Assembly (NCBI GenBank): GCA_965219955.1
Contig: OZ244799.1
Location: 2,176,001 to 2,240,000, forward strand
Direction of reading: 5' to 3'
Length of the DNA: 64,000 nt
Source of the DNA: a bacterium
GTDB taxonomy: Bacteria > UBA8248
Positions within the stretch are counted from its first letter, which is position 1. The number at the start of each line of letters is the position of its first letter. The notes beneath the pieces are model-generated. The model saw only the letters and a list, made by a program, of their open reading frames with translations. It had not been told where the DNA came from and made no database searches. Positions 1-64,000 of this stretch are shown one piece after another. The translations under genes and the position numbers were made by a program.

Positions 1-1
1 C

Positions 2-412
2 GAGGAGCAGGGCGCGCCCAAGATCGCCTCCGCCGTCGTTCGCCTCGATGAGAAGGGGGACGGGGAATACACCATGCGCCAAGTGCACGGCGTCCAGCCC
101 TTCAAGAGCGACGACCCGGATACCGAGCGCATCTGGTGGCGCGAGGTGGGCGTGAACCAGAACCTCACCTTCCCGGTCAACCCCGACCCGGTGAGCGGGA
201 TGCACTGCTGGCACCAGAAGGTGCGGGTGACGAAGGCGGGGGCGGCGGATCGCTACGGCGACATCAGCGTCGACACGAAGAAGAGCTTCGAGCACTACAA
301 GCAATGGCTCGAGATGACGAAGCCGGCCCCCGGCCCCGACAACCTCAGGCGTCCGCTGTGGTTCGCCCGGCCCAACAAGCCCCAGGCCGAGGCCTACACC
401 ATCTCCGAATGA
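2..412 (+). CDS. Molybdopterin-dependent oxidoreductase, C-terminal part (5' truncated by window edge)
   Basis: Open frame from window start. C-terminal motif NQNLTFPVNPDPVSGMHCWHQKVRV resembles the dinucleotide-binding domain of DMSO-reductase-family enzymes. Stop overlaps (ATGA) the start of a TorD-family chaperone. Confidence 0.75.
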   Translation, partial: EEQGAPKIASAVVRLDEKGDGEYTMRQVHGVQPFKSDDPDTERIWWREVGVNQNLTFPVNPDPVSGMHCWHQKVRVTKAGAADRYGDISVDTKKSFEHYKQWLEMTKPAPGPDNLRRPLWFARPNKPQAEAYTISE

Positions 413-1047
413 GCCTCCGCTGGAAGCGCCGCGCCTCAGGCGCTGAATACGCCGAACAGGCGAGGCTCCGCGCCCAACTCTACCGGGTGCAGGCCCGTGC
501 GATGCTCGACCCGCTCGACGCGCAACTCGCCGGGTTTTTGCGCGAGAACTACCCGTTCCTCCTCCCTGAAGGATTCGAAGCCACCGAAGCGGCCCTTCAG
601 GAACTCCGGGTCGACTTCACGAACCTCTTCGTGCTCTCCTCCCCTCCCTACGAAGCCGCCCTGATGGATGAGAGCGGGCATCTGAACTCGAAGAGGACGG
701 ATGCGGTCGCCGATTTCTACCGCGCGTGCGGCTACAACCCCGGACGGGGCAGCGAGGGCCTCGCCCATCCCAGCGTACTGGCGATGGACCACCTGAGCGT
801 GGAACTCGAATTCATGGCCCGGCTCGCCACGGAAGAGGCGGACGCCTGGGAGGATGGAGACGCCGACATCGCGCGGGAAAAACTCTCCTTGAGCGCGCGG
901 TTCATGGACGAGCACCTCATGCGCTGGATGCCCGTCTACACGTCGAGCATGGAAGAAGACGCGGAAACGCACCTCTACCGCGCACTCGCCGGATGGATAC
1001 GCGAATTCGCCTTTTCGGACAGAAAATACATCGCCGGGATACTGTGA
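409..1047 (+). CDS. TorD/DmsD-family redox enzyme maturation chaperone
   Basis: ATG at 409 overlaps the upstream stop. Motifs PPYEAA and MDHLSVELEFM, plus F..EHL..W, are typical of TorD/DmsD. Confidence 0.85.
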   Translation: MSLRWKRRASGAEYAEQARLRAQLYRVQARAMLDPLDAQLAGFLRENYPFLLPEGFEATEAALQELRVDFTNLFVLSSPPYEAALMDESGHLNSKRTDAVADFYRACGYNPGRGSEGLAHPSVLAMDHLSVELEFMARLATEEADAWEDGDADIAREKLSLSARFMDEHLMRWMPVYTSSMEEDAETHLYRALAGWIREFAFSDRKYIAGIL

Positions 1048-1080
1048 TTAGGGTAATTATAAACTTTACTTAACAAAACG

Positions 1081-1359
1081 CATCGTCATTTCGTTGGTGA
1101 GTATGTTCGGGAGATGGCACATATCCAAGGGATCGAATCATTCTGGTCGATGTTGAAGCGGGCGCACAAGGGCACGTTCCACAAGATCAGCCCCAAACAT
1201 TTGCAGCGTTATGTGTCGGAATTTACCGGAAAGCATAACATTCGCGACCTAGACACTATCGTTCAAATGCGGGACACCGTCGCCCGACTCGTCGGTCGCA
1301 ATCTCCTCTATCGCGACTTGATCGCGGACAACGGACTTAACAACGCGGCGCGGACATAG
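1081..1359 (+). pseudogene. IS1595-family (ISXO2-like DDE) transposase, C-terminal remnant
   Basis: HFVGEYVREMAHIQGIESFWSMLKRAHKGTFHKISPKHLQRYVSEF matches the IS1595 C-terminal signature. The N-terminal zinc ribbon and most of the DDE core are missing; the remnant starts right after the left TIR. Confidence 0.85.
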
Positions 1360-1452
1360 ATTCTCGTTTCGCAACAAGGCGCGGGCAAGCGTTTCGGGGG
1401 TTGCGCCTTTCAGATCGCGTTCCGGGACTAGTACGGGGCTTCCTCTGGTCAT
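1249..1452 (-). CDS. Small hypothetical protein inside the IS1595 derivative
   Basis: 67-aa ORF. Its start overlaps the stop of the upstream passenger gene (ATGA at 1449-1452) and its 3' end runs antisense into the transposase remnant. Confidence 0.4.
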   Translation of the reverse strand: MTRGSPVLVPERDLKGATPETLARALLRNENLCPRRVVKSVVRDQVAIEEIATDESGDGVPHLNDSV

Positions 1453-1910
1453 CGGTCCGTCTCACATACGGCAGCCCCAGGGCCAATCAGCACCACCGGC
1501 ACCTGCGCCGGGTTGTTAAGCGCCGCGAGTGCCGTAGGGCATTGACATAACTTCCCCTTCGACGCAACGCAAAGCTTCTTGGGGGTGGGGGATGCAACGT
1601 ACCACAGGACGCCGATCTTGAGATTGGGAATAGCGGTAGCTCGTTTCTTCCACCACCAAGCCGCATCCGGGGCCATGATCTCGCCGAAACTTCCTATCAG
1701 CGTCCCGAGGTAGACCGCCTCACCCACTTCGCAGGATGGCGCACTGATATCCGGCAGGTGGAAAGTTCCTGATTGCGCATTGCACCAATCGAGCACTGCC
1801 GCATTCAGCGACGACAACAAGTCCGTAGCCCTCGTTGCGCTCATCGGCAACGCCAGAGCCGCAGCCAGAACCCCTGCCGCAATCGTTCGTCTTAAATTCG
1901 GTTTAGCCAT
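1449..1910 (-). CDS. Hypothetical secreted Cys-rich protein (IS passenger)
   Basis: GAGG RBS precedes ATG ATG ATG. N-terminus MAKPNLRRTIAAGVLAAALALPMSATRA looks like a signal peptide. Six Cys in the mature part. Confidence 0.6.
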   Translation of the reverse strand: MAKPNLRRTIAAGVLAAALALPMSATRATDLLSSLNAAVLDWCNAQSGTFHLPDISAPSCEVGEAVYLGTLIGSFGEIMAPDAAWWWKKRATAIPNLKIGVLWYVASPTPKKLCVASKGKLCQCPTALAALNNPAQVPVVLIGPGAAVCETDR

Positions 1911-2278
1911 CATCATCCTCGAAACAGTCTGGCAAGACGATGACAGGCTTGCCGCCATTCTGTCTTGTTCGTAACATTTAACGTCGCGGGATGCGTTTTT
2001 ACCACTCAATAACACTTGTCTGCGATGTTTCGGCCAAAGCAACTCGACAACCCCGATCAAAGCAACACCTAGCCAATATCCATCCCGACGGAACAGTCCA
2101 CCTAGCGTCTACCATGCCGCCAACACCGACATCGACGAGGATAAAATACAGGTCGCGCGTTATAAACATTCAGGCATGACACTATGCCTCATCGGTTTGT
2201 CAGGTAAAGCTTATAAATCCCTTAAAGAGGCAGAGCGTCGGTTCGAGCCACGTGGGTTTCGCGCGTGAGCCGCCGGAC

Positions 2279-2671
2279 TTATGAAACTTCCTCTTGCATG
2301 GCGCGCGCCCATTTCCGGGCCTGTTTGAGGTGACGCCTGAGTTCTCGCGTCTTCTTGCTCCAGTCGCGCCACGCGGCCCTGGACGGCGGGCACGCCTTCG
2401 ACCATGCGCGGTATTTGACTAAGTTTTCCCCCGCGACCTCATCAATGCGTGTAAGTAGTTCCTGCACCCGGCCGTCCGAACCCGCCTCGCGAAAGAGATT
2501 CTCCAACATCCTGGCGCGGTTCTGAACGCCCGCGCGCAGGCCCATCTCCCCCGCCAGGGCGCGGATGCGGCTTCTGGTGAGAAAAATGCCGGAGCGGGCG
2601 GGCGTCACGAGAAATTCGGCCAACTCGTGAAGGTTCCCGCGTTCGAATGTGCGTGTGATGTCGGTGCTCAT
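2279..2671 (-). CDS. Hypothetical protein (130 aa)
   Basis: ORF MSTDITRTFERGNLHELAEFLVTPARSGIFL... has protein-like helical composition. No family recognised. Confidence 0.6.
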   Translation of the reverse strand: MSTDITRTFERGNLHELAEFLVTPARSGIFLTRSRIRALAGEMGLRAGVQNRARMLENLFREAGSDGRVQELLTRIDEVAGENLVKYRAWSKACPPSRAAWRDWSKKTRELRRHLKQARKWARAMQEEVS

Positions 2672-2742
2672 GGCGCGCCATATTACGCCAAAACGCGGCG
2701 GATGACACCGCCCGATGGAATCAGGCGCGAACCCGGCGGCCA

Positions 2743-3129
2743 GAGGGGTTGTTGGAAAAGTCCTGATTTCGTGATTCAGAATATGTAGCCGACCAGGGAG
2801 GGATGAAACTATACCCCTCCCTGGCAGAGCGCCAACCAATCACTCCCCCCTGGAGGGTCTGGCTTCCCGAGGGGAAAGCCAGACGATGAGCTAAGGGCGT
2901 AAGCCCGCAAGCGAATCGGTGGGGGGGATAATTCGGCTGGCGATAAAACGCATTTTACCCCCCACCGAGTCAGCCTTCGCACAAACCGCTCGGCTTCCTC
3001 GACTCCCCCTCAAGGGGGGAGTGATTCCTTTCTTCTCAGTTGCCGATGACACTCAAGGGGGAGTGGTTGTTGGCTCTCAGCAAGGAAGGAGTAGTTCGGC
3101 CGAATCCACAAGGGGTTTTTAACAGCCTC
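2743..3129. repeat. MITE-like wrapper (GAGGGGTTGTTGGAAAA...TTTTTAACAGCCTC) enclosing CACTCCCCC/GGGGGAGTG palindromic repeats
   Basis: Inverted ends are similar to those at 6907, 15111 and 46529. GCCA flanks both sides (2739-2742 and 3130-3133). Internal hairpin GACTCCCCCTCAAGGGGGGAGT. Confidence 0.65.
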
Positions 3130-3314
3130 GCCAGGGTCCGATTTGCCGGTTCCCGGGAAATCCGGCGCTCACACCCGATTCGTTTATGACAGGTCGGGCC
3201 GCTTCGTGCTATGAGGAGGAAAGGGCATGGCCCGCGCCGGGCGGCATGGACGAAAGCTGAACTTGTGGCGGGCGGCCGCCGGATTCCCGTTTCACAAGAT
3301 GGTGATTTCACCTC

Positions 3315-4151
3315 ATGGACGAACCCGTTTCGCTGGAAGAAAACGCCGATTTCGCCGTCATCCTCGTGCGCCCGAGGGGGGCCGGCAACGTGGGCGCCAT
3401 CGCGCGCGTGATGTCGCACTTCGGCCTGTCGGACCTGCGCCTCGTATCGCCCGGATGCGACGTGAAAAGCGTGGAGGCGCGCTCGATGGCGATGAGCGCG
3501 CAGCCCCTGCTGGCGCGCACGAAGCATTTCGCCAGCCTTCGCGAGGCCTCGCACGATTGCGGCTGGCTGGTGGGCACGTCGAGACGCCTCGGCAGGAAAC
3601 GGCAGCCCACCATGCGCCCGAGAGAGGATGCAGGCGCTTTGCTCGCGCGCGCTTCGGGGGTGAAGGTCGGCCTGGTGTTCGGACAGGAGGACAAGGGCCT
3701 GTTCACCGAGGAGTTGAGCCTTTGCCAGGAGAGACTCCTCATCCCCGCGCTGCCGGGCGGCGAGTCGTTCAACCTCTCCCAGGCCGTGCTGATCGTCTTG
3801 TGGGAGTTGTTCAGCCGGAACCAGCCGAACGCCCGGCCCGGAGATTCCGAAGCGAAAAGAGCAGGCGCGAACGAGCACGAACCCGCATCGCGCGAGGAGA
3901 TCGAGGGCCTGGTGGATCACCTGCTCGAATCCATGGAACAGATAGGCTTCGTCCCCCACAACGACCCGGATCGCGTGGCCCGCACGTTCCGGAAGATGCT
4001 CGACAGGCTCGGGCCGGACGAGAGGGAGGTCCGGGTGATGCGGGGCGTGCTGCGCCAGGCGATCTGGAAACTCTTGCATCCGGGAGAAAAAGACGGGCCG
4101 GAAGAGGCAGCCGTCTCGTCTCGCCTCGACCAAGAGGATGAAGAAGGCTGA
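3315..4151 (+). CDS. trmJ: TrmJ/LasT-family SPOUT tRNA methyltransferase
   Basis: VILVRP..GNVGAIARVMSHFG, LVFGQEDKGL and SFNLSQAV motifs. Confidence 0.85.
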   Translation: MDEPVSLEENADFAVILVRPRGAGNVGAIARVMSHFGLSDLRLVSPGCDVKSVEARSMAMSAQPLLARTKHFASLREASHDCGWLVGTSRRLGRKRQPTMRPREDAGALLARASGVKVGLVFGQEDKGLFTEELSLCQERLLIPALPGGESFNLSQAVLIVLWELFSRNQPNARPGDSEAKRAGANEHEPASREEIEGLVDHLLESMEQIGFVPHNDPDRVARTFRKMLDRLGPDEREVRVMRGVLRQAIWKLLHPGEKDGPEEAAVSSRLDQEDEEG

Positions 4152-4185
4152 CCTCGGGCATCGCCCCGAAGGGAATCCGTAGAGC

Positions 4186-5226
4186 GTGAAACGCATGAAA
4201 CTAGACGACTTCGACTACCACCTGCCCCGGAATCTCATCGCCCGCTACCCGCCGCCGAAACGAGAAGACGCGAGGCTGCTCCACCTGTCCAGGGAGGGCG
4301 AAGCGCTCGCGCATCTCCGGGTCACCGACCTGCCGCGTTTTTTAAGTCCGGGGGATCTGGTCGTCATCAACGACACGAAGGTCAACCCGTGGCGGATTCA
4401 CGGCAGGCGGGAGAGCGGCGGCCGTGTGGAGGTCTTGCTGCTCAAGCAGCTCTCCCCGGGAAAATTCCGCGCCATGGCGCACGCCAACCGCCCGCTGCCC
4501 GAGGGGGAAAAGATCGTTTTCGACGAGGCGCACCGCGCCACGCTCGGGGACCAGGGGCTGGAAAGAGAACTCGAATTCTCCGCTTCAGACGGTCTCGACG
4601 AGTGGCTGGAAACTTTTGGAGAAATGCCGATCCCGCCCTATCTGGGGCGATGCGCCGAGGCCGTCGACAGGGAGCGCTACCAGACCGTTTTCGCCCGGAA
4701 CCCCGGCGCCGTCGCCGCGCCCACGGCGGGCCTTCACCTGAGCGAAACGCTGATCGAAGAGGTTTCGGCCACAGGCGCGCGCATCGCGAGGCTCACCCTT
4801 CACGTGGGCGCCGGGACGTTCCGGCCCGTTCGGGCGGAAAACATCGAAGAACACGAGATGGACGCGGAAAGCTATATTCTCACCGAAGAGGCGATCGCCT
4901 CGATCCATGAGGCCAGGGCGGGCGGCGGCCGCATCCTGGCCGTGGGCACGACGGTGGTCCGGGCGCTGGAATCCGCACACATCGAGGCGGCCGCCCGAGG
5001 CCACACCCTTCAGCCGGGAGAATTCAGCACCCGACTGTTCATCCGGCCGGGCTTTCGGTTTCACCTGGTGGACATGATGCTCACGAATTTCCACCTGCCG
5101 CGCTCGACCCTGCTCATGCTCGTGGCGGCGTTCGCGGGCAGGGAGAAAATCCTGGGCGCATACGCGCAGGCGATAGAGGAGGGATACCGGTTCTACAGCT
5201 ACGGGGACGCCATGCTGATAGACTAG
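4186..5226 (+). CDS. queA: S-adenosylmethionine:tRNA ribosyltransferase-isomerase
   Basis: DFDYHLP, AVAAPTAGLH, TNFHLPRSTL and YRFYSYGDAM motifs. The start may be the ATG at 4195. Confidence 0.97.
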   Translation: MKRMKLDDFDYHLPRNLIARYPPPKREDARLLHLSREGEALAHLRVTDLPRFLSPGDLVVINDTKVNPWRIHGRRESGGRVEVLLLKQLSPGKFRAMAHANRPLPEGEKIVFDEAHRATLGDQGLERELEFSASDGLDEWLETFGEMPIPPYLGRCAEAVDRERYQTVFARNPGAVAAPTAGLHLSETLIEEVSATGARIARLTLHVGAGTFRPVRAENIEEHEMDAESYILTEEAIASIHEARAGGGRILAVGTTVVRALESAHIEAAARGHTLQPGEFSTRLFIRPGFRFHLVDMMLTNFHLPRSTLLMLVAAFAGREKILGAYAQAIEEGYRFYSYGDAMLID

Positions 5227-5247
5227 GCGAACGAGAGACTCACCGGA

Positions 5248-5541
5248 TCAATGAAACCTCACGTCGGCGCCGTTCACCGCATCCTTGAAGTGCTTGCCCG
5301 CCTTGAAGCGCACGACGCGGCGCGCGCTGATGGGCGCTTCCTGGCCCGTCTTCGGGTTGCGGCCCACGCGAGCGTTCTTCTCCCTGACCTGAAAAGAACC
5401 GAAGCGCCTCAAAATGACGGACTCGCCATTCTGGAGGGATTCCTTGATGGTCTGGATGATCGTCTCTACCGCTTCTTCCGCCTTCACTTTGCTGAGGCCC
5501 GTATCGTCCGACACGAGGTTGATGATATCGATTTTCGTCAA
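5248..5541 (-). CDS. HU/IHF-family DNA-binding protein
   Basis: FGSF...RVGRNPKTG motif. Likely TTG start at 5541 after a GGGAG RBS. Confidence 0.92.
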   Translation of the reverse strand: MTKIDIINLVSDDTGLSKVKAEEAVETIIQTIKESLQNGESVILRRFGSFQVREKNARVGRNPKTGQEAPISARRVVRFKAGKHFKDAVNGADVRFH

Positions 5542-5729
5542 AGGACTCCCCCTTCTTACCCGGAGACCCGCCCTCATTCGGGATTAAACCGTGGCAGAAA
5601 ACTGAAATTTCCGACTTTAATGTTTCGCCAAAGTCCCTGTAACGTCTTGAGTTCAATCAAGTTTACCACTAGCCTTGCTGGTGAGCAACCATTGAAAAAA
5701 CAACCGGAAACCTGAAAGGTCAAAAAAAT

Positions 5730-6881
5730 ATGAAGCAACTCTCCGTACCGCCGCGTATCTCGGGTATCAAGCCCTTCCTGGTGATGGACATCATGGAGCG
5801 CGCCCATCAACTGGAGGCGCAGGGCCGCGAGGTGATCCACCTGGAGGTGGGGGAGCCCGATTTCGATACGCCCGGGGTCATCACCCGCGCCGCCGAAGCC
5901 GCCCTGCGCGCCGGCCACACCCACTACACGGCCGCCCTGGGGGTTCCCGAGCTGCGCGAGGCGATCGCGGATTTCTACAACAAAAAATACGGCGTATCCG
6001 TATCGCCCGAACGCGTGATGGTGACGAACGGCACGAGCCCGGGCCTGTTGATGCTCTTCTCGGTTCTCGTGGATGCGGGCGACGAGATCATCATTTCAGA
6101 CCCCCACTACGCCTGCTACCCGGCCTTCATCCTCTCCGCCTGCGGGAGGCCCGTGCGCGTCCCCACCCATGCGGAGCACGGCTTCGCGCTCGAGGCCGAG
6201 GCCGTCCGCGGTTTCATCACTCCGAACACCAGGGCCATCCTCATCAACTCGCCGTCCAATCCCACGGGCGCATCGCTCTCGCGCGAGGACATGGCGGCGC
6301 TCGCCGAACTGGGAAAGCCCATCATTTCGGACGAGATATACCACGGACTCAGCTACGAGGATGAGGAATACACGGCGCTCCACTTCACGGAGGATTGCTT
6401 CGTCATCAACGGTTTCTCGAAGTATTTCGCCATGACGGGCTGGCGGGTCGGCTATCTCATCGTCCCCCCCGAGTACGTCCGCCCGCTGGAGATACTGCAG
6501 CAAAACTATTTCGTCTCGCCCAATTCCTTCGTCCAGTACGCGGCAATCGCCGCTCTCGAGGACGGCGTGCCCGAGGCGGAGCGCATGCGCGGGATTTATG
6601 ACGAAAGACGCAAAATCATGCTCGCGCGCTTAGAGGACATCGGCCTCAAAATGCGCCATGAGCCGACGGGCGCGTTCTACGCCTTCGCCGATGCGCGCGC
6701 GTACGGGGCGGACAGCCTGGAACTGGCCAGGGAAATACTCGAGGCCACCGGCGTGGCCGTGGCGCCGGGGGCGGATTTCGGACCGGGGGGGGAAGGGTTC
6801 CTCCGGTTCTCCTACTGCAACTCGGTCGAAAACATCGAAGCCGGCCTCGAAAGAGTGGGGGCGTTCCTCAAGAAGCGATAA
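5730..6881 (+). CDS. PLP-dependent aminotransferase class I/II (aspartate aminotransferase-like)
   Basis: GEPDF, NSPSNPTG, SDEIY and GFSKYFAMTGWRVG motifs. Confidence 0.93.
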   Translation: MKQLSVPPRISGIKPFLVMDIMERAHQLEAQGREVIHLEVGEPDFDTPGVITRAAEAALRAGHTHYTAALGVPELREAIADFYNKKYGVSVSPERVMVTNGTSPGLLMLFSVLVDAGDEIIISDPHYACYPAFILSACGRPVRVPTHAEHGFALEAEAVRGFITPNTRAILINSPSNPTGASLSREDMAALAELGKPIISDEIYHGLSYEDEEYTALHFTEDCFVINGFSKYFAMTGWRVGYLIVPPEYVRPLEILQQNYFVSPNSFVQYAAIAALEDGVPEAERMRGIYDERRKIMLARLEDIGLKMRHEPTGAFYAFADARAYGADSLELAREILEATGVAVAPGADFGPGGEGFLRFSYCNSVENIEAGLERVGAFLKKR

Positions 6882-6900
6882 GAAAGGGAATGATGGAATG

Positions 6901-7731
6901 CACTCCCCCTTGAGGGGGTTGTTGAGAAAGTGATGATGAACGAGGATTTGACGCGACCGGGGAGGGGGGTGTAGGGGCCGCATATATGCGGCCCTTGTGG
7001 TGGGTGAAAAAACAGGGTCGCATATATGCGACCCCTACGAAAACCGCAAACCCTCCCGCCGTCATTCCGGCAATCAATGCCGACCGAGGAGGGAGGGATT
7101 GCCCGGAATCCATTTTGACTTTTTACCGGGCGGGGCGGCCACGACCTTGTTGTCGCGCGGCGTCGGGATGCGGAATGCAGGGAATTCGCCATTCGTTTTT
7201 GTGTTCTGTTCCGAACCTCCCTGCCCGGGATTCAAGACGTCCGAACGAAGAGGCGGAAGGCAAAGGCGAAAATGGATTCCGGCTTTCGCCGGAATGACGA
7301 ACAAAGCCGCAAGGGCTGTAGGGGCGGGCCTCCGTGCCCGCCCGTTGTTGGTATACGACCCGGAGACGCAGGACAGGCACAGAGGCCTGTCCCTACGGCG
7401 AACAATCTCGAAGATCGGGTAGGGGTTTTCAACAATCCCCTCAAGGGGTTTTGAAAAACCTGGGGAGAGAAAATTTTGTGTGTAGGGGTCGCATACATGC
7501 GACCCTGATTTTTTTCACCCACTACAAGGGCCGCATGTATGCGGCCCCTACAAAAACCGCAAATCCTTTCGCCGGAATGACGAACAAAGTCGCAAGGGCT
7601 GTAGGGGCGGGCCTCCGTGCCCGCCCGTTGTTGGCATACGACCCGGAGACACAGGACAGGCACGGAGGCCTGTCCCTACGGCGAACAATCTCGAAGGTCG
7701 GAGAGGGGTTTTTCAACAACCCCCTCAAGGG
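6901..7731. repeat. Composite REP/REPIN cluster: two tandem wrapper units containing GTAG- and CGTC-type REP doublets
   Basis: Perfect 19-bp inverted ends CCCTTGAGGGGGTTGTTGA (6907-6925 and 7713-7731). GTAG...CTAC doublets at 6971-7038, 7318-7396, 7482-7551 and 7601-7679. CGTC...GACG element at 7060-7299. Direct repeat ~7283-7446 versus ~7566-7730. Confidence 0.9.
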
Positions 7732-7884
7732 AAGAATGAAAAAACCCGGGCAGGAAGAATCGGTTTTGAAGAAAGCGTGGTGAATTGACAGGAAAAAAGG
7801 AGTTATCAACCGAAAGATTTCATCACCAACAAAAACCGCCGCCCGGCGGACCGGGCAGCGGCCGGCTTGCGCTCTCAGGCGAAA

Positions 7885-8160
7885 CTACGCCTCGTCGTCG
7901 AACCCGACATCCATGAAGCCCTGGTCAACATCGGTCATATCAAGGGCCGACGCGGTCTTTCGCCACTCCAGTTTTTCCTCGATGATCTCGCGAAACACGA
8001 TCTCCTCGGGCGTCTCGTGGGACTGTGAGGGAACCAGAGGCTCCGCACCCCGCCTGAGCTGGGCCACCCGCTTGGCGAGCAGCACCGAAAGCAGAAAACG
8101 ATTCTTCACGACACCGAGCGCTTCTTCGAACATCTCGTCATAAGACGTAGCCACGGCCAT
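7885..8160 (-). CDS. rpoZ: RNA polymerase omega subunit
   Basis: NRFLLSVLLAKRVAQLRRGAEPLV...IVFREI is typical of omega. ATG at 8160 follows a GGGGGA RBS. Confidence 0.85.
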   Translation of the reverse strand: MAVATSYDEMFEEALGVVKNRFLLSVLLAKRVAQLRRGAEPLVPSQSHETPEEIVFREIIEEKLEWRKTASALDMTDVDQGFMDVGFDDEA

Positions 8161-8240
8161 ATATTCCCCCGCATGAGGTAAACAAAAAGAATGATCGGGG
8201 ACGGCGCGCATCAAACCGGCGCCTCGCCGATCCTTCGGAC

Positions 8241-8765
8241 CTACCCGAACCCGACTTCCCGAACGTATATCATCTGCAAATCGGAGTGAACCTGATTCAG
8301 AAGATGTTCCTCTTCCTCAGACAGATTGCCTTCCGTCTTCTCCTTGAGGGCTGCGAACAAATCGACGAAAATTTTCGAACTTCGCGGGTCCGCCGCCCCG
8401 ATGCGCTCACCCGTCTGCGGATGAATGCCCATCGCCGCCAGAGCGTTTTGCTGGACGATGGCGATGAGCATCTCGAAACTCTTGTCTTCCTCCTCGTCCT
8501 CGTCCACCTCATCGTCCGGAGGCTGCGCTCTTTCCCCGGCTTGCGGTTGCGGAACCTCCGCGGGCGGAGCCGGTTCCGGTTCCATCACCTCGGGCTCGGA
8601 CGAAACCGCGCCGGTTTGCGGACCCGTCTCTTCATCCGCCGCATCCGGGGAGAACAACTGCCCTTCACCTCCTGAGGCAGGCGATTCTTCATCCTCGTAT
8701 CCCCTCACGGAGAATCTCCGGTCGGAAATCTTGAATCCCTTGTTTTCTACGTTTTCCTCTTCCAT
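8241..8765 (-). CDS. DUF1844-family protein
   Basis: GFKISDRR N-terminus, acidic linker, C-terminal LKEKTEGNLSEEEE.LL...LQMIYV. Confidence 0.8.
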   Translation of the reverse strand: MEEENVENKGFKISDRRFSVRGYEDEESPASGGEGQLFSPDAADEETGPQTGAVSSEPEVMEPEPAPPAEVPQPQAGERAQPPDDEVDEDEEEDKSFEMLIAIVQQNALAAMGIHPQTGERIGAADPRSSKIFVDLFAALKEKTEGNLSEEEEHLLNQVHSDLQMIYVREVGFG

Positions 8766-8835
8766 CGCTTACCCTCCGGCGCCGGGTGCCGGGGCTATCG
8801 GACCCCGCCTCTCCTCGTTCCGCCCGAATAGACGC

Positions 8836-9984
8836 TTATCCCCAAAGAGAACTCAACTTGCCCAGAATGCCCTTTTTTCCGGCTCCGTTTCCCGCGACTC
8901 CTCCAGTCCCGTTTTTCTCCGCCTTCTCACGTTCGATCTCCGACAATTCGCCGAACAGCCTCTCCTCGTCCGACGTCAATCTCGTCGGCGTCCGGACGTG
9001 CACCAGGAACATGTGATCGCCGCGCCCTCTCCTGCCGAGGCGCTGGAATCCCTCGCCCTTGAGTCTCAACACGTCCGAGGACTGCACCCCCTTGGGTATA
9101 TCGAGTTCGGATTCCCCGTAAAGCGTCCGCACCCTCACCGTGTCGCCCAGCGCCGCCTGGGAGAACGAGACGTACACCTCACTCGCCACGTCCGCCCCGT
9201 TGCGCTCGAATTCCTCGTGCGCGAGCAAGGAGACGATGACGAACAAATCGCCCGCCGGCCCGCCCTTGGCGCCCCCCTCTCCCTCTTCGCGAAGACGCAG
9301 CCTGGCGTCCTCGTCCACGCCGGGGGGAATCTTCACCTTCACCTTCCGCTGCTCCAGGCGTCGACCGGCCCCATCGCACTCCACGCAGTGTTCGGTGATT
9401 TGCCTGCCCGCGCCGCCGCAATCCGAGCAAGTGGTGGAATAGGTCATGAAGCCCTGGCGGTAGGACATCTGGCCGCTGCCGCCGCAGGATGGGCACTCTC
9501 GAATCGCATCGGGCGACTTGGCCCCGCTGCCGCCGCAATAGACGCATTCCACGGGGCGCTCGAACTCGATTTCACGCTCGACGCCCGCTGCCGCCTCCTC
9601 GAAAGTCATCTCCATCTGATAGGCGAGGTCACGGCCCTGTCGCGGCCCGTCGCGGCGGGAGCGTCCGCCTGCGAACACGCCGCCGAACAAATCCCCGAAA
9701 ATATCCCCGAACGAGGAGAAGATGTCGTCGAAACTCGAAAACCCCTGATGCCCCATCCCCCGAAGCCCGTCGTGGCCGAAGCGGTCATACGCGCCCCTCT
9801 TCTCGGGCTCGCTCAACACCTGATAGGCCTCGGAGGCTTCCTTGAACGATTCCTCGGCCTTCGCATCGCCGGGGTTGCGATCCGGATGATGCTTCATCGC
9901 CAGCGTACGATACGCCTTCTTGATCTCGGCGTCGCTCGCGCTGCGGTCTACACCCAGCACTTCGTAGTAATCACGCTTGCTCAT
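8836..9984 (-). CDS. dnaJ: Chaperone DnaJ (class A)
   Basis: J domain with HPD, G/F region and four CxxCxGxG zinc-finger repeats. Confidence 0.97.
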   Translation of the reverse strand: MSKRDYYEVLGVDRSASDAEIKKAYRTLAMKHHPDRNPGDAKAEESFKEASEAYQVLSEPEKRGAYDRFGHDGLRGMGHQGFSSFDDIFSSFGDIFGDLFGGVFAGGRSRRDGPRQGRDLAYQMEMTFEEAAAGVEREIEFERPVECVYCGGSGAKSPDAIRECPSCGGSGQMSYRQGFMTYSTTCSDCGGAGRQITEHCVECDGAGRRLEQRKVKVKIPPGVDEDARLRLREEGEGGAKGGPAGDLFVIVSLLAHEEFERNGADVASEVYVSFSQAALGDTVRVRTLYGESELDIPKGVQSSDVLRLKGEGFQRLGRRGRGDHMFLVHVRTPTRLTSDEERLFGELSEIEREKAEKNGTGGVAGNGAGKKGILGKLSSLWG

Positions 9985-10043
9985 GTTTTCCCTTCGTACC
10001 TAAAATCGAAAACACGCGACGATACTATGAGGGCGCATCCGGT

Positions 10044-10751
10044 TCAAGGGCGCGAGTCCGGCCGAGGGCCGGCGTACTTGCCCACCGAGACGCGCGCAGG
10101 CCTCAACACCGCGTCGCCCAGCTTGTAGCCGCAAGCCAGTTCTTCCACCACAAGGCCGTCTAGCGCCTCGTCGTCCACCTCGACCATGCGCACCGCCTCG
10201 TGTTCTTCGGGGTTGAAGGCGGCGCCCATCGCCGGGAGAGGCTCCACCCCGAGATTCGAGAGTTCCTGAAAGAACCGGCCCTGGATCATCCGCACCCCCT
10301 GCACCAGGGTTTCCAGCGCGCCGCCTTTTTCCCCCTGGGAGGTTCCGCTATCGACGGCCGCCGTGGCGCGCGCCAGATCGTCGGCGATGCCCAGAAAGCC
10401 CGAAACCGCCTGTTTTTTCACCTCCTGGGTCCTGCGCTCCATCTCGCGCTCCTGGCGCGCCCTGAAGTCGGCCGTATCCTTGTCGATTCTCTCGACGTAT
10501 TCCTTGAACTTCTCCTCGGCGGCGGCGACCTTCGCCTGGAGCTGTTCCACGTAGGCGGGAACGCGCGGGGTTTCCTCGGCCTCCACGACGCCCTCCTCGC
10601 TCACCTCGCCGTCTTCGCGGACGCGCCGCCTGTCCACGACGCGCGGCTTCTCCTTGGCTTCGGCTTCCGCGTCCACCGGCTCCGAGGCTTCGGCTTCCGC
10701 CTTCGCGCCACCGCCGTTATCCGTCTCGACTTTCACATCCCTGGCTTTCAT
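10044..10751 (-). CDS. grpE: Nucleotide exchange factor GrpE
   Basis: FNPEEHEAV and GYKLGDAVLRPARVSV motifs; located in the dnaK cluster. Confidence 0.93.
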   Translation of the reverse strand: MKARDVKVETDNGGGAKAEAEASEPVDAEAEAKEKPRVVDRRRVREDGEVSEEGVVEAEETPRVPAYVEQLQAKVAAAEEKFKEYVERIDKDTADFRARQEREMERRTQEVKKQAVSGFLGIADDLARATAAVDSGTSQGEKGGALETLVQGVRMIQGRFFQELSNLGVEPLPAMGAAFNPEEHEAVRMVEVDDEALDGLVVEELACGYKLGDAVLRPARVSVGKYAGPRPDSRP

Positions 10752-10772
10752 GAAACGACTACCTCCCGGATC

Positions 10773-11633
10773 CTAGTATCTCATTTCCATCAGCCGCCGA
10801 ATCCGCTCCTCCATCGGCGGGTGCGTGCTGAACAGATTCGCCAGTCCCCCGCCCGAGAGCGGGTTGACGATATACATGTGGGCCGTCGCCTCGCTCGCGC
10901 AGTGGAGCTCCTCGCGGTGGGCGGCCTCGTCCAGTCGATGCAGGGCGTTCGCCAGCCCGACAGGCGTACCCGCGATCTGCGCGCCCGTGGCGTCGGCGAG
11001 ATACTCGCGCGAGCGGCTCACCGCCATCTGGAGCAGCGTCGCCGCAATGGGCGCCACGATGGCGGCGACGATGATGCCCAGCAGGCCGCCGCCACCGCCC
11101 TCCTCGTCGTCGTCCCTGCCGTATGCGCCGAAGAACGCGGCGAACTGCGCCATCTGCGCGAGATACATGATGGCGCCCGCCAGGGAGGCGGCGATGGTGC
11201 TCAGAAGAATGTCGCGGTTCTTGATGTGGGCGAGTTCGTGCGCGGCGACGCCTTCGAGTTCCTCGCGGTTCAAATCGTGCAAAATTCCCTCGGTGAAGGC
11301 GACGGCGGCGTTCTCGGGGTTCCTGCCCGTGGCGAAGGCGTTCGGCGCATCCTCGGGAATGACGTAGACGCGCGGCATGGGCAGGTTCGCGCGGCGGGCG
11401 AGGTCCGCCACCATGCCGTAGAGCTCCGGCGCATGTTCGGGAAGCACCTCGCTCGCGCCCGTGCTGGCGAGAACGATCTTGTCCGAATACCAGTAGCTGT
11501 ACCCGTTGATGCCCACCGCGAGCACCAGGGCGATGACCAGCCCGGTCGTGCCGCCGAGCAGATTGCCGATCAGCAGGATCAGCCCCGTCAGCAGACCGAG
11601 CAGCAAAAAGGATTTTATGGAATTCGTGCTCAC
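10773..11633 (-). CDS. htpX: Zinc metalloprotease HtpX (M48)
   Basis: [24 protein letters not shown] and FSTHPP motifs. Confidence 0.95.
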
Positions 11634-12037
11634 AGCCGCCTCCTCCTGACACGCACGAGTTTGGCGGCGACCGAAGGTATCATGGCCTGCATATCGGGCG
11701 TCGCGTTGCTCATCCGCTCGCGCAGGTCCTCGAACGCCCGGCTCTCGATCAACTCCTCGAGTTCGCCCAGACGCTCGAGCGCGCGCATCAGCTTCTCGCG
11801 AAGATCGATGATGACCTGCACGCCCGCCAGGTTCACGCCCATGTCCCTCGTGAGCGCCATGATGACTTCGAGTTGATCGATATCTTCTTCGGAGTAATAG
11901 CGCGTCCCGCCCTCGCTGCGGCCCGGTTCGATGAGACCCTGGCGCTCATACATCCTGAGCGTCTGCTGGTGAATCTCGAACATCTCGGCCACCGCGCTGA
12001 TGGTGTAGCGCCCGTCTCTCACACCTCTACGCGCCAT
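11630..12037 (-). CDS. hspR: MerR-family heat-shock repressor HspR
   Basis: [34 protein letters not shown] and GVNLAGV; directly follows cbpA/dnaJ2. Confidence 0.88.
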
Positions 12038-12092
12038 TATCCTCTCCTGAGCCTCTCGTCATATGTCCGCTCACGCCCACACCCGCCCATCA

Positions 12093-13046
12093 CTACATGC
12101 TCACGCCCGTCATGTTCGCACGCGGCGACGTGGGGTTGCGCCGTTCGAGTTCGCGGACGATCTCCCTGCTCTCCTCATCCATCTGATCGGGCAACAAGAC
12201 CTGGACCCTGACGAACAAATCGCCCTTGCCGGAGGCCTTGAGTTTCGGAGCGCCCTTTCCCGAAAGCCTGAAAACCTGGCCGTTCTGGGTCGAGGGGGGA
12301 ATCGTCATCTTCGTCACCCCCTCGAAGGTGTTGATCTCCACGCGCGCGCCGAGCAGCGCCTCGCCGAGGCTGACGGGAAGCTCCAGATACAGATTATCCC
12401 CCTTGCGCTCGAAGAAGGGGTGTTCGCGCACCTTTGTGACGATGAAGAGGTCCCCCTGCGGCCCTCCGTTCAGCGAGGTTTCCCCCTTGCCCGCCAGGCG
12501 GATGCGCGAGCCGTTCGAGACGCCGGGCGGTATCTTCACCTGAATGCGCTCGGTGGTGTGCTGGATTTTCCCGTTCTCGTTCGTGGTCTTGGGCACGGTG
12601 ATGGTGGTGTTGAGCCCCTTCAGGGAATCGTCGAAACCGATCTCCATCGAGTAGTTCACGTCCTGGCCCTTCCGGGGGGCCTGGGGCTGCGCGTGAAAGC
12701 CGCCGCGCGCCGCACCGCCGCGCGCGCCGCCGAAAATCCCGCCGAAAATATCACCCAGGCCGAATTCGCGCAGGATGTCTTCCATGCCGGGGGGCGCGCC
12801 TTCGCCCCAGGGGCTGCCCCCGCCGAAGGCGGCATGCCCCATCGCGTCGTATTTCCTGCGCTTCTCCGTGTCCGAGAGGACGGCGTAGGCCTCGCTGATC
12901 TCCTTGAAGCGCTCCTCCGCTTTCGCATCCCCCGGGTTGACGTCGGGGTGATACTGGCGCGCCAGCTTCTTGAAAACGCGCTTCAGTTCCGCTTCCGAAG
13001 CGCTACGGTCGATTCCCAGCACCTCGTAATAATCACGCTTGGCCAT
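12093..13046 (-). CDS. cbpA: DnaJ class B / CbpA-like co-chaperone
   Basis: J domain with HPD and DnaJ C-terminal domain, no zinc fingers. Confidence 0.85.
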   Translation of the reverse strand: MAKRDYYEVLGIDRSASEAELKRVFKKLARQYHPDVNPGDAKAEERFKEISEAYAVLSDTEKRRKYDAMGHAAFGGGSPWGEGAPPGMEDILREFGLGDIFGGIFGGARGGAARGGFHAQPQAPRKGQDVNYSMEIGFDDSLKGLNTTITVPKTTNENGKIQHTTERIQVKIPPGVSNGSRIRLAGKGETSLNGGPQGDLFIVTKVREHPFFERKGDNLYLELPVSLGEALLGARVEINTFEGVTKMTIPPSTQNGQVFRLSGKGAPKLKASGKGDLFVRVQVLLPDQMDEESREIVRELERRNPTSPRANMTGVSM

Positions 13047-13070
13047 ACCATCCTCATCCGGGCAGGACGC

Positions 13071-14987
13071 TCAGGGCTTGTCCTTGTCCACTTCCTCGAA
13101 CTCTGCATCCACGACGTCGCCCGCGGGCGCGCCGTTCTCACCGCCGCCGGATTCCGGGGCGTCGGCGGCGCCGTCCGCCTGGCTCGCCTGCTCGTACATC
13201 GCCTGCGCGAGCTTGTGCGAGGCCGCCTCGAGTTTTTCCTGCGCTTCTTTTATCTCATCCACCGTCGCGTCCTCTTTCTCCAGAACCGCCCGGAGCGCGG
13301 CGATGGCGTCTTCTATCTCTTTCTTGTCCTCGGCGGAAACCTTCTCTTCGTTCTCCTTGAGCATCTTCTCCGTGCTGTAGGCCATGCTGTCGGCCATGTT
13401 TCTCGCCTCGACGGCCTCGCGCCGCTTCTTGTCCTCCTCGGCGTGTTCATCCGCCTCGGACACCATGTTGTTGATCTCCTCCTCGGAGAGGCCGCTCGAA
13501 CTCGTGATGGTGATCGCCTGCTCCTTGCCGGTGCCCAGGTCCTTGGCGGAGACGTTCACGATGCCGTTGGCGTCGATGTCGAACGTCACCTCGATCTGGG
13601 GAACGCCCCGGGGCGCTGCGGGAATGCCGACGAGATGGAACTTGCCCAGCGAGCGGTTGCCCGAGGCCATCTCGCGCTCGCCTTGTAAGACGTGCACTTC
13701 GACGGAGGGCTGGTTGTCCGCCGCGGTGGAGAAGGTCTCGCTCTTCTTGACGGGTATCGTCGTGTTGCGCTCGATAAGCTTGGTGGACACGCCGCCCAGC
13801 GTCTCGATACCCAGGGAAAGCGGGGTGACGTCCAGCAGCAGCACGTCCTTGACGTCTCCGGCGAGCACGCCGCCCTGCACGCCCGCGCCGACCGCCACGA
13901 CCTCGTCGGGGTTCACGCCCTTGTGGGGCTCTTTTCCGAAAAATTTCTCCACCGTCTCCTGCACGAGCGGCATCCGCGTGGAGCCGCCCACCAGCACGAC
14001 TTCGTCGATGTCGCCGGGCTGGACCTTGGCGTCATCGAGCGCGCGGCGGCAGGGAGCCAGCGTCTTTTCGACAAGATCGCCGGTCAGCTGCTCGAGCTTC
14101 GCGCGCGTGAGCTTCAGGTTCAGGTGCTTGGGGCCCGAGGCGTCCGCCGTGATGAAGGGCAGGTTGATGGTCGTCTCCATCGAACTCGACAGCTCGATCT
14201 TCGCCTTTTCGGATTCCTCGCGCAGGCGCTGAAGCGCCATCGGGTCGCCCGAGATGTCGATGCCCTGATCCTTCTTGAACTCCTCGGCCATCCACTCGAT
14301 GATCCGGTGGTCGATGTTGTCGCCGCCCAGGTGCGTATCGCCGTTCGTGGCCTTCACCTCGACCACGTTGTCCCCCACCTCGAGGATGGAGATGTCGAAC
14401 GTGCCGCCGCCGAAGTCGTAGACCGCGATGGTCTGATCCGCCTTCTTGTCGAGCCCGTAGGCGAGGGCGGCGGCCGTCGGCTCGTTGATGATGCGCTGGA
14501 CGTTGAGACCTGCGATTTTTCCGGCGTCCTTCGTCGCCTGGCGCTGGCTGTCGTTGAAATACGCGGGCACCGTGACGACCGCCTCGGTCACCTGCTCGCC
14601 CAGGTAGTCCTCCGCGGCCTGCTTGAGCTTTTGCAGCACGCTCGCCGAAATCTCGGGCGGGGCGTGTTCCTTGCCGTCGATTTTGATGCGCGCGTCGCCG
14701 CTGTCCGACTTCACGACCTCATACGGCACGATGGTGACTTCCTCAGGCACCTCGGCGAATCGCCGGCCCATGAAGCGTTTTGCGGAATAAATGGTCTTGG
14801 TGGGGTTGGTCACCGCCTGGCGTTTGGCCACGAGGCCGACGAGCTTCTCGCCGTCGTCGGTGAACGCCACGACGCTGGGCGTCGTGCGGTTGCCTTCCTG
14901 GTTGGCGATGACCGTAGGCTGCCCACCTTCCATGACCGAGACGACCGAGTTGGTGGTGCCCAAATCAATTCCGATTACCTTCGACAT
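13071..14987 (-). CDS. dnaK: Chaperone DnaK
   Basis: [18 protein letters not shown] and VGGSTRMP motifs; AAGGAG RBS. Confidence 0.99.
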
Positions 14988-15097
14988 CAATCTTTCTCCT
15001 TATCCAAACGAGAATTATATATTAGAGTTGATGACTTCCCTGCCGATCAATTCATATTTCCCTCTACCAAACGACTCTCCCGTGCCTGGTTTTTTTC

Positions 15098-15356
15098 ACT
15101 CCCCCCTTGAGGGGGTTGTTGAAAAAGTCCCCCTGGGGAGGGAGAGAACCCCGATCATCGAATTGTTCATCGTAGGGACAGGCCTCCGTGGTTGTCCTTC
15201 GTCAGGACAGGCACGGAGGCCTGTCCCTACAAAACCATCGCGCCTGCGCCGCGGGAACCTCCACGCCGCCTGCCCCGAAACAGGGCTTCTTCAACAACCC
15301 CAAATGCGGCCCCTACAAAACCGAACCCTCCTTCCGCGGGTTTTTCTACAACCCCG
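15098..15356. repeat. Wrapper element with a GTAG REP doublet between clpB and dnaK
   Basis: CACTCCCCCCTTGAGGGGGTTGTTGAAAAAG (15098-15127) ... CTTCTTCAACAACCCC (to 15301). Doublet GTAGGGACAGGCC...GGCCTGTCCCTAC at 15172-15230. Followed by a half REP and a second degenerate end. Confidence 0.85.
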
Positions 15357-15369
15357 CATCCAAAAGGGT

Positions 15370-18000
15370 TCAAGTCCTCACCGCTTCGGCTTCCATGAGT
15401 ACGGCGAAGGTGAGCGCATCCGCTCCCTCCGGGTGGTCCGCCTCCACGGTTTCTCCGGTTTCGAATTCTCCGGCGAGGAGCTTCCTGCTGAGCGGGTTCA
15501 TCACATAAGTCTGGATCGCCCGCTTGAGCGGCCGCGCCCCGTAGACGGGGTCGTAGCCGCGCCCGGCCAGGAAGCTCCTGGCGGCGTCCGTGAGACGCAG
15601 CCTGATCTTCTGCGCTTCCAGGCGTTTTTCGAGTTCTCGCAACTGGATCTCCACGATCTCCGCGATCTGCTCCTTCGTGAGCGCGCGGAAAACGATGATC
15701 TCATCCACCCGGTTCAGGAACTCGGGCCGGAACACCCGGCCAAGCGACGCGAGCAATCCGTTGGACTTGTCGATTTCCTGTATACCGCCTCCGCCGAAGC
15801 CGATCTCGTTTCGCGAAAGCTCCTCGGTGCCCACGTTGCTCGTCATGATGATGACGGCGTTCCGGAAATCGACCGTGCGGCCGTGCCCGTCCGTGAGCCT
15901 CCCGTCATCGAGCAGTTGCAGGAGCAGGTTGAAGGTCTCGGGGTACGCCTTTTCGATCTCGTCCAGCAGCACCACGGAGTAAGGCTTCCTGCGGACGGCC
16001 TCGGTGAGTTGCCCCCCCTCCTCGTAGCCGACGTATCCGGGAGGCGCGCCGATGAGCCTGGCGACGGCGTGTTTTTCCATGTATTCGCTCATGTCCACGC
16101 GAACTATCGCCGACTCGTCGTCGAACAGGAACTCCGCGAGGGCGCGGGCGAGTTCGGTCTTGCCCACGCCGGTGGGGCCCAGGAAGATGAAGGAGCCGAT
16201 GGGCCGGTTCTCGTCCATGATGCCCGCGCGGGCGCGGCGCACGGCTTCGGAGAGGGCTTCCACCGCCCTGTCCTGGCCCACGACGCGCCTGTGGATGTTC
16301 TCCTCCATGCGCAGGAGCTTCTCCCGCTCCGTCTCCAGGAGCCTGCTCACGTTGATGCCCGTCCAGCGGCTCACGACGGCGGCCACGTCGTCCTCGGTGA
16401 TCTCTTCTTTCAACATGCGGCTGTTGGTTCTCTTTTCGAGTTCTTCTTCCGCCTGGGCCATTTCCTTCTCGGCCGCGATAATCCCGCCGTAGCGGAGCTC
16501 CGCCGCCCGGCCCAGATCGCCCTCGCGCTCGGCGCGCTGGGCTTCGGCCTTCATCGCCTCGACGCGCTCCTTGAGTTCGCGCACCCGCGATATGTCCTCT
16601 TTCTCTTCCGCCCATTTGCTTCTCTGCGCCCTGCTCTGCTCATCGAGAGAGGGTATCTGTTCGCGTATCTGTGAAAGACGCTCCCGGCTCCCCTCGTCCT
16701 GCTCGCCTTCGAGGGCGCGCTCCTCGATCCGCAGGCGGAGGAGTTCGCGCTCCTGCCGGTCGATGTCCTTGGGCAGGCTGTCCAGTTCGAGCCGCAGGCC
16801 GCTCGCGGCCTCGTCTATCAGGTCGATGGCCTTGTCCGGCAGATGGCGGTCGCTGATGTAGCGATGCGAGAGCGCGACGGCGGCGACCAGGGCGTTGTCC
16901 AGAATGCGGACGCCGTGGTGAATCTCGTATTTCTCCTTGAGACCCCGCAGGATGGAGACGGCGTCCTCCATGTTCGGCTCGTCCACCATCACCGGCTGAA
17001 AGCGCCGCTCGAGCGCCGCGTCCTTCTCGATGTGTTTCCGGTATTCATCGAGCGTGGTGGCGCCCACGCAGTGGAGTTCCCCCCGGGCGAGGGCCGGCTT
17101 CAGGAGGTTCGAGGCGTCCACCGCCCCCTCCGCGGCGCCCGCGCCCACGACGGTGTGAAGCTCGTCGATGAACAGAACGATCTCGCCCGCCGATTCGCTC
17201 ACTTCCTTCAGCACGGCCTTGAGCCTGTCCTCGAACTCGCCCCGGAACTTCGAGCCCGCGATGAGCGAGCCGATGTCGAGACTGAGCAGGCGCTTACGTT
17301 TAAGGCCTTCCGGCACGTCGCCGTTCACGATGCGCTGGGCGAGCCCCTCGACGATGGCGGTCTTGCCCACGCCGGGGTCGCCGATGAGCACCGGGTTGTT
17401 CTTCGTGCGCCGGGAGAGCACCTGCATGACGCGCCTGATCTCCTCCTCGCGGCCCACGACGGGATCGAGCTTGCCGGAGCGGGCCTGCCCGGTGAGGTCG
17501 ATCGCAAACCGCTCGAGCGCCTGGTAGCGGCTCTCCGCGTTCTGATCGGTGATGCGCTGACTCCCGCGGACCTCCTTGAGCGCTGCGAGGGCGGTCTCCC
17601 GGTCGAGACCGGCCGCGCGCAGGATTTTCCTGACCTCCGCGTCGCCGTTCTCAAGCGCGGCCAGGAGCAGATGCTCGCCGCTCACGTATTCATCGGCCAT
17701 GGCCTTCGCTTCGCGCTGCGCCGCCTGGAAGAGCGTCGCCAGCTCCTGGGTGACATACATGGGGCCGTCGTTTGCGGCGACTTTCGGGAGCTTCTCGAGC
17801 GAAGCTTCGAGTTCGCGGCTCAGGACGTGGACTTTCAGCCCCGCCTTCTCGATCAGGGGCGCAAGCACGCCTTCGGGCTGACTCAGAAGCGCGAGGATGA
17901 CGTGCGCGGGCATGACGCCCTGGTGGCCTCTCGTCTGGGCCGACTCCTGGGCATGCTGGAGGGCCTCTTGCGTCTTGTGGGTGAATTGCTCAAAATTCAT
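15370..18000 (-). CDS. clpB: ATP-dependent chaperone ClpB
   Basis: Two AAA+ modules ([16 protein letters not shown]) with a coiled-coil middle domain. Start MNFEQFTHK at 18000. Confidence 0.98.
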
Positions 18001-18157
18001 GGAAGTGTGCTCCGAATTTCCCGGTGGAATTGATGAAAATTTCGATAAATATCGGTAAAATTCGATAAATTTCCACCGTATTTCGATAAATTTCCCGGCG
18101 CCTGAAACCTTGTCAATACCGGAAACCGGAGGCAGCCAAGGCTCATGACGCAAGAAA

Positions 18158-18187
18158 AATATAATATCTTAGTCATTTATTGTCAAG
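18158..18187 (-). promoter_or_regulatory. Sigma70 promoter of clpB overlapped by a HAIR-like (HspR) operator
   Basis: Minus strand TTGACA-N17-TATATT (18186-18181 and 18163-18158). CTTGACA-N7-ACTAAGA resembles the HAIR consensus CTTGAGT-N7-ACTCAAG. Confidence 0.7.
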
Positions 18188-18404
18188 TTTTATGAAATAT
18201 ATCATATATAATTTTAAGATATGCGCCAGAGGGTTTTCTTGCCCGCTCGGGAGGGAAAAAGCGGCTTCATTCATGAACAAGCCTGTATTTCAAAGATATA
18301 TGGGTCTCAAGCCTTTGCAAAAAAGGTGAAAAGGTGTAATATTCCAAGTGTGTTCAGCAGGATAAATCTTAACAGCCCTTATCAAGGTCAAGGAGACACA
18401 GCCG

Positions 18405-18788
18405 ATGTCGGATGGAACGGTCACGCTGTTCGATCAATCCCAAAAGAAACCCCAAGCCCTTGAAGGCATTACGGTTACGCCGCTCGCCAACCAGAAGGTG
18501 AGCGAGATTCTCAAGGCGGAAGGCAAGACCGGCCACGGGCTGCGACTGGCCGTCACCGCCGGCGGCTGCTCGGGTTACAACTACGGCCTCTATTTCGAGG
18601 AATCCGCCAACCCTGAGGATAAAGTGTTCTCCGCCGATAGCTTCGACGTGTTCGTGGACCCCCAGAGCTATCCCGTCATCGCCGGAACGGAAATCGACTT
18701 CGTGGACAGCCTCCAGGGCTCGGGCTTCAAGATCAACAACCCCAACGCCATGAACATGTGCGGTTGCGGAAAATCGTTCACTACGTGA
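18405..18788 (+). CDS. iscA: A-type Fe-S carrier (IscA/ErpA, HesB family)
   Basis: GGCSG...Y and NPNA...CGCGKSF motifs. Confidence 0.93.
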   Translation: MSDGTVTLFDQSQKKPQALEGITVTPLANQKVSEILKAEGKTGHGLRLAVTAGGCSGYNYGLYFEESANPEDKVFSADSFDVFVDPQSYPVIAGTEIDFVDSLQGSGFKINNPNAMNMCGCGKSFTT

Positions 18789-18805
18789 TAAAACAATGCC
18801 TTACG

Positions 18806-18838
18806 AGCCCCGGGCATCACGCGCCCGGGGCTTTTTTT
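18806..18838 (+). terminator. Rho-independent terminator after iscA
   Basis: AGCCCCGGGC-loop-GCCCGGGGCT followed by a T run. Confidence 0.85.
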
Positions 18839-18860
18839 GTGACCAACGAGAGACTTCGCC

Positions 18861-20315
18861 GTGAACCGAAACGATAAGACTTCGGCGTGGCGAGCGCCCG
18901 GGGCCGTCGTCCTCGTCTCCTGCTACGAGTTGGGGCACCAGCCCCTGGCCGTCGCCTCGCCCATGGCCTTTTTGCGCGAGGCGGGCTTCCGGCCCTGGGC
19001 GATGGACATCGCGGCGGAGGATTTCTCGCCCGAAAAAATCGCAAAGGCGAAATTCGTCGGCATCAGCGTACCGATGCACACGGCGCTCAGGCTCGGCGTG
19101 GAGGTGGCGGCGAAAATACGCGAGACGAACCCGGGGTGCCATATCTGCTTCTATGGCCTCTACGGCCTGCTCAACAAGGACTATCTTCTTGAAAACGGGG
19201 GAGATTCGGCGGTCGGCGGCGAGTTCGAACTGCCGCTCGTGAAGCTCGTTCAAGGGCTGTCGCAATCCTCGGAGAAGCTCGACGTTCCCGGCGCGGCCAC
19301 GAGAGAGCACACATCCGGCCCGTATCTCGAAAAAATCCCCCTGCTCAAACCTGACCGGGAAGGATTGCCCGCGCTTCAGGCATACGCCCATCTCGTGAAG
19401 GAGGGGCAGCATTATCCTGCGGGAGCCGTCGAGGCGAGCCGCGGCTGCAAGCACTTGTGCCTCCATTGCCCCATTCCGCCGGTTTACGAGGGCCGCTTCT
19501 TCGTCGTGCCCCAGGAGAAGGTTCTGGAAGACATCGAAGACCTGGCGGCGCAAGGCGCGCGCCACATCACCTTTGCGGACCCGGATTTCCTGAACGGGCC
19601 ATCGCATGCGCAAAGGGTCACCCGCGCCATGCACGAGAGGTTTCCCTCGCTCACATTCGACTTTACGGCCAAGGTCGAGCACCTCATCAAGCACGAGGCG
19701 CTTCTGGCGGAGTTCGCAGAATACGGATGCGCGTTTTTCGTCACAGCGGTTGAATCTTTGAGCGACATCGTCCTTGGCCATCTGGTGAAAGGACACAACC
19801 GGGAAGACGTCTTCCGCCTGGTGAAAGCCGCCCGGGAGGCGCGCGTTTCCATCCGGCCGTCTCTGGTCGCATTCACGCCGTGGACTACTGCACAGGATTA
19901 TTTCGATCTGCTTGATTTTATTGAAGAATACGCACTAATCGACGAGGTCGACCCGATTCAGATGGCCATCCGGCTGCTGGTGCCGCCGGGCTCCCATTTG
20001 CTCGAATCACCCCACATGACGAGATACATCACCGGACTCGACGCCGAGAATTTCATCTACCGCTGGGAGCATCCGGACGCGAGAATGGACAAGCTGCACG
20101 AGGAGGCGCTCTTCCTCGCCGAAGATGCGGCAGCGCGCCAGGAGGACGCCGCCGTGACTTTTTCCAGGATTCGCGAATTGGCGGCCGATATTCTCGAACG
20201 CCCCGATCAGGCGCAGCCAAAGGCCGCCTTCGCGCCCGACCGAATCCGCCCGCCTCGCCTGACCGAATCGTGGTTCTGCTGAGCGGAGCCCACCCAGGGC
20301 CAGTTGGCCCTCTGA
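18861..20315 (+). CDS. B12-binding-like radical SAM selenoprotein with CUAEP tail (Sec at UGA 20280-20282)
   Basis: CxxxCxxC (CKHLCLHC) after a B12-binding-like N-terminal domain. Reading through TGA gives ...TESWFC-U-AEPTQGQLAL*, matching the CUAEP/CCAEP-tail radical SAM family. SECIS-like hairpin AGGGCC-AGTT-GGCCCT begins 13 nt after the UGA. Confidence 0.9.
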
Positions 20316-20330
20316 GCCACCGGATACGAC

Positions 20331-20681
20331 TTACGTTAAAACCTGTGAATACGTTTCCGCGTCGAAACCGACGATGAGGGCGTTTCGATGTTTGATGACC
20401 GGCGCCCTGAGCGTGCCCGAGCGGCCCATTAATAAAGCCAGCACGTCTTCGCGCGCAGGGTTTTCCTTTTTGATATTCAGGTGAATCACCTTTCTGCTCC
20501 TGGTCGAATAGACGTCCGTAACGCCGTCCAGAACCGAGTCGACGTTGCTCTCATCCACCACGTCTTTTCTGGAACTGGCCTGCTCGGATACCTCGATACC
20601 ATTTTCCGCAAGAAACGCTTGCGTTTTGACGCAGGTCTTTCAGCCGGAGCGATGGTAATACCAATCCACTGTCTTGGACAT
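20331..20681 (-). CDS. ArsC/Spx-like thioredoxin-fold selenoprotein with UxxC motif (Sec at UGA 20642-20640)
   Basis: ATG 20681 after a GAGGAG RBS gives MSKTVDWYYHRSG-U-KTCVKTQAFL..., in frame with the 76-aa ORF (LMGRSGTLRAP...LIVGF). Hairpin CGCAAG-CGTTT-CTTGCG begins 16 nt after the UGA. Confidence 0.88.
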
Positions 20682-20795
20682 GTCTCAGAATCTCCTCACG
20701 AAACGAGAAACCCTCCCGCTCAAAAACCTTGACGGCGGCTGAGCGATTCGGGGGATGCCCGCCTTCAACTCACCCGTGATGAAGGCGCAATTGCT

Positions 20796-21509
20796 TCAAA
20801 GATTCATCACGGCGACGGCCCGGATCGGAGAGCCGGTGCCCGCGCGAATCCTGAGCGGGAGTCCCACATAGAGAAATTCCTTCCCCGCCACCGCTTCGAT
20901 ATTCGCGAGATTCTCCGTGTTGTGGCGCTGAAGTTCCCGGCAAAGCACGTGGCAGGGAAACGTCAGCTCTATGGTGTTCACGCCGGCGTCGATGCTGGGC
21001 GCATCCTGGCCGATATTCACCACGCCGCATTCGCGATAGAGGAAGTTCGCGGCGTCGTAGCCCAGGCCCGGGTAGGTGTTGAGGTAATCGTCCGTCGGAT
21101 AGGTGCGCTTGAAATGGCCGCCCGTGAAGAGGAACGTGCCGTCTTTGGGAGGCGTAAGTCCCGCCGCCGAAAGCTCGTCCTGCAAGAGTTGTAAGGATAT
21201 CTCCTCCATCGGCTCCACCTTGCCCGTGAAATCCAGCGCGACCGCCCGGGTGATGAACCATTCGAGCGGCGCCTGATCGATGTTCGGCGCCGTTTCCCGC
21301 TCATCGATATGGCTGACCGAATCGGTATGCGTCGGCCCGTGATCGCACATGTGGAGCATCATGGCCGCATACGTGATGTCCTTGGGTTTGATCGGCGCGT
21401 TGGCCGCGTCTTCGTGCCGGGCGACGTACTCGATTTCCGTCGCCGGGTGCCCGGGAAACCTGGGCGCGCCGGTGTAGATATCCTGGCTCAGATCGATGAT
21501 TTCGTACAT
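20796..21509 (-). CDS. Cyclase-family (kynurenine formamidase-like) metallohydrolase
   Basis: IIDLSQ, HGPTHTD (variant of HxGTHxD), ENLAN and GTGSPIRAVA motifs. Confidence 0.88.
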   Translation of the reverse strand: MYEIIDLSQDIYTGAPRFPGHPATEIEYVARHEDAANAPIKPKDITYAAMMLHMCDHGPTHTDSVSHIDERETAPNIDQAPLEWFITRAVALDFTGKVEPMEEISLQLLQDELSAAGLTPPKDGTFLFTGGHFKRTYPTDDYLNTYPGLGYDAANFLYRECGVVNIGQDAPSIDAGVNTIELTFPCHVLCRELQRHNTENLANIEAVAGKEFLYVGLPLRIRAGTGSPIRAVAVMNL

Positions 21510-21579
21510 GCGCATCTCCTCAAAAATCAATCCGAAAAACCCCCGCACGCGAATGCGGGGGCTTCCTCGTCAACAAAAA

Positions 21580-22824
21580 TCAGGCGACGCCGCCGACCGT
21601 GACGCCGTTCGATACCGGACATTCCAGATCGGGCCATATCTTCGTCATGAACGTCTCGAGTTCATAAATGACTTCTTCCTTTGGGCATTGCGCGTAGTGC
21701 CAGATCAGGGTGATGAACTCAGAAGGCACTTTTTCGTACGTCTCCTCCCACTCGCGCTTGAGCCTGTCCACCGGACCACCCAGGAAGATGCCGCTTTCCT
21801 TGATGTTCTGGATCCAGTCGATGCTCTCCGTGTCGTCCGGGAACTGCGGGAAGAAGGGCACGTAGAAGTTCTGGTAGATGTCCTGATCGTAGTTCTTGAG
21901 CTTCTCGTCGTATTCTTCTTCGGTGTCCGTCACATGGATCCACCGGCAGACGCACTGCCGCTCGCCATGCGCGAAGTTGTGGCCCGCCTTGGCGGCTTCT
22001 TCCACGTAGAGATGGGAGAATTCCTCCATCTTTTCCAGTTTGGTGAAATACACGGGCCGGAACCCGTGTCTCGCCGCGAATTTGATGGAATCCGGGCTCG
22101 CGCTCACCGCCTGGAACACGGGCGGATAAGGATCCTGATAGGGCTTGGGAACGACGCTTACCTTTCGCACCCGATTGTCGTCGCCGATCTCGCCGATTCC
22201 GCCGGCGTCCCGGGCGCTCTTCCAGGCCGGGTAATCGATGCCATCCTCATACGGGTAGGGAATCTCGTAGTAATTCCCCTTCACGTCCACCGAGTCTTCC
22301 TGCCAGAATTTCAGGAGCATCTCGACGCGTTCTTCAAAAATGTCGCGGTTCTTCACGTCGTCGGCCCCGCCGAGGGCGTCGGAGACGGTGGCCCGGGTGT
22401 CGCTGAACTGCCCCAGGACGTTCGACCATCTGGACTGGTACCCTCTTGCCAAACCACAGAAGAACTTCCCCTTGGTGATGTGGTCGAGAATCGCCGTCTC
22501 CTCGGCCACGCGAATCGGATCCTGCGTAGCCATGACGTAACCCAGCGCGCCCACCCGCGCATTCTTGACGTGATTAGCCCACCAGGCGTTGAGAACGCCC
22601 GGATTGGGACCTACCTCGTAACCCTCCGAATGCAGGTGGTGCTCGATGGTGCTGATGCCCCAGACACCCATCTCATCCGCGGCCTTTACGATGTCGACCC
22701 ATTCATGAAGCACGTGATGGTACAAATCCTTGTCCCTGGCCAGGGGCCTTTTCTGCTCGCGCTCCTCCCGGTTTTCCGTCGGCAGCATGGGGTATAGCTG
22801 GATGATCACTTTGGGTTTTGCCAT
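21580..22824 (-). CDS. Luciferase-like (LLM class) flavin-dependent oxidoreductase
   Basis: IEHHLHSEGYE, DPIRVAEETAILDH..KG...GLARGYQ and PKPYQ.P.PP motifs. Confidence 0.9.
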   Translation of the reverse strand: MAKPKVIIQLYPMLPTENREEREQKRPLARDKDLYHHVLHEWVDIVKAADEMGVWGISTIEHHLHSEGYEVGPNPGVLNAWWANHVKNARVGALGYVMATQDPIRVAEETAILDHITKGKFFCGLARGYQSRWSNVLGQFSDTRATVSDALGGADDVKNRDIFEERVEMLLKFWQEDSVDVKGNYYEIPYPYEDGIDYPAWKSARDAGGIGEIGDDNRVRKVSVVPKPYQDPYPPVFQAVSASPDSIKFAARHGFRPVYFTKLEKMEEFSHLYVEEAAKAGHNFAHGERQCVCRWIHVTDTEEEYDEKLKNYDQDIYQNFYVPFFPQFPDDTESIDWIQNIKESGIFLGGPVDRLKREWEETYEKVPSEFITLIWHYAQCPKEEVIYELETFMTKIWPDLECPVSNGVTVGGVA

Positions 22825-22857
22825 CGCCTTATTCTCCTTTCTCGACAGAGATTTTCT

Positions 22858-23400
22858 TCACCCTCGGGCGCCGGAGGCCAGCGCTTGTTTAGATAAATTC
22901 ATTTTATTTTTCACTTTATGGAGAAGCCTGGATAGCCTCTCCCTTTCATCGTCCTCCAAATCATTCATGAGGTCCGCTATGCGTGAGTAGTAGTCCGGGA
23001 AAATGGCGTGCAGGCTCTCTTTTCCCTTGGGCGTCAGGCGCACGATGACTTTCCTCCTGTCACCATCGTGGCTGAAACGCTCGATGAGTCCGTCGCGCTG
23101 AAGTCCCTTCATCAACCCGGTCATCGTCGCGCGCGTCACGCCTGCCTGCCCGGCCAGCTCCGACGGGCTGAGGCCCGAACCGTTGTTTCTCATTTGCGAA
23201 CGCAGCAGCAGCAATAAAACGATAAACCTGCCCTGCGATACGCCGTGATTGGCCAGATACGTTTCAAAGGCGGTAAGCATATCACTGCCTACCTGCAAGA
23301 AAAGATAAAACAACATGACGGAGGATGTATCCAGAGAGGAATACTCCGGCACGAGTGGCCTGAAATCTTCCTCGTTGGGCAGTTCTTTCATATAGAACAT
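22858..23400 (-). CDS. MarR-family transcriptional regulator
   Basis: PSELAGQAGVTRATMTGL and DGDRRKVIVRLTPKG winged-helix motifs. Confidence 0.92.
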   Translation of the reverse strand: MFYMKELPNEEDFRPLVPEYSSLDTSSVMLFYLFLQVGSDMLTAFETYLANHGVSQGRFIVLLLLLRSQMRNNGSGLSPSELAGQAGVTRATMTGLMKGLQRDGLIERFSHDGDRRKVIVRLTPKGKESLHAIFPDYYSRIADLMNDLEDDERERLSRLLHKVKNKMNLSKQALASGARG

Positions 23401-23435
23401 GGATTTGCTCCGAGAACAAAATGCTATGGTGCCTA

Positions 23436-23464
23436 ATTATATGGGGCCTTACAATTCAAGTCAA
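23436..23464 (-). promoter_or_regulatory. Sigma70 promoter of marR with an overlapping inverted-repeat operator
   Basis: Minus strand TTGACT-N17-TATAAT. Inverted repeat ATTATA-N8-TACAAT (23436-23455) covers the -10 box and spacer. Confidence 0.75.
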
Positions 23465-23681
23465 CCGGCGCTTCCTCACGGATGTTTCTTGAACATTCAA
23501 CATGGCGCCGCCGCAAGAAACCACAATTTCGGGTCTTGAAACATTCATAAAATGGGATATATTAGCGGTTGTACGGTGATATCCTCGAGTTTGGAGGATA
23601 TGAATTCACCGATTCGTGAACAAACTTTGGCCGCATCGCCTAAGATACCAAATGATTGGATAATCCAGGAGGATTTCTGAA

Positions 23682-24392
23682 ATGCGCTCTCAAGACTTCA
23701 CTCGCTCGACCGGGCAACGCGTCATCGCACAAGACGCCGCCGCATTCATGCAGCGCGTCTACGGTTGGATGACGCTGGGGCTCTTCGTCACGGGCTTCAG
23801 CGCGTTCTACGTCGCATCCAGCCCCGCCGCCATCCAGTTCATATTCGGAAGCTCCATCTCGGTATTTCTGGTCATCGGCGTCCAGCTCGCCCTGGTTTTC
23901 TCCATCAGGCCGGTGATGCGCAGCAAGGGCTGGCAGGCGGGCGCGGTGCTGTTCCTGCTCTACAGCGCGACGCTGGGCGTCACCGTTTCCACCCTGCTCC
24001 TGCGCTACACGCTCACCTCTGTGGCCCAGGCGTTTTTCGTCACCGGCGGCGCGTTCGGCGGATTGACCCTCTTCGCCTTCGTGACGAAAAAAGACCTCTC
24101 GGGCGTGTGCAATTTCTGCATGGTGGGACTCATCGGTATCATTCTCGCCAGCGTCGTCAACATCTTCGTGGGTAGTTCCGCCGTTCATTTCGCCATCAGC
24201 GTTCTGGGCGTTCTCATCTTTGCGGGTCTGACGGCCTATGACACCCAGAAGATGAAGGAATACGCCTACAGCCAGGACACGGACAACGAAACGGGCAGGC
24301 GCGCCTCCATCATGGCGGCGCTCGAACTCTACCTCGATTTCATCATGATGTTCATTTACCTCACGCAGCTTCTGGGCGCATCGCGCGAATGA
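23682..24392 (+). CDS. Bax inhibitor-1/YccA-family membrane protein
   Basis: FMQRVYGWM, TKKDLS, LTAYDTQK and ALELYLDF motifs; about 7 hydrophobic segments. Confidence 0.93.
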   Translation: MRSQDFTRSTGQRVIAQDAAAFMQRVYGWMTLGLFVTGFSAFYVASSPAAIQFIFGSSISVFLVIGVQLALVFSIRPVMRSKGWQAGAVLFLLYSATLGVTVSTLLLRYTLTSVAQAFFVTGGAFGGLTLFAFVTKKDLSGVCNFCMVGLIGIILASVVNIFVGSSAVHFAISVLGVLIFAGLTAYDTQKMKEYAYSQDTDNETGRRASIMAALELYLDFIMMFIYLTQLLGASRE

Positions 24393-24415
24393 GCAAGGCA
24401 ACCATACCCATCCAC

Positions 24416-24441
24416 AAAGCCGGGGCTTCGGCCCCGGCTTT
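24416..24441 (+). terminator. Intrinsic terminator hairpin
   Basis: AAAGCCGGGGC-TTCG-GCCCCGGCTTT. Confidence 0.8.
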
Positions 24442-24558
24442 GCCTTAATAAATAGCACCGCAACTATGGTTTGTCTCTTCCAATTTCCCGACAATGAGTG
24501 ATATAATCAGAATTATGAAAGACGTAACACCTACCATCGCCCTGGCAGGAGAATAACC

Positions 24559-26583
24559 GTGGGGCTTCGCATCTCCATAGGGGCGATTATCGCCGTTCTG
24601 CTCGGCGGAACAGGATATTTCGCCCAGCAATCCCAAACGACAAAAGATCTGCTCCAACAGCGTGAGGTTGAACTCAAAACAGAAAAAGAGAGTTCCGCCA
24701 AGCTTAAAAGCGAAATTCAGGGCCTCAAAGACATAGACCAGAAGATGAAGAGTTTGGAGTCCCAGCTCGCAAAAGAGGTCGCCTCCGCCAAGACGCAGAT
24801 GGAAGAGCTGGACAAGCGCGTCACCGAGAAAAGCGCCGCTATCGAGCAAGACCAAGCGAAAATTCAAAGCCTCGAGGCCGCGCTCCAGGAAAACCAGACC
24901 GCCCTCGATAACGAGCGCAAGGCCCGAGCCGAGACGGAAAAATCAAACCAGCAAAATCTCGAGCTCGCCGCCAAGAGGGCTGGCGACATAGAGCGCCTCG
25001 AAACCCAGGCTGAGCAGATGCGTAAACGCATCGCGGAGAAAAACACCGGCATCAAGCGGGAAAAAGCCGAAATCCGAAACCTCAAAGCCGTAGCGGACAT
25101 CATCGAAGCCTCCCTCAATTACCAGAGCAGATTACGCGCCAAGGCCGAAAAGGCGAATCAACAAAACCTCGCGCTGGCGGCCAACCGGGCCGAAGACATA
25201 AAGCGACTCGAAGCCGCTCTCAAAGAAAATCAAACGACTCTTGCGAGCGAACGCAAATCGAGATCCGAAGAAATAAAGCGTCTCGAAGCACAGGCCAAAG
25301 TGTCGAGCCGACTCATCGCCGAAAAAAATACCGCCATCGAGCAGGAAAAAGAGAAAGCCCGAAAATTCGAAATCGCCCTCAAACGAATTCAGGCGAACCT
25401 CAAGAACGACCGCAAAACACAGGCGCTCGTCGACAAATTGAGCAAACAAAGCCTCGAGTTCGCAGCCGATCGGGCCAAAGAGATTAAACACCTCGAAAGT
25501 GTCCGGGGCATTCTCGAAGCCCAGGTTCAGAGAATGGACAAGCTCATTGCGTCCGAGCAGAAAGAAGCGAAAAAAAAGGACATCGCAGCCAAACCCAAAA
25601 CGCAAGCTACGACAGCAACGGTGAAAGCGTTAAATGGCGAACTCGCGAGAAAGCGATCCGAGGAAATAGCCCGGCTCGAAAAAACCAGAATGCTCCTCAA
25701 CACCCAGGTGCAGGAAATGGGCCGGATGATTACGGAGAAAAACGCCGGGATCGCTCGTGAAAAAACGAAAGCGCAAAGCCTGGAACTCGCACTCAACCAA
25801 ATCCGCACAAGCCTGGATAATGAGCGCCAGACGCGAGCGAAGGCGGAAAAAGCGAATGCCCGAAATGCAGAACTCGCGAGAATCAGAGCCGAAGAGATAG
25901 GGCGCCTCGCGAAAACCAGAGAGCTTCTTCGAGCCCAGGTTCAGGAGATGAGCCAACTCATCGCGGAGAAAACATCCGTGGCCGAACTCATCAAGAACAA
26001 GCTGGATCAGACGAACCTGAGTCTGGCGGAAACCATCAAGAAACACACGCTGGCGTTCGCCCGCTCGAAAGTCCTGGAGAAAAGAGCGCGCGAAGAGGCC
26101 GAAAGGGCCAAAAGGCTGGAATCGGACCTGAGCGAAATGAGCGGCAAGCTCAAGAAGCAACACGTCAGTCTGCAGCGGACCAAAGATCTGCTCCGCCTCA
26201 CCATCGTAAACAGCCTCTTGTTCGATTCCGGCAGCGCCACGCTCAGGGAGAAAGGCTTCGAAACGCTTTCGAAAATCGCGGAGTTTCTCCAGAAGCAAAC
26301 GGACAAGATGATCCGCATAGAAGGGCATACGGACAACCGGCCCATCAAAGGCAACCTGCTCGATCGCTACCCATCGAATTGGGAACTTTCGTTCGCGCGC
26401 GCTATCGCCATCGTCAAATTCCTGGAATCGAAAAACATATCGCCCGCGCGCATGTCGGCGACCGGGCATTCGTTCTACCGTCCCGTGGCGGACAACGGCA
26501 GCGAAGAGGGCCGCGCCAGGAACAGACGAACCGTCATTCTTCTTGGCAGCCCCCGTCCTGCTGTGGAAGGGGCGACTCGCTAG
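24559..26583 (+). CDS. OmpA/MotB-family peptidoglycan-binding protein with a very long repetitive coiled coil
   Basis: N-terminal hydrophobic anchor and roughly 500 aa of K/E/A/Q-rich helix. C-terminal LFDSGSA, IEGHTDN, SNWELS..RA and GRARNRR motifs. Confidence 0.88.
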   Translation: MGLRISIGAIIAVLLGGTGYFAQQSQTTKDLLQQREVELKTEKESSAKLKSEIQGLKDIDQKMKSLESQLAKEVASAKTQMEELDKRVTEKSAAIEQDQAKIQSLEAALQENQTALDNERKARAETEKSNQQNLELAAKRAGDIERLETQAEQMRKRIAEKNTGIKREKAEIRNLKAVADIIEASLNYQSRLRAKAEKANQQNLALAANRAEDIKRLEAALKENQTTLASERKSRSEEIKRLEAQAKVSSRLIAEKNTAIEQEKEKARKFEIALKRIQANLKNDRKTQALVDKLSKQSLEFAADRAKEIKHLESVRGILEAQVQRMDKLIASEQKEAKKKDIAAKPKTQATTATVKALNGELARKRSEEIARLEKTRMLLNTQVQEMGRMITEKNAGIAREKTKAQSLELALNQIRTSLDNERQTRAKAEKANARNAELARIRAEEIGRLAKTRELLRAQVQEMSQLIAEKTSVAELIKNKLDQTNLSLAETIKKHTLAFARSKVLEKRAREEAERAKRLESDLSEMSGKLKKQHVSLQRTKDLLRLTIVNSLLFDSGSATLREKGFETLSKIAEFLQKQTDKMIRIEGHTDNRPIKGNLLDRYPSNWELSFARAIAIVKFLESKNISPARMSATGHSFYRPVADNGSEEGRARNRRTVILLGSPRPAVEGATR

Positions 26584-26608
26584 CGTTTCGCAGGTTTGAT
26601 TTGGAAGG

Positions 26609-27862
26609 CTAAATTTTAAGCACAGCTTCGAGCTCGGTGCCGAGTTCTCGCTCCGCGATCACGGCGCCCGTCAATCGGTCTTCCTGAAACACTTCATTGG
26701 CCACGCGCTGGATATCCTGCTCACCCACGGCGTCGATATCCGCCAACTCTTCCTCCACGGGATAAATTCTGCCTTTGAGCATGAGGTTCGAGCCGTTTCG
26801 GCCCGCATGGTATTGCGAACTCTCGTGTATCTGGAGGTTGCCCTTGATGTATCGCTTCGCTTCGGCCAATTCCTGACTCGTTACGGGTTCGGCTTTGAAC
26901 TTGCCTGTTTCGGAGAGTATCACCTCGGTCGCCTCCACCGCCTTTTCAAGCGCCACGCCCGCTTTCAGTTCAATCATGCCCGTATCGGTGTAGCGGTGCG
27001 GCGCGGCGCCCACGCTGTAGGCAAGACCCCGCTTTTCGCGCACTTCGGTGAACAATCTGCTGCTCATCTTGCCGCCCAGTATGTTGCACATCACGCGAAG
27101 CGGGCCGGCGTCCTCGTGATTCAGACCGAAGGCGCGAAACCCGAGCGCGAGATTCACCTGATCCGTCTGGCGGGCCTGATCCACCATTTTGGCTTTGCTC
27201 TCCCCGGGCAAGCCGGGAGAGAGAGGCTTCTCCTCGCTGCCGGTCCGAGCCCCGAAATGCTGCTCGGAGAGCGCCATCACTTCTTCATGCTTCACGCCGC
27301 CCGCCACGGAGATCACCGTGTTGCCGGGGGTGTACCATTTCTCTATCAGTTCGCGCATATGCTCGGGTTCTATCGCGTTGATGGTCTCCCGGTCCCCGAT
27401 AACGCCCATTTGCAGGTTGTAGACGGTGGTCTCCAGCATATCCGACACCCAGATGCGCGGCATGTCCTCATACATCTTCAACTCTTCGAGGATGACCATC
27501 CGCTCCCGGTCCCACTCGTCCTTGTCCAGCAGGCAGTTGTTCACCGCATCCGCATAGACTTCCAGCACGGTGGCGAACGCTTCGGCCGGCGCCGTGAAGT
27601 GATAGCAGGTGCGTTCGGGCGCGGTGTTGGCGTTGATGGACGCGCCGTTTCCTTCCATCTCGCGCGCGATGTCGAGCGTCGTCCTCGAAGGCGTGCCCTT
27701 GAAGACCATGTGCTCCAGCGCATGGGAAACGCCCACTACCTCATCGCGCTCATGCCTGCCGCCGCAGCCGAAATAAATATGAAACGCTACGGCCGCTGAT
27801 TCCGCGCGTTCCGCCGTCACCACGCGAACCCCGTTGGATAGTTTATCCTCGACGATCTTCAT
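26609..27862 (-). CDS. M16 (pitrilysin-family) zinc peptidase
   Basis: Inverted zinc motif HALEH and SSRLFTEVREKRGLAY. Confidence 0.93.
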   Translation of the reverse strand: MKIVEDKLSNGVRVVTAERAESAAVAFHIYFGCGGRHERDEVVGVSHALEHMVFKGTPSRTTLDIAREMEGNGASINANTAPERTCYHFTAPAEAFATVLEVYADAVNNCLLDKDEWDRERMVILEELKMYEDMPRIWVSDMLETTVYNLQMGVIGDRETINAIEPEHMRELIEKWYTPGNTVISVAGGVKHEEVMALSEQHFGARTGSEEKPLSPGLPGESKAKMVDQARQTDQVNLALGFRAFGLNHEDAGPLRVMCNILGGKMSSRLFTEVREKRGLAYSVGAAPHRYTDTGMIELKAGVALEKAVEATEVILSETGKFKAEPVTSQELAEAKRYIKGNLQIHESSQYHAGRNGSNLMLKGRIYPVEEELADIDAVGEQDIQRVANEVFQEDRLTGAVIAERELGTELEAVLKI

Positions 27863-27918
27863 GAAGCCTCCCGGACAGGAAAAAAGGCGAGCTTTACCCA
27901 AGCGATTTTATTTTTTAT

Positions 27919-28005
27919 TGGTGCCGGAGAGAGGACTTGAACCTCCACGGGCCGAAGCCCACTAGAACCTGAATCTAGCGCGTCTACCAGTTCCGCCACT
28001 CCGGC
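27919..28005 (-). tRNA. tRNA-Leu (CAG)
   Basis: GCCGGAGTGGCGGAACTGGTAGACGCG...; anticodon arm CTAGA-TTCAGGT-TCTAG, long variable arm, GTTCAAGTC T-loop, encoded CCA. Confidence 0.97.
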
Positions 28006-28025
28006 GAGAAGATTGGTAGTCATTC

Positions 28026-28054
28026 CCTATATCGGGGGGCGAATGCGTTGTCAA
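28026..28054 (-). promoter_or_regulatory. Sigma70 promoter of tRNA-Leu
   Basis: Minus strand TTGACA-N17-TATAGG, 20 nt upstream of the tRNA 5' end. Confidence 0.7.
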
Positions 28055-28150
28055 GGATTCGAGCCGATGAATCAAACTATCTCGTCATTTGCTATAGTCC
28101 GAGGAAGGGGAGACAACTTCGAACCTGAACCCGGCAAACCAGGGGAAGAG

Positions 28151-28396
28151 ATGCCCAAAATCACGCTCTATACGCGAAGCGAGTGTCATCTATGCGATGA
28201 GGCGAAAGCGGCGATGAGGCGGCACTTCCCGAATCTCGCGATCGATGAGGTCGACGTGGATACCGACCCCGATCTCATCCGCCTGTTCGGCGAGGAGGTG
28301 CCGGTCGGCTATCTTGGCGAAACGAAGGTTTTCAAATATCACCTGGACGTCAAGCGGTTGCGCCGCCTGCTCGATGAGACAGACCCGAAGGCATGA
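28151..28396 (+). CDS. Glutaredoxin-like protein (DUF836 type)
   Basis: TLYTRSECHLCDEAK (CxxC) and EEVPV motifs. Confidence 0.88.
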   Translation: MPKITLYTRSECHLCDEAKAAMRRHFPNLAIDEVDVDTDPDLIRLFGEEVPVGYLGETKVFKYHLDVKRLRRLLDETDPKA

Positions 28397-29019
28397 ACCT
28401 GCTCGCGTTTTACGGATTCATCACCGTCATCTCGCTCAGCGGCGTCATGTCGCCGGGACCTCTCACGGCATTCCTCATCGCGCGCGGCAGGCAAAGCCCG
28501 TGGGCCGGAATCCAGGTCACTCTCGGACACGCTCTGGCCGAAGTCCCGCTCATCATCGCCTTATATGCCGGGCTACAGCCTTTCTTTGAAATTCAGGGGA
28601 TACGCGAGGGCGTCTCCCTTCTGGGCGGCGGCGTCCTCCTCTATCTGGGGAGCGGCGTATTCAAGAATTTCCGGGCATCCGCCCCCGAGGGAAATAGCGT
28701 TCTTGAGTGCAACTCCCTCACCGGCGGCATTCTGCTCACCCTCTTGAACCCGTATTGGATTCTGTGGTGGCTCACCATCGGCGCGAGCCTCATCTCGCGA
28801 ACGAGCGAATTCGGATGGTTTGCCGGTTTGGCGGGAATGATTTTCGTTCACCTGCTGGCCGACGGCGTGTGGGCCGTCTTCATCACATGGTCGTCGAACC
28901 AGGGGAGTCGCACGATCAGTGAAACCGGCTGGATGAGAATCGAACAAGGCTGCGCGTGGGTGATGCTGGGCTTCGGGGTCTTCTTCATCTACGACGGTCT
29001 GGTGGGACTTATGGCCTAG
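28393..29019 (+). CDS. LysE-family transporter
   Basis: SGVMSPGP and LLNPYWILWW motifs; multiple hydrophobic helices. Confidence 0.88.
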   Translation: MNLLAFYGFITVISLSGVMSPGPLTAFLIARGRQSPWAGIQVTLGHALAEVPLIIALYAGLQPFFEIQGIREGVSLLGGGVLLYLGSGVFKNFRASAPEGNSVLECNSLTGGILLTLLNPYWILWWLTIGASLISRTSEFGWFAGLAGMIFVHLLADGVWAVFITWSSNQGSRTISETGWMRIEQGCAWVMLGFGVFFIYDGLVGLMA

Positions 29020-29948
29020 AGACTCAATTTTTTCCGCCCGTTTTCGATATCCAGGCGAATCTGCCGCACGAGTTCTTCGGGGCCCGAGAACTTTTTCTCT
29101 TCGCGCAAGCGGGAGACGAATTCCACTCGAATGGATTTCCCATACAGATCCCCTTCCCAATCCAATAGGTGGGTTTCGAGAGTTACTTGCTTTTTATCGA
29201 ACGTGGGACGATTCCCGATGTTCGTCACGGCGGGATATCGGCGGCCCTCCCGCCCATCAATCTGCACCCGAGAGGCGTACACCCCGTTCTCGGGAATCAG
29301 GATGGGGGGATAATCCACGTTGGCCGTCGGGATACCGATTTGCCGGCCCCGCCCGTCGCCGCGAACCACCCGTCCCTCTATCATATGGTGCTGCCCCAAC
29401 CGGCGCGCGGCCTCCTCCACCGCACCACTCAGCAACAGCTTTCGTATTTCCGTGCTGCTGACCCGCCTCTCCTCGAACATATAAGGGTCCAGCACGTGCG
29501 TTTCGAACCCGGCGCTCGCCCCCTCTTCCTGCAGGAGTTCGACGTTTCCCGCACGTCCTCTCCCGAAACGGAAGTTGAAACCGATCACCACGAGCGAAGC
29601 TCTCAGGCCCTCGCCGATAATCTGCCGCGCGAAATCCCTCGCCACGGTTTGCGCCAGAGCGGGCGTGAATTTCTCAATCACCACGGCGTCGACGTTCCGG
29701 GCTTCCAGGCGGGCCAGTTTTTCCTCCAGGGTCGTCATCAGGGGGGGGCGTCTTTCAGGAGCAACCACGGAGAGCGGGTGCGGCTCGAACGTCAATATGA
29801 CGCTCCGGCCTCCGCGCCGGGCGGCCTCTTCCTTGATGAACCGGCAAATCTCTCTATGAGCGAGATGGACGCCGTCAAAATTCCCGATACTCAATACCGA
29901 GGGAGAATCCTCAGGATCATAGGCGTCTACTCCCTCGAAAACTTCCAC
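29016..29948 (-). CDS. ribF: Bifunctional riboflavin kinase/FAD synthetase
   Basis: GNFDGVHLAH, SSTEIR, GIPTAN and NIGNRPTF motifs. Confidence 0.96.
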   Translation of the reverse strand: MEVFEGVDAYDPEDSPSVLSIGNFDGVHLAHREICRFIKEEAARRGGRSVILTFEPHPLSVVAPERRPPLMTTLEEKLARLEARNVDAVVIEKFTPALAQTVARDFARQIIGEGLRASLVVIGFNFRFGRGRAGNVELLQEEGASAGFETHVLDPYMFEERRVSSTEIRKLLLSGAVEEAARRLGQHHMIEGRVVRGDGRGRQIGIPTANVDYPPILIPENGVYASRVQIDGREGRRYPAVTNIGNRPTFDKKQVTLETHLLDWEGDLYGKSIRVEFVSRLREEKKFSGPEELVRQIRLDIENGRKKLSL

Positions 29949-30247
29949 CGTTCGATCACCTCAAAAGAACCGCGCCTTATGAAAAGCAACTACGAACCAA
30001 AGGTTTCTTTCGAAAATCTTTCTAGCAGAGCGTCGCGCACTTGCGCAAGAAAAGAAAGGGCAACGCTCTATCTCCCACATTTACAAAGAGTAACCGATGA
30101 AAAAACAAAAACTCATTTCCCTTTTCACCCCGATGCGAGTAGTATATTCTCAAGAAGCCGAAAAACTGGACCGGGAGTATGGAGTGTAGATTCACGGTAC
30201 AAGCGACCTACGATCAACGCCGCCAGTAACGTGGAGCAAGGTTTTTC

Positions 30248-31867
30248 ATGAGACCGCCCAAATTATTTTCTTTCCGCATTATTGCGCCTTTCATTCTCGT
30301 TTCTTTATTCTCACCCCTTCTCCCGGACGCAGCCTCAGCCCCGAAACCCACCATGTCTGCGGAAACGTCCTTCGAGCGTCCGCGCAGCAGCGTGACGCCG
30401 CCAAGCATAAGAGGCCCTCGCCTCGCGCTGTCCATGCGAGAAGCCGTGAGCATCGCCCTTGCGCGCAATTTCGACATCACCATCGCCGGGTTCGACCCCG
30501 ACATCGCGGAAAGCAACGTCACCAGAGAACGCTCCGCCTTCGACCCCCAGGCCTTCGTGGACACGAGCGTCAGCAAATCCAAGCTCGGCTCTGCGAACAG
30601 CGCATTCAACAGGACCGGGGGAATACGGGAAGCCGATTCCCTGGGTATCGCGGCCGGCATCCGCCAACGAATCATCACGGGAGCGGAGTATTCACTCATC
30701 CTGCGAAATCTCAGGGAATCGACGAATTCCCCGCAAAACGTATTCGACCCGAGTTACCAAACCAGCCTTACTTTCACCATCGAACAGCCTTTGTTCAAAA
30801 ATTTCGGCATCGATATCAACCGGGCCAGGATCAAGGTGGCCATGGCCACGAAAGAACAAACGCTTCATGCGTATCGAAGCAGGGTTATCCAGACGGTGGA
30901 CGCCGTTCAACAGGCTTACTGGAACCTCGTCTTCTCCATCGAAAATCTCCAGTTCAGGCGAAAGTCGCTCGATCTCGCAAAGGACCTCTTGCGCCGGAAC
31001 AAGATTCAAGTCGAGGTCGGCACGCTCGCCCCGATAGAGATAACGGAGGCGGAAGCCACCGTCGCCTCCCGGGAAGAAGCCCTTCTCGTAGCGGAGCGCG
31101 AAGTCAAGGACAGGGAAGACACCCTCAAGATGCTGCTCAACGTAGCGGAGGAGCCCTCTGCCTGGGGCATCAGCATCCTGCCGAGAGACAAACCGAGGTT
31201 CAGAAACGTACGAGTGGATGAGATGCAACTCACACTCGACGCCTTGCGCAAGCATGCGGAACTGGAGAATGCGCGCCTGGAAATCGACAAAAGAAAAATC
31301 GATATGAAAGTAGCGAAACAAAACCTGCTGCCCGAAGTCAATTTGAACGCGTCGGCATCCAACAACTCTCTTGCGGAAAGCGAAGGGAGAGCCTTCGAGG
31401 AGCAATTCAAGAACGAAAGATACTCATTCTCCGGCGGCGTCTCGTTCCGTATACCCATCGGAAACAGGGGGGCGAAGGCGGACTACCGCCAGGCGCAACT
31501 CAGGCACGCCAAAACGGTGACCTCCTACCATAAAACGCAGCAGGCCATCATGGAGGAAGTTCGCCGCAACGCGCGCAGAGTTCGCGTAAACGTAAAACGG
31601 ATCGAGGCGACGCGCGTCGCCAGAAGGCTGGCGGAAGAGCGCCTCGATGCCCAGGAGAAAAAATTCAAGGTCGGGCTCTCGACGAGCAGAGACATTCTCG
31701 AAGACCAGGAAAGGCTGGCCAACTCCCTGACGCAGGAAACCCGGGCGCTCATCGACTATCACAAGTCTCTCGCCTCATTGGATAGGGCGACACATTCCAC
31801 ACTCGAGCGGTTCCAGATCGAAATGTTCTATCCCGGCGAGGTCAAGGCGAAACCAGCCACAAAATGA
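30248..31867 (+). CDS. TolC-family outer membrane protein
   Basis: Signal peptide and two OEP repeats (AVSIALARN, AYWNL, LLPEVNL). Confidence 0.9.
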   Translation: MRPPKLFSFRIIAPFILVSLFSPLLPDAASAPKPTMSAETSFERPRSSVTPPSIRGPRLALSMREAVSIALARNFDITIAGFDPDIAESNVTRERSAFDPQAFVDTSVSKSKLGSANSAFNRTGGIREADSLGIAAGIRQRIITGAEYSLILRNLRESTNSPQNVFDPSYQTSLTFTIEQPLFKNFGIDINRARIKVAMATKEQTLHAYRSRVIQTVDAVQQAYWNLVFSIENLQFRRKSLDLAKDLLRRNKIQVEVGTLAPIEITEAEATVASREEALLVAEREVKDREDTLKMLLNVAEEPSAWGISILPRDKPRFRNVRVDEMQLTLDALRKHAELENARLEIDKRKIDMKVAKQNLLPEVNLNASASNNSLAESEGRAFEEQFKNERYSFSGGVSFRIPIGNRGAKADYRQAQLRHAKTVTSYHKTQQAIMEEVRRNARRVRVNVKRIEATRVARRLAEERLDAQEKKFKVGLSTSRDILEDQERLANSLTQETRALIDYHKSLASLDRATHSTLERFQIEMFYPGEVKAKPATK

Positions 31868-32307
31868 GTCATCCCCGAATCCTGGGAATGGACTTCGGCG
31901 AAAAGCGGGTCGGGCTCGCCATCAGCGACTCGCTGGGTCTGACGTCCCAACCACTCGGCCTCATCGAAAGACAAAGCGATGAGCAACTGCTCGACGAGAC
32001 AAGGAACATCATCCATGAGCGTCATGTTCATCTTCTGGTCGTGGGGCACCCCGTCGGACTGTCGAACCGTGATACGTCCATGGCGAAGCGCACCAGGAGG
32101 TTCGTGAAATTTTTACGCAACAACCTCGAAATTCCCGTCGAAAAATGGGATGAGCGGCTCAGCACGACGCAGGCGGACCGCGTTTTGAATGAAATGGAAA
32201 CCAAGCCGAGCCGGAAGATGAAAAAGCGCGACGTCATCGCGGCGCAACTCATTCTACAGGCCTACCTGGATCACCAAAACGCGAAACGCCCGACTTCCGA
32301 TGAGTGA
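31864..32307 (+). CDS. yqgF: YqgF/RuvX nuclease
   Basis: ILGMDFGEKRVGLAISD, WDERLST and AAQLILQAYLD motifs. Confidence 0.93.
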   Translation: MSHPRILGMDFGEKRVGLAISDSLGLTSQPLGLIERQSDEQLLDETRNIIHERHVHLLVVGHPVGLSNRDTSMAKRTRRFVKFLRNNLEIPVEKWDERLSTTQADRVLNEMETKPSRKMKKRDVIAAQLILQAYLDHQNAKRPTSDE

Positions 32308-33367
32308 AAACGAAAATCCCGTCCAGGAAAACGAGGCGCCGGAGCCAGAGCCTCCCGCCAAAAAGAGGCGGCTCGGGAAAATCCTCGTCGTACTTTTCTC
32401 CTCCATCATCCTGGTCGCTTTCATCGGCTATCAATATCTCGACGGTGAATTCCATCGGCCCGCGAACCCCAAAGCGGATGAAACGAAACACATCCACATC
32501 CGCTCCGGCATGTCCTTCACCCGGATACTCGAATTGCTGGAGAAAAACCGCCTGATTCAAAACCCCGGATTGTTCCACCTCCAGGCCAGACTCAGGGGCG
32601 GCGCCAAGAGCATTCAAGCCGGCGTCTATGCGCTCAAAGCATCCATGTCGCCGCGAGAGATATATCGGCACTTGTCAGAGGGCAGAGTCGCCCGGCGCAC
32701 ATTCACCATTCCCGAGGGTTACAACGTCCGGGAAATCGCACGAACGATTCAGCGCGCGAAACTCGCCGGTGAAGAAGAAATTCTCAGGCTCTCCCGCGAT
32801 CCTTCCTTTCTGGAAAAACTCGATATTTCCGCGGCCTCCATCGAGGGATATCTGTTCCCCGACACGTATCATTTCCCGGTGGGCACGGAAGCGAAAAAAA
32901 TCCTGACGCTCATGGTTCGAACGATGCGGAAAAAATTCTCGCCCGCTCTCAGAGAACAGGCGAAAACGATGGGATTCACCATCCATCAGGCGCTCACCCT
33001 CGCCTCGATTATCGAAAAAGAGACATCTCTCGGCAGCGAACGTCCACTCATCGCGGCCGTTTTCATCAACCGGCTCAAACGAAGAATGCGCCTCCAGAGC
33101 GACCCCACCGTCATATACGGGCTCCCCCATTTCGACGGAAACATCACCAAAAAAGACTTGCGATACGATTCACCCTACAACACCTACCTCCACCGGGGAC
33201 TTCCCCCGGGCCCCATCGCCAGTCCGGGGCTGGAATCCATCAAATCGGCCCTGAATCCCGCTAAGGTGAAATATCTGTATTTCGTGGCCACCAAGGCCGG
33301 CGGCCATCGATTTTCCCGCACGTACCGCGAACACCGCCGCGCCGTGAACCGGTACCAGCGCCGATAG
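32300..33367 (+). CDS. mltG: Endolytic transglycosylase MltG
   Basis: EGYLFPDTY, LASIIEKE, LQSDPT and SPYNTY...GLPPGPIASPG motifs. Confidence 0.96.
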   Translation: MSENENPVQENEAPEPEPPAKKRRLGKILVVLFSSIILVAFIGYQYLDGEFHRPANPKADETKHIHIRSGMSFTRILELLEKNRLIQNPGLFHLQARLRGGAKSIQAGVYALKASMSPREIYRHLSEGRVARRTFTIPEGYNVREIARTIQRAKLAGEEEILRLSRDPSFLEKLDISAASIEGYLFPDTYHFPVGTEAKKILTLMVRTMRKKFSPALREQAKTMGFTIHQALTLASIIEKETSLGSERPLIAAVFINRLKRRMRLQSDPTVIYGLPHFDGNITKKDLRYDSPYNTYLHRGLPPGPIASPGLESIKSALNPAKVKYLYFVATKAGGHRFSRTYREHRRAVNRYQRR

Positions 33368-33524
33368 ATGTCGGTTGACCCCGGAATTGCGGTGGTGGCA
33401 TGATTGTCAACCAGTTGCCCCGGCACAGGAAGACGCAAGAGTTCTAAAGAGATTTGAGCGTAGACTCCTTGTTCTTATCCCCCATTCGGCTCATCCAGCG
33501 AACGCCCGGACGAGGACCGAACAT

Positions 33525-34250
33525 ATGACGACCAGATTACTTCTCCTCGACGAAAGCCTTCTCGTGCAGCGAGTCGTGGAATTGGCCTACAGGGACAGGG
33601 GAGTCGACGTCCAGATAGCGGAGAATGCAGACGAAGCGCTTGAAATGGCGGAGAATGCGGCGCCGGACATCGTCGTCGCCAGCCTGGACATGGAGGGTTC
33701 CGACGGCCTGGGATTTTGCCGTCGCCTGCGCGAAAAACCGGAACTCTCCCAGGTCCCTCTCCTCGTTTTAACGAGCACGCGCAAAAGCGTCAGCGATGAG
33801 GAAATCCAGGAAGTGGGCGCGGTGGCGAACATCGAAAAACCGTTCAAACCGGTGGTATTCACGGACGAAGTGGAGCGCATCATCGGCCCTGGACATAGCG
33901 TATCGACACAACAGCCCGAAGCGCAGGCGGAGCCAGGTTCCCCGACGGCAACGGTGGTCGAGAAAACTGCAGAGGAAGCGCCCTCCCCTTCTGAGGACAC
34001 GACAGGAGAATCCGAAGAATCGCAAGAGGCTTCCGCCGCTGAAGAGGAGCAACGGCCCACATTCGACGCCCCGCCCGCTCTCGATAGTGAAACACTCGCT
34101 CCCATCATCCAGAAACATCTCGAAGAAGCCGCTGAAAGGATCGCCCCCACGTTGCTCAGCCACATCGAAGACGCCGTGGTAAAACAGCTCCCCTATATCG
34201 TAGAGAAAATCGTCATTCGAGAAATCGAAAAAATCAAACGCGGAGAATAA
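33525..34250 (+). CDS. Atypical response regulator (receiver, acidic/Pro linker, helical C-terminus; RomR-like)
   Basis: Receiver fold (LLLDES, PLLVLT, IEKPF), E/P/A-rich linker and C-terminal helix LPYIVEKIVIREIEKIK; directly upstream of valS. Confidence 0.8.
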   Translation: MTTRLLLLDESLLVQRVVELAYRDRGVDVQIAENADEALEMAENAAPDIVVASLDMEGSDGLGFCRRLREKPELSQVPLLVLTSTRKSVSDEEIQEVGAVANIEKPFKPVVFTDEVERIIGPGHSVSTQQPEAQAEPGSPTATVVEKTAEEAPSPSEDTTGESEESQEASAAEEEQRPTFDAPPALDSETLAPIIQKHLEEAAERIAPTLLSHIEDAVVKQLPYIVEKIVIREIEKIKRGE

Positions 34251-34253
34251 ATT

Positions 34254-36875
34254 TTGCTGGAACCCCGCTACGACCCGAAAGGGGCCGAAGATCGCTGGTA
34301 TGCCGAATGGCTGAAGCGCGGATATTTTCACGGCGCGCCCAGCGAGAACCATGAGCCTTACTCCATCGTCATCCCGCCCCCGAACGTGACGGGCTCGCTC
34401 CATATGGGCCACGCCCTGAACAACACCCTGCAGGACATCCTCATCCGCTGGAAGCGCATGAGCGGACTGCGCGTCTGCTGGATGCCGGGCACCGACCACG
34501 CGGGCATCGCCACCCAGAACGTTGTGGAGCGCCAACTCGCCGAGGAAAACCTATCGCGGGAAGCCCTGGGGCGTGAGAAATTCATCGAGCGCGTCTGGAA
34601 GTGGAAAGCCGAGAGCGGCGGAACCATCATCCGCCAGCTTCACCGCCTGGGCGCTTCGTGCGACTGGGAGCGCGAGCGGTTCACGATGGACGAGGGGCTC
34701 TCCCGCGCCGTGCGCGAGGCCTTCGTGAGGCTTTACGAAGAGGGGTTGATTTACCGCGACAACTACCTGGTGAACTGGTGTCCGAGGTGCGAGACGGCCG
34801 TATCCGACCTGGAAGTCGAACACGAAGAACACGACGGCCACCTGTGGAATTTTCACTACCCGCTCTGGAGCGGCGGGGACGGCGTCACCATCGCGACGAC
34901 GCGCCCCGAGACCATGCTCGGCGATACGGCCGTGGCCGTCCATCCCGACGACGAGAGATACAGGAGCCTCGTGGGCGAGCATCTGCGCCTGCCGCTGCTG
35001 GACAGGAAAATCCCCGTCATCGCGGATTCTTTCGTGGACGCCGAGTTCGGCTCCGGCGCCGTGAAGGTCACGCCCGCGCACGACCCGAACGATTTCGAGG
35101 CGGGACTCAGAAACGACCTGCCGCAAGTCAACATCCTCACCCCGGATGCCAAGATCAACGAAAACGGGGGCCCCTACGAGGGGCTGGACCGCTTCGAGGC
35201 TAGAAAGCGCATCGTCGCCGACCTGGAAGCGCAGGGGCTGATGCGCGGGGTGGAGGCCCATCGCCACGCCATAGGCGGGTGCTACCGCTGCGGCACGGTG
35301 GTGGAGCCTTATCTCTCGAAACAATGGTTCGTGCGCGCGAAGCCGCTGGCGGAGGAATCGATACGCGCCGTCGAGGACGGGCGGATCAGGATCGTCCCCA
35401 AACAGTGGGAGTCCACCTATTTCGAGTGGATGCACAACATCCGGGACTGGTGCATCAGCCGCCAGATCTGGTGGGGCCACCAGATACCCGCCTGGTACAA
35501 CGACGATACCGGAGAGGTCATCGTCTCACGCGAAGATCCGGGCGACCCGAACTTAAGACGCGAAACCGACGTGCTCGACACCTGGTTCAGTTCGGCTCTG
35601 TGGCCCTTCTCGACGTTCGGGTGGCCGGATGAAAATGAAGATCTGAAATACTTCTACCCCACGTCCGTTCTCGTTACCGGCTTCGACATCATCTTCTTCT
35701 GGGTGGCGCGAATGATCATGACGGGGCTCAAGTTCATGGGCGACGTCCCCTTCCGCGACGTCTACATCCACGCGCTGGTGCGCGACGAGCAGGGCCACAA
35801 GATGAGCAAGACGCGCGGGAACATCATCGACCCGCTCGAGATCATCGAGGAATTCGGAACGGATTCTCTGCGCTTCACCCTAACCGCCATGGCCGCTCAG
35901 GGGCGCGACATACGCCTGTCCACTGAGCGAATCGCCGGGTACCGGAATTTCTGCAACAAAATCTGGAACGCGGCCCGCTTCACGCTCATGAACCTGGGCG
36001 AGAGCGTTCCCCCCATGCCTCCCAGAGAAGAACTCTCACTCGGGGACAGGTGGATACTGAGCCGCCTGAACGGTGTGACGCGCCAGGTGGACGAGGCGCT
36101 CGAGGAATACCGCTTCAACGACGCAGCCCTGGCGCTCTACCACTTCACATGGCACGAACTGTGCGACTGGTATCTGGAAGTCATCAAACCCGCCCTCATC
36201 TCCGGCGAGGGCGGCGACGCCAGCCGAGCCGTGCTCGCCGAAGCGCTCGAACGCACGCTCAGGCTGCTGCACCCGGTCATCCCCTTCATCACCGAGGAGA
36301 TCTGGCAGAAACTCCCGAACCGCACGGGCGAGAGCATCATGATGGCCGAGTGGCCGGAGCCGCAGGACGGATGGGACGACGCGCAAGCGGAATCGGAATT
36401 CGAGGCCCTGATGGACATGATCGGCGGCATCAGAAACATCCGCGGCGAGCTCAACATTTCCCCCAACAAGGAGATGCCCGCGCATATTCAGGTACAAGAC
36501 CCCGGGAAACTCGAGGTTATCCTGCGAGAATCCGAATGGATACGGAGACTGGCGAGAATCGCGCCCGACTGGAAGGTCGGCCCCGACGTGGAGCGGCCCA
36601 AGGCGTCGGCCCACACCGTTTTCGGCTACGGGCAGGCATTTGTTCCCATCGGCGGACTCATCGACGTCGAAGAGGAACTGAAGCGTCTCCACAAACAAAT
36701 CGCCGACGCGAGCGATACGATTTCCGGCCTCGAGAAAAAACTCGCCAATCCCGCTTTCATCGAACGCGCGCCCGCCGAAATCGTGGAAAAGGACAAAACC
36801 CGCCTGCGTGAAACCCTGGATCGCGCGGCAAAACTCCGCGAGAGCGCGGAGCGGATCGCAGAGTTCCAAAACTAG
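34254..36875 (+). CDS. valS: Valine--tRNA ligase
   Basis: PPPNVTGSLHMGH, DWCISRQIWWGH and KMSKT motifs. Confidence 0.99.
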   Translation: MLEPRYDPKGAEDRWYAEWLKRGYFHGAPSENHEPYSIVIPPPNVTGSLHMGHALNNTLQDILIRWKRMSGLRVCWMPGTDHAGIATQNVVERQLAEENLSREALGREKFIERVWKWKAESGGTIIRQLHRLGASCDWERERFTMDEGLSRAVREAFVRLYEEGLIYRDNYLVNWCPRCETAVSDLEVEHEEHDGHLWNFHYPLWSGGDGVTIATTRPETMLGDTAVAVHPDDERYRSLVGEHLRLPLLDRKIPVIADSFVDAEFGSGAVKVTPAHDPNDFEAGLRNDLPQVNILTPDAKINENGGPYEGLDRFEARKRIVADLEAQGLMRGVEAHRHAIGGCYRCGTVVEPYLSKQWFVRAKPLAEESIRAVEDGRIRIVPKQWESTYFEWMHNIRDWCISRQIWWGHQIPAWYNDDTGEVIVSREDPGDPNLRRETDVLDTWFSSALWPFSTFGWPDENEDLKYFYPTSVLVTGFDIIFFWVARMIMTGLKFMGDVPFRDVYIHALVRDEQGHKMSKTRGNIIDPLEIIEEFGTDSLRFTLTAMAAQGRDIRLSTERIAGYRNFCNKIWNAARFTLMNLGESVPPMPPREELSLGDRWILSRLNGVTRQVDEALEEYRFNDAALALYHFTWHELCDWYLEVIKPALISGEGGDASRAVLAEALERTLRLLHPVIPFITEEIWQKLPNRTGESIMMAEWPEPQDGWDDAQAESEFEALMDMIGGIRNIRGELNISPNKEMPAHIQVQDPGKLEVILRESEWIRRLARIAPDWKVGPDVERPKASAHTVFGYGQAFVPIGGLIDVEEELKRLHKQIADASDTISGLEKKLANPAFIERAPAEIVEKDKTRLRETLDRAAKLRESAERIAEFQN

Positions 36876-37643
36876 ATGAACCCCATCGGCGCCGAGGAAA
36901 AAACACTCGATTGGCGGATCGAAACTGTCGAGGTGACAAGTTCCACCAACGATCTGGTTTCGGCCCGTGCGCGGGAAGGCGAGCCGGGCGGCCTCGTGAT
37001 ACGCGCGATTTCCCAAACCAAAGGACGCGGCAGAAGAGGGCGCTCCTGGTTTTCACCGCCTGCGAGCGGACTGTATTTCTCCGCCCTGCTTCGCCCGAGC
37101 GGCGAATCCGGTATTTCATCCCTCCTGACGCTTCTCCTCGGCGTCGCCGCCGCGGAAGGACTGGCAGAGGCGACGGGCCTTCGGGTCGGACTCAAATGGC
37201 CGAACGACCTGCGGGTGAACGGCAAAAAAATCGGCGGAATCCTGTGTGAATACATGAATTTTCCGAACCAGCCCCCCGCCGTCGTCGCAGGCGTAGGGCT
37301 GAACCTCACGACGCGGGAAGCCGACTTCCCCCCTGAACTGCTTGAGTCGGCATCCTCGGTCCTTCTCTCGGGAGGGCGGGTTCCCGATGCGGAGGGTCTT
37401 CTCCATCTCCTTCTGGGGCGCATCGCTTTCTGGTACAAGGAATATGAATCGAGCGGTTTCGAGGGCGCCCGGGATCAGTGGCTCAGGTTGTGCGACAATC
37501 TGGGCGAAACGGTGTCCGTCCGCGCCGCGGGTGAGACTTTGATTGGAAAAAACAACGGGATTGACGAGGCGGGCCGCCTGCTGCTCGAAAAACAAGACGG
37601 CTCCATCGAGAGAATAACCTCCGGCGAGGTGGAACTCACATGA
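36876..37643 (+). CDS. birA: Biotin--protein ligase (no HTH domain)
   Basis: SSTND, QTKGRGRRGRSW and KWPND...KKIGGIL motifs. Confidence 0.95.
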   Translation: MNPIGAEEKTLDWRIETVEVTSSTNDLVSARAREGEPGGLVIRAISQTKGRGRRGRSWFSPPASGLYFSALLRPSGESGISSLLTLLLGVAAAEGLAEATGLRVGLKWPNDLRVNGKKIGGILCEYMNFPNQPPAVVAGVGLNLTTREADFPPELLESASSVLLSGGRVPDAEGLLHLLLGRIAFWYKEYESSGFEGARDQWLRLCDNLGETVSVRAAGETLIGKNNGIDEAGRLLLEKQDGSIERITSGEVELT

Positions 37644-38419
37644 ACAAAGGCTCCTATCTGCTGGCCATCGACGTGGGCAACACGCAGACCGTCGTGGGGC
37701 TTTTCGACGGCGAAGAACTCGTCTCGAGCTGGCGGCTCGGCTCCGTGGCCCGCCGCACGACGGATGAACTGGCCATTCTCATGGAAGGCTCGTTCCGGCT
37801 GGGAGAACACCAGATGTCGGACGTGGGCCGTGTCGTGATTGCTAGCGTCGTTCCTCCCCTGGGACCGAATCTGGAGGACATGGCGAAACGCTATTTCGGC
37901 GTAAAGCCGCTGGTCGTCGGCCCGGGAATACGGACGGGAATTTCCATCAAGTACGACAATCCCCGCGAAGTGGGGGCGGACAGAATCGTCAACGCCGTCG
38001 CGGGGTACCACCTCTACGGGGGGCCTTTGATCATCGTCGATTTCGGAACGGCCATCACTTTCGACGCGTTATCCGCCTCGGGAGAATACCTGGGCGGCGC
38101 CATTTCGCCGGGCCTGGGAATCGCCCTGGAGGCGCTCATCGATAAAACGGCCCGGCTTCCCCGGGTCGAAACCGCCGTGCCGCCGTCGGTCATCGGGAAA
38201 AACACGGTCCACAGCATTCAGGCAGGCATCGCCTACGGGTACCGGGGCCTTGTCCGGGAAATCGTCGACCGCATGAAAACTGAACTCGGGAGCGACACCA
38301 AAGTCGTCGCAACGGGCGGGCAGAGCCTGGCTCTGGGTGAAGAAGAAGGGGGTTTCGACACGACCAATCCCGATTTGACGTTGCTGGGTCTGCGCCTTAT
38401 CGCCGAGCGAAATCCGTAA
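37640..38419 (+). CDS. coaX: Type III pantothenate kinase
   Basis: IDVGNT, GADRIVN, VDFGTA and ATGG motifs. Confidence 0.96.
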   Translation: MNKGSYLLAIDVGNTQTVVGLFDGEELVSSWRLGSVARRTTDELAILMEGSFRLGEHQMSDVGRVVIASVVPPLGPNLEDMAKRYFGVKPLVVGPGIRTGISIKYDNPREVGADRIVNAVAGYHLYGGPLIIVDFGTAITFDALSASGEYLGGAISPGLGIALEALIDKTARLPRVETAVPPSVIGKNTVHSIQAGIAYGYRGLVREIVDRMKTELGSDTKVVATGGQSLALGEEEGGFDTTNPDLTLLGLRLIAERNP

Positions 38420-38472
38420 ATGAGGCGACCCGGCTACTTCCCCGTCAAAAAGACACAACAAGTGAACCGGCG

Positions 38473-38832
38473 CTACTGAAACGCATCTCGAATCAGTTCT
38501 TTCGCCTTCGGTTTTCTCCCCGCCTCCGCTTCGAGCAGCACCACGTCGAAGCGGCAGATGGATGATTGCTCTTCGGGGTGCGTCATCAGATAGTGCTGCG
38601 CTGCCTGCGCGATTCTGCGCTGTTTCTCGCGACCCACGGACTCCGCCCCGCTCAAGGACTTGCCCGGCGCGCGGGTCTTCACCTCGATGAACGACAACAC
38701 CCCGCCTTCGCGCGCGACGATGTCCACCTCATAGCGCGAGCCACGGTAATTTCGCTCGATGATCTCAAAGCCGTGTCTGCGCAGGAATTTCACGGCGGCG
38801 TCTTCTCCGATTTTCCCGCTCTCGCGGCTCAT
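38473..38832 (-). CDS. yraN: YraN-family protein
   Basis: GEDAA..FL...G..I.ERNY, EVDIVA, FIEVKTR and CRFDVV motifs. Confidence 0.92.
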   Translation of the reverse strand: MSRESGKIGEDAAVKFLRRHGFEIIERNYRGSRYEVDIVAREGGVLSFIEVKTRAPGKSLSGAESVGREKQRRIAQAAQHYLMTHPEEQSSICRFDVVLLEAEAGRKPKAKELIRDAFQ

Positions 38833-38839
38833 GGCGTCC

Positions 38840-39442
38840 TCATGCGCAGGCCGCCGCCGGCACGCCCCGGAATGTGCGTCGATGAATGCGGCAGGGGCCA
38901 TACCGCGCGAGAGCGGCCAGATGATCCCGCGTGGGATACCCCTTGTGCCTGCCGAAGCCATAGCCCGGAAAACGCCCGTCCATCCGGGCCATTACCCGGT
39001 CGCGGTACACCTTGGCGATCACGCTCGCCGCGGCGATGCAGGCGCACCGCGAATCCCCCTTTACGAGGGGAGTCTGCGGAAGTGCGGTGGGAATCTTCCT
39101 GTTCCCGTCGACGAGCACGTGGGCGGGCGCGAGCCCAAGGCCGTTCGCGGCGGTCGCCATGGCGCGAAGGGAGGCTTGCAGGATGTTGATCCGCTCGATC
39201 TCGCGCGGACCCGCCGCCGCAATGGCGACGGCGCGCGCTTTGGCGAGAATCTCGGGCAAGAGCGCCTCCCTTTGGCGCGGGGACAGTTTTTTGCTGTCGT
39301 CGAGGCCGGCGACCCGATTCTCGGGGTCCAGCACCACGGCGGCGGCCACCACCGGACCCGCCAGGGGGCCGCGCCCGGCCTCGTCCACGCCTGCGACGGG
39401 CGAGGCGCCTACCAGCGCGAGTTCGCATTCGATGGAATACAT
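38840..39442 (-). CDS. rnhB: Ribonuclease HII
   Basis: GVDEAGRGPLAGPV, DSKKL and IAAASVIAKV.RD motifs. Confidence 0.97.
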   Translation of the reverse strand: MYSIECELALVGASPVAGVDEAGRGPLAGPVVAAAVVLDPENRVAGLDDSKKLSPRQREALLPEILAKARAVAIAAAGPREIERINILQASLRAMATAANGLGLAPAHVLVDGNRKIPTALPQTPLVKGDSRCACIAAASVIAKVYRDRVMARMDGRFPGYGFGRHKGYPTRDHLAALARYGPCRIHRRTFRGVPAAACA

Positions 39443-39611
39443 GAAAGACCAAAAGGGCGGTGGATTTCCCCAATATATCGATGATTCAGGACGTCCTCAA
39501 GAGGCGAGTCCGCTTACGGGGCAGGGATCGGCCATCCGGGTTGGGAGCGGCCTGAAAATCTGAGAAGATGGGGATATCCTTGAACCAATAAAACTGACTG
39601 GAGAATTTACG

Positions 39612-40601
39612 TTGGCCAAGCCCAAGCTGTTCCGAAAAGACCATCTCATCGATTCGCACGACGAAGGCATCAAGCTGCACCTGAGAGAGAAAAAACCGCG
39701 CGGGATGCACAAATCCGAAGCGGCGGGTACGCTGCTCATGGTGCACGGGCAGAGCACCCCCGCCCCCGTCGCCTTCGATCTCCCCTTGCCCGGCTACTCC
39801 TGGATGGACTTCGCCGCCGCGCGCGGCTTTCACTCCTACGCGCTGTGCATCCGGGGCTACGGGCCTTCCACGCGGCCGCCGGAAATGCTGAGAAGCCCCG
39901 CCGGCCAGCCACCGGCCGTGCGGGGAATCACCGCCGTGCGTGACATTGATGCCGCCGTGCGGTTCATCTGCGGGCAAAACGGCATCAATAAGCTGAACCT
40001 GCTCGGCTGGTCGTGGGGCACGACCACCACGGCCGCCTTCACCGCCGGAAAGCAAGCTCGCGTCCGCCGCCTCGCGCTCTATGCGCCCTTTTATGCATAC
40101 GACAACCCCCAGGCTGCGGCCCTCTGGGAAGACCCGGCGCGCCCAGGCCGCTGGGACCCCCGCAAGGGGGCATGGCGCTGGGTCACGGAGAGCTATCAGC
40201 GCGAGCGCTGGGACGGGAGCATCCCCAGGGGGCAGCACGCGAAATGGCGAACCGAAAAAGCCATCAAACGCTTCTGGAGCGAGCAGCAGAAATTCGACCC
40301 CGAAGGGGCGAAGCGAAGAGTCCCCGCAGTCCGCGTGCCCAACGGCGCGATGGCGGACAGCTACGACCGCGCGCGCAACAAGCCGCTCTACGACGCCGGC
40401 AGAATCACCTGCCCGGTCCTCACCATCCGGGGAGACCACGACAGAAGCTCGACCGACCCCGTCTTCGCCGCCGTCTACCGCGCGCTGGTGAACAGCCGCG
40501 GGAAGCGCTCCGTCACGCTGGGAGACGCCACGCACTTCGCCCAGTACGAATGGTGCCGCGAGGCTCTGTATAACGAAGTTCAGAATTTCCTGGAGGGTTG
40601 A
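39612..40601 (+). CDS. Alpha/beta-hydrolase fold protein
   Basis: LMVHG, RGYG, nucleophile elbow GWSWG, RGDHD and ATH; TTG start after GGAG. Confidence 0.88.
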   Translation: MAKPKLFRKDHLIDSHDEGIKLHLREKKPRGMHKSEAAGTLLMVHGQSTPAPVAFDLPLPGYSWMDFAAARGFHSYALCIRGYGPSTRPPEMLRSPAGQPPAVRGITAVRDIDAAVRFICGQNGINKLNLLGWSWGTTTTAAFTAGKQARVRRLALYAPFYAYDNPQAAALWEDPARPGRWDPRKGAWRWVTESYQRERWDGSIPRGQHAKWRTEKAIKRFWSEQQKFDPEGAKRRVPAVRVPNGAMADSYDRARNKPLYDAGRITCPVLTIRGDHDRSSTDPVFAAVYRALVNSRGKRSVTLGDATHFAQYEWCREALYNEVQNFLEG

Positions 40602-40636
40602 GACAAGAGAACGAAGCAAAGTTGATAATCATAAGT

Positions 40637-41167
40637 TCAATACCGAACCCTTAAAAACCTAACACCGACTTTTTCACAAGCCTTCATGATTCTGTATTCA
40701 TATTTTCCCAATTTTCCATCTCTATCATAGATAACCACAACAGGTTCTTTTCCAGTCAGAACGGAAAAGAAAACAGCCTGTTGCAAACTATCGAGACTGC
40801 TTCTTTTATCTAAACCGCCCTCGTAAACAGAATCCGAGGTCTCACAATCTACTTTCACATAACCCTTGGGATATTGATGACGAGTCTCGGTAACACCACC
40901 AACGCTGGCGCAAAAGATTCTATTGTATTCGTCTTCACTCATTTTCTTTGTTTTTGATTTTACAGGTCGTTCAGGGCTTCTTTCACGGGGAGATAAAGCA
41001 GGGGGAGAAAAACCAGGGCTTCGATGGCAATGTCTTATTCCTGTTCTCCGATTATAATGACAACCGTCTGCGGCTAAGCCACCACCATGCGCAAATGAAA
41101 AATCGGGGATTGCAATTAGGGCTAGAACCATAATTCCGAAAAAGAGTACCGCCAGGAGCCATCTCAC
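40637..41167 (-). CDS. Secreted YHYH-domain protein with a C-terminal possible PD-(D/E)XK-like domain
   Basis: Signal-like N-terminus, then AHGGGLAADGCHYNRRTGIRHCH. AT-rich relative to its neighbours. Start codon uncertain. Confidence 0.7.
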   Translation of the reverse strand: MRWLLAVLFFGIMVLALIAIPDFSFAHGGGLAADGCHYNRRTGIRHCHRSPGFSPPALSPRERSPERPVKSKTKKMSEDEYNRIFCASVGGVTETRHQYPKGYVKVDCETSDSVYEGGLDKRSSLDSLQQAVFFSVLTGKEPVVVIYDRDGKLGKYEYRIMKACEKVGVRFLRVRY

Positions 41168-41443
41168 CTCTACCCTCCTCGTATGGGTAAAGTTGGAAAC
41201 ACCATGCGCCGTCTTGAATTGGGTCGTGTTGCGGCACAAACATGGCGTTGGGAGAAATTCTAGTGGATTCAACGATGGGAAATAAAAAAAGTGTCGAAAC
41301 CCGAGAATCTAGAAACTCAGTTTCTCTCCACCTCCTTCATCTGGGCGGCCTTTCCTTTGTGTTCTCACAAGTGTAACTTTTGAAAAACCTGACATGCGAC
41401 CCCTGCGAAGATCGATCCCCACAGAAGAGAATCCCGAATCCAG

Positions 41444-41510
41444 ACCCTCAAGGGGGGAGTGATTCTTCCTCTTTCATCAGTTGCCTATGACCCTCAAGAG
41501 GGAGTCATTT
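41444..41510. repeat. Partial copy of the CTCAAGGGGGGAGTG repeat family
   Basis: CCCTCAAGGGGGGAGTGATTC...TCAGTTGCC.ATGAC.CTCAAG.GGGAGT closely matches ~3007-3065. Confidence 0.75.
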
Positions 41511-41545
41511 CATAAACTCACGTCGATTGAGAAATTCCCTCTCTG

Positions 41546-42433
41546 TTATTGGGGAGTATTTTCAAAGGCCCCGAAAGCGCCGGCGACATTGTCCTTATTG
41601 AAGGTCCCGCCCACTTCTTCGTGATTCGACCCGTAGAAAAGTCCGTGGATATTCCCCGTGTCGAAAGTACCGTCGGCGCGAACGGCAATATCGTCCCATG
41701 TGATGTCGGAAAGCGCGCCACCCGTTTCTCGATTCGAGATGTTCGTGAAGGAAACGTCCATCTGGGCGCCTCCGGGATTCGCCGCCCTGAACTCGAGCGT
41801 CGCGTCTCCTTCCACGCCGTTCCCCCGGGCACCTCCTTCCGCCGTGATTACGCCGAGCATGACGCCGCTGTAGGTGGCGTCCGCGGCGGGATGCGTTCCG
41901 GTGGCGTTGCCGACCGAAAGCCCCGTGCCGAAACCGGCCGAGGGGATGTTTGGACCGGAATAATTTCCCCAGGCCGCGAGGAAAAAGTTATGGACCATCC
42001 AGCCGCCATAGGCCGTGGCGCTGACGTTGCTGTCCTCCCCCAATGCGAAGGTGACGGAGCCGCCATAGACGGGGACGCCGTTCCTCGTGAGGATGAGCTT
42101 CGCCGCCTGTCTCAGATCTTCTATGTCAGACGTATCGGTATCCTGGATATCCTGCAGGGATACGGGCTCACTGATACCCGTATTCGGTTCCGTTAACGTG
42201 CAGGTTGGCCCCTCACAATCCGTTTCGAGCGTCGATTCCACGGGCGGCAGCCCCGGGACGGCTTGAACGAGAAGGTAACTGTTGCTGATGGAGAGCGCCG
42301 CATTCTCACTCAGCACGACGCCTTCGGTGGAGCCGGTCTCCGGCATGGTGGCGGGGGGTTCTGATTTTTTATCATCGCCGCCACATCCGAAAAGAAGAAT
42401 CGTCGTTAAGAGAATCGTAAGGGTTCGTCCCAT
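41546..42433 (-). CDS. Lipoprotein with a TbpB/HpuA-like C-terminal beta-barrel
   Basis: Lipobox LLFG-C, flexible linker, ATYSG and terminal G.FYG.NHEEVGGTF...GAFGA. Confidence 0.75.
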   Translation of the reverse strand: MGRTLTILLTTILLFGCGGDDKKSEPPATMPETGSTEGVVLSENAALSISNSYLLVQAVPGLPPVESTLETDCEGPTCTLTEPNTGISEPVSLQDIQDTDTSDIEDLRQAAKLILTRNGVPVYGGSVTFALGEDSNVSATAYGGWMVHNFFLAAWGNYSGPNIPSAGFGTGLSVGNATGTHPAADATYSGVMLGVITAEGGARGNGVEGDATLEFRAANPGGAQMDVSFTNISNRETGGALSDITWDDIAVRADGTFDTGNIHGLFYGSNHEEVGGTFNKDNVAGAFGAFENTPQ

Positions 42434-42589
42434 TTCACATCCCCTTTCAGTAAGGGTTCATGCCGAAGCAGAGCGCGCTTCAGCCACGTCCCTTCCAGTG
42501 CGGTATGTGATGGGCGGAAATGTTGCAGAATCAACGGCGAAGAATATAAAGAGTACGTCGAGGCCCGAAAACGGAGGTTCCGCTTCTAC

Positions 42590-42937
42590 CTACCTCCAGC
42601 GACGCTCTTTCACCTGGGCGGCCTTGCCCATGCGATCTCTCAGGTAGTAGAGCTTCGCGCGGCGCACGCGGCCTCTTCGGGTAACTTCTATCTTGTCGAC
42701 TCTCGGGGAATGCACCGGGAAGATGCGCTCCACCCCGATTCCGTATGAGAGTTTTCTGACGCAGAATCGCTCGCGAAGCCCGCCGCCCTGCCTGCCGATG
42801 ACGGTGCCCTCGAACACCTGGATGCGCTCCTTGTCACCCTCGACGATTTTCACGTGAACGCGCACCGTATCTCCCGGCTCGAAATCGGGAACGTCCTTGC
42901 GCATGCCCTCGCGCTCAATTTTGTCAATAATGTTCAC
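42590..42937 (-). CDS. rplS: 50S ribosomal protein L19
   Basis: [24 protein letters not shown] and RRAKLYYLR motifs. Confidence 0.99.
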
Positions 42938-42967
42938 CTGCCTGCTCCTTGTCCTGAAAAACCGGCA

Positions 42968-43540
42968 CTATACCTCTCTTTTGCCGAAAATGCGATCCAC
43001 CACAATTGCCGCAGCACCACGAACCGAGAGATGGTTGAATCCCGTATCGGCCTGCGCCTCCACGGGAAGCAAAACCACGTCGGACATCTCCAGAACCTCA
43101 TCCGCGAAACCCCAGCTCGTGCCGAACAAAATGACGTGCGGGACGTCTATTTCCTTCATCTCGCCGCGCAGCGCTTCATACCCCACGGCACCGGGCGCCC
43201 GCCTGGCCGTCGTGGCAACGCATCGCGGCCTTTTCGATTCCTTGCGTTCCACCTCCTCGATGAGCGCATCCAGGGACGGCAGAACTTCGAGGAATTCAAG
43301 CGTCTCGCCCCTTTGCGGGTGCAGCGTGCGGCCCGGTCCCTCCGTAAAATGACCTATCACCCGCTCGACGAACGCCCGCTGCGGAGCAGAAGGATGTACC
43401 ACAAATACGCCCGAGACGCCATAGGTGCGGCCCACGCGGGCGAGATCGTGCAAATCGAGGCTTGTAACGGAAGAAGTCACCACGCCGCCCGCGCGATTGA
43501 GCACCGGATGGTGAATCAGCGCGAGATAGACGTTGCCCAA
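42968..43540 (-). CDS. TrmD-associated SPOUT RNA methyltransferase
   Basis: YLALIHHPV, DLHDLARVGRTYG and FNHLSVRGAAAIVVDR motifs; follows trmD. Confidence 0.88.
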   Translation of the reverse strand: MGNVYLALIHHPVLNRAGGVVTSSVTSLDLHDLARVGRTYGVSGVFVVHPSAPQRAFVERVIGHFTEGPGRTLHPQRGETLEFLEVLPSLDALIEEVERKESKRPRCVATTARRAPGAVGYEALRGEMKEIDVPHVILFGTSWGFADEVLEMSDVVLLPVEAQADTGFNHLSVRGAAAIVVDRIFGKREV

Positions 43541-43555
43541 TACCCCGCAGCCCTT

Positions 43556-44284
43556 CTAGGTCCGTGAAGATTCCAGAAGGCGCAAATCTTCATCGCTCAA
43601 ATCGGCCCGCTCGAACAAATCCTTGCGCCTCTCCCGCGTTCTTTGGAGCGCCTGGCGCCTTCTCCAGAGGCGAACCGCCTCGTGATCGCCGGATAAAAGC
43701 ACGTCCGGCGCGCGAACCCCCTCGAACTCCGCCGGCCGCGTGTAGTGGGGGTGATCGAGAAGGCCGTCGGTGAAGCTGTCCTGAGCGGCGGAAGCATCGT
43801 TGCCCAGGACGCCGGGGATGAGCCTGCCGACGGCGTCGACCACGGCCATGGCCGGAATCTCTCCTCCCGAGAGTACGTAATCGCCGACCGATATCTCTTC
43901 ATCCACGCACAACTCGCTCACCCGCTCGTCCACGCCCTCATACCTTCCGCAGATGAGCAGCAGCCGCGGCGCCTCCGAGAACCTGCGGGCCGTCGCCTGA
44001 TCGAACAGCCGCCCCTGCGGCGTGAGCAGGACCTTGAGCGGTTCTGCATCCGCGTCTTCGCGAATCGCCCGGACGCCCTTTACGATGGGTTCGGGCTTCA
44101 TCACCATGCCCGCCCCCCCGCCGAAGGGCGCGTCGTCGGTCTGCTGGTATTTCCCCTCGGCGAAATCGCGCAGGTTCCAGACCTTGAATTCGAGAACGCC
44201 CCCCTCGACCGCACGTCCCACGACACCCTCCCGGAACGCCTCTTCCACCATGCGGGGCAGCACGGAAAGAACGTCGATGCGCAT
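43556..44284 (-). CDS. trmD: tRNA (guanine-N1)-methyltransferase
   Basis: DDAPFGGGAGMVMK, CGRYEGVDER and GDYVLSGGE motifs. Confidence 0.98.
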   Translation of the reverse strand: MRIDVLSVLPRMVEEAFREGVVGRAVEGGVLEFKVWNLRDFAEGKYQQTDDAPFGGGAGMVMKPEPIVKGVRAIREDADAEPLKVLLTPQGRLFDQATARRFSEAPRLLLICGRYEGVDERVSELCVDEEISVGDYVLSGGEIPAMAVVDAVGRLIPGVLGNDASAAQDSFTDGLLDHPHYTRPAEFEGVRAPDVLLSGDHEAVRLWRRRQALQRTRERRKDLFERADLSDEDLRLLESSRT

Positions 44285-44293
44285 GAGACCTCC

Positions 44294-44800
44294 TCAATCC
44301 TCGTCATCGAATTTTGGCAACCGGAAAATCCAGCGATCCCCCTCGCGCCTCAACACGACCTCGCGCGTTGCGGGCGCGAGCAACTCCCCGCCTCCCGGCG
44401 TGCGGATGACGATGACGTCGTTTCCACCGGCTCCGAACATGTCCACCACGCGCCCGAGAGAGCTTCCCTCCTCGTCGATGATTTCGCAGCCTTCGAAGTC
44501 CTCGAAATAGAGAACCCCCTCATCGGGGCCGTCGAGGAATTTCCTGTCCGCCAAAAAAATCGTCCCCCGCAGCGCCTCGGCGTCTTCGGGGGTATCGATT
44601 CCCGTGAATTTCCAGACGACGGCTCCCTTGCCGCCCTGGTGGCAGGCCGCCACTTCGAACCTCTTCACGGGCTCATCTTGAGCGAACACTTCTTCGATTC
44701 GCCCGTAGACGCCCGCGTCGTCGAGCCAGGGTTCCACCCGAACGGCTCCCTTGATGCCGTGCGGCCTGAGCGCGACGCCCACGGCCACCTTGCCGCTCAC
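44294..44800 (-). CDS. rimM: Ribosome maturation factor RimM
   Basis: PHGIKGAVRV, AEALRG and GGNDV motifs; lies between rpsP and trmD. Confidence 0.92.
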   Translation of the reverse strand: MSGKVAVGVALRPHGIKGAVRVEPWLDDAGVYGRIEEVFAQDEPVKRFEVAACHQGGKGAVVWKFTGIDTPEDAEALRGTIFLADRKFLDGPDEGVLYFEDFEGCEIIDEEGSSLGRVVDMFGAGGNDVIVIRTPGGGELLAPATREVVLRREGDRWIFRLPKFDDED

Positions 44801-44809
44801 GGGGTTTCC

Positions 44810-45055
44810 CTAATCGTTGATGCCCGCCCTGTCGAGAAGGTTCCTGACCGTCCGGGTCGGGATGGCGCCCTTCTCCATCCAGGCCTTCGCCTTCTCGAGA
44901 TCGATATGAACGAATGCGGGGTCCTGCGACGGGTCGTAGCGGCCGATGCTCTCGATGAAACGACCATCGCGCGGCATGCGCTCATCCTGGACGACGACGC
45001 GGTAGCGCGGCGCTTTTTTCATACCCCCGCGGGCAAGTCTGATTTTTACGGCCAA
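44810..45055 (-). CDS. rpsP: 30S ribosomal protein S16
   Basis: [27 protein letters not shown] motif. Confidence 0.98.
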
Positions 45056-45066
45056 AGTCTCTCTCC

Positions 45067-46401
45067 CTAGAAATTAAGCATCTGACGCATTCTCTGCATC
45101 TGTTTTTTCTTGCCGCCCTTTGAAAATTGCTTCATCAGTTTCTGTGTCTGCGCGAATTGCTTGAGCAGCCGGTTCACGTCCTGCACCCGGGTTCCGCTCC
45201 CGGCGGCGATGCGCTTTCTTCGGCTGCCCTTGATGATCTCGGGCTTCGTGCGCTCGGCCGGCGTCATCGAATCGATGATGGCCACCGTGCGCGTGAGTTC
45301 TGTCTCGTCGATATCCACGTCGGGCATCCTGTTTCCCAGCCCCGGTATCATGGACAGGACATCGCCCATCGAGCCCATTTTCCGCATCTGGAGGATCTGC
45401 TCCTTCATCGTCACCAGGGTGAAATTTCCCTTGCCCAGGGATTCCACCATGGATTGCGCGTCATCGGGGGAGATGGCGGCTTCGGCCTTCTCGATGAGGG
45501 ACATGACGTCCCCCATGCCCAGGATGCGCGAGGCCATTCTCTCGGGGTGAAACTCCTCGAGCGCGTCGAGCTTCTCGCCCACCCCGGCCATCTTGACGGG
45601 CACACCCGTCACCGAACGGAGCGAAAGCGCGCCGCCGCCCCTGGCGTCGCCGTCGAGCTTCGTCAGCACGACGCCCGTAATGCCGATTCGCTCGGAAAAC
45701 GCGGCGCCCAAGTTCACCGCTTCCTGGCCCGTCATGGCGTCCGCGACCAGGAGCACCTCATCGGGGCGCGCCGCTTCTTTCATCCGCTTCAACTCGTCCA
45801 TCAAGGTGTCGTCTACGTGCAGCCTGCCCGCGCTGTCCACGATGCAGTAATCGAAATGCTCGAACCGGGCTCTTTCACCTGCCCGCCGGACGATTTCCAC
45901 AGGGTCCGGCACCCCTTCCGAATCGAACGCTTCGGCGCCCGTCTGCTCGGCCAGCCTCTTGAGCTGGGTGATGGCGGCGGGCCGCGCGACGTCCGCAGGG
46001 ACAAGAAGAACGCGCAATCCCTTGCCTTTGAGCTTCAGGGCGATCTTGCCGGCCGTCGTCGTTTTTCCCGAACCCTGCAGACCGACGAGCATCACGGTGG
46101 TGACGCCGCTCGCGGCGCGCTCGAGCGGAGCGCTCTTCGCCCCCATGAGTTCCGTGAGACGCGCCTGGACCGCCTTGATGACCTGCTGGGAAGGGTCCAG
46201 GTGCGCGACGCGCTCGGCGCCGACCAGATCCTCGCGGATTTTCGCCACCAGATCCTTGGCGACCCGGAAGTTCACGTCGGCTTCGAGAAGCGCCAGGCGA
46301 ATCTCGCGAAGCGCGGAATCGACCTCTTTTTCTCCCAAAACGCCCCGGCTTCTCAAATCCTTGAAGATCCCGCCCAGACGCTCTTTCAAGCCGTCAAACA
46401 T
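45067..46401 (-). CDS. ffh: Signal recognition particle protein
   Basis: [24 protein letters not shown] and M domain; start MFDGLK at 46401. Confidence 0.98.
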
Positions 46402-46473
46402 CGAACACCCCAACTGATTGATATTCAATATGTTTTCGATTTTCCGCCCGCAAGGCCGGGTGAGGAAACCCAA

Positions 46474-46503
46474 CTTATAAGGATTTTATGCGGCGAGTGT
46501 CAA
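46474..46503 (-). promoter_or_regulatory. Probable sigma70 promoter of the ffh-rplS operon
   Basis: Minus strand TTGACA-N18-TATAAG. Confidence 0.55.
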
Positions 46504-46528
46504 CCACGTGTGGATGGGGCGGCCACTC

Positions 46529-47390
46529 GGGGCTGTTGAAAAAGTGCGATGCGGCGCAATCCTCCTCCCCGTCCTGCGCAGCCCACCGCTGCGCCTCACT
46601 CTGAGTAGCGGCCCCTCGACCTCGCTCGGGGCAGGCTCCGCCGTTCCCCGACACCCCTCACCCTGAGTAGCGGCGAAGCCGCGTATCGAAGGGCGAAATT
46701 CGCGCCCAATGCGAAAGCGATTGCGCCGTACGCCGGGAGACGCCTTTTGCCCCTCCCTCTTCGGTCGGGCCAAACCTTCGATACGAAGCTTTCGCGTCTA
46801 CTCAGGATGAGGGTTTATGGCACCCGCGCGGCAGAAAGAAGGATCGCCGCGTAATCCCCAATACCGCCCCGCTCCCGACGAAGGCTTTTTCAACAATCTC
46901 ACACATGCGTACCTTTGCTTTTGATCGTCATTCCGGCGCAAGCCGGAATCCATTTTCGCCTTCGCCTTTTCGCTTCCTCGCTCGGACGTCTTTACTCCCG
47001 GGCGGGGAAGATTGGAATCGAACACAAAAACGAAAGACGCATTCTCTGAATTCCGCATCCGGCCGCCGTGCAACAACAAGGCCGTGGCTGCCCCACCCGG
47101 TGAAAAATCAAAATGGATTCCGGGCAATCCCTCCCTCCTCGGTCGGCATTGATTGCCGGAATGACGGGCATTGTGATCTCTCAAAGGGATGTTCCCGTAG
47201 GGGCGCTTCGTGAAGCGCCCGTTTCTCCAGGTGGGGCGCTCATGAACGCCCCACGTTCGCGAACGGCCCCTACAAGTTCGTTTCGACACGCGAGAGGTGC
47301 GTAGCAGGGCGACCCCCTGTGGTCGCCCTGCCCCCGTGGTTGTCCTTTGCCGGACAAAAAGGCGGGACAGGCACAGGGGCCTGTCCCTAC
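46529..47390. repeat. Composite repeat cluster: wrapper element, CGTC element and GTAG doublets
   Basis: GGGGCTGTTGAAAAAG (46529) ... CTTTTTCAACAATCTC (46900) encloses CCCTGAGTAG..CGAAGGG / CCTTCGATACG..CTCAGGATGAG hairpins. 46926-47166 is an inverted, diverged copy of 7060-7299. GTAG...CTAC doublets at 47197-47273 and 47301-47390. Confidence 0.88.
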
Positions 47391-47417
47391 AGTTGCAGGG
47401 GTCGTACGCCGGCTTTT

Positions 47418-48095
47418 TCACCCGCCCCGGATGCCGCGTATGGCCTCGGCATAGTCTTCCGCTCCGAACACGGCGGAACCCGCCACCAGTACTTCCGCGC
47501 CCGCCGCGCGTATTTCCGCCGCATTCTCCGGCGTCACGCCGCCGTCGACCTCTATCAGAACCGACAGCCCTCCCGCCTCGATCATCTCTCTCAGGCGGCG
47601 AATCCGCTCAAGGGAGGCCGGAATGAATTTCTGGCCGCCGAATCCCGGATTGACGCTCATGACGAGGACCATGTCCACCTCCGGGAGCAAGCCCTCCACC
47701 GCCGAAAGCGGCGTTCCGGGGTTCAGCGTCAGCCCGACGCCCAGGCCGCGCGCGCGTATGCGCTGCAAGGTGCGGTGGATGTGCCTCGGCGCCTCCACGT
47801 GAACCGTCAGGATGTCCGCGCCCGCATCGGCGAACGCATCGATGTAGCGATCCGGATCCGCGATCATCAAGTGCACGTCGAGCACCATATCGGGCGCGGC
47901 TCGCCTGGCCGCCTCGACGCCCAATGGCCCAACGGAAATGTTCGGCACGAAACGGCCGTCCATCACGTCGAAATGCAGCCAGTCCGCCCCGGCTTCGCGC
48001 ACCGCCGCTATCTCCTCGCCCATCCTCTCGAAAGCGCACGAGAGCAGAGAGGGCGCGACCCGGATTTCGCCGGGCGCCATATCGGGCTTGGGCAT
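47418..48095 (-). CDS. rpe: Ribulose-phosphate 3-epimerase
   Basis: HFDVMDGRFVPN, DVHLM, MSVNPGFGGQ and EVDGG motifs. Confidence 0.97.
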   Translation of the reverse strand: MPKPDMAPGEIRVAPSLLSCAFERMGEEIAAVREAGADWLHFDVMDGRFVPNISVGPLGVEAARRAAPDMVLDVHLMIADPDRYIDAFADAGADILTVHVEAPRHIHRTLQRIRARGLGVGLTLNPGTPLSAVEGLLPEVDMVLVMSVNPGFGGQKFIPASLERIRRLREMIEAGGLSVLIEVDGGVTPENAAEIRAAGAEVLVAGSAVFGAEDYAEAIRGIRGG

Positions 48096-48108
48096 CTTGA
48101 TTCCTTCC

Positions 48109-49068
48109 CTAATGCGTTTGCTCTTCGACCAGACGGCCATCGAGGAATATACGCGCTCTCGCAGCTCCCTTCACCCGCACGAGCAGGTGAATCTCTTCGC
48201 CCGCGCTCACTTCGCGGGAGAGCGCCTCGCGCGTCTCGCCGTTTGATTCGAGTTCCACGCGCAGCGCGCGCCTGGGTTTTCCGTGCGGCACGCGGTAGCG
48301 CAGGACGATGAAATTTCCCGCCATCTGGTCCGCGCCGCGCGCCACGTCCACGTGCACCCGATGGCCCGCCAGAACGCGCCGCCCGTGCGGCGGAATCTGC
48401 GAAACGATGGAGGCCCTGAGCGACCCCGGGCGGTCCACGTAGCGCACGCGCCCGACCGTCAGGCCAAGCGCGCGAACCTTGTCGAGGGCGCTGTTGACGG
48501 GCTCTCCAATGAGCGAAGGCATGACGTAGGCCCGTTCACGGGGGCCCTGGCTGACGAAGAGAATCACGCCCTCTCCCCGCCTGATGTTTTCCCCCTCATT
48601 CGGCCAAACGCTCAAAACCTGATCGATGGGACGTTCGGGATCATACAATCGCTCCACCAGCCGGACGCGAAGACCCTCCAGGCGGATGAGGCTCTCCGCC
48701 CGGATCAGGTTCTTGCCCACCACCGCAGGCACGGCCACGTCCCGCCGGCCCTTGCTGAGAACGAGCGATACGCTTCTTCCCTTGCGTATGCGGCGTCCAC
48801 CGGGAGGATTCTGGCTGACGACGTGGTTCATGGACACGGCATCGCTGAAGGCGCGCCCGGTGACCTGCATGGGTATTCCCTTCTCCCCCAGCATCTCAAG
48901 CGCGCGAACCACGTCGAGGCCCACGACCCGGGGCAGAAAGACACCCTCTCCTCCCCTGAAGACGTAAAGGCCCGCAGCGCCCCCGGCGCCGCCCAAGGCG
49001 ACCAGGAACACGAACCAGAATATGCCCTTCAGTATCCCTGTCAGCAATTTCCGCCCTCTTTGCGCCAA
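48109..49068 (-). CDS. Membrane-anchored protein with three PASTA domains
   Basis: One TM helix, then three repeats beginning LPRVVG / VPAVVG / MPSLIG with SQ.P..G motifs. Confidence 0.85.
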   Translation of the reverse strand: MAQRGRKLLTGILKGIFWFVFLVALGGAGGAAGLYVFRGGEGVFLPRVVGLDVVRALEMLGEKGIPMQVTGRAFSDAVSMNHVVSQNPPGGRRIRKGRSVSLVLSKGRRDVAVPAVVGKNLIRAESLIRLEGLRVRLVERLYDPERPIDQVLSVWPNEGENIRRGEGVILFVSQGPRERAYVMPSLIGEPVNSALDKVRALGLTVGRVRYVDRPGSLRASIVSQIPPHGRRVLAGHRVHVDVARGADQMAGNFIVLRYRVPHGKPRRALRVELESNGETREALSREVSAGEEIHLLVRVKGAARARIFLDGRLVEEQTH

Positions 49069-50411
49069 CTCATGGCGAAAAAGCCGTCAAGCCCGCTCCC
49101 CGGCGTAATCCTCAAGCTCCCGTCCGGCTCAAGATACCTCTTCGCGTCTTCGGGAAGAGCGCCCCCATCGCGTATGGGGACGAAGCCGGGCTCTCGAAAC
49201 GAAGCCACCACTTCCCCGGTTTCCTCGGGCTCATTCGTACAAACCGAATACACCAGTCTGCCGCCCCGGCGCACCGCACGGGCAGCACCCCGTAAAATCG
49301 CCGTCTGCCGACGCGCCTGCGCCTTCAGGTCCTCTTCCTGAAGCCGCCATCTCGCATCGGGATGCCGCCTGAAAACCCCCAGTCCACTGCACGGCGCATC
49401 CACGAGAACGAGGTCGAACGCTTCATGAAACGGCGGCCTCGCCGCATCCATCTTCGAGAGCCGAACGTCCGCCCGAATCCTAGCACAATTACGCCCGAGA
49501 AGAGCGAGGCGCCGAAGCGACCTATCCCCCGCTACGACGCGCCCTTCCTCCCCCACCGCCCAGACGAGACAAGCCGTTTTCCCGCCGGGGGCGGCGCAGG
49601 CATCGAGAACCCTCTCTCCAGGGGCGGCGCCTGCGAAACGCGACACCAGGCTCGAACTCTCATCCATGACGATGAATTTGCCCTCTCGCCAGGCCGCCGT
49701 ATCGCTGAAGCGCGTACCCGGCGCGCTCTCATCCGGCAGAAATACCAGACAGTCAGGGTCGGCGCATCCGGGCCGCGTCGCGACGCCTTCGCTCTCAAGT
49801 TCAGCCGCCAGACTCCGGGCGTTCGACGCCAGCGTATTTACGCGAAAGACGACGGGAGCCTCCTCGTTGTTCGCCCGGCAACGCCTGAGCGCCTCCTCTT
49901 CTCCGAGACTGCGCATCCAGCGTCTCACCAGCCACCTCGGGTGGGACTCCCAAAGCGTCAGGTAATCTTCGCTGCTTTCGGGCGGAGATACCTCATGCTC
50001 CCCCACCTTGCGCAAAACCGCGTTCACCAACCCTTTCGCCCAGCCCAGGTTCCGGCGGCCCAGCAGGGAAACCGCGCCGTCCACCGCGCTGTGCGCGGGC
50101 ACGCGGTCCATGAGCAAAAGCTGATAGGTCCCCAGCCGCAACGCTTCGCGCACGGGAGGGGCCACGTTCGGTTTTTCGAGAAAATGGCCGAAAACGAAAT
50201 CCAGACGCCCCCGCCACCTCAGGACGCCATAGACCAACTCGCGCAGAAACGCGCGGTCGCGCGCGTCGAAGTCCACTGATGAGAACCGCTCGACCAGTAG
50301 ATCCGCAGCGACGGGCGTTTTTTCGAAAGAAAGGAGAGCTGCGTGCGCCGCCCGGCGAACGAGGTCGGCGGAACGCGCGCTTTTCCCGCTGAGCGCGAGG
50401 TTCCTACTCAC
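49041..50411 (-). CDS. rsmB: 16S rRNA m5C967 methyltransferase
   Basis: NusB-like N-terminus; DACAAPGGKT, DAPCSGLG and YSVCT motifs. Confidence 0.95.
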   Translation of the reverse strand: MSRNLALSGKSARSADLVRRAAHAALLSFEKTPVAADLLVERFSSVDFDARDRAFLRELVYGVLRWRGRLDFVFGHFLEKPNVAPPVREALRLGTYQLLLMDRVPAHSAVDGAVSLLGRRNLGWAKGLVNAVLRKVGEHEVSPPESSEDYLTLWESHPRWLVRRWMRSLGEEEALRRCRANNEEAPVVFRVNTLASNARSLAAELESEGVATRPGCADPDCLVFLPDESAPGTRFSDTAAWREGKFIVMDESSSLVSRFAGAAPGERVLDACAAPGGKTACLVWAVGEEGRVVAGDRSLRRLALLGRNCARIRADVRLSKMDAARPPFHEAFDLVLVDAPCSGLGVFRRHPDARWRLQEEDLKAQARRQTAILRGAARAVRRGGRLVYSVCTNEPEETGEVVASFREPGFVPIRDGGALPEDAKRYLEPDGSLRITPGSGLDGFFAMSWRKEGGNC

Positions 50412-51355
50412 GCGCCCTCTCCGAGCACGAGGCCGGGCCGGCAGGGGTATCCCCTCGCGAATGCGCCCCCATCCATCTTCTTCTTGCCCGGCGGCTGGAT
50501 TTCGAGGATCACCAGATCACCCTCGCCCGCCGCCACTCGGATTCCCGCGCCCTCGGGCGATTCACCGAGTCCCAGAACCTCACCGGGGGCTCCGCCGGAC
50601 CCTTCCACAACCGGCCAGGCCCGCCATATCCGCACCGGACCGCTCTCTATCTCCGGCCACGTGGTCTCGGCCACCGGCCAGGGGTTGAGCCCCCGGATCA
50701 GTCTGTCGAGACGGCTCGCAGGCAGGCGCCAATCGAGTTTCGCTTCATCTTTCTGGAGTTTTTCCGCATAGGTGACCAGGGATTCATCCTGCGGCTCCTC
50801 CGTGGCCTCGCCTTTTTCGAGCGCGAGAAGCGTCGCCACCATCTGCTCCGCACCCAGAGCGGCCAGCTTGTCGTGCAGGGAGCCTGAGGTGTCCCTCAGC
50901 CCGATGGGCAGTGAGCGGCGCGCGAGCACCGCGCCGGCGTCGAGTTCGGGCGCGACCCGCATCACGCAGACCCCGGTCTCGGAATCGCCTTCGAGAAGGG
51001 CGCGCTGGATCGGCGCGGCGCCCCGCCAGCGCGGAAGAAGGGATGGGTGCAGGTTCAACAGCCCCGAGCGGGGAACGTCCAGCAGTTTCCTGCTCAGAAT
51101 CTGCCCGTAAGCCGCCACTATCCCTAAGTCGGGGCGAAACTCCGCGACGTCGGTCGAGCGGACCTTCTCGGGCTGCAGCACGGGAAGACCGGCCTCGAGC
51201 GCGCACGTCTTGACGGGCGGCGGCGTCAGTCGGCGGCCTCTGCCGGCGGGCCTGTCCGGCTGCGTGAAGACGGCCGCCACCTCGACGGGCGAGGCCGTCA
51301 GCGCGCGAAGCGTGGGCACGGCGAATTCGGATGTGCCGAAAAAGACAGCCCGCAT
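50408..51355 (-). CDS. fmt: Methionyl-tRNA formyltransferase
   Basis: TQPDRPAGRG and NLHPSLLPRWRGAAPIQ motifs. Confidence 0.97.
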   Translation of the reverse strand: MRAVFFGTSEFAVPTLRALTASPVEVAAVFTQPDRPAGRGRRLTPPPVKTCALEAGLPVLQPEKVRSTDVAEFRPDLGIVAAYGQILSRKLLDVPRSGLLNLHPSLLPRWRGAAPIQRALLEGDSETGVCVMRVAPELDAGAVLARRSLPIGLRDTSGSLHDKLAALGAEQMVATLLALEKGEATEEPQDESLVTYAEKLQKDEAKLDWRLPASRLDRLIRGLNPWPVAETTWPEIESGPVRIWRAWPVVEGSGGAPGEVLGLGESPEGAGIRVAAGEGDLVILEIQPPGKKKMDGGAFARGYPCRPGLVLGEGA

Positions 51356-51439
51356 GGATTCCTCCCGATAAAAACCGCAATGCCCGCCAAAACGCGCGCG
51401 GATCGACGCAAAAATATAGCACGAGCGAAACGGGGATTC

Positions 51440-51949
51440 CTAAGAGGCGGCCCTGGCCTGTTTCTTGAGGCGGCGCTTCACGAGGTCGCGCTTCGTCTTG
51501 TTGAGGTGATCGAGGATGAGTTTGCCGTCCAGATGATCGATTTCATGCTGTAAGACGAAGGCGAGAACCCCGCGCGCGTCGAGAACGACTTCCTCGCCCT
51601 CCAGGTTCAGCGCGCGCACGCGCACCGCCTCGCGGCGGCGGATTTTCTCGGTGACGCCCGGAATCGAGAGGCAGCCCTCCTCTACGACACGCTCGCCGGA
51701 GGCGCTTTCGATCTCGGGGTTGACGAGAAAATGGACCTGCTTGGGGTCTTTCCCGAGCGAGACGTCGACCACGATGAGCCGGATGTTCTCCCCCACTTGG
51801 GGGGCGGCAAGGCCGACGCCGGGCGCATCGTTCATGGTGGCGAGCATCGCGCGCGCGAGTTCCGCCGTCCGCTCCGTGACGCGCTCGACAGGGAGGCATC
51901 TCCGGCGAAGGGCGGGCGCCGGGTATTTGAGAATTTTCAGAACGGCCAT
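51440..51949 (-). CDS. def: Peptide deformylase
   Basis: GVGLAAPQVG, EGCLS and QHEIDHLDG motifs. Confidence 0.97.
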   Translation of the reverse strand: MAVLKILKYPAPALRRRCLPVERVTERTAELARAMLATMNDAPGVGLAAPQVGENIRLIVVDVSLGKDPKQVHFLVNPEIESASGERVVEEGCLSIPGVTEKIRRREAVRVRALNLEGEEVVLDARGVLAFVLQHEIDHLDGKLILDHLNKTKRDLVKRRLKKQARAAS

Positions 51950-52424
51950 GAGAGGTTCCCCGGTGAAACGGACGCGCAACCGGCACTACCGCCGTGCCGG
52001 TTTTCCATCATGTAACCCATCCTAAACGCGGAATCAAATTCTTGGGCTTAATTCGAGCGATGAGGGAGGGATTCTCCCCATCAAGGGGGCGAAATCCTGG
52101 CAGAAAAAAAAATGAAGGAGGCTTGCGCCCCAATGAGGTCGAGTCGGGCCGGGAGCGGAACGGCGGTCGGACCTCCGGAAGGGCATCGCAGGTGCGTGGG
52201 GCGTGACATCCAGGCCGCCCCGACGGACCGGGACGACCAGTTTACTTCAGACACCATCATCGGGCGGAACAGCCGCCGCGAGGATAACGCGGCGGCTGCC
52301 GGTCGCGGTATCGGGTCCGGCGGGCCCGACCAGAGAAAAAGGCCGCGCCGCCGGTACGACATGGCTCTTGATGTACTCTGCCGGCGCGCAGCGCAGCGGT
52401 CAACTCAAGCATGCCGGGATTCAC

Positions 52425-53180
52425 TCAACGGGCACGGATCACAAAGAACTCGTAGCCATAGAACTCCGAGTAGGCATGCCAGATGTCTAATTCCCTCTGG
52501 CACTGATCCGCCAACTCCTGTGCGTCCGGCGCGTCGTGGTGACGCTTGCGGAACCTGGTCACGTTGTCCTGCAGCGGCCGATAGTAGTCGTCCCACCATG
52601 CGGACGCGGGGAGTGGAAAGTGCCCGACCGTCTCGTAGCCGCACCCCTCGATGGCTTCCTGGAGTGCGGAAGTGTCGCGGATATCCGGGTACTCCCGGCT
52701 CCAGAACGCCGCGCAAGCGGCGGGCGGTCCGGTCTTCCGCCAGCACACCTCCGTCAGCGCGACGTGCCCGCTTCGCCGCAGCAACCGGCGCCAGCCGCGC
52801 AGGCCCGCTTCGAGGCCCATGTTGTAGATGGCGCCTTCGCACCAGATCAGGTCGAAGGAACCGTCGTCGAAGTCGAGTCGGCGCATGTCCGCCACGCGGG
52901 CTTCCAGTCGATCCGCGACCCCCAGTTCATGCGCCTTGCGGTTCAGCGCGTCGATGAACGGGGGGTGGATGTCGACGGCGACGATGCGCGCCGGCGAGCT
53001 GTCCGCCAGAACCAATGTCTGGGCGCCGGTCCCGCAACCGACGTCGAGCACGCGGGTCCGCGGCCCGACATCCGGGACGAGCCCGAGGGCCCGGCGCGTG
53101 CTTGCTGCCGTTCCCGGTCCCTGCCGGGGCAGCCCGCTGAACAGTTCGTAGAACAGCGATGTGGCCCGGTCGGGCGGCAT
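52425..53180 (-). CDS. Class I SAM-dependent methyltransferase
   Basis: LPRQGPG, VLDVGCGTG and FDLIWCEGAIY motifs; AAGGAG RBS before ATG 53180. Confidence 0.92.
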   Translation of the reverse strand: MPPDRATSLFYELFSGLPRQGPGTAASTRRALGLVPDVGPRTRVLDVGCGTGAQTLVLADSSPARIVAVDIHPPFIDALNRKAHELGVADRLEARVADMRRLDFDDGSFDLIWCEGAIYNMGLEAGLRGWRRLLRRSGHVALTEVCWRKTGPPAACAAFWSREYPDIRDTSALQEAIEGCGYETVGHFPLPASAWWDDYYRPLQDNVTRFRKRHHDAPDAQELADQCQRELDIWHAYSEFYGYEFFVIRAR

Positions 53181-53432
53181 GAACACTCCTTTAGATAGTC
53201 TTCGAGACGGGCCGGACGCAGGCAGACGAAAACCGATGAAGGCCAACAGGCCGGCCCTGCGGATCCCAATAGAATGTATGAGGCGTTCTGAATCGGCGCA
53301 AGAGCGTGCCCAGCCAGCGGTCGTCCATTCATCCGAAGGGGCGCCAGCGACCGGGGATGTATGTGGTGTTGTTGACCTCCTTTGTGGCCATATCCATAAT
53401 GACCGCGTCACAGAAGCAAGGGGAATTCGGTC

Positions 53433-54569
53433 ATGACCCAATGGCTCGGCATCGGCCACCTTTTCGAGCTTTCCCGGACGGAAGCGATTTTGGGGTTTTT
53501 CACCCCGCTGGCGGTTTTCGCCGCCTTTTTCGTGGCGCAGTTCGTCTTGCCGGGAAGGTGGGTACCCGGCTACGTCATCGACCCGCAGACCGGCGAGCCC
53601 CGCAAATACCGGCTGAACGGCATTCTGGTGTTTCTGGTCGCCGAGATCGTCTGGGCTCTCGAACTCACCGGGATGCCGCGCGACTGGTTCTACCGCTCCA
53701 CCATCTACGCCGTGGCAGGCGGAACGGTCTTCACCGCCATCTTCGCCGTCATCGCGGTGTTCAGCCAGCCGGAAGGCAGGATAAAGAACCCGTTCCTGGC
53801 ATTGTGGGACGGGCGGGCCCGGGAGTTTTCGTTCTTTGGCAACCGCTTCGACGTAAAGATGTATTTATACGTCGTCGGCGGGACGATGCTCTCACTCAAC
53901 GCCCTCTCCGGGATGGCTTACCACATAGAGCGCTTCGGAGCAGACTCGAACCCGGGCGTTATCCTCTATGCGGGGTTCTTCACGTTCTACGTGCTGGACT
54001 ATTTCATCTTCGAGCGCGTCCAACTGTATACCTACGATCTGATCCATGAAAACCTCAGCTTCAAGCTGCTCTGGGGCGGCCTCGTGGTCTACGGGTGGAT
54101 GTTCATCCTCCCGCTCTGGGGGATGGCCGCTTATCCGAACCCGGGGTTCCCGCCGGGGTGGACGTATTTCTGGCTCATCGGGACGACCGCGCTGTTCCTG
54201 TTCGGCTGGGGCATCTCGCGCGGCGCGAACCTGCAGAAATACACGTTCAAGCGCTGGCCCGAGCGCAAGTTTCTCGGCATCGAGCCCGTCTACATCAAGG
54301 CCGGCGAGCGCAAGATCCTCTGCAGCGGCCTGTGGGGCGTCGCCCGGCACTTCAACTACATGGGCGAAGGGTTTCTTTCCTTTTCCATCGCCCTGGCGTT
54401 CGGCCACTTCACGAATCCCTGGGCCTGGACCTACTTCGTATTCATCGTCTCGCTGTTCACCTGCCGGCAAAGGTATGACGATGCGTACTGCGCCGAGAAA
54501 TACGGACCCGAAAAATGGGCGGAGTACCAGAAAAGGGTGAAGTACCGGATTGTTCCCGGCGTGTATTGA
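53433..54569 (+). CDS. ERG4/ERG24-family sterol reductase-like membrane protein
   Basis: Multi-TM protein with YRLNG, LCSGLWGVARHFNYMGE and RQRYDD..C.EKYG..W.EY..RVKYRIVPGVY, the ERG4/ERG24/DHCR7 C-terminal signatures. Confidence 0.88.
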   Translation: MTQWLGIGHLFELSRTEAILGFFTPLAVFAAFFVAQFVLPGRWVPGYVIDPQTGEPRKYRLNGILVFLVAEIVWALELTGMPRDWFYRSTIYAVAGGTVFTAIFAVIAVFSQPEGRIKNPFLALWDGRAREFSFFGNRFDVKMYLYVVGGTMLSLNALSGMAYHIERFGADSNPGVILYAGFFTFYVLDYFIFERVQLYTYDLIHENLSFKLLWGGLVVYGWMFILPLWGMAAYPNPGFPPGWTYFWLIGTTALFLFGWGISRGANLQKYTFKRWPERKFLGIEPVYIKAGERKILCSGLWGVARHFNYMGEGFLSFSIALAFGHFTNPWAWTYFVFIVSLFTCRQRYDDAYCAEKYGPEKWAEYQKRVKYRIVPGVY

Positions 54570-54914
54570 GACCGCCCGCCGCGGAGTCCATGCAGGGCGG
54601 CTGTGACGAATTGACCGGACTTGCATGAAGTCGGCAAATGCCGCGAGCCATGACGAGGCGCTTCTACCCGGTACCGGGTCAGCGGGGAGGATAGAAGGTG
54701 CCGCCGCAGATTGGCTTACGCATCGAGGGCGATCGCGCCCTTACCGTGAAGGACGAAACTGGTCGACGGCCTGGCCGCCAACCTTGGCGAGCGCCGGTTT
54801 GGCGCAGGTTTTCGACCCCGATAATTCAAGAGACGCCAACAGGTCCAGACGGTTACCGGAGCCCGAACCGCGGACGGGCAGACGAGAGTTCCGCGAAAGC
54901 GCTGAGGGAGCGTT

Positions 54915-57900
54915 ATGATTAACCAGCCGCAGACCAATTTCCGCCGGATCCTCGTCGCCAACCGGAGCGAGATCGCCATCCGCGTGTTCCGCGCCTCGGT
55001 CGAACTCGGCATCGAGACTATCGCGATCTATTCACAAGAAGACCGCTTCGCGCTGCACCGCTTCAAGGCGGACGAGGCCTACCTGGTGGGCCGGGGGATG
55101 GGGCCGATCGAGGCCTATCTCAACATCGAGGAGGTCATACGCGTCGCGCGAGAGAACGCCGCCGATGCGATCCACCCCGGCTACGGCTTCATGGCCGAAA
55201 ACCCCGACTTCGCCGATGCGTGCGCGGACGCGGGCGTCGCCTTCGTCGGCCCGAGTCCCGATATCCTGCGCGCGCTCGGCAACAAGGTGGCGGCGCGCGA
55301 ACTTGCGGTGTCGGCGGGCGTTCCGGTGGTTCCGGCGACCGGCCCGCTCCCCCGGGACCCGGATGAGGCCGCGCGACTCGCCCGCGAAGTCGGTTTCCCC
55401 GTCATGCTCAAGGCGAGCTGGGGCGGCGGCGGGCGCGGCATGCGCACGATCGAGAGCGAGGCCGAGTTCGCCGATGCAGTCGAGGCCGCGCGGCGCGAGT
55501 GCCTGGCGGCGTTCGGCAACGACGAGGTCTATCTCGAAAAGCTGATTCGCCGCGCGCGCCACGTCGAGGTACAGATCCTCGGCGACAACCACGGCAACCT
55601 GGTGCACCTCCACGAGCGGGACTGCTCGGTGCAGCGGCGCAACCAGAAGATCGTCGAGCAGGCGCCGGCGCACTATCTCGATGCGGCGACCCGCGCGGCG
55701 ATCCACGAGAGCGCGCTCAAGATCGGCCGCGCGGTGGGCTACAACAACGCCGGCACCGTCGAGTTCCTGGTCGACGACGACACCGGCGCGTTCCACTTCA
55801 TCGAGGTCAATCCGCGCATCCAGGTCGAGCACACGGTCACCGAGGTGGTGACCGGCGTCGACCTCGTGCAGGCGCAGATCCGCATCGCAGGCGGGGCCGC
55901 TATCGGTAAGCCTGAGAGCGGCATCCCGGGCCAGGACGAGATTCGTGTGAACGGACACGCCATGCAATGCCGGGTGACCACCGAGGACCCGGAGAACAAT
56001 TTCATTCCGGATTACGGCGTGCTCACCAACTATCGCGGCGCCACGGGGTTCGGCATACGCCTGGACGGCGGCACCGCCTATTCGGGCGCGCGGATCACGC
56101 CGTATTACGACTCGCTGCTCGAGAAGGTGACGGCCTGGGCGCCGACGTTCGAAGAGGCGATCCGGCGGATGAGGCGGGCGATCGTCGAATTCCGCATCCG
56201 CGGCGTCGCCACCAACCTCGCCTTTCTCGATAACGTCATCAGCCATCCGCGGTTCCTCGAAGGCGCCTGCACGACGCGCTTCGTCGACGAGACGCCGGAA
56301 CTGTTCCACTTCGAATACAGGCGGGACCGCGCAACCCGGCTGCTACGCTACCTGGGAGAAGTCGTCGTCAACGGCAACGGCGCCGTCGAAGGCCGGGCCA
56401 AACCGCCGACGCACCGGACGCCGAGCGCGCCCGAGGCTCCCGGCGTCGAGGTCCCGGACGGCACGCGCCAACTGCTCGATGAACTCGGGCCCGAGGCTTT
56501 CGCACAGTGGATGCTCGACCAGGAGCGGGTGCTGATGACCGACACCACGTTCCGGGACGCGCACCAGTCGCTTCTGGCGACGCGGGTGCGGAGCTACGAC
56601 CTGGTCGCCGTCGCGCCGTTCTACGCGCGGCTTTTGCCCCAGCTTTTCTCGGTCGAGTGCTGGGGCGGGGCTACCTTCGACGTGGCGATGCGCTTCTTGA
56701 ACGAATGTCCCTGGACAACGCTCGAACGGCTGCGCGCCGCGATGCCCAACCTCCTGACCCAGATGCTGCTGCGCGCCTCGAACGGCGTCGGCTACACCAC
56801 CTACCCCGACAACGTGGTGCGCTATTTCGTTCGCCAATCGGCAGAGAACGGCATCGACATCTTCCGCATCTTCGATTCGCTCAACTGGGTCGAGAACATG
56901 CGGCCGTCGATGGACGCGGTGCTGGAGACCGGCAAGCTCTGCGAGGCGGCGATCTGCTACACCGGCGACATCACCGACCCGGGCCTCACGAAGTACGACC
57001 TCAAATACTATGTCGCGCTCGCCCGCGAACTCGAGGCCGCGGGCGCCCACATCCTGGGCCTCAAGGACATGGCGGGCCTGTGCAAGCCTGCGGCGGCCCG
57101 GCTCCTCGTCGAGACCCTGAAACAGGAGATCGGCATTCCCATCCACTTCCACACCCACGACACCAGCGGGATTTCCGCGGCAAGCGTGCTCGCCGCGGCC
57201 GAGGCCGGGGTCGACGCCGTGGATGCGGCGATGGATTCGATGAGCGGACTCACCTCGCAGCCGAGCTTCGGCTCGATCACCGCGGCTTTGCGCCACTCCC
57301 CGCGCGACCCCGGAATCGACCCCGATACGGTGATGACGCTCTCCACCTACTGGGAGCAGGTGCGCAACCAGTACCGCGCCTTCGAGAGCGAATTCCGCGC
57401 CGGCACGTCGGACGTCTACAACCACGGAATCCCGGGCGGCCAGTACACCAACCTGCGCGAGCAGGCGCGCGCGCTGGGCATCGACAACCAGCGCTGGCCG
57501 GAGGTCTCGCGGGCCTTCGCCGAGGTCAACCGCATGTTCGGCGACATCGTGAAGGTGACGCCCTCCTCCAAGGTGGTCGGCGACATGGCGCTGATGATGG
57601 TGACGGGCGGGCTGACGCCCGAAGACGTGGCCGACCCCGAGCGCGAGATCGCCTTTCCCGAATCGGTGGTCTCGCTGTTCGCGGGCGAGCTGGGGCAGCC
57701 GCATGGCGGCTTCCCGCGCGCCCTGCAGGAGAAGATCCTCAAAGACAGGGAGCCGATCACCGTGCGGCCCGGCTCGGTGCTGCCCGACGCCGACCTCGAA
57801 GCCTGCCGCGAGGAAGCCGAAAAAGACGCCCAGCGCCCGATCAGCGACGCCGAGTTCGCCTCCTGGCTGATGTATCCGCAGGTTTTCACCGACTACGCGG

Positions 57901-58379
57901 CGGCGCGGCGCGATTACAGCGACGTGAGCGTACTGCCGACGCCGGTTTATTTCTACGGCATGGAGCCGGACGAGGAGATCGCCGTCGACATTGAGCGCGG
58001 GCGCACCCTGTTCATCCACTATGTCGCGCGCAGCGAGACCGACCAGAAGGGCGAATGCACGGTCTTCTTCGAGTTGAACGGGCAGCCTCGGACGGTGCGC
58101 GTCGCCGACCGCAGCGCCGCCGCGGCAGTCACGGAACTGCCCAAGGCCGAGGAAGGCGACCCCGGCCACGCCGGCGCGCCGATGCCGGGGATGGTGACCA
58201 AGGTGTTCTTTGGTGAGGGCGAGGCAGTCGATGAGGGCGACGTGCTGGTGGCGATCGAGGCGATGAAGATGGAAACCGTTATCCGCGCCGAACGCGGCGG
58301 CGTCGTTTCGAGGGTCGTCGCGCCGGTCGGCACCACCGTCGACACCAAGGATCTGCTCGTCGTCGTCGGCGACGCCTGA
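54915..58379 (+). CDS. pyc: Pyruvate carboxylase (single chain)
   Basis: Biotin carboxylase (ANRSEIA, GGGGRGMR), carboxyltransferase (RDAHQSL, HFHTHD) and biotinyl (EAMKM) domains. Confidence 0.98.
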   Translation: MINQPQTNFRRILVANRSEIAIRVFRASVELGIETIAIYSQEDRFALHRFKADEAYLVGRGMGPIEAYLNIEEVIRVARENAADAIHPGYGFMAENPDFADACADAGVAFVGPSPDILRALGNKVAARELAVSAGVPVVPATGPLPRDPDEAARLAREVGFPVMLKASWGGGGRGMRTIESEAEFADAVEAARRECLAAFGNDEVYLEKLIRRARHVEVQILGDNHGNLVHLHERDCSVQRRNQKIVEQAPAHYLDAATRAAIHESALKIGRAVGYNNAGTVEFLVDDDTGAFHFIEVNPRIQVEHTVTEVVTGVDLVQAQIRIAGGAAIGKPESGIPGQDEIRVNGHAMQCRVTTEDPENNFIPDYGVLTNYRGATGFGIRLDGGTAYSGARITPYYDSLLEKVTAWAPTFEEAIRRMRRAIVEFRIRGVATNLAFLDNVISHPRFLEGACTTRFVDETPELFHFEYRRDRATRLLRYLGEVVVNGNGAVEGRAKPPTHRTPSAPEAPGVEVPDGTRQLLDELGPEAFAQWMLDQERVLMTDTTFRDAHQSLLATRVRSYDLVAVAPFYARLLPQLFSVECWGGATFDVAMRFLNECPWTTLERLRAAMPNLLTQMLLRASNGVGYTTYPDNVVRYFVRQSAENGIDIFRIFDSLNWVENMRPSMDAVLETGKLCEAAICYTGDITDPGLTKYDLKYYVALARELEAAGAHILGLKDMAGLCKPAAARLLVETLKQEIGIPIHFHTHDTSGISAASVLAAAEAGVDAVDAAMDSMSGLTSQPSFGSITAALRHSPRDPGIDPDTVMTLSTYWEQVRNQYRAFESEFRAGTSDVYNHGIPGGQYTNLREQARALGIDNQRWPEVSRAFAEVNRMFGDIVKVTPSSKVVGDMALMMVTGGLTPEDVADPEREIAFPESVVSLFAGELGQPHGGFPRALQEKILKDREPITVRPGSVLPDADLEACREEAEKDAQRPISDAEFASWLMYPQVFTDYAAARRDYSDVSVLPTPVYFYGMEPDEEIAVDIERGRTLFIHYVARSETDQKGECTVFFELNGQPRTVRVADRSAAAAVTELPKAEEGDPGHAGAPMPGMVTKVFFGEGEAVDEGDVLVAIEAMKMETVIRAERGGVVSRVVAPVGTTVDTKDLLVVVGDA

Positions 58380-58662
58380 CGCGCCGGGCCGGAGGACCGC
58401 AAACCGGGGGAGGAGAAACCTGCCTCGCGAGCTCAGGGCAAAGAGGTTCCGCTCGCATCGGCACCCGGCCTTCCCCACGCAGCGCCTCGTCTCGCGCAGC
58501 TACACGAACCCCGAGAAATCGCTCGCCGCGAACCATGGAGCGTCGGACGCCGGCGATGGAGAAGACCCGATCGGATCGGGGGATGGAGTTACAGGAAAAC
58601 CGCATTCATGATCGACCGGATTCCGCTCCACCCTCTCTCCCTGAACATTCTCAAACGGACCC

Positions 58663-61137
58663 TCAGAACCGCATGTTGAGGGTGAGGAAGAAGGTGCGGC
58701 CCCAACCGGCCGCTCTGGGCCCGTCCGTATCGGAGGGGTTGGCTGTATGCGTCGAGAGTCTGGTATCGGTGACGTTGTACACGCCCGTGGTCACCCGAAC
58801 GTTTTCCAGACCCAGCGGCCGCTTCCAGTCGAGCGTCACATCGTGGCCGGTCCAGGACCTGAACCTCCCTTCGCCAGACTGACTCTCGATTTCCGAGCGG
58901 TAGTTCGCGGCCCAGAAAGCGGTGAGATTGCCACGCCCGGCCGAGACTACGACGCGCACGGCATCCTGGGGGAGGGGATATCGCCGCTTTTCGCCCGCGA
59001 TTTGCTGCTTGGTGCTGAGGACGTGCCGCCAGAACCCGCGCATTCCGATAACGCCCCAATCCATTTTCATGCGCGCGCCGTAACGGAAATTCACGCCCGA
59101 AATCTCGGTATCGACAATGTTCGCAAAGCTGTCGTGAATGGTGATGTCGCTGCCGATGCGCTCGATGCAGTCGTTTCGGTTACCGCCCTGGCATTCTTGC
59201 AGGTTCAACATGGCCCAGGTGGCGCTGTTCTGCCCCGGCAGGTCGGATGTTGCGAGCCGATACCAGTCCGCGACGAGATAGAACGGCCCTTTGCGGGCCT
59301 CGGCGCCGAAAGAGAACATCTCGGAGCCTGAGGGGTCGAGACCCGGGTTGCCGCTCGTCTCGCGCGTCACCTGTCGGTAGTTCGGACTATCGCATGTGCG
59401 GGGCGGCGGTCCGCTCCCGGGGTCGCAAACGATATAAGGATGGTCCTGCGACGCGTCGCTGTAGATATGCCGCATAGAGGGCGCCGTCTCGCCTGCGCTC
59501 CACGAGCCGCGCAGCGTGACGATGCCGGTCAGACGGTATTCGGCCCCGAAACGCCACGATTCCAATCCGCCGATATCGTCGTATTCGTCGCCGCGTCCCC
59601 CGACCCTGATTTTCAGATTGTCGGTCAGCGACAGGGACATCTCCGCAAAAGCCGCGGCGATGTCGCGCTTGCCGGCATAGCTGGTTCCGCCGGAACCGAG
59701 CACCTCGGTCACATTATGGGTATGGCCGTCCCTGTCCCGAAAGACCAGGAGACGCTGCACGTCCGCGCTTCCCAGTTCGACCCCTGCGGTCCATGCCGTC
59801 AGGCGCCCGCCGATAGCGAAGCCGGAGCCCTCCAGCGCCAGCCGGGCGCCAAGATACTCGGCACTTGTAGTATCCTCCTCCTGCAAGCTGCTGTTCTCGA
59901 TCGCTGCAGAATTACGCGGGTCCAACGGGTTCACGAGGTTGTAATTCCCACTCGCGATCTCTTCCCTGATCCTGCCGGCATGCACGAAAGTGTCGCCGGT
60001 CACGGAATAGTCCAGCCGGTAGGCACTGACGCGCACATCATAGCCGAGACCTTCAGCCAGACGACCCTCAACGCTTGCGGAAATGTCGTATTCCTCGGAA
60101 TCCGTCACCCAGTCCCGGTTGCCGTGGCCGATAAAGCGGTGCCCCACGACGAACTCGTCGTTTTCTCCCAACTGGAAGTCTGAGCCTGCTGCTCTCTTGA
60201 GCTCATCCAGCAACGTCTCGTTCGGCGTAAAGGAAAACACGTCGATCGACGGCGCGTAGCGGAACGCCCCGCGGCCCTGAGTGATGTTCGCGTCCAGATG
60301 GAATTCGGTGTCCTCTCCGAGCGGATACTCCAGGTTCAGGACAGCGCTCTTCTGCTCATAGCTGGGTGTGCTCCACCAGATGTTTCCATAGGCGTAACCA
60401 CAGCCCTCGTCGCCCGTGCGGATACCGGGCGGATTGCTGAGCGGACCGACATAGCCCAGCGACGGGTCGCAGTCCCCCAGTGGCACTGACCTTAAACCGA
60501 CAAATTCTCCCTGGTCGTCTTTCTGGGAGACATAGACGGTGTTGCCGCCGACGCTGATATTCTTGGCTTGGCTGAAACTGCCACCCTCCACCCACTCGGA
60601 GCGGCTGTGTTCCCGGTCCTTTCCGAGGATTTCCTGACGGTCCAGTATGTCCACGCCGAGCGTCATGCGTCCTCCCTTGCCGACAGCGCCGCCCCAGAAG
60701 AGGCTGCCCTGCCAGCCGTCACCACCGTCCTTGCTCGGCATCCGCGTAACCGTTCGCACCTCGAAGCCGTCCAGGTCCTTTCTGAGCACGATATTGAACG
60801 CGCCGTTTATGGCGGCGTGGCCGCCCAGCGTGCTCAGACTCTCGCCTCTCAGAACCTCGATGCGCTCCACGGCCGAGAGCGGCAGGGAATCCAGATTCTG
60901 GCCGGTGGTGGCGTAGGGTCTGCCGTTCACCAGGACGAGCAGATCTCGTCCCCCGGTGAAAAAGTAGCGGATGATGCCGGTGTCCAACAGCTCCTCGATC
61001 GTCTGGGCACCCGACCGCTCGATGAACTTGCGGTCATATTCGGCGATGACCTGCGGGGCCGGCGCGAGAGGTCCGGCATGGGATATCATTACCGCCAGCA
61101 CTGCATAAGCGGCGGCTGCCGCCAAAGCATACCTCAT
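58663..61137 (-). CDS. TonB-dependent receptor
   Basis: Signal peptide, plug motifs LVLVNGR and VERIEVLR...G..NIV, beta-barrel, and terminal GRTFFLTLNMRF. Confidence 0.9.
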   Translation of the reverse strand: MRYALAAAAAYAVLAVMISHAGPLAPAPQVIAEYDRKFIERSGAQTIEELLDTGIIRYFFTGGRDLLVLVNGRPYATTGQNLDSLPLSAVERIEVLRGESLSTLGGHAAINGAFNIVLRKDLDGFEVRTVTRMPSKDGGDGWQGSLFWGGAVGKGGRMTLGVDILDRQEILGKDREHSRSEWVEGGSFSQAKNISVGGNTVYVSQKDDQGEFVGLRSVPLGDCDPSLGYVGPLSNPPGIRTGDEGCGYAYGNIWWSTPSYEQKSAVLNLEYPLGEDTEFHLDANITQGRGAFRYAPSIDVFSFTPNETLLDELKRAAGSDFQLGENDEFVVGHRFIGHGNRDWVTDSEEYDISASVEGRLAEGLGYDVRVSAYRLDYSVTGDTFVHAGRIREEIASGNYNLVNPLDPRNSAAIENSSLQEEDTTSAEYLGARLALEGSGFAIGGRLTAWTAGVELGSADVQRLLVFRDRDGHTHNVTEVLGSGGTSYAGKRDIAAAFAEMSLSLTDNLKIRVGGRGDEYDDIGGLESWRFGAEYRLTGIVTLRGSWSAGETAPSMRHIYSDASQDHPYIVCDPGSGPPPRTCDSPNYRQVTRETSGNPGLDPSGSEMFSFGAEARKGPFYLVADWYRLATSDLPGQNSATWAMLNLQECQGGNRNDCIERIGSDITIHDSFANIVDTEISGVNFRYGARMKMDWGVIGMRGFWRHVLSTKQQIAGEKRRYPLPQDAVRVVVSAGRGNLTAFWAANYRSEIESQSGEGRFRSWTGHDVTLDWKRPLGLENVRVTTGVYNVTDTRLSTHTANPSDTDGPRAAGWGRTFFLTLNMRF

Positions 61138-61456
61138 CAAAATTCCCCTTCTCTGTAAACGCAAACGAACCGGCCAAGGCCAGAGTTGATGATTGCCGAT
61201 GTTATCTGCATTCTGCGATTTGTCGCAACAGCCGGGATGTTCACAGGAACGCGCGATGCTGCAAAGCTCGACTCCCGCGGCTGACAGAACTCCTGATTAC
61301 ACTCGAATCCAAACTGCATAGAGTAGAGTTGAACCATGAAAGACCATGCCCAAGACCGGCGCTTACCCGGAGAATCGGACACACTCCAGGGGACCGGTGA
61401 TCGGCAGGCGGCTCTCGTTCGGCTCCGTGAACGAGGCCGGCGCCAGATTCACGGCG

Positions 61457-61713
61457 ATGAGGAGGAAACCGGATATCGCGTCCCGCGCCGCGGAGCAGGA
61501 CTCGCTTCGAAGGCCGAGACGGAGCGCGCGGTGAATGCGCTCTTAGAAGCCATACGGGGCGCTCTCGCAAGCGGGGAGACTGTCTCTCCAGCGGGGTTCG
61601 GCACGTTCCCGGCGAGGAGCCGGGCGGCGCGTCAGGGACGAAACCCCGGCACGGGGGAGGGCCGCAGACGGGCGGAATACAGAAGACGGCAGGAGGAAAA
61701 CAGGCACCGCTAA
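61457..61713 (+). pseudogene. Frameshifted, 3'-truncated HU-family gene
   Basis: MRRKPDIASRAAEQ in one frame continues as SKAETERAVNALLEAIRGALASGETV..AGFGTF...RAARQGRNPGTGE in another. The C-terminal strand and helix are lost. Confidence 0.75.
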
Positions 61714-62069
61714 GAGGAGGCGAAAAAGTTACCGCTTTTAATACAACAGTTTATCGTGCTTGAGGGTATCCAGTCGTACGATTGTCCGTGGGACGGAACC
61801 ATGAACATGTCTTTGATAAATCAATGACAATTTATTTTCCTGAGAATGACGCCGCGGGATCTGGCGCAGGGAAATTCCGTCATAACCCGCGACACATGCG
61901 ATAACGTCAAACGCGCGGAGTTTCGGGGTGAAAATCCCCCGGGCGGACGCCGGGGCATGATCTGGCTGATCCTTGCTTCATCTAGTAGCTGTAAATACTA
62001 CGAATATAAGCTAGATTCGATGAACTACCGGCTATTTCGGCGCCAGGGTCGATTACATCCTGTGCGGGT

Positions 62070-62204
62070 GGCGGATTTTATTCTGCCGTCTCCTGGTGGA
62101 TCGTCACTTTTCCCGGTCTCGCCATAACGATTACGGTGATGGCTACGAATCTCGTCGGAGACTGGCTGCGGAATTACCTGGACCCGCGATTCAAGGCTCG
62201 CTGA
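62070..62204 (+). pseudogene. C-terminal fragment of a DppC/OppC ABC permease
   Basis: Manual translation gives SWWIVTFPGLAITITVMATNLVGDWLRNYLDPRFKAR*. There is an in-frame TAA at 62007 upstream and no usable start. Confidence 0.75.
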
Positions 62205-62222
62205 TCATACCGCTTCAGCTTC

Positions 62223-63314
62223 TTATTTCGGCGTCGCCGCCTGCGCCTGGGGCGCCTCTTTTTCTTCTGCAGCCGCTTTCGGTGCGCCGATTCCGACGGC
62301 GGCGCGTACCTGACCGTCGATATCCGAGAAAATATCCGCATTCTCGCTCAAGAACCGCTTCACGTTCTCGCGCCCCTGGCCGATGCGCTCCTCGCCATAG
62401 GAGTACCATGCTCCCGTCTTGGCGACGATGCCCTTTTCGACGGCCAGATCGAGCACGTCGCCTTCTCTCGAGACGCCGCGCCCGAACATGATGTCGAATT
62501 CCGCCGTGCGGAACGGGGGAGCGAGCTTGTTCTTCACCACGCGCACCCGCGTCCTGTTGCCCACGTTGTTCTCGCCTTCCTTGATCGCGGCGATGCGCCG
62601 GATGTCCAGGCGCACGGAGGAGTAGAATTTGAGCGCGTTTCCGCCCGAAGTGGTTTCCGGGTTGCCGAACATCACGCCGATCTTCATGCGGATCTGGTTG
62701 ATAAAGATGAAACACGTGTTGCTGCGATGCACCACGCCCGTGAGCTTGCGAAGCGCCTGGCTCATGAGCCGCGCCTGGAGGCCGACGTGGTGGTCCCCCA
62801 TGTCTCCTTCGAGTTCCGCCTTGGGCACCAAAGCGGCCACGGAGTCGATGACGACCACGTCGAGCGAGCCGCTGCTCGTCAGAATCTCGGCGATCTCCAG
62901 GGCCTGCTCGCCCGTATCGGGCTGGGAGACGATGAGGTTGTCCGTCTGCACACCGAGCGCCTTGGCGTAAATCGGATCCAGCGCGTGCTCCGCATCCACG
63001 AAGGCGGCCATTCCGCCGCCCCGCTGCACTTCCGCGATAATTTGCAGCGCGATGGTCGTCTTGCCCGAGGACTCGGGGCCGAATATCTCCACGATGCGCC
63101 CGCGCGGCACGCCTCCGCAGCCCAGGGCGGCGTCGAGCGATACCGAACCGGTGGAAATGGCCGGAATCGCCTCCACGCCCGGCCCTTCGCCCAGGCGCAT
63201 GATGGAGCCTTTGCCGAATTGGCGGTTGATCTGGTTGAATGCCATGTCCAGCGCCTTCTCGCGGCGCTCACGCCCTTGCGGGTTCTCGGAGGGGGACCCG
63301 TTTTTGAGGTTCAT
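62223..63314 (-). CDS. recA: Recombinase RecA
   Basis: [28 protein letters not shown] and [11 protein letters not shown] motifs. Confidence 0.99.
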
Positions 63315-63754
63315 CGGAAAACTCCCTTGGATGGAGGAATGCGCACCGGTTCGGGCGATGGCGGACATAGAGTGAATGTAGGGGATCGATCCGTTTTCTG
63401 CAATACGGCAAACACCACTGCTTCCAAACGCGCTTTTGTGGAGAAAGCCCCATTCCCTCGTCTATCCATGGTTCCCAACTACGGCGGTGGTTGACTTTCG
63501 CTAAACATACGTGAAACGGCCCTGCAGATCAAGTATAAAAAGCGAAAATTCTCGCAGGAAAACTGTTTTCACCTCTCATTGCGGGTGTGAACGGGGTGTT
63601 CATGAGGAAAATACCATTCTTTGCGGGTTCCGCAGATCGTTGAGGTGAACCCCTGTCCTCATCAGGCGTGTATCAATACAAGCCGGCGGATTTTCAGCGC
63701 TTGCCGTTCCGGGTGGTATCAGACGCCACGAAACGGGTGAACCGCCCGCCGCGC

Positions 63755-64000
63755 CTAGTGAAAAGTCACCTTTTCCAGCACGGTGTGAATGGCGCCGGAG
63801 GGGTTGAGTTCGCTCCTGAACAAGACCGCCTCGCGCGCGCGGCAGACGAGAGGGGGCGTCAACCATCGCTGTTCGGCGATTTCAAGCTCTCCCTCGAGTC
63901 CCGCCGGCGGGCGGTCGCGGGACCGGCGGCGGGCGATCGTCAGATGCGGGCGGAATTGCCCTTCGCCGAGGGGGAACCCCGCTTCGGCCAGATGACGAGA
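63755..64000 (-). CDS. thpR: RNA 2',3'-cyclic phosphodiesterase (2H family), 3' part
   Basis: Manual translation ...GQFRPHLTIARR...VLFRSELNPSGAIHTVL...* contains the second HxT motif; usual position upstream of recA; runs off the window edge. Confidence 0.88.
   Translation of the reverse strand, partial: SRHLAEAGFPLGEGQFRPHLTIARRRSRDRPPAGLEGELEIAEQRWLTPPLVCRAREAVLFRSELNPSGAIHTVLEKVTFH

Follow-up and report, generated by a model that had tools for sequence, protein, structure and literature searches.

Does the TGA triplet at positions 20280–20282 of the 64,000-nucleotide stretch of bacterial DNA analysed here (the window) end a radical SAM protein, or does it encode selenocysteine (Sec), and which chemistry could the resulting enzyme carry out? 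The open reading frame 18861–20282 (plus strand, as for all coordinates below) ends in ...ESWFC-TGA and continues in frame through the codons GCG GAG CCC ACC CAG GGC CAG TTG GCC CTC, encoding AEPTQGQLAL (20283–20312), to a second TGA at 20313–20315, where the closest relatives carry TAA. The original prediction had taken the first TGA for the Sec codon of a B12/radical SAM selenoprotein hidden from gene callers, and direct reading of the sequence confirmed this arrangement of codons. The comparisons described below indicate that the apparent stop codon encodes selenocysteine and that the full protein has 11 further residues and a Cys-Sec tail. The coding sequence would then span 18861–20315, running from a GTG start through 484 residues to the true stop, with Cys473 (TGC, 20277–20279) directly followed by Sec474 in a vicinal pair at 20277–20282.

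The in-frame TGA and its hairpin

The candidate SECIS element occupies 20296–20311, within the final codons of the radical SAM gene, and consists of a 6-bp stem (AGGGCC/GGCCCU) closed by the loop AGUU (20302–20305). The geometric rules of bacterial SECIS elements served as a yardstick: the hairpin begins 13 nt past the UGA, has G as its second loop base, both as predicted, and is part of the minimum-energy fold. The folding energy of this single sequence was not significant (71-nt segment, z = −0.98, 31 of 200 shuffles folding equally well), and no Rfam family matched the region at gathering thresholds, the sole match in the window being a tRNA. These two results could suit a reading in which translation truly terminates after Cys473 and the conservation beyond it is owed to something else. 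The evidence beyond chance for read-through is comparative rather than derived from the single-sequence fold, and in its light we find a real stop hardly credible.

Our comparison sample comprised the loci of 80 other species, 77 of them readable past WFC and three ended by the contig edge. The codon after WFC was TGA in 53 and Cys in 24, this cysteine in 24 of the 77 loci being difficult to reconcile with a real stop; with the window included, position 474 is TGA in 54 and TGT or TGC in 24 of 78 members, all of which keep Cys473. The motif W-F-C-[U/C]-A-E-P occurred in all 77 readable loci, and the alignment of homologous C-termini that the prediction had proposed as a check revealed no loss of AEP. 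Among 52 Sec forms, the triplets after the TGA encode Glu (52/52, GAG or GAA), Pro (52/52, through all four codons) and Thr (49/52), and the Cys forms show the corresponding motif CCAEPT..Q; the conservation of the downstream peptide through synonymous changes in 52 species also argues against a real stop. At least nine switches between Sec and Cys at position 474 were counted on the family tree.

The hairpin follows the same division. Of 52 Sec-form relatives, 47 have a stem of 5 bp or more at the same fixed position, as do one of 24 Cys forms and 1.3% of shuffled sequences. Across relatives this stem measures 5–7 bp with an AGUU loop, and it appears in 20 distinct 5′ arms with compensatory CG↔UA and GC↔AU changes at stem pairs 2–5, a covariation almost confined to TGA forms that again speaks against a real stop. 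Likewise, Gln within the loop is always encoded by CAG in the Sec forms (49 of 49), whereas the Cys forms use CAG in 15 cases and CAA in eight. RNAalifold on the ungapped 52-sequence alignment recovered only four pairs (−1.94 kcal/mol), since loops of 4 nt and 5 nt shift the stems against one another in such an alignment, and stem conservation was counted in a register-aware manner instead. As judged from these patterns, the hairpin is a SECIS element that aids the decoding of UGA 20280–20282 as selenocysteine. The opposite strand has no gene overlapping 20283–20315, a further point against a real stop, as is the Sec machinery, whose presence the prediction had made a condition and which was found complete in the genome: SelA (578 bits), SelB (390.1 bits), SelD (332.7 bits, its own gene containing one TGA) and a tRNA-Sec (75.9 bits) with anticodon TCA.

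Family membership and architecture

With the TGA read as Sec, the protein scored 662 bits against the NCBIfam model NF040546 ('CUAEP/CCAEP-tail radical SAM (seleno)protein', cut-off 500), its residues 16–483 covering model positions 1–467 of 468, and a profile search of the whole genome with this model returned 655.4 bits and one TGA. We regard Sec decoding and NF040546 membership of the gene 18861–20315 as practically certain, and the family of alternating Sec and Cys tails that the prediction had named is the one to which the gene belongs. The full-length match above cut-off, the C[U/C]AEPT tail, the CxxxCxxC core and the Sec position are all shared with the family, from which no feature sets the window gene apart. 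As for the term 'hidden', it holds with respect to gene callers, which cut short 87 of the best 120 database homologues at ...W[FY]C; the cultured, non-pathogenic Thermomicrobium roseum DSM 5159, for instance, has a Sec form, and its record names the family yet ends the CDS at the TGA. It does not hold with respect to the family itself, which is already catalogued and curated by NCBIfam as a selenoprotein. In the accessible part of the literature, the Haft 2022 preprint (10.1101/2022.07.06.499078) alone names the CUAEP/CCAEP-tail family, terming it uncharacterised, and we found no experiment on it there.

The family is widespread. At least 583 of 185,579 species genomes contain an NF040546 gene, with a range that includes Nitrospinota-like bacteria, Nitrospirota, Planctomycetota, Acidobacteriota, Methylomirabilota, Chloroflexota, Gemmatimonadota and Poribacteria. 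Within the phylum of the window, the model scored above cut-off in 48 of 51 genomes, and every full-length match contains exactly one TGA.

From its N-terminus, the protein comprises a Rossmann-like domain and a canonical CxxxCxxC radical SAM core, followed by a C-terminal tail. The cluster motif C196-x3-C200-x2-C203 (CKHLCLHC, 19446–19469; Pfam Radical_SAM 51.7 bits) is complete in the window protein, and its three cysteines were seen in all 78 family members compared as well as in four of four ArsL-type proteins. Two other cysteines, Cys21 (77/78) and Cys290 (74/78), are specific to the NF040546 family, both being absent from the four ArsL-type proteins. In the predicted structure the mean pLDDT, 91.5 over the whole model, falls to 62 and then to 55 over the last 14 residues (471–484), and the low-confidence tail bearing Cys473-Sec474 is probably flexible.

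Kinship with ArsL and distance from cobalamin enzymes

The second-best family model was that of ArsL (NF040542), matched with 302.6 bits over positions 2–414 of 423. The protein is not an ArsL by this test, since the cut-off of 450 was not reached and the tail reads CUAEPT instead of RCCLKC. It shares with ArsL and other RCCLKC-tail proteins 30–35% identity over ~400 residues, the two-domain build, the cluster motif, a cysteine-rich C-terminal tail and an ATP-grasp ligase as frequent neighbour. ArsL, in contrast, offers three ligands in its R-C-C-L-K-C tail, whereas the C-U-A-E-P-T tail of the window protein offers two chalcogen ligands on a linker ~45 residues longer. The first two tail cysteines of ArsL (the CC of RCCLKC) align with Cys473-Sec474 in MAFFT, a match obtained by global alignment across a non-homologous linker. 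In the accessible parts of two preprints (10.1101/2024.02.01.577332; 10.64898/2026.04.29.721666), ArsL is the C-As bond-forming aminocarboxypropyl (ACP) transferase of arsinothricin biosynthesis, which cleaves SAM into MTA and an ACP species, binds As(III) through its C-terminal cysteines and is described without a cobalamin requirement. In the second of them (10.64898/2026.04.29.721666), as-isolated PaArsL was analysed by ICP-MS and intact-protein mass spectrometry for a bound element. No solved ArsL structure was found in the PDB by sequence or fold search. To our knowledge, ArsL is the sole canonical-fold radical SAM enzyme known for aminocarboxypropyl transfer.

The 'B12' label of the original prediction was not borne out. 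Were the protein a cobalamin-dependent radical SAM methyltransferase, its tail would carry a methyl group or position the substrate, and the N-terminal domain does give weak matches to the MgmA-type TIGR04014 (48.5 bits) and to HpnR (46 bits), while TsrM, OxsB and MgmA figure among the top structural matches. However, all matches to B12 families lie far under their own cut-offs, including that to the Pfam B12-binding domain PF02310 (21.5 bits, cut-off 32.1), and the window protein lacks a cobalamin-binding signature at that threshold. The best fold match is AprD4 (PDB 6fd2; E 7e-20, TM-score 0.64–0.70), an enzyme not known to use cobalamin. AprD4 and the three cobalamin enzymes share with the window protein a Rossmann-like N-domain followed by the radical SAM barrel, but they are only 14–18% identical to it and none has a Cys-Sec tail. 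As the much closer relative ArsL is likewise described without this cofactor in the accessible text, a cobalamin-dependent methyltransferase appears improbable.

A vicinal Cys-Sec pair is shared with proteins of unrelated folds. In the accessible portion of Haft 2022 (10.1101/2022.07.06.499078), SAO-locus proteins, HgcA and members of the MerT family are listed as further selenoproteins with a C-U dipeptide, and the motif is proposed to interact with a heavy-metal atom. By analogy, the As(III)-binding tail of ArsL lends support to metal(loid) binding by the tail of the window protein.

This homology could also suggest that the protein is an ArsL isozyme making hydroxyarsinothricin from As(III), or arsinothricin directly from methylarsenite on its two-ligand tail. 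A trivalent arsenical could plausibly bind at a vicinal pair, and two-cysteine sites are known to select methylarsenite. Nevertheless, the surroundings of the family are almost devoid of arsenic genes: across 81 sources, ArsM-like genes occurred in one or two and an ArsR-like gene in one, while ArsN, aquaporin, ArsQ, ACR3 and Trx-type ArsC occurred in none, and searches of the window for ArsM, ArsQ, ArsN, ArsR and aquaporin genes gave no matches, as opposed to the four of four ArsL-type clusters examined, where the same genes are present. Together with the sub-cut-off ArsL score and the near-universality of the gene in its phylum, this leaves an ArsL isozyme still less probable than a cobalamin enzyme, and the gene context argues against arsenic as the acceptor atom.

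Gene context and a proposed two-step chemistry

Directly upstream of the radical SAM gene lies a gene for an IscA/HesB-type Fe-S cluster carrier (18405–18788; TIGR00049, 120.9 bits), and 11 of 80 loci have a homologue of it close to the radical SAM gene. We consider it as context and as a possible accessory to the enzyme. Between both genes, a terminator-like hairpin of 11 bp (nine G-C pairs) with a T-run (18805–18840) suggests that the radical SAM gene may not be simply co-transcribed with the IscA-type gene. On the other side, a thioredoxin-fold ArsC/Spx-family selenoprotein (U-x-x-C) is encoded convergently, the stop codons of both genes lying 15 nt apart; the fold of its own SECIS region was not distinctive. 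This local context, with the IscA-type gene upstream, the ArsC-family selenoprotein downstream and no ligase nearby, belongs to the window's own clade only. DnaK, ClpB, a cyclase-like gene, an LLM oxidoreductase, MarR and others were discarded as family-level partners, being common only to the three to five closest relatives. DUF169, found nearby in 19 of 77 loci, was set aside as well: the sole DUF169 protein of the genome scores 61.9 bits, against 285–403 for the adjacent type, and is not its orthologue. One literature mention names this domain in a Nitrospina HgcA neighbourhood and says no more of it.

The most frequent neighbour across the family is an ATP-grasp L-amino-acid ligase (PF13535 plus LAL_C2), which lies no more than 5 kb away in 36 of 77 loci. 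This proximity spans at least six phylum-level labels and several gene arrangements, and homologous ligases occur in three of the four ArsL-type clusters examined. Co-occurrence points in the same direction, though the counts come from mutually related genomes and overstate independence: among 201 sampled Nitrospirota genomes the ligase is present in seven of seven with the radical SAM gene and in one of 194 without it, and in the window's phylum it is present in 46 of 51 genomes and missing, in particular, from the sole genome without any sign of the radical SAM gene. The best solved relatives of the ligase are BL00235 (E 4.8e-46) and BacD. Genes for a ligase, DUF169, YggX or an ATG22-type transporter are missing from the window; the single ligase homologue of the genome (567.7 bits, seed scores 573–695), a candidate orthologue of the radical-SAM-adjacent type, lies ~2 Mb from the radical SAM gene, and in a quick tree, where a sister family has two copies, it groups with the non-adjacent ones at a weak support of 30. 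From these gene patterns, a functional link between radical SAM enzyme and ligase is probable for the family, and for this genome we would put it at somewhat under even.

The explanation that we favour, with fair though not strong confidence in its overall form, is that of a CUAEP-tail selenoenzyme with ArsL-like chemistry followed by a ligase step. The enzyme would act like ArsL, its closest characterised relative: the [4Fe-4S] cluster would cut SAM at the Cγ–S bond and the aminocarboxypropyl group would pass to an atom held by the Cys-Sec tail, giving a non-proteinogenic α-amino acid. In most lineages a BL00235/BacD-type ligase might then join this amino acid to another, in either order of the steps. 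Sulfur or another thiophilic element could be the acceptor, and Sec in place of Cys might provide a better nucleophile or ligand at position 474. Selenium cannot be the obligatory acceptor atom, because SelD is absent from four Cys-form genomes that keep the radical SAM enzyme. The ACP transfer itself, drawn by analogy with ArsL, is put forward tentatively; against it stand the canonical 5′-deoxyadenosyl chemistry of the top fold match AprD4 and a tail with two chalcogen ligands instead of the three of ArsL. The presence of the gene in nearly all genomes of its phylum fits better with a housekeeping role than with an antibiotic.

Alternatively, the tail might be a redox arm in which Cys473 and Sec474 form a reversible selenenylsulfide, as does the GCUG tail of thioredoxin reductase, while the core carries out ordinary 5′-deoxyadenosyl radical chemistry; the tail would supply electrons or resolve a covalent intermediate and be re-reduced by a thioredoxin-fold partner. 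Redox-active sites typically show the kind of repeated Sec/Cys exchange seen at position 474, the retention of the enzyme in Cys-form genomes without SelD would suit such a role, and the convergent selenoprotein could be the partner, its adjacency being kept in five of 80 loci. These five are, however, the closest relatives, with synteny of the whole region, and the adjacency may reflect kinship. Moreover, the Cys-Sec pair aligns with the substrate-binding cysteines of ArsL, and a redox arm leaves the amino-acid ligase unexplained. We thus hold it to be unlikely, if the least so of the rival readings.

For the annotation of these genomes, the correct product has 484 residues with Sec at position 474, and cut-short entries dominate the databases. 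The gene represents a large family, sister to ArsL and nearly universal in the window's phylum. The amino-acid-ligase partner, confirmed by neighbourhood and by co-occurrence across genomes, narrows the search for the product, as do the absence of arsenic genes and the Cys-form genomes lacking SelD. That the CUAEP-tail enzyme and the ATP-grasp ligase constitute a widespread, undescribed two-step pathway across the phyla named above, in which the aminocarboxypropyl group of SAM is joined by a carbon-heteroatom bond to an atom presented on a swinging Cys-Sec arm and the amino acid so formed is made into a dipeptide, is a speculative proposal that we think more doubtful than its parts. If true, it would provide a second ArsL-type noncanonical radical SAM chemistry, acting on a non-arsenic substrate, and an instance of selenocysteine that holds a substrate as its ligand instead of acting as a redox centre.

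Selenocysteine decoding of the CUAEP tail

The radical SAM gene opens with GTG and runs to its first TGA (20280-20282) as an ORF of 473 residues (18861-20282, + strand) with the C-terminus ...PPRLTESWFC. When this TGA, directly after ...ESWFC, is read as Sec, the frame continues with A-E-P-T-Q-G-Q-L-A-L up to a second TGA (20313-20315), and a candidate SECIS hairpin (AGGGCC-AGUU-GGCCCU, 20296-20311, + strand) lies 13 nt past the UGA and forms in the minimum-energy fold, an arrangement that the original prediction had described exactly. In NCBIfam the resulting 484-residue protein falls into NF040546 ('CUAEP/CCAEP-tail radical SAM (seleno)protein'), scoring 662 bits (cut-off 500) and covering model positions 1-467 of 468, and the gene is the only one of its type in the genome. 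Pfam Radical_SAM scored 51.7 bits. The B12 label also proposed for this enzyme was not sustained, the Pfam B12-binding match reaching 21.5 bits, below the threshold of 32.1, and the same score speaks against reading the enzyme as a cobalamin methyltransferase.

Were the first TGA a true stop, the protein would end at WFC. The 71-nt segment containing the hairpin folds no better than its shuffles (z = -0.98; 31 of 200 equal it) and Rfam gave no match over the hairpin region at gathering thresholds, so the window sequence by itself is no proof of Sec decoding. Comparison of the C-termini of the best 120 homologues recovered both tails that had been anticipated, 87 ending in ...W[FY]C and 31 carrying ...WFCCAEPT..., with two other or partial ends. 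Across 80 loci, each from a different species, WFC was followed by TGA in 53 and by TGT/TGC in 24, three contigs ending there. Where 60 nt of sequence past the UGA were available (52 Sec forms), the encoded amino acids are conserved despite synonymous codon variation: the first residue is Ala in 48, Ser in three and Thr in one, followed by Glu in 52/52 (GAG 40, GAA 12), Pro in 52/52 with all four codons used, and Thr in 49/52, again with four codons. A hairpin defined at fixed position (5 bp or more in the stem, the 5' arm closing 19 nt past the UGA, loop beginning AGUU) occurs in 47 of these 52 Sec forms; a single one of the 24 Cys forms has it, as do 1.3% of shuffled sequences. Across 45 distinct hairpins, pairs 2-5 alternate CG/UA or GC/AU, and pairs 1-5 keep pairing in 42-45. 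The Gln codon in the loop is CAG in 49/49 Sec forms, whereas Cys forms use CAG (15) and CAA (8), so that this RNA-level constraint is confined to genes in which Sec is decoded. Applied to an ungapped alignment, RNAalifold yielded a weak four-pair consensus, because loops of 4 and 5 nt fall out of register.

The genome, a single contig of 4.28 Mb, encodes all the components of the Sec machinery whose presence had been called for: SelB (390.1 bits) adjoining SelA (578 bits), a tRNA-Sec (75.9 bits, anticodon TCA) and SelD (C1:2942487-2943449; 332.7 bits), itself a selenoprotein, since its gene carries one in-frame TGA. The radical SAM gene encodes an NF040546 protein that contains Sec. Within the window's phylum, 48 of 51 genomes score above the cut-off, with exactly one TGA in each full-length match, and a FastTree phylogeny of 78 family members rooted on four ArsL-type proteins implies at least nine Sec/Cys switches.

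Several individual loci deserve mention. Thermogemmatispora carboxidivorans, whose SelD contains Sec, has the only Cys form (TGT) that retains a SECIS-like stem of 8 bp in the expected position (locus L093, 9390-9450), and this locus looks like a recent Sec-to-Cys replacement. On the megaplasmid of Thermomicrobium roseum DSM 5159 (NC_011961.1; locus L118, 7980-9460), the frame runs on past the TGA as AEPLEDPSGP, with the hairpin GGACCCGUCGGGUCC; this gene is a Sec form in a cultured organism, shortened in the gene table. Genes from metagenome-assembled genomes labelled Enterobacteriaceae (L071), Clostridia (L054) and Nitrosotalea (L095) were placed by the tree in Nitrospiraceae, Blastocatellia and Rokubacteria, respectively, and their contigs are probably mis-binned or mislabelled.

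Relationship to ArsL and the acceptor atom

The runner-up family for the 484-residue protein was ArsL (NF040542), the RCCLKC-tail radical SAM enzyme of arsinothricin biosynthesis, with 302.6 bits, under its cut-off of 450; the match ends at model position 414 of 423, short of ArsL's own tail. ArsL is reported to convert SAM to methylthioadenosine and an aminocarboxypropyl (ACP) species, with an Fe-C(gamma) organometallic species as the proposed intermediate, and removal or mutation of the RCCLKC cysteines reportedly abolishes both As(III) binding and product formation (10.1101/2024.02.01.577332; 10.64898/2026.04.29.721666). Four plasmid-encoded ArsL-type proteins, from B. cereus, P. amygdali (annotated arsL), A. 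acidocaldarius and P. ananatis, share 30-35% identity with the window protein over ~400 residues and all end in ...KRCCLKC. In a MAFFT alignment the first two tail cysteines fall on Cys473-Sec474, a placement that is merely suggestive of a counterpart, because the linker between the aligned parts is non-homologous; the third has no equivalent in the CUAEP tail. Conversely, Cys21 (77/78) and Cys290 (74/78) are near-invariant in the CUAEP family, but none of the four ArsL-type proteins has them; Cys96 is less conserved (61/78). The AlphaFold2 model (25-sequence alignment) had a mean pLDDT of 91.5 and a pTM of 0.90, with less confidence in the last 14 residues, 471-484 (mean pLDDT 62, then 55). 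Its top solved fold match was AprD4 (6fd2, E 7e-20), followed by TsrM, OxsB and MgmA; no ArsL structure was among the solved structures in the PDB search.

This likeness could be taken to mean that the CUAEP enzyme is an arsenic isozyme of ArsL. All four ArsL-type clusters are full of arsenic genes (ArsM, ArsQ, ArsN, ArsR, aquaporin, ACR3, ArsC), whereas among 81 sources the surroundings of the CUAEP family yielded one or two ArsM-like genes, one ArsR-like gene and none of the others, a near-absence that speaks against arsenic as the acceptor atom. Selenium as an obligatory acceptor is counted out by four Cys-form Nitrospirota genomes, in which no SelD was found above the cut-off.

Gene neighbourhood and the ATP-grasp ligase

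Upstream of the radical SAM gene in the window lie DnaK and ClpB (- strand), then an IscA-type gene (+ strand). A strong terminator-like hairpin (18805-18833; 11 bp, nine G-C pairs, T7 tail, with the T-run to 18840) lies between the IscA-type and radical SAM genes, though the gene pair is kept in 11/80 loci. Downstream, an ArsC/Spx-family thioredoxin-fold selenoprotein gene (20331-20681, - strand) converges with 15 nt between the stop codons; it has an in-frame TGA (20640-20642) in the motif G-U-K-T-C and scores 117.9 bits against NF041106 'ArsC family (seleno)protein' (cut-off 85), the fold of the 60 nt past its TGA not being distinctive. Beyond it follow a cyclase-like gene, an LLM oxidoreductase and MarR. 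These neighbours are common only to the three to five closest relatives, with the exception of the IscA type, some of whose 11 loci are distant.

De novo clustering of every ORF up to 5 kb away from the radical SAM gene, at 77 loci with a readable tail, recovered an ATP-grasp L-amino-acid ligase (PF13535 + LAL_C2) in 36, DUF169 in 19, IscA type in 11, a YggX-type iron-trafficking protein in 10, and an ATG22-like MFS transporter and a formyltransferase in seven each, counts that are lower bounds since in 27/77 loci one flank is shorter than 2 kb. Among 201 sampled Nitrospirota genomes the radical SAM gene occurs in seven (all Cys forms) and the ligase in eight, that is, in 7/7 with the radical SAM gene versus 1/194 others; in the phylum of the window the ligase is present in 46/51 genomes, and the sole genome without any trace of the radical SAM gene (G008) lacks it too. 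These co-occurrence counts overstate the signal because related genomes are not independent.

The single ligase of the window's genome (C1:4239359-4240612, - strand) scores 567.7 bits, versus 573-695 for the seed sequences, and shares 53% identity with a ligase of the adjacent type. It is flanked by genes for an SDR, a methylmalonyl-CoA mutase and proteins without assigned function; in a quick tree it clusters, with weak support (30), with distant copies, and it is only a possible orthologue of the adjacent type. In a sister family of the same phylum (loci L109, L111 and L114 of genomes G001, G004 and G007), one ligase gene lies directly 3' of the radical SAM gene and a second paralogue elsewhere, while the window's own family has only one, far from the radical SAM gene. 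Among solved structures, the ligase comes closest to BL00235 (E 4.8e-46) and to BacD, the alanine-anticapsin ligase. Homologous ligases occur in three of the four ArsL-type plasmid clusters (partner HMM E 1e-38, 4e-30 and 8e-23; L119 1438-2661, L121 1430-2662 and L122 6566-7771), beside an MFS transporter and ArsM, so that both sister protein families share the combination of a radical SAM enzyme with a ligase. The arrangement is a hint that peptides may also be formed from amino acids of the arsinothricin type; a literature search found no discussion of such a pairing for ArsL, the single paper in which both terms occur naming arsinothricin solely among its references.

Proposed chemistry and significance

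We infer that the NF040546 enzyme carries out an ArsL-like transfer, in which the ACP group of SAM would pass to an atom carried on the mobile Cys-Sec pair; the ATP-grasp enzyme would then ligate the resulting amino acid, and the Fe-S/iron carriers encoded upstream (21/77 loci) might service the cluster. A less probable reading of the same tail is that of a redox arm, which would supply electrons or resolve a covalent intermediate. The near-universal presence of the gene in its phylum runs counter to a secondary-metabolite view.

The CUAEP family and its Sec/Cys alternation are already curated in NCBIfam, the family is named as uncharacterised in a 2022 preprint by Haft (10.1101/2022.07.06.499078), and a literature search on the CUAEP/CCAEP and RCCLKC-tail families found no functional study. 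The selenoprotein prediction is right, though unremarkable, and what makes the family interesting is its open chemistry.
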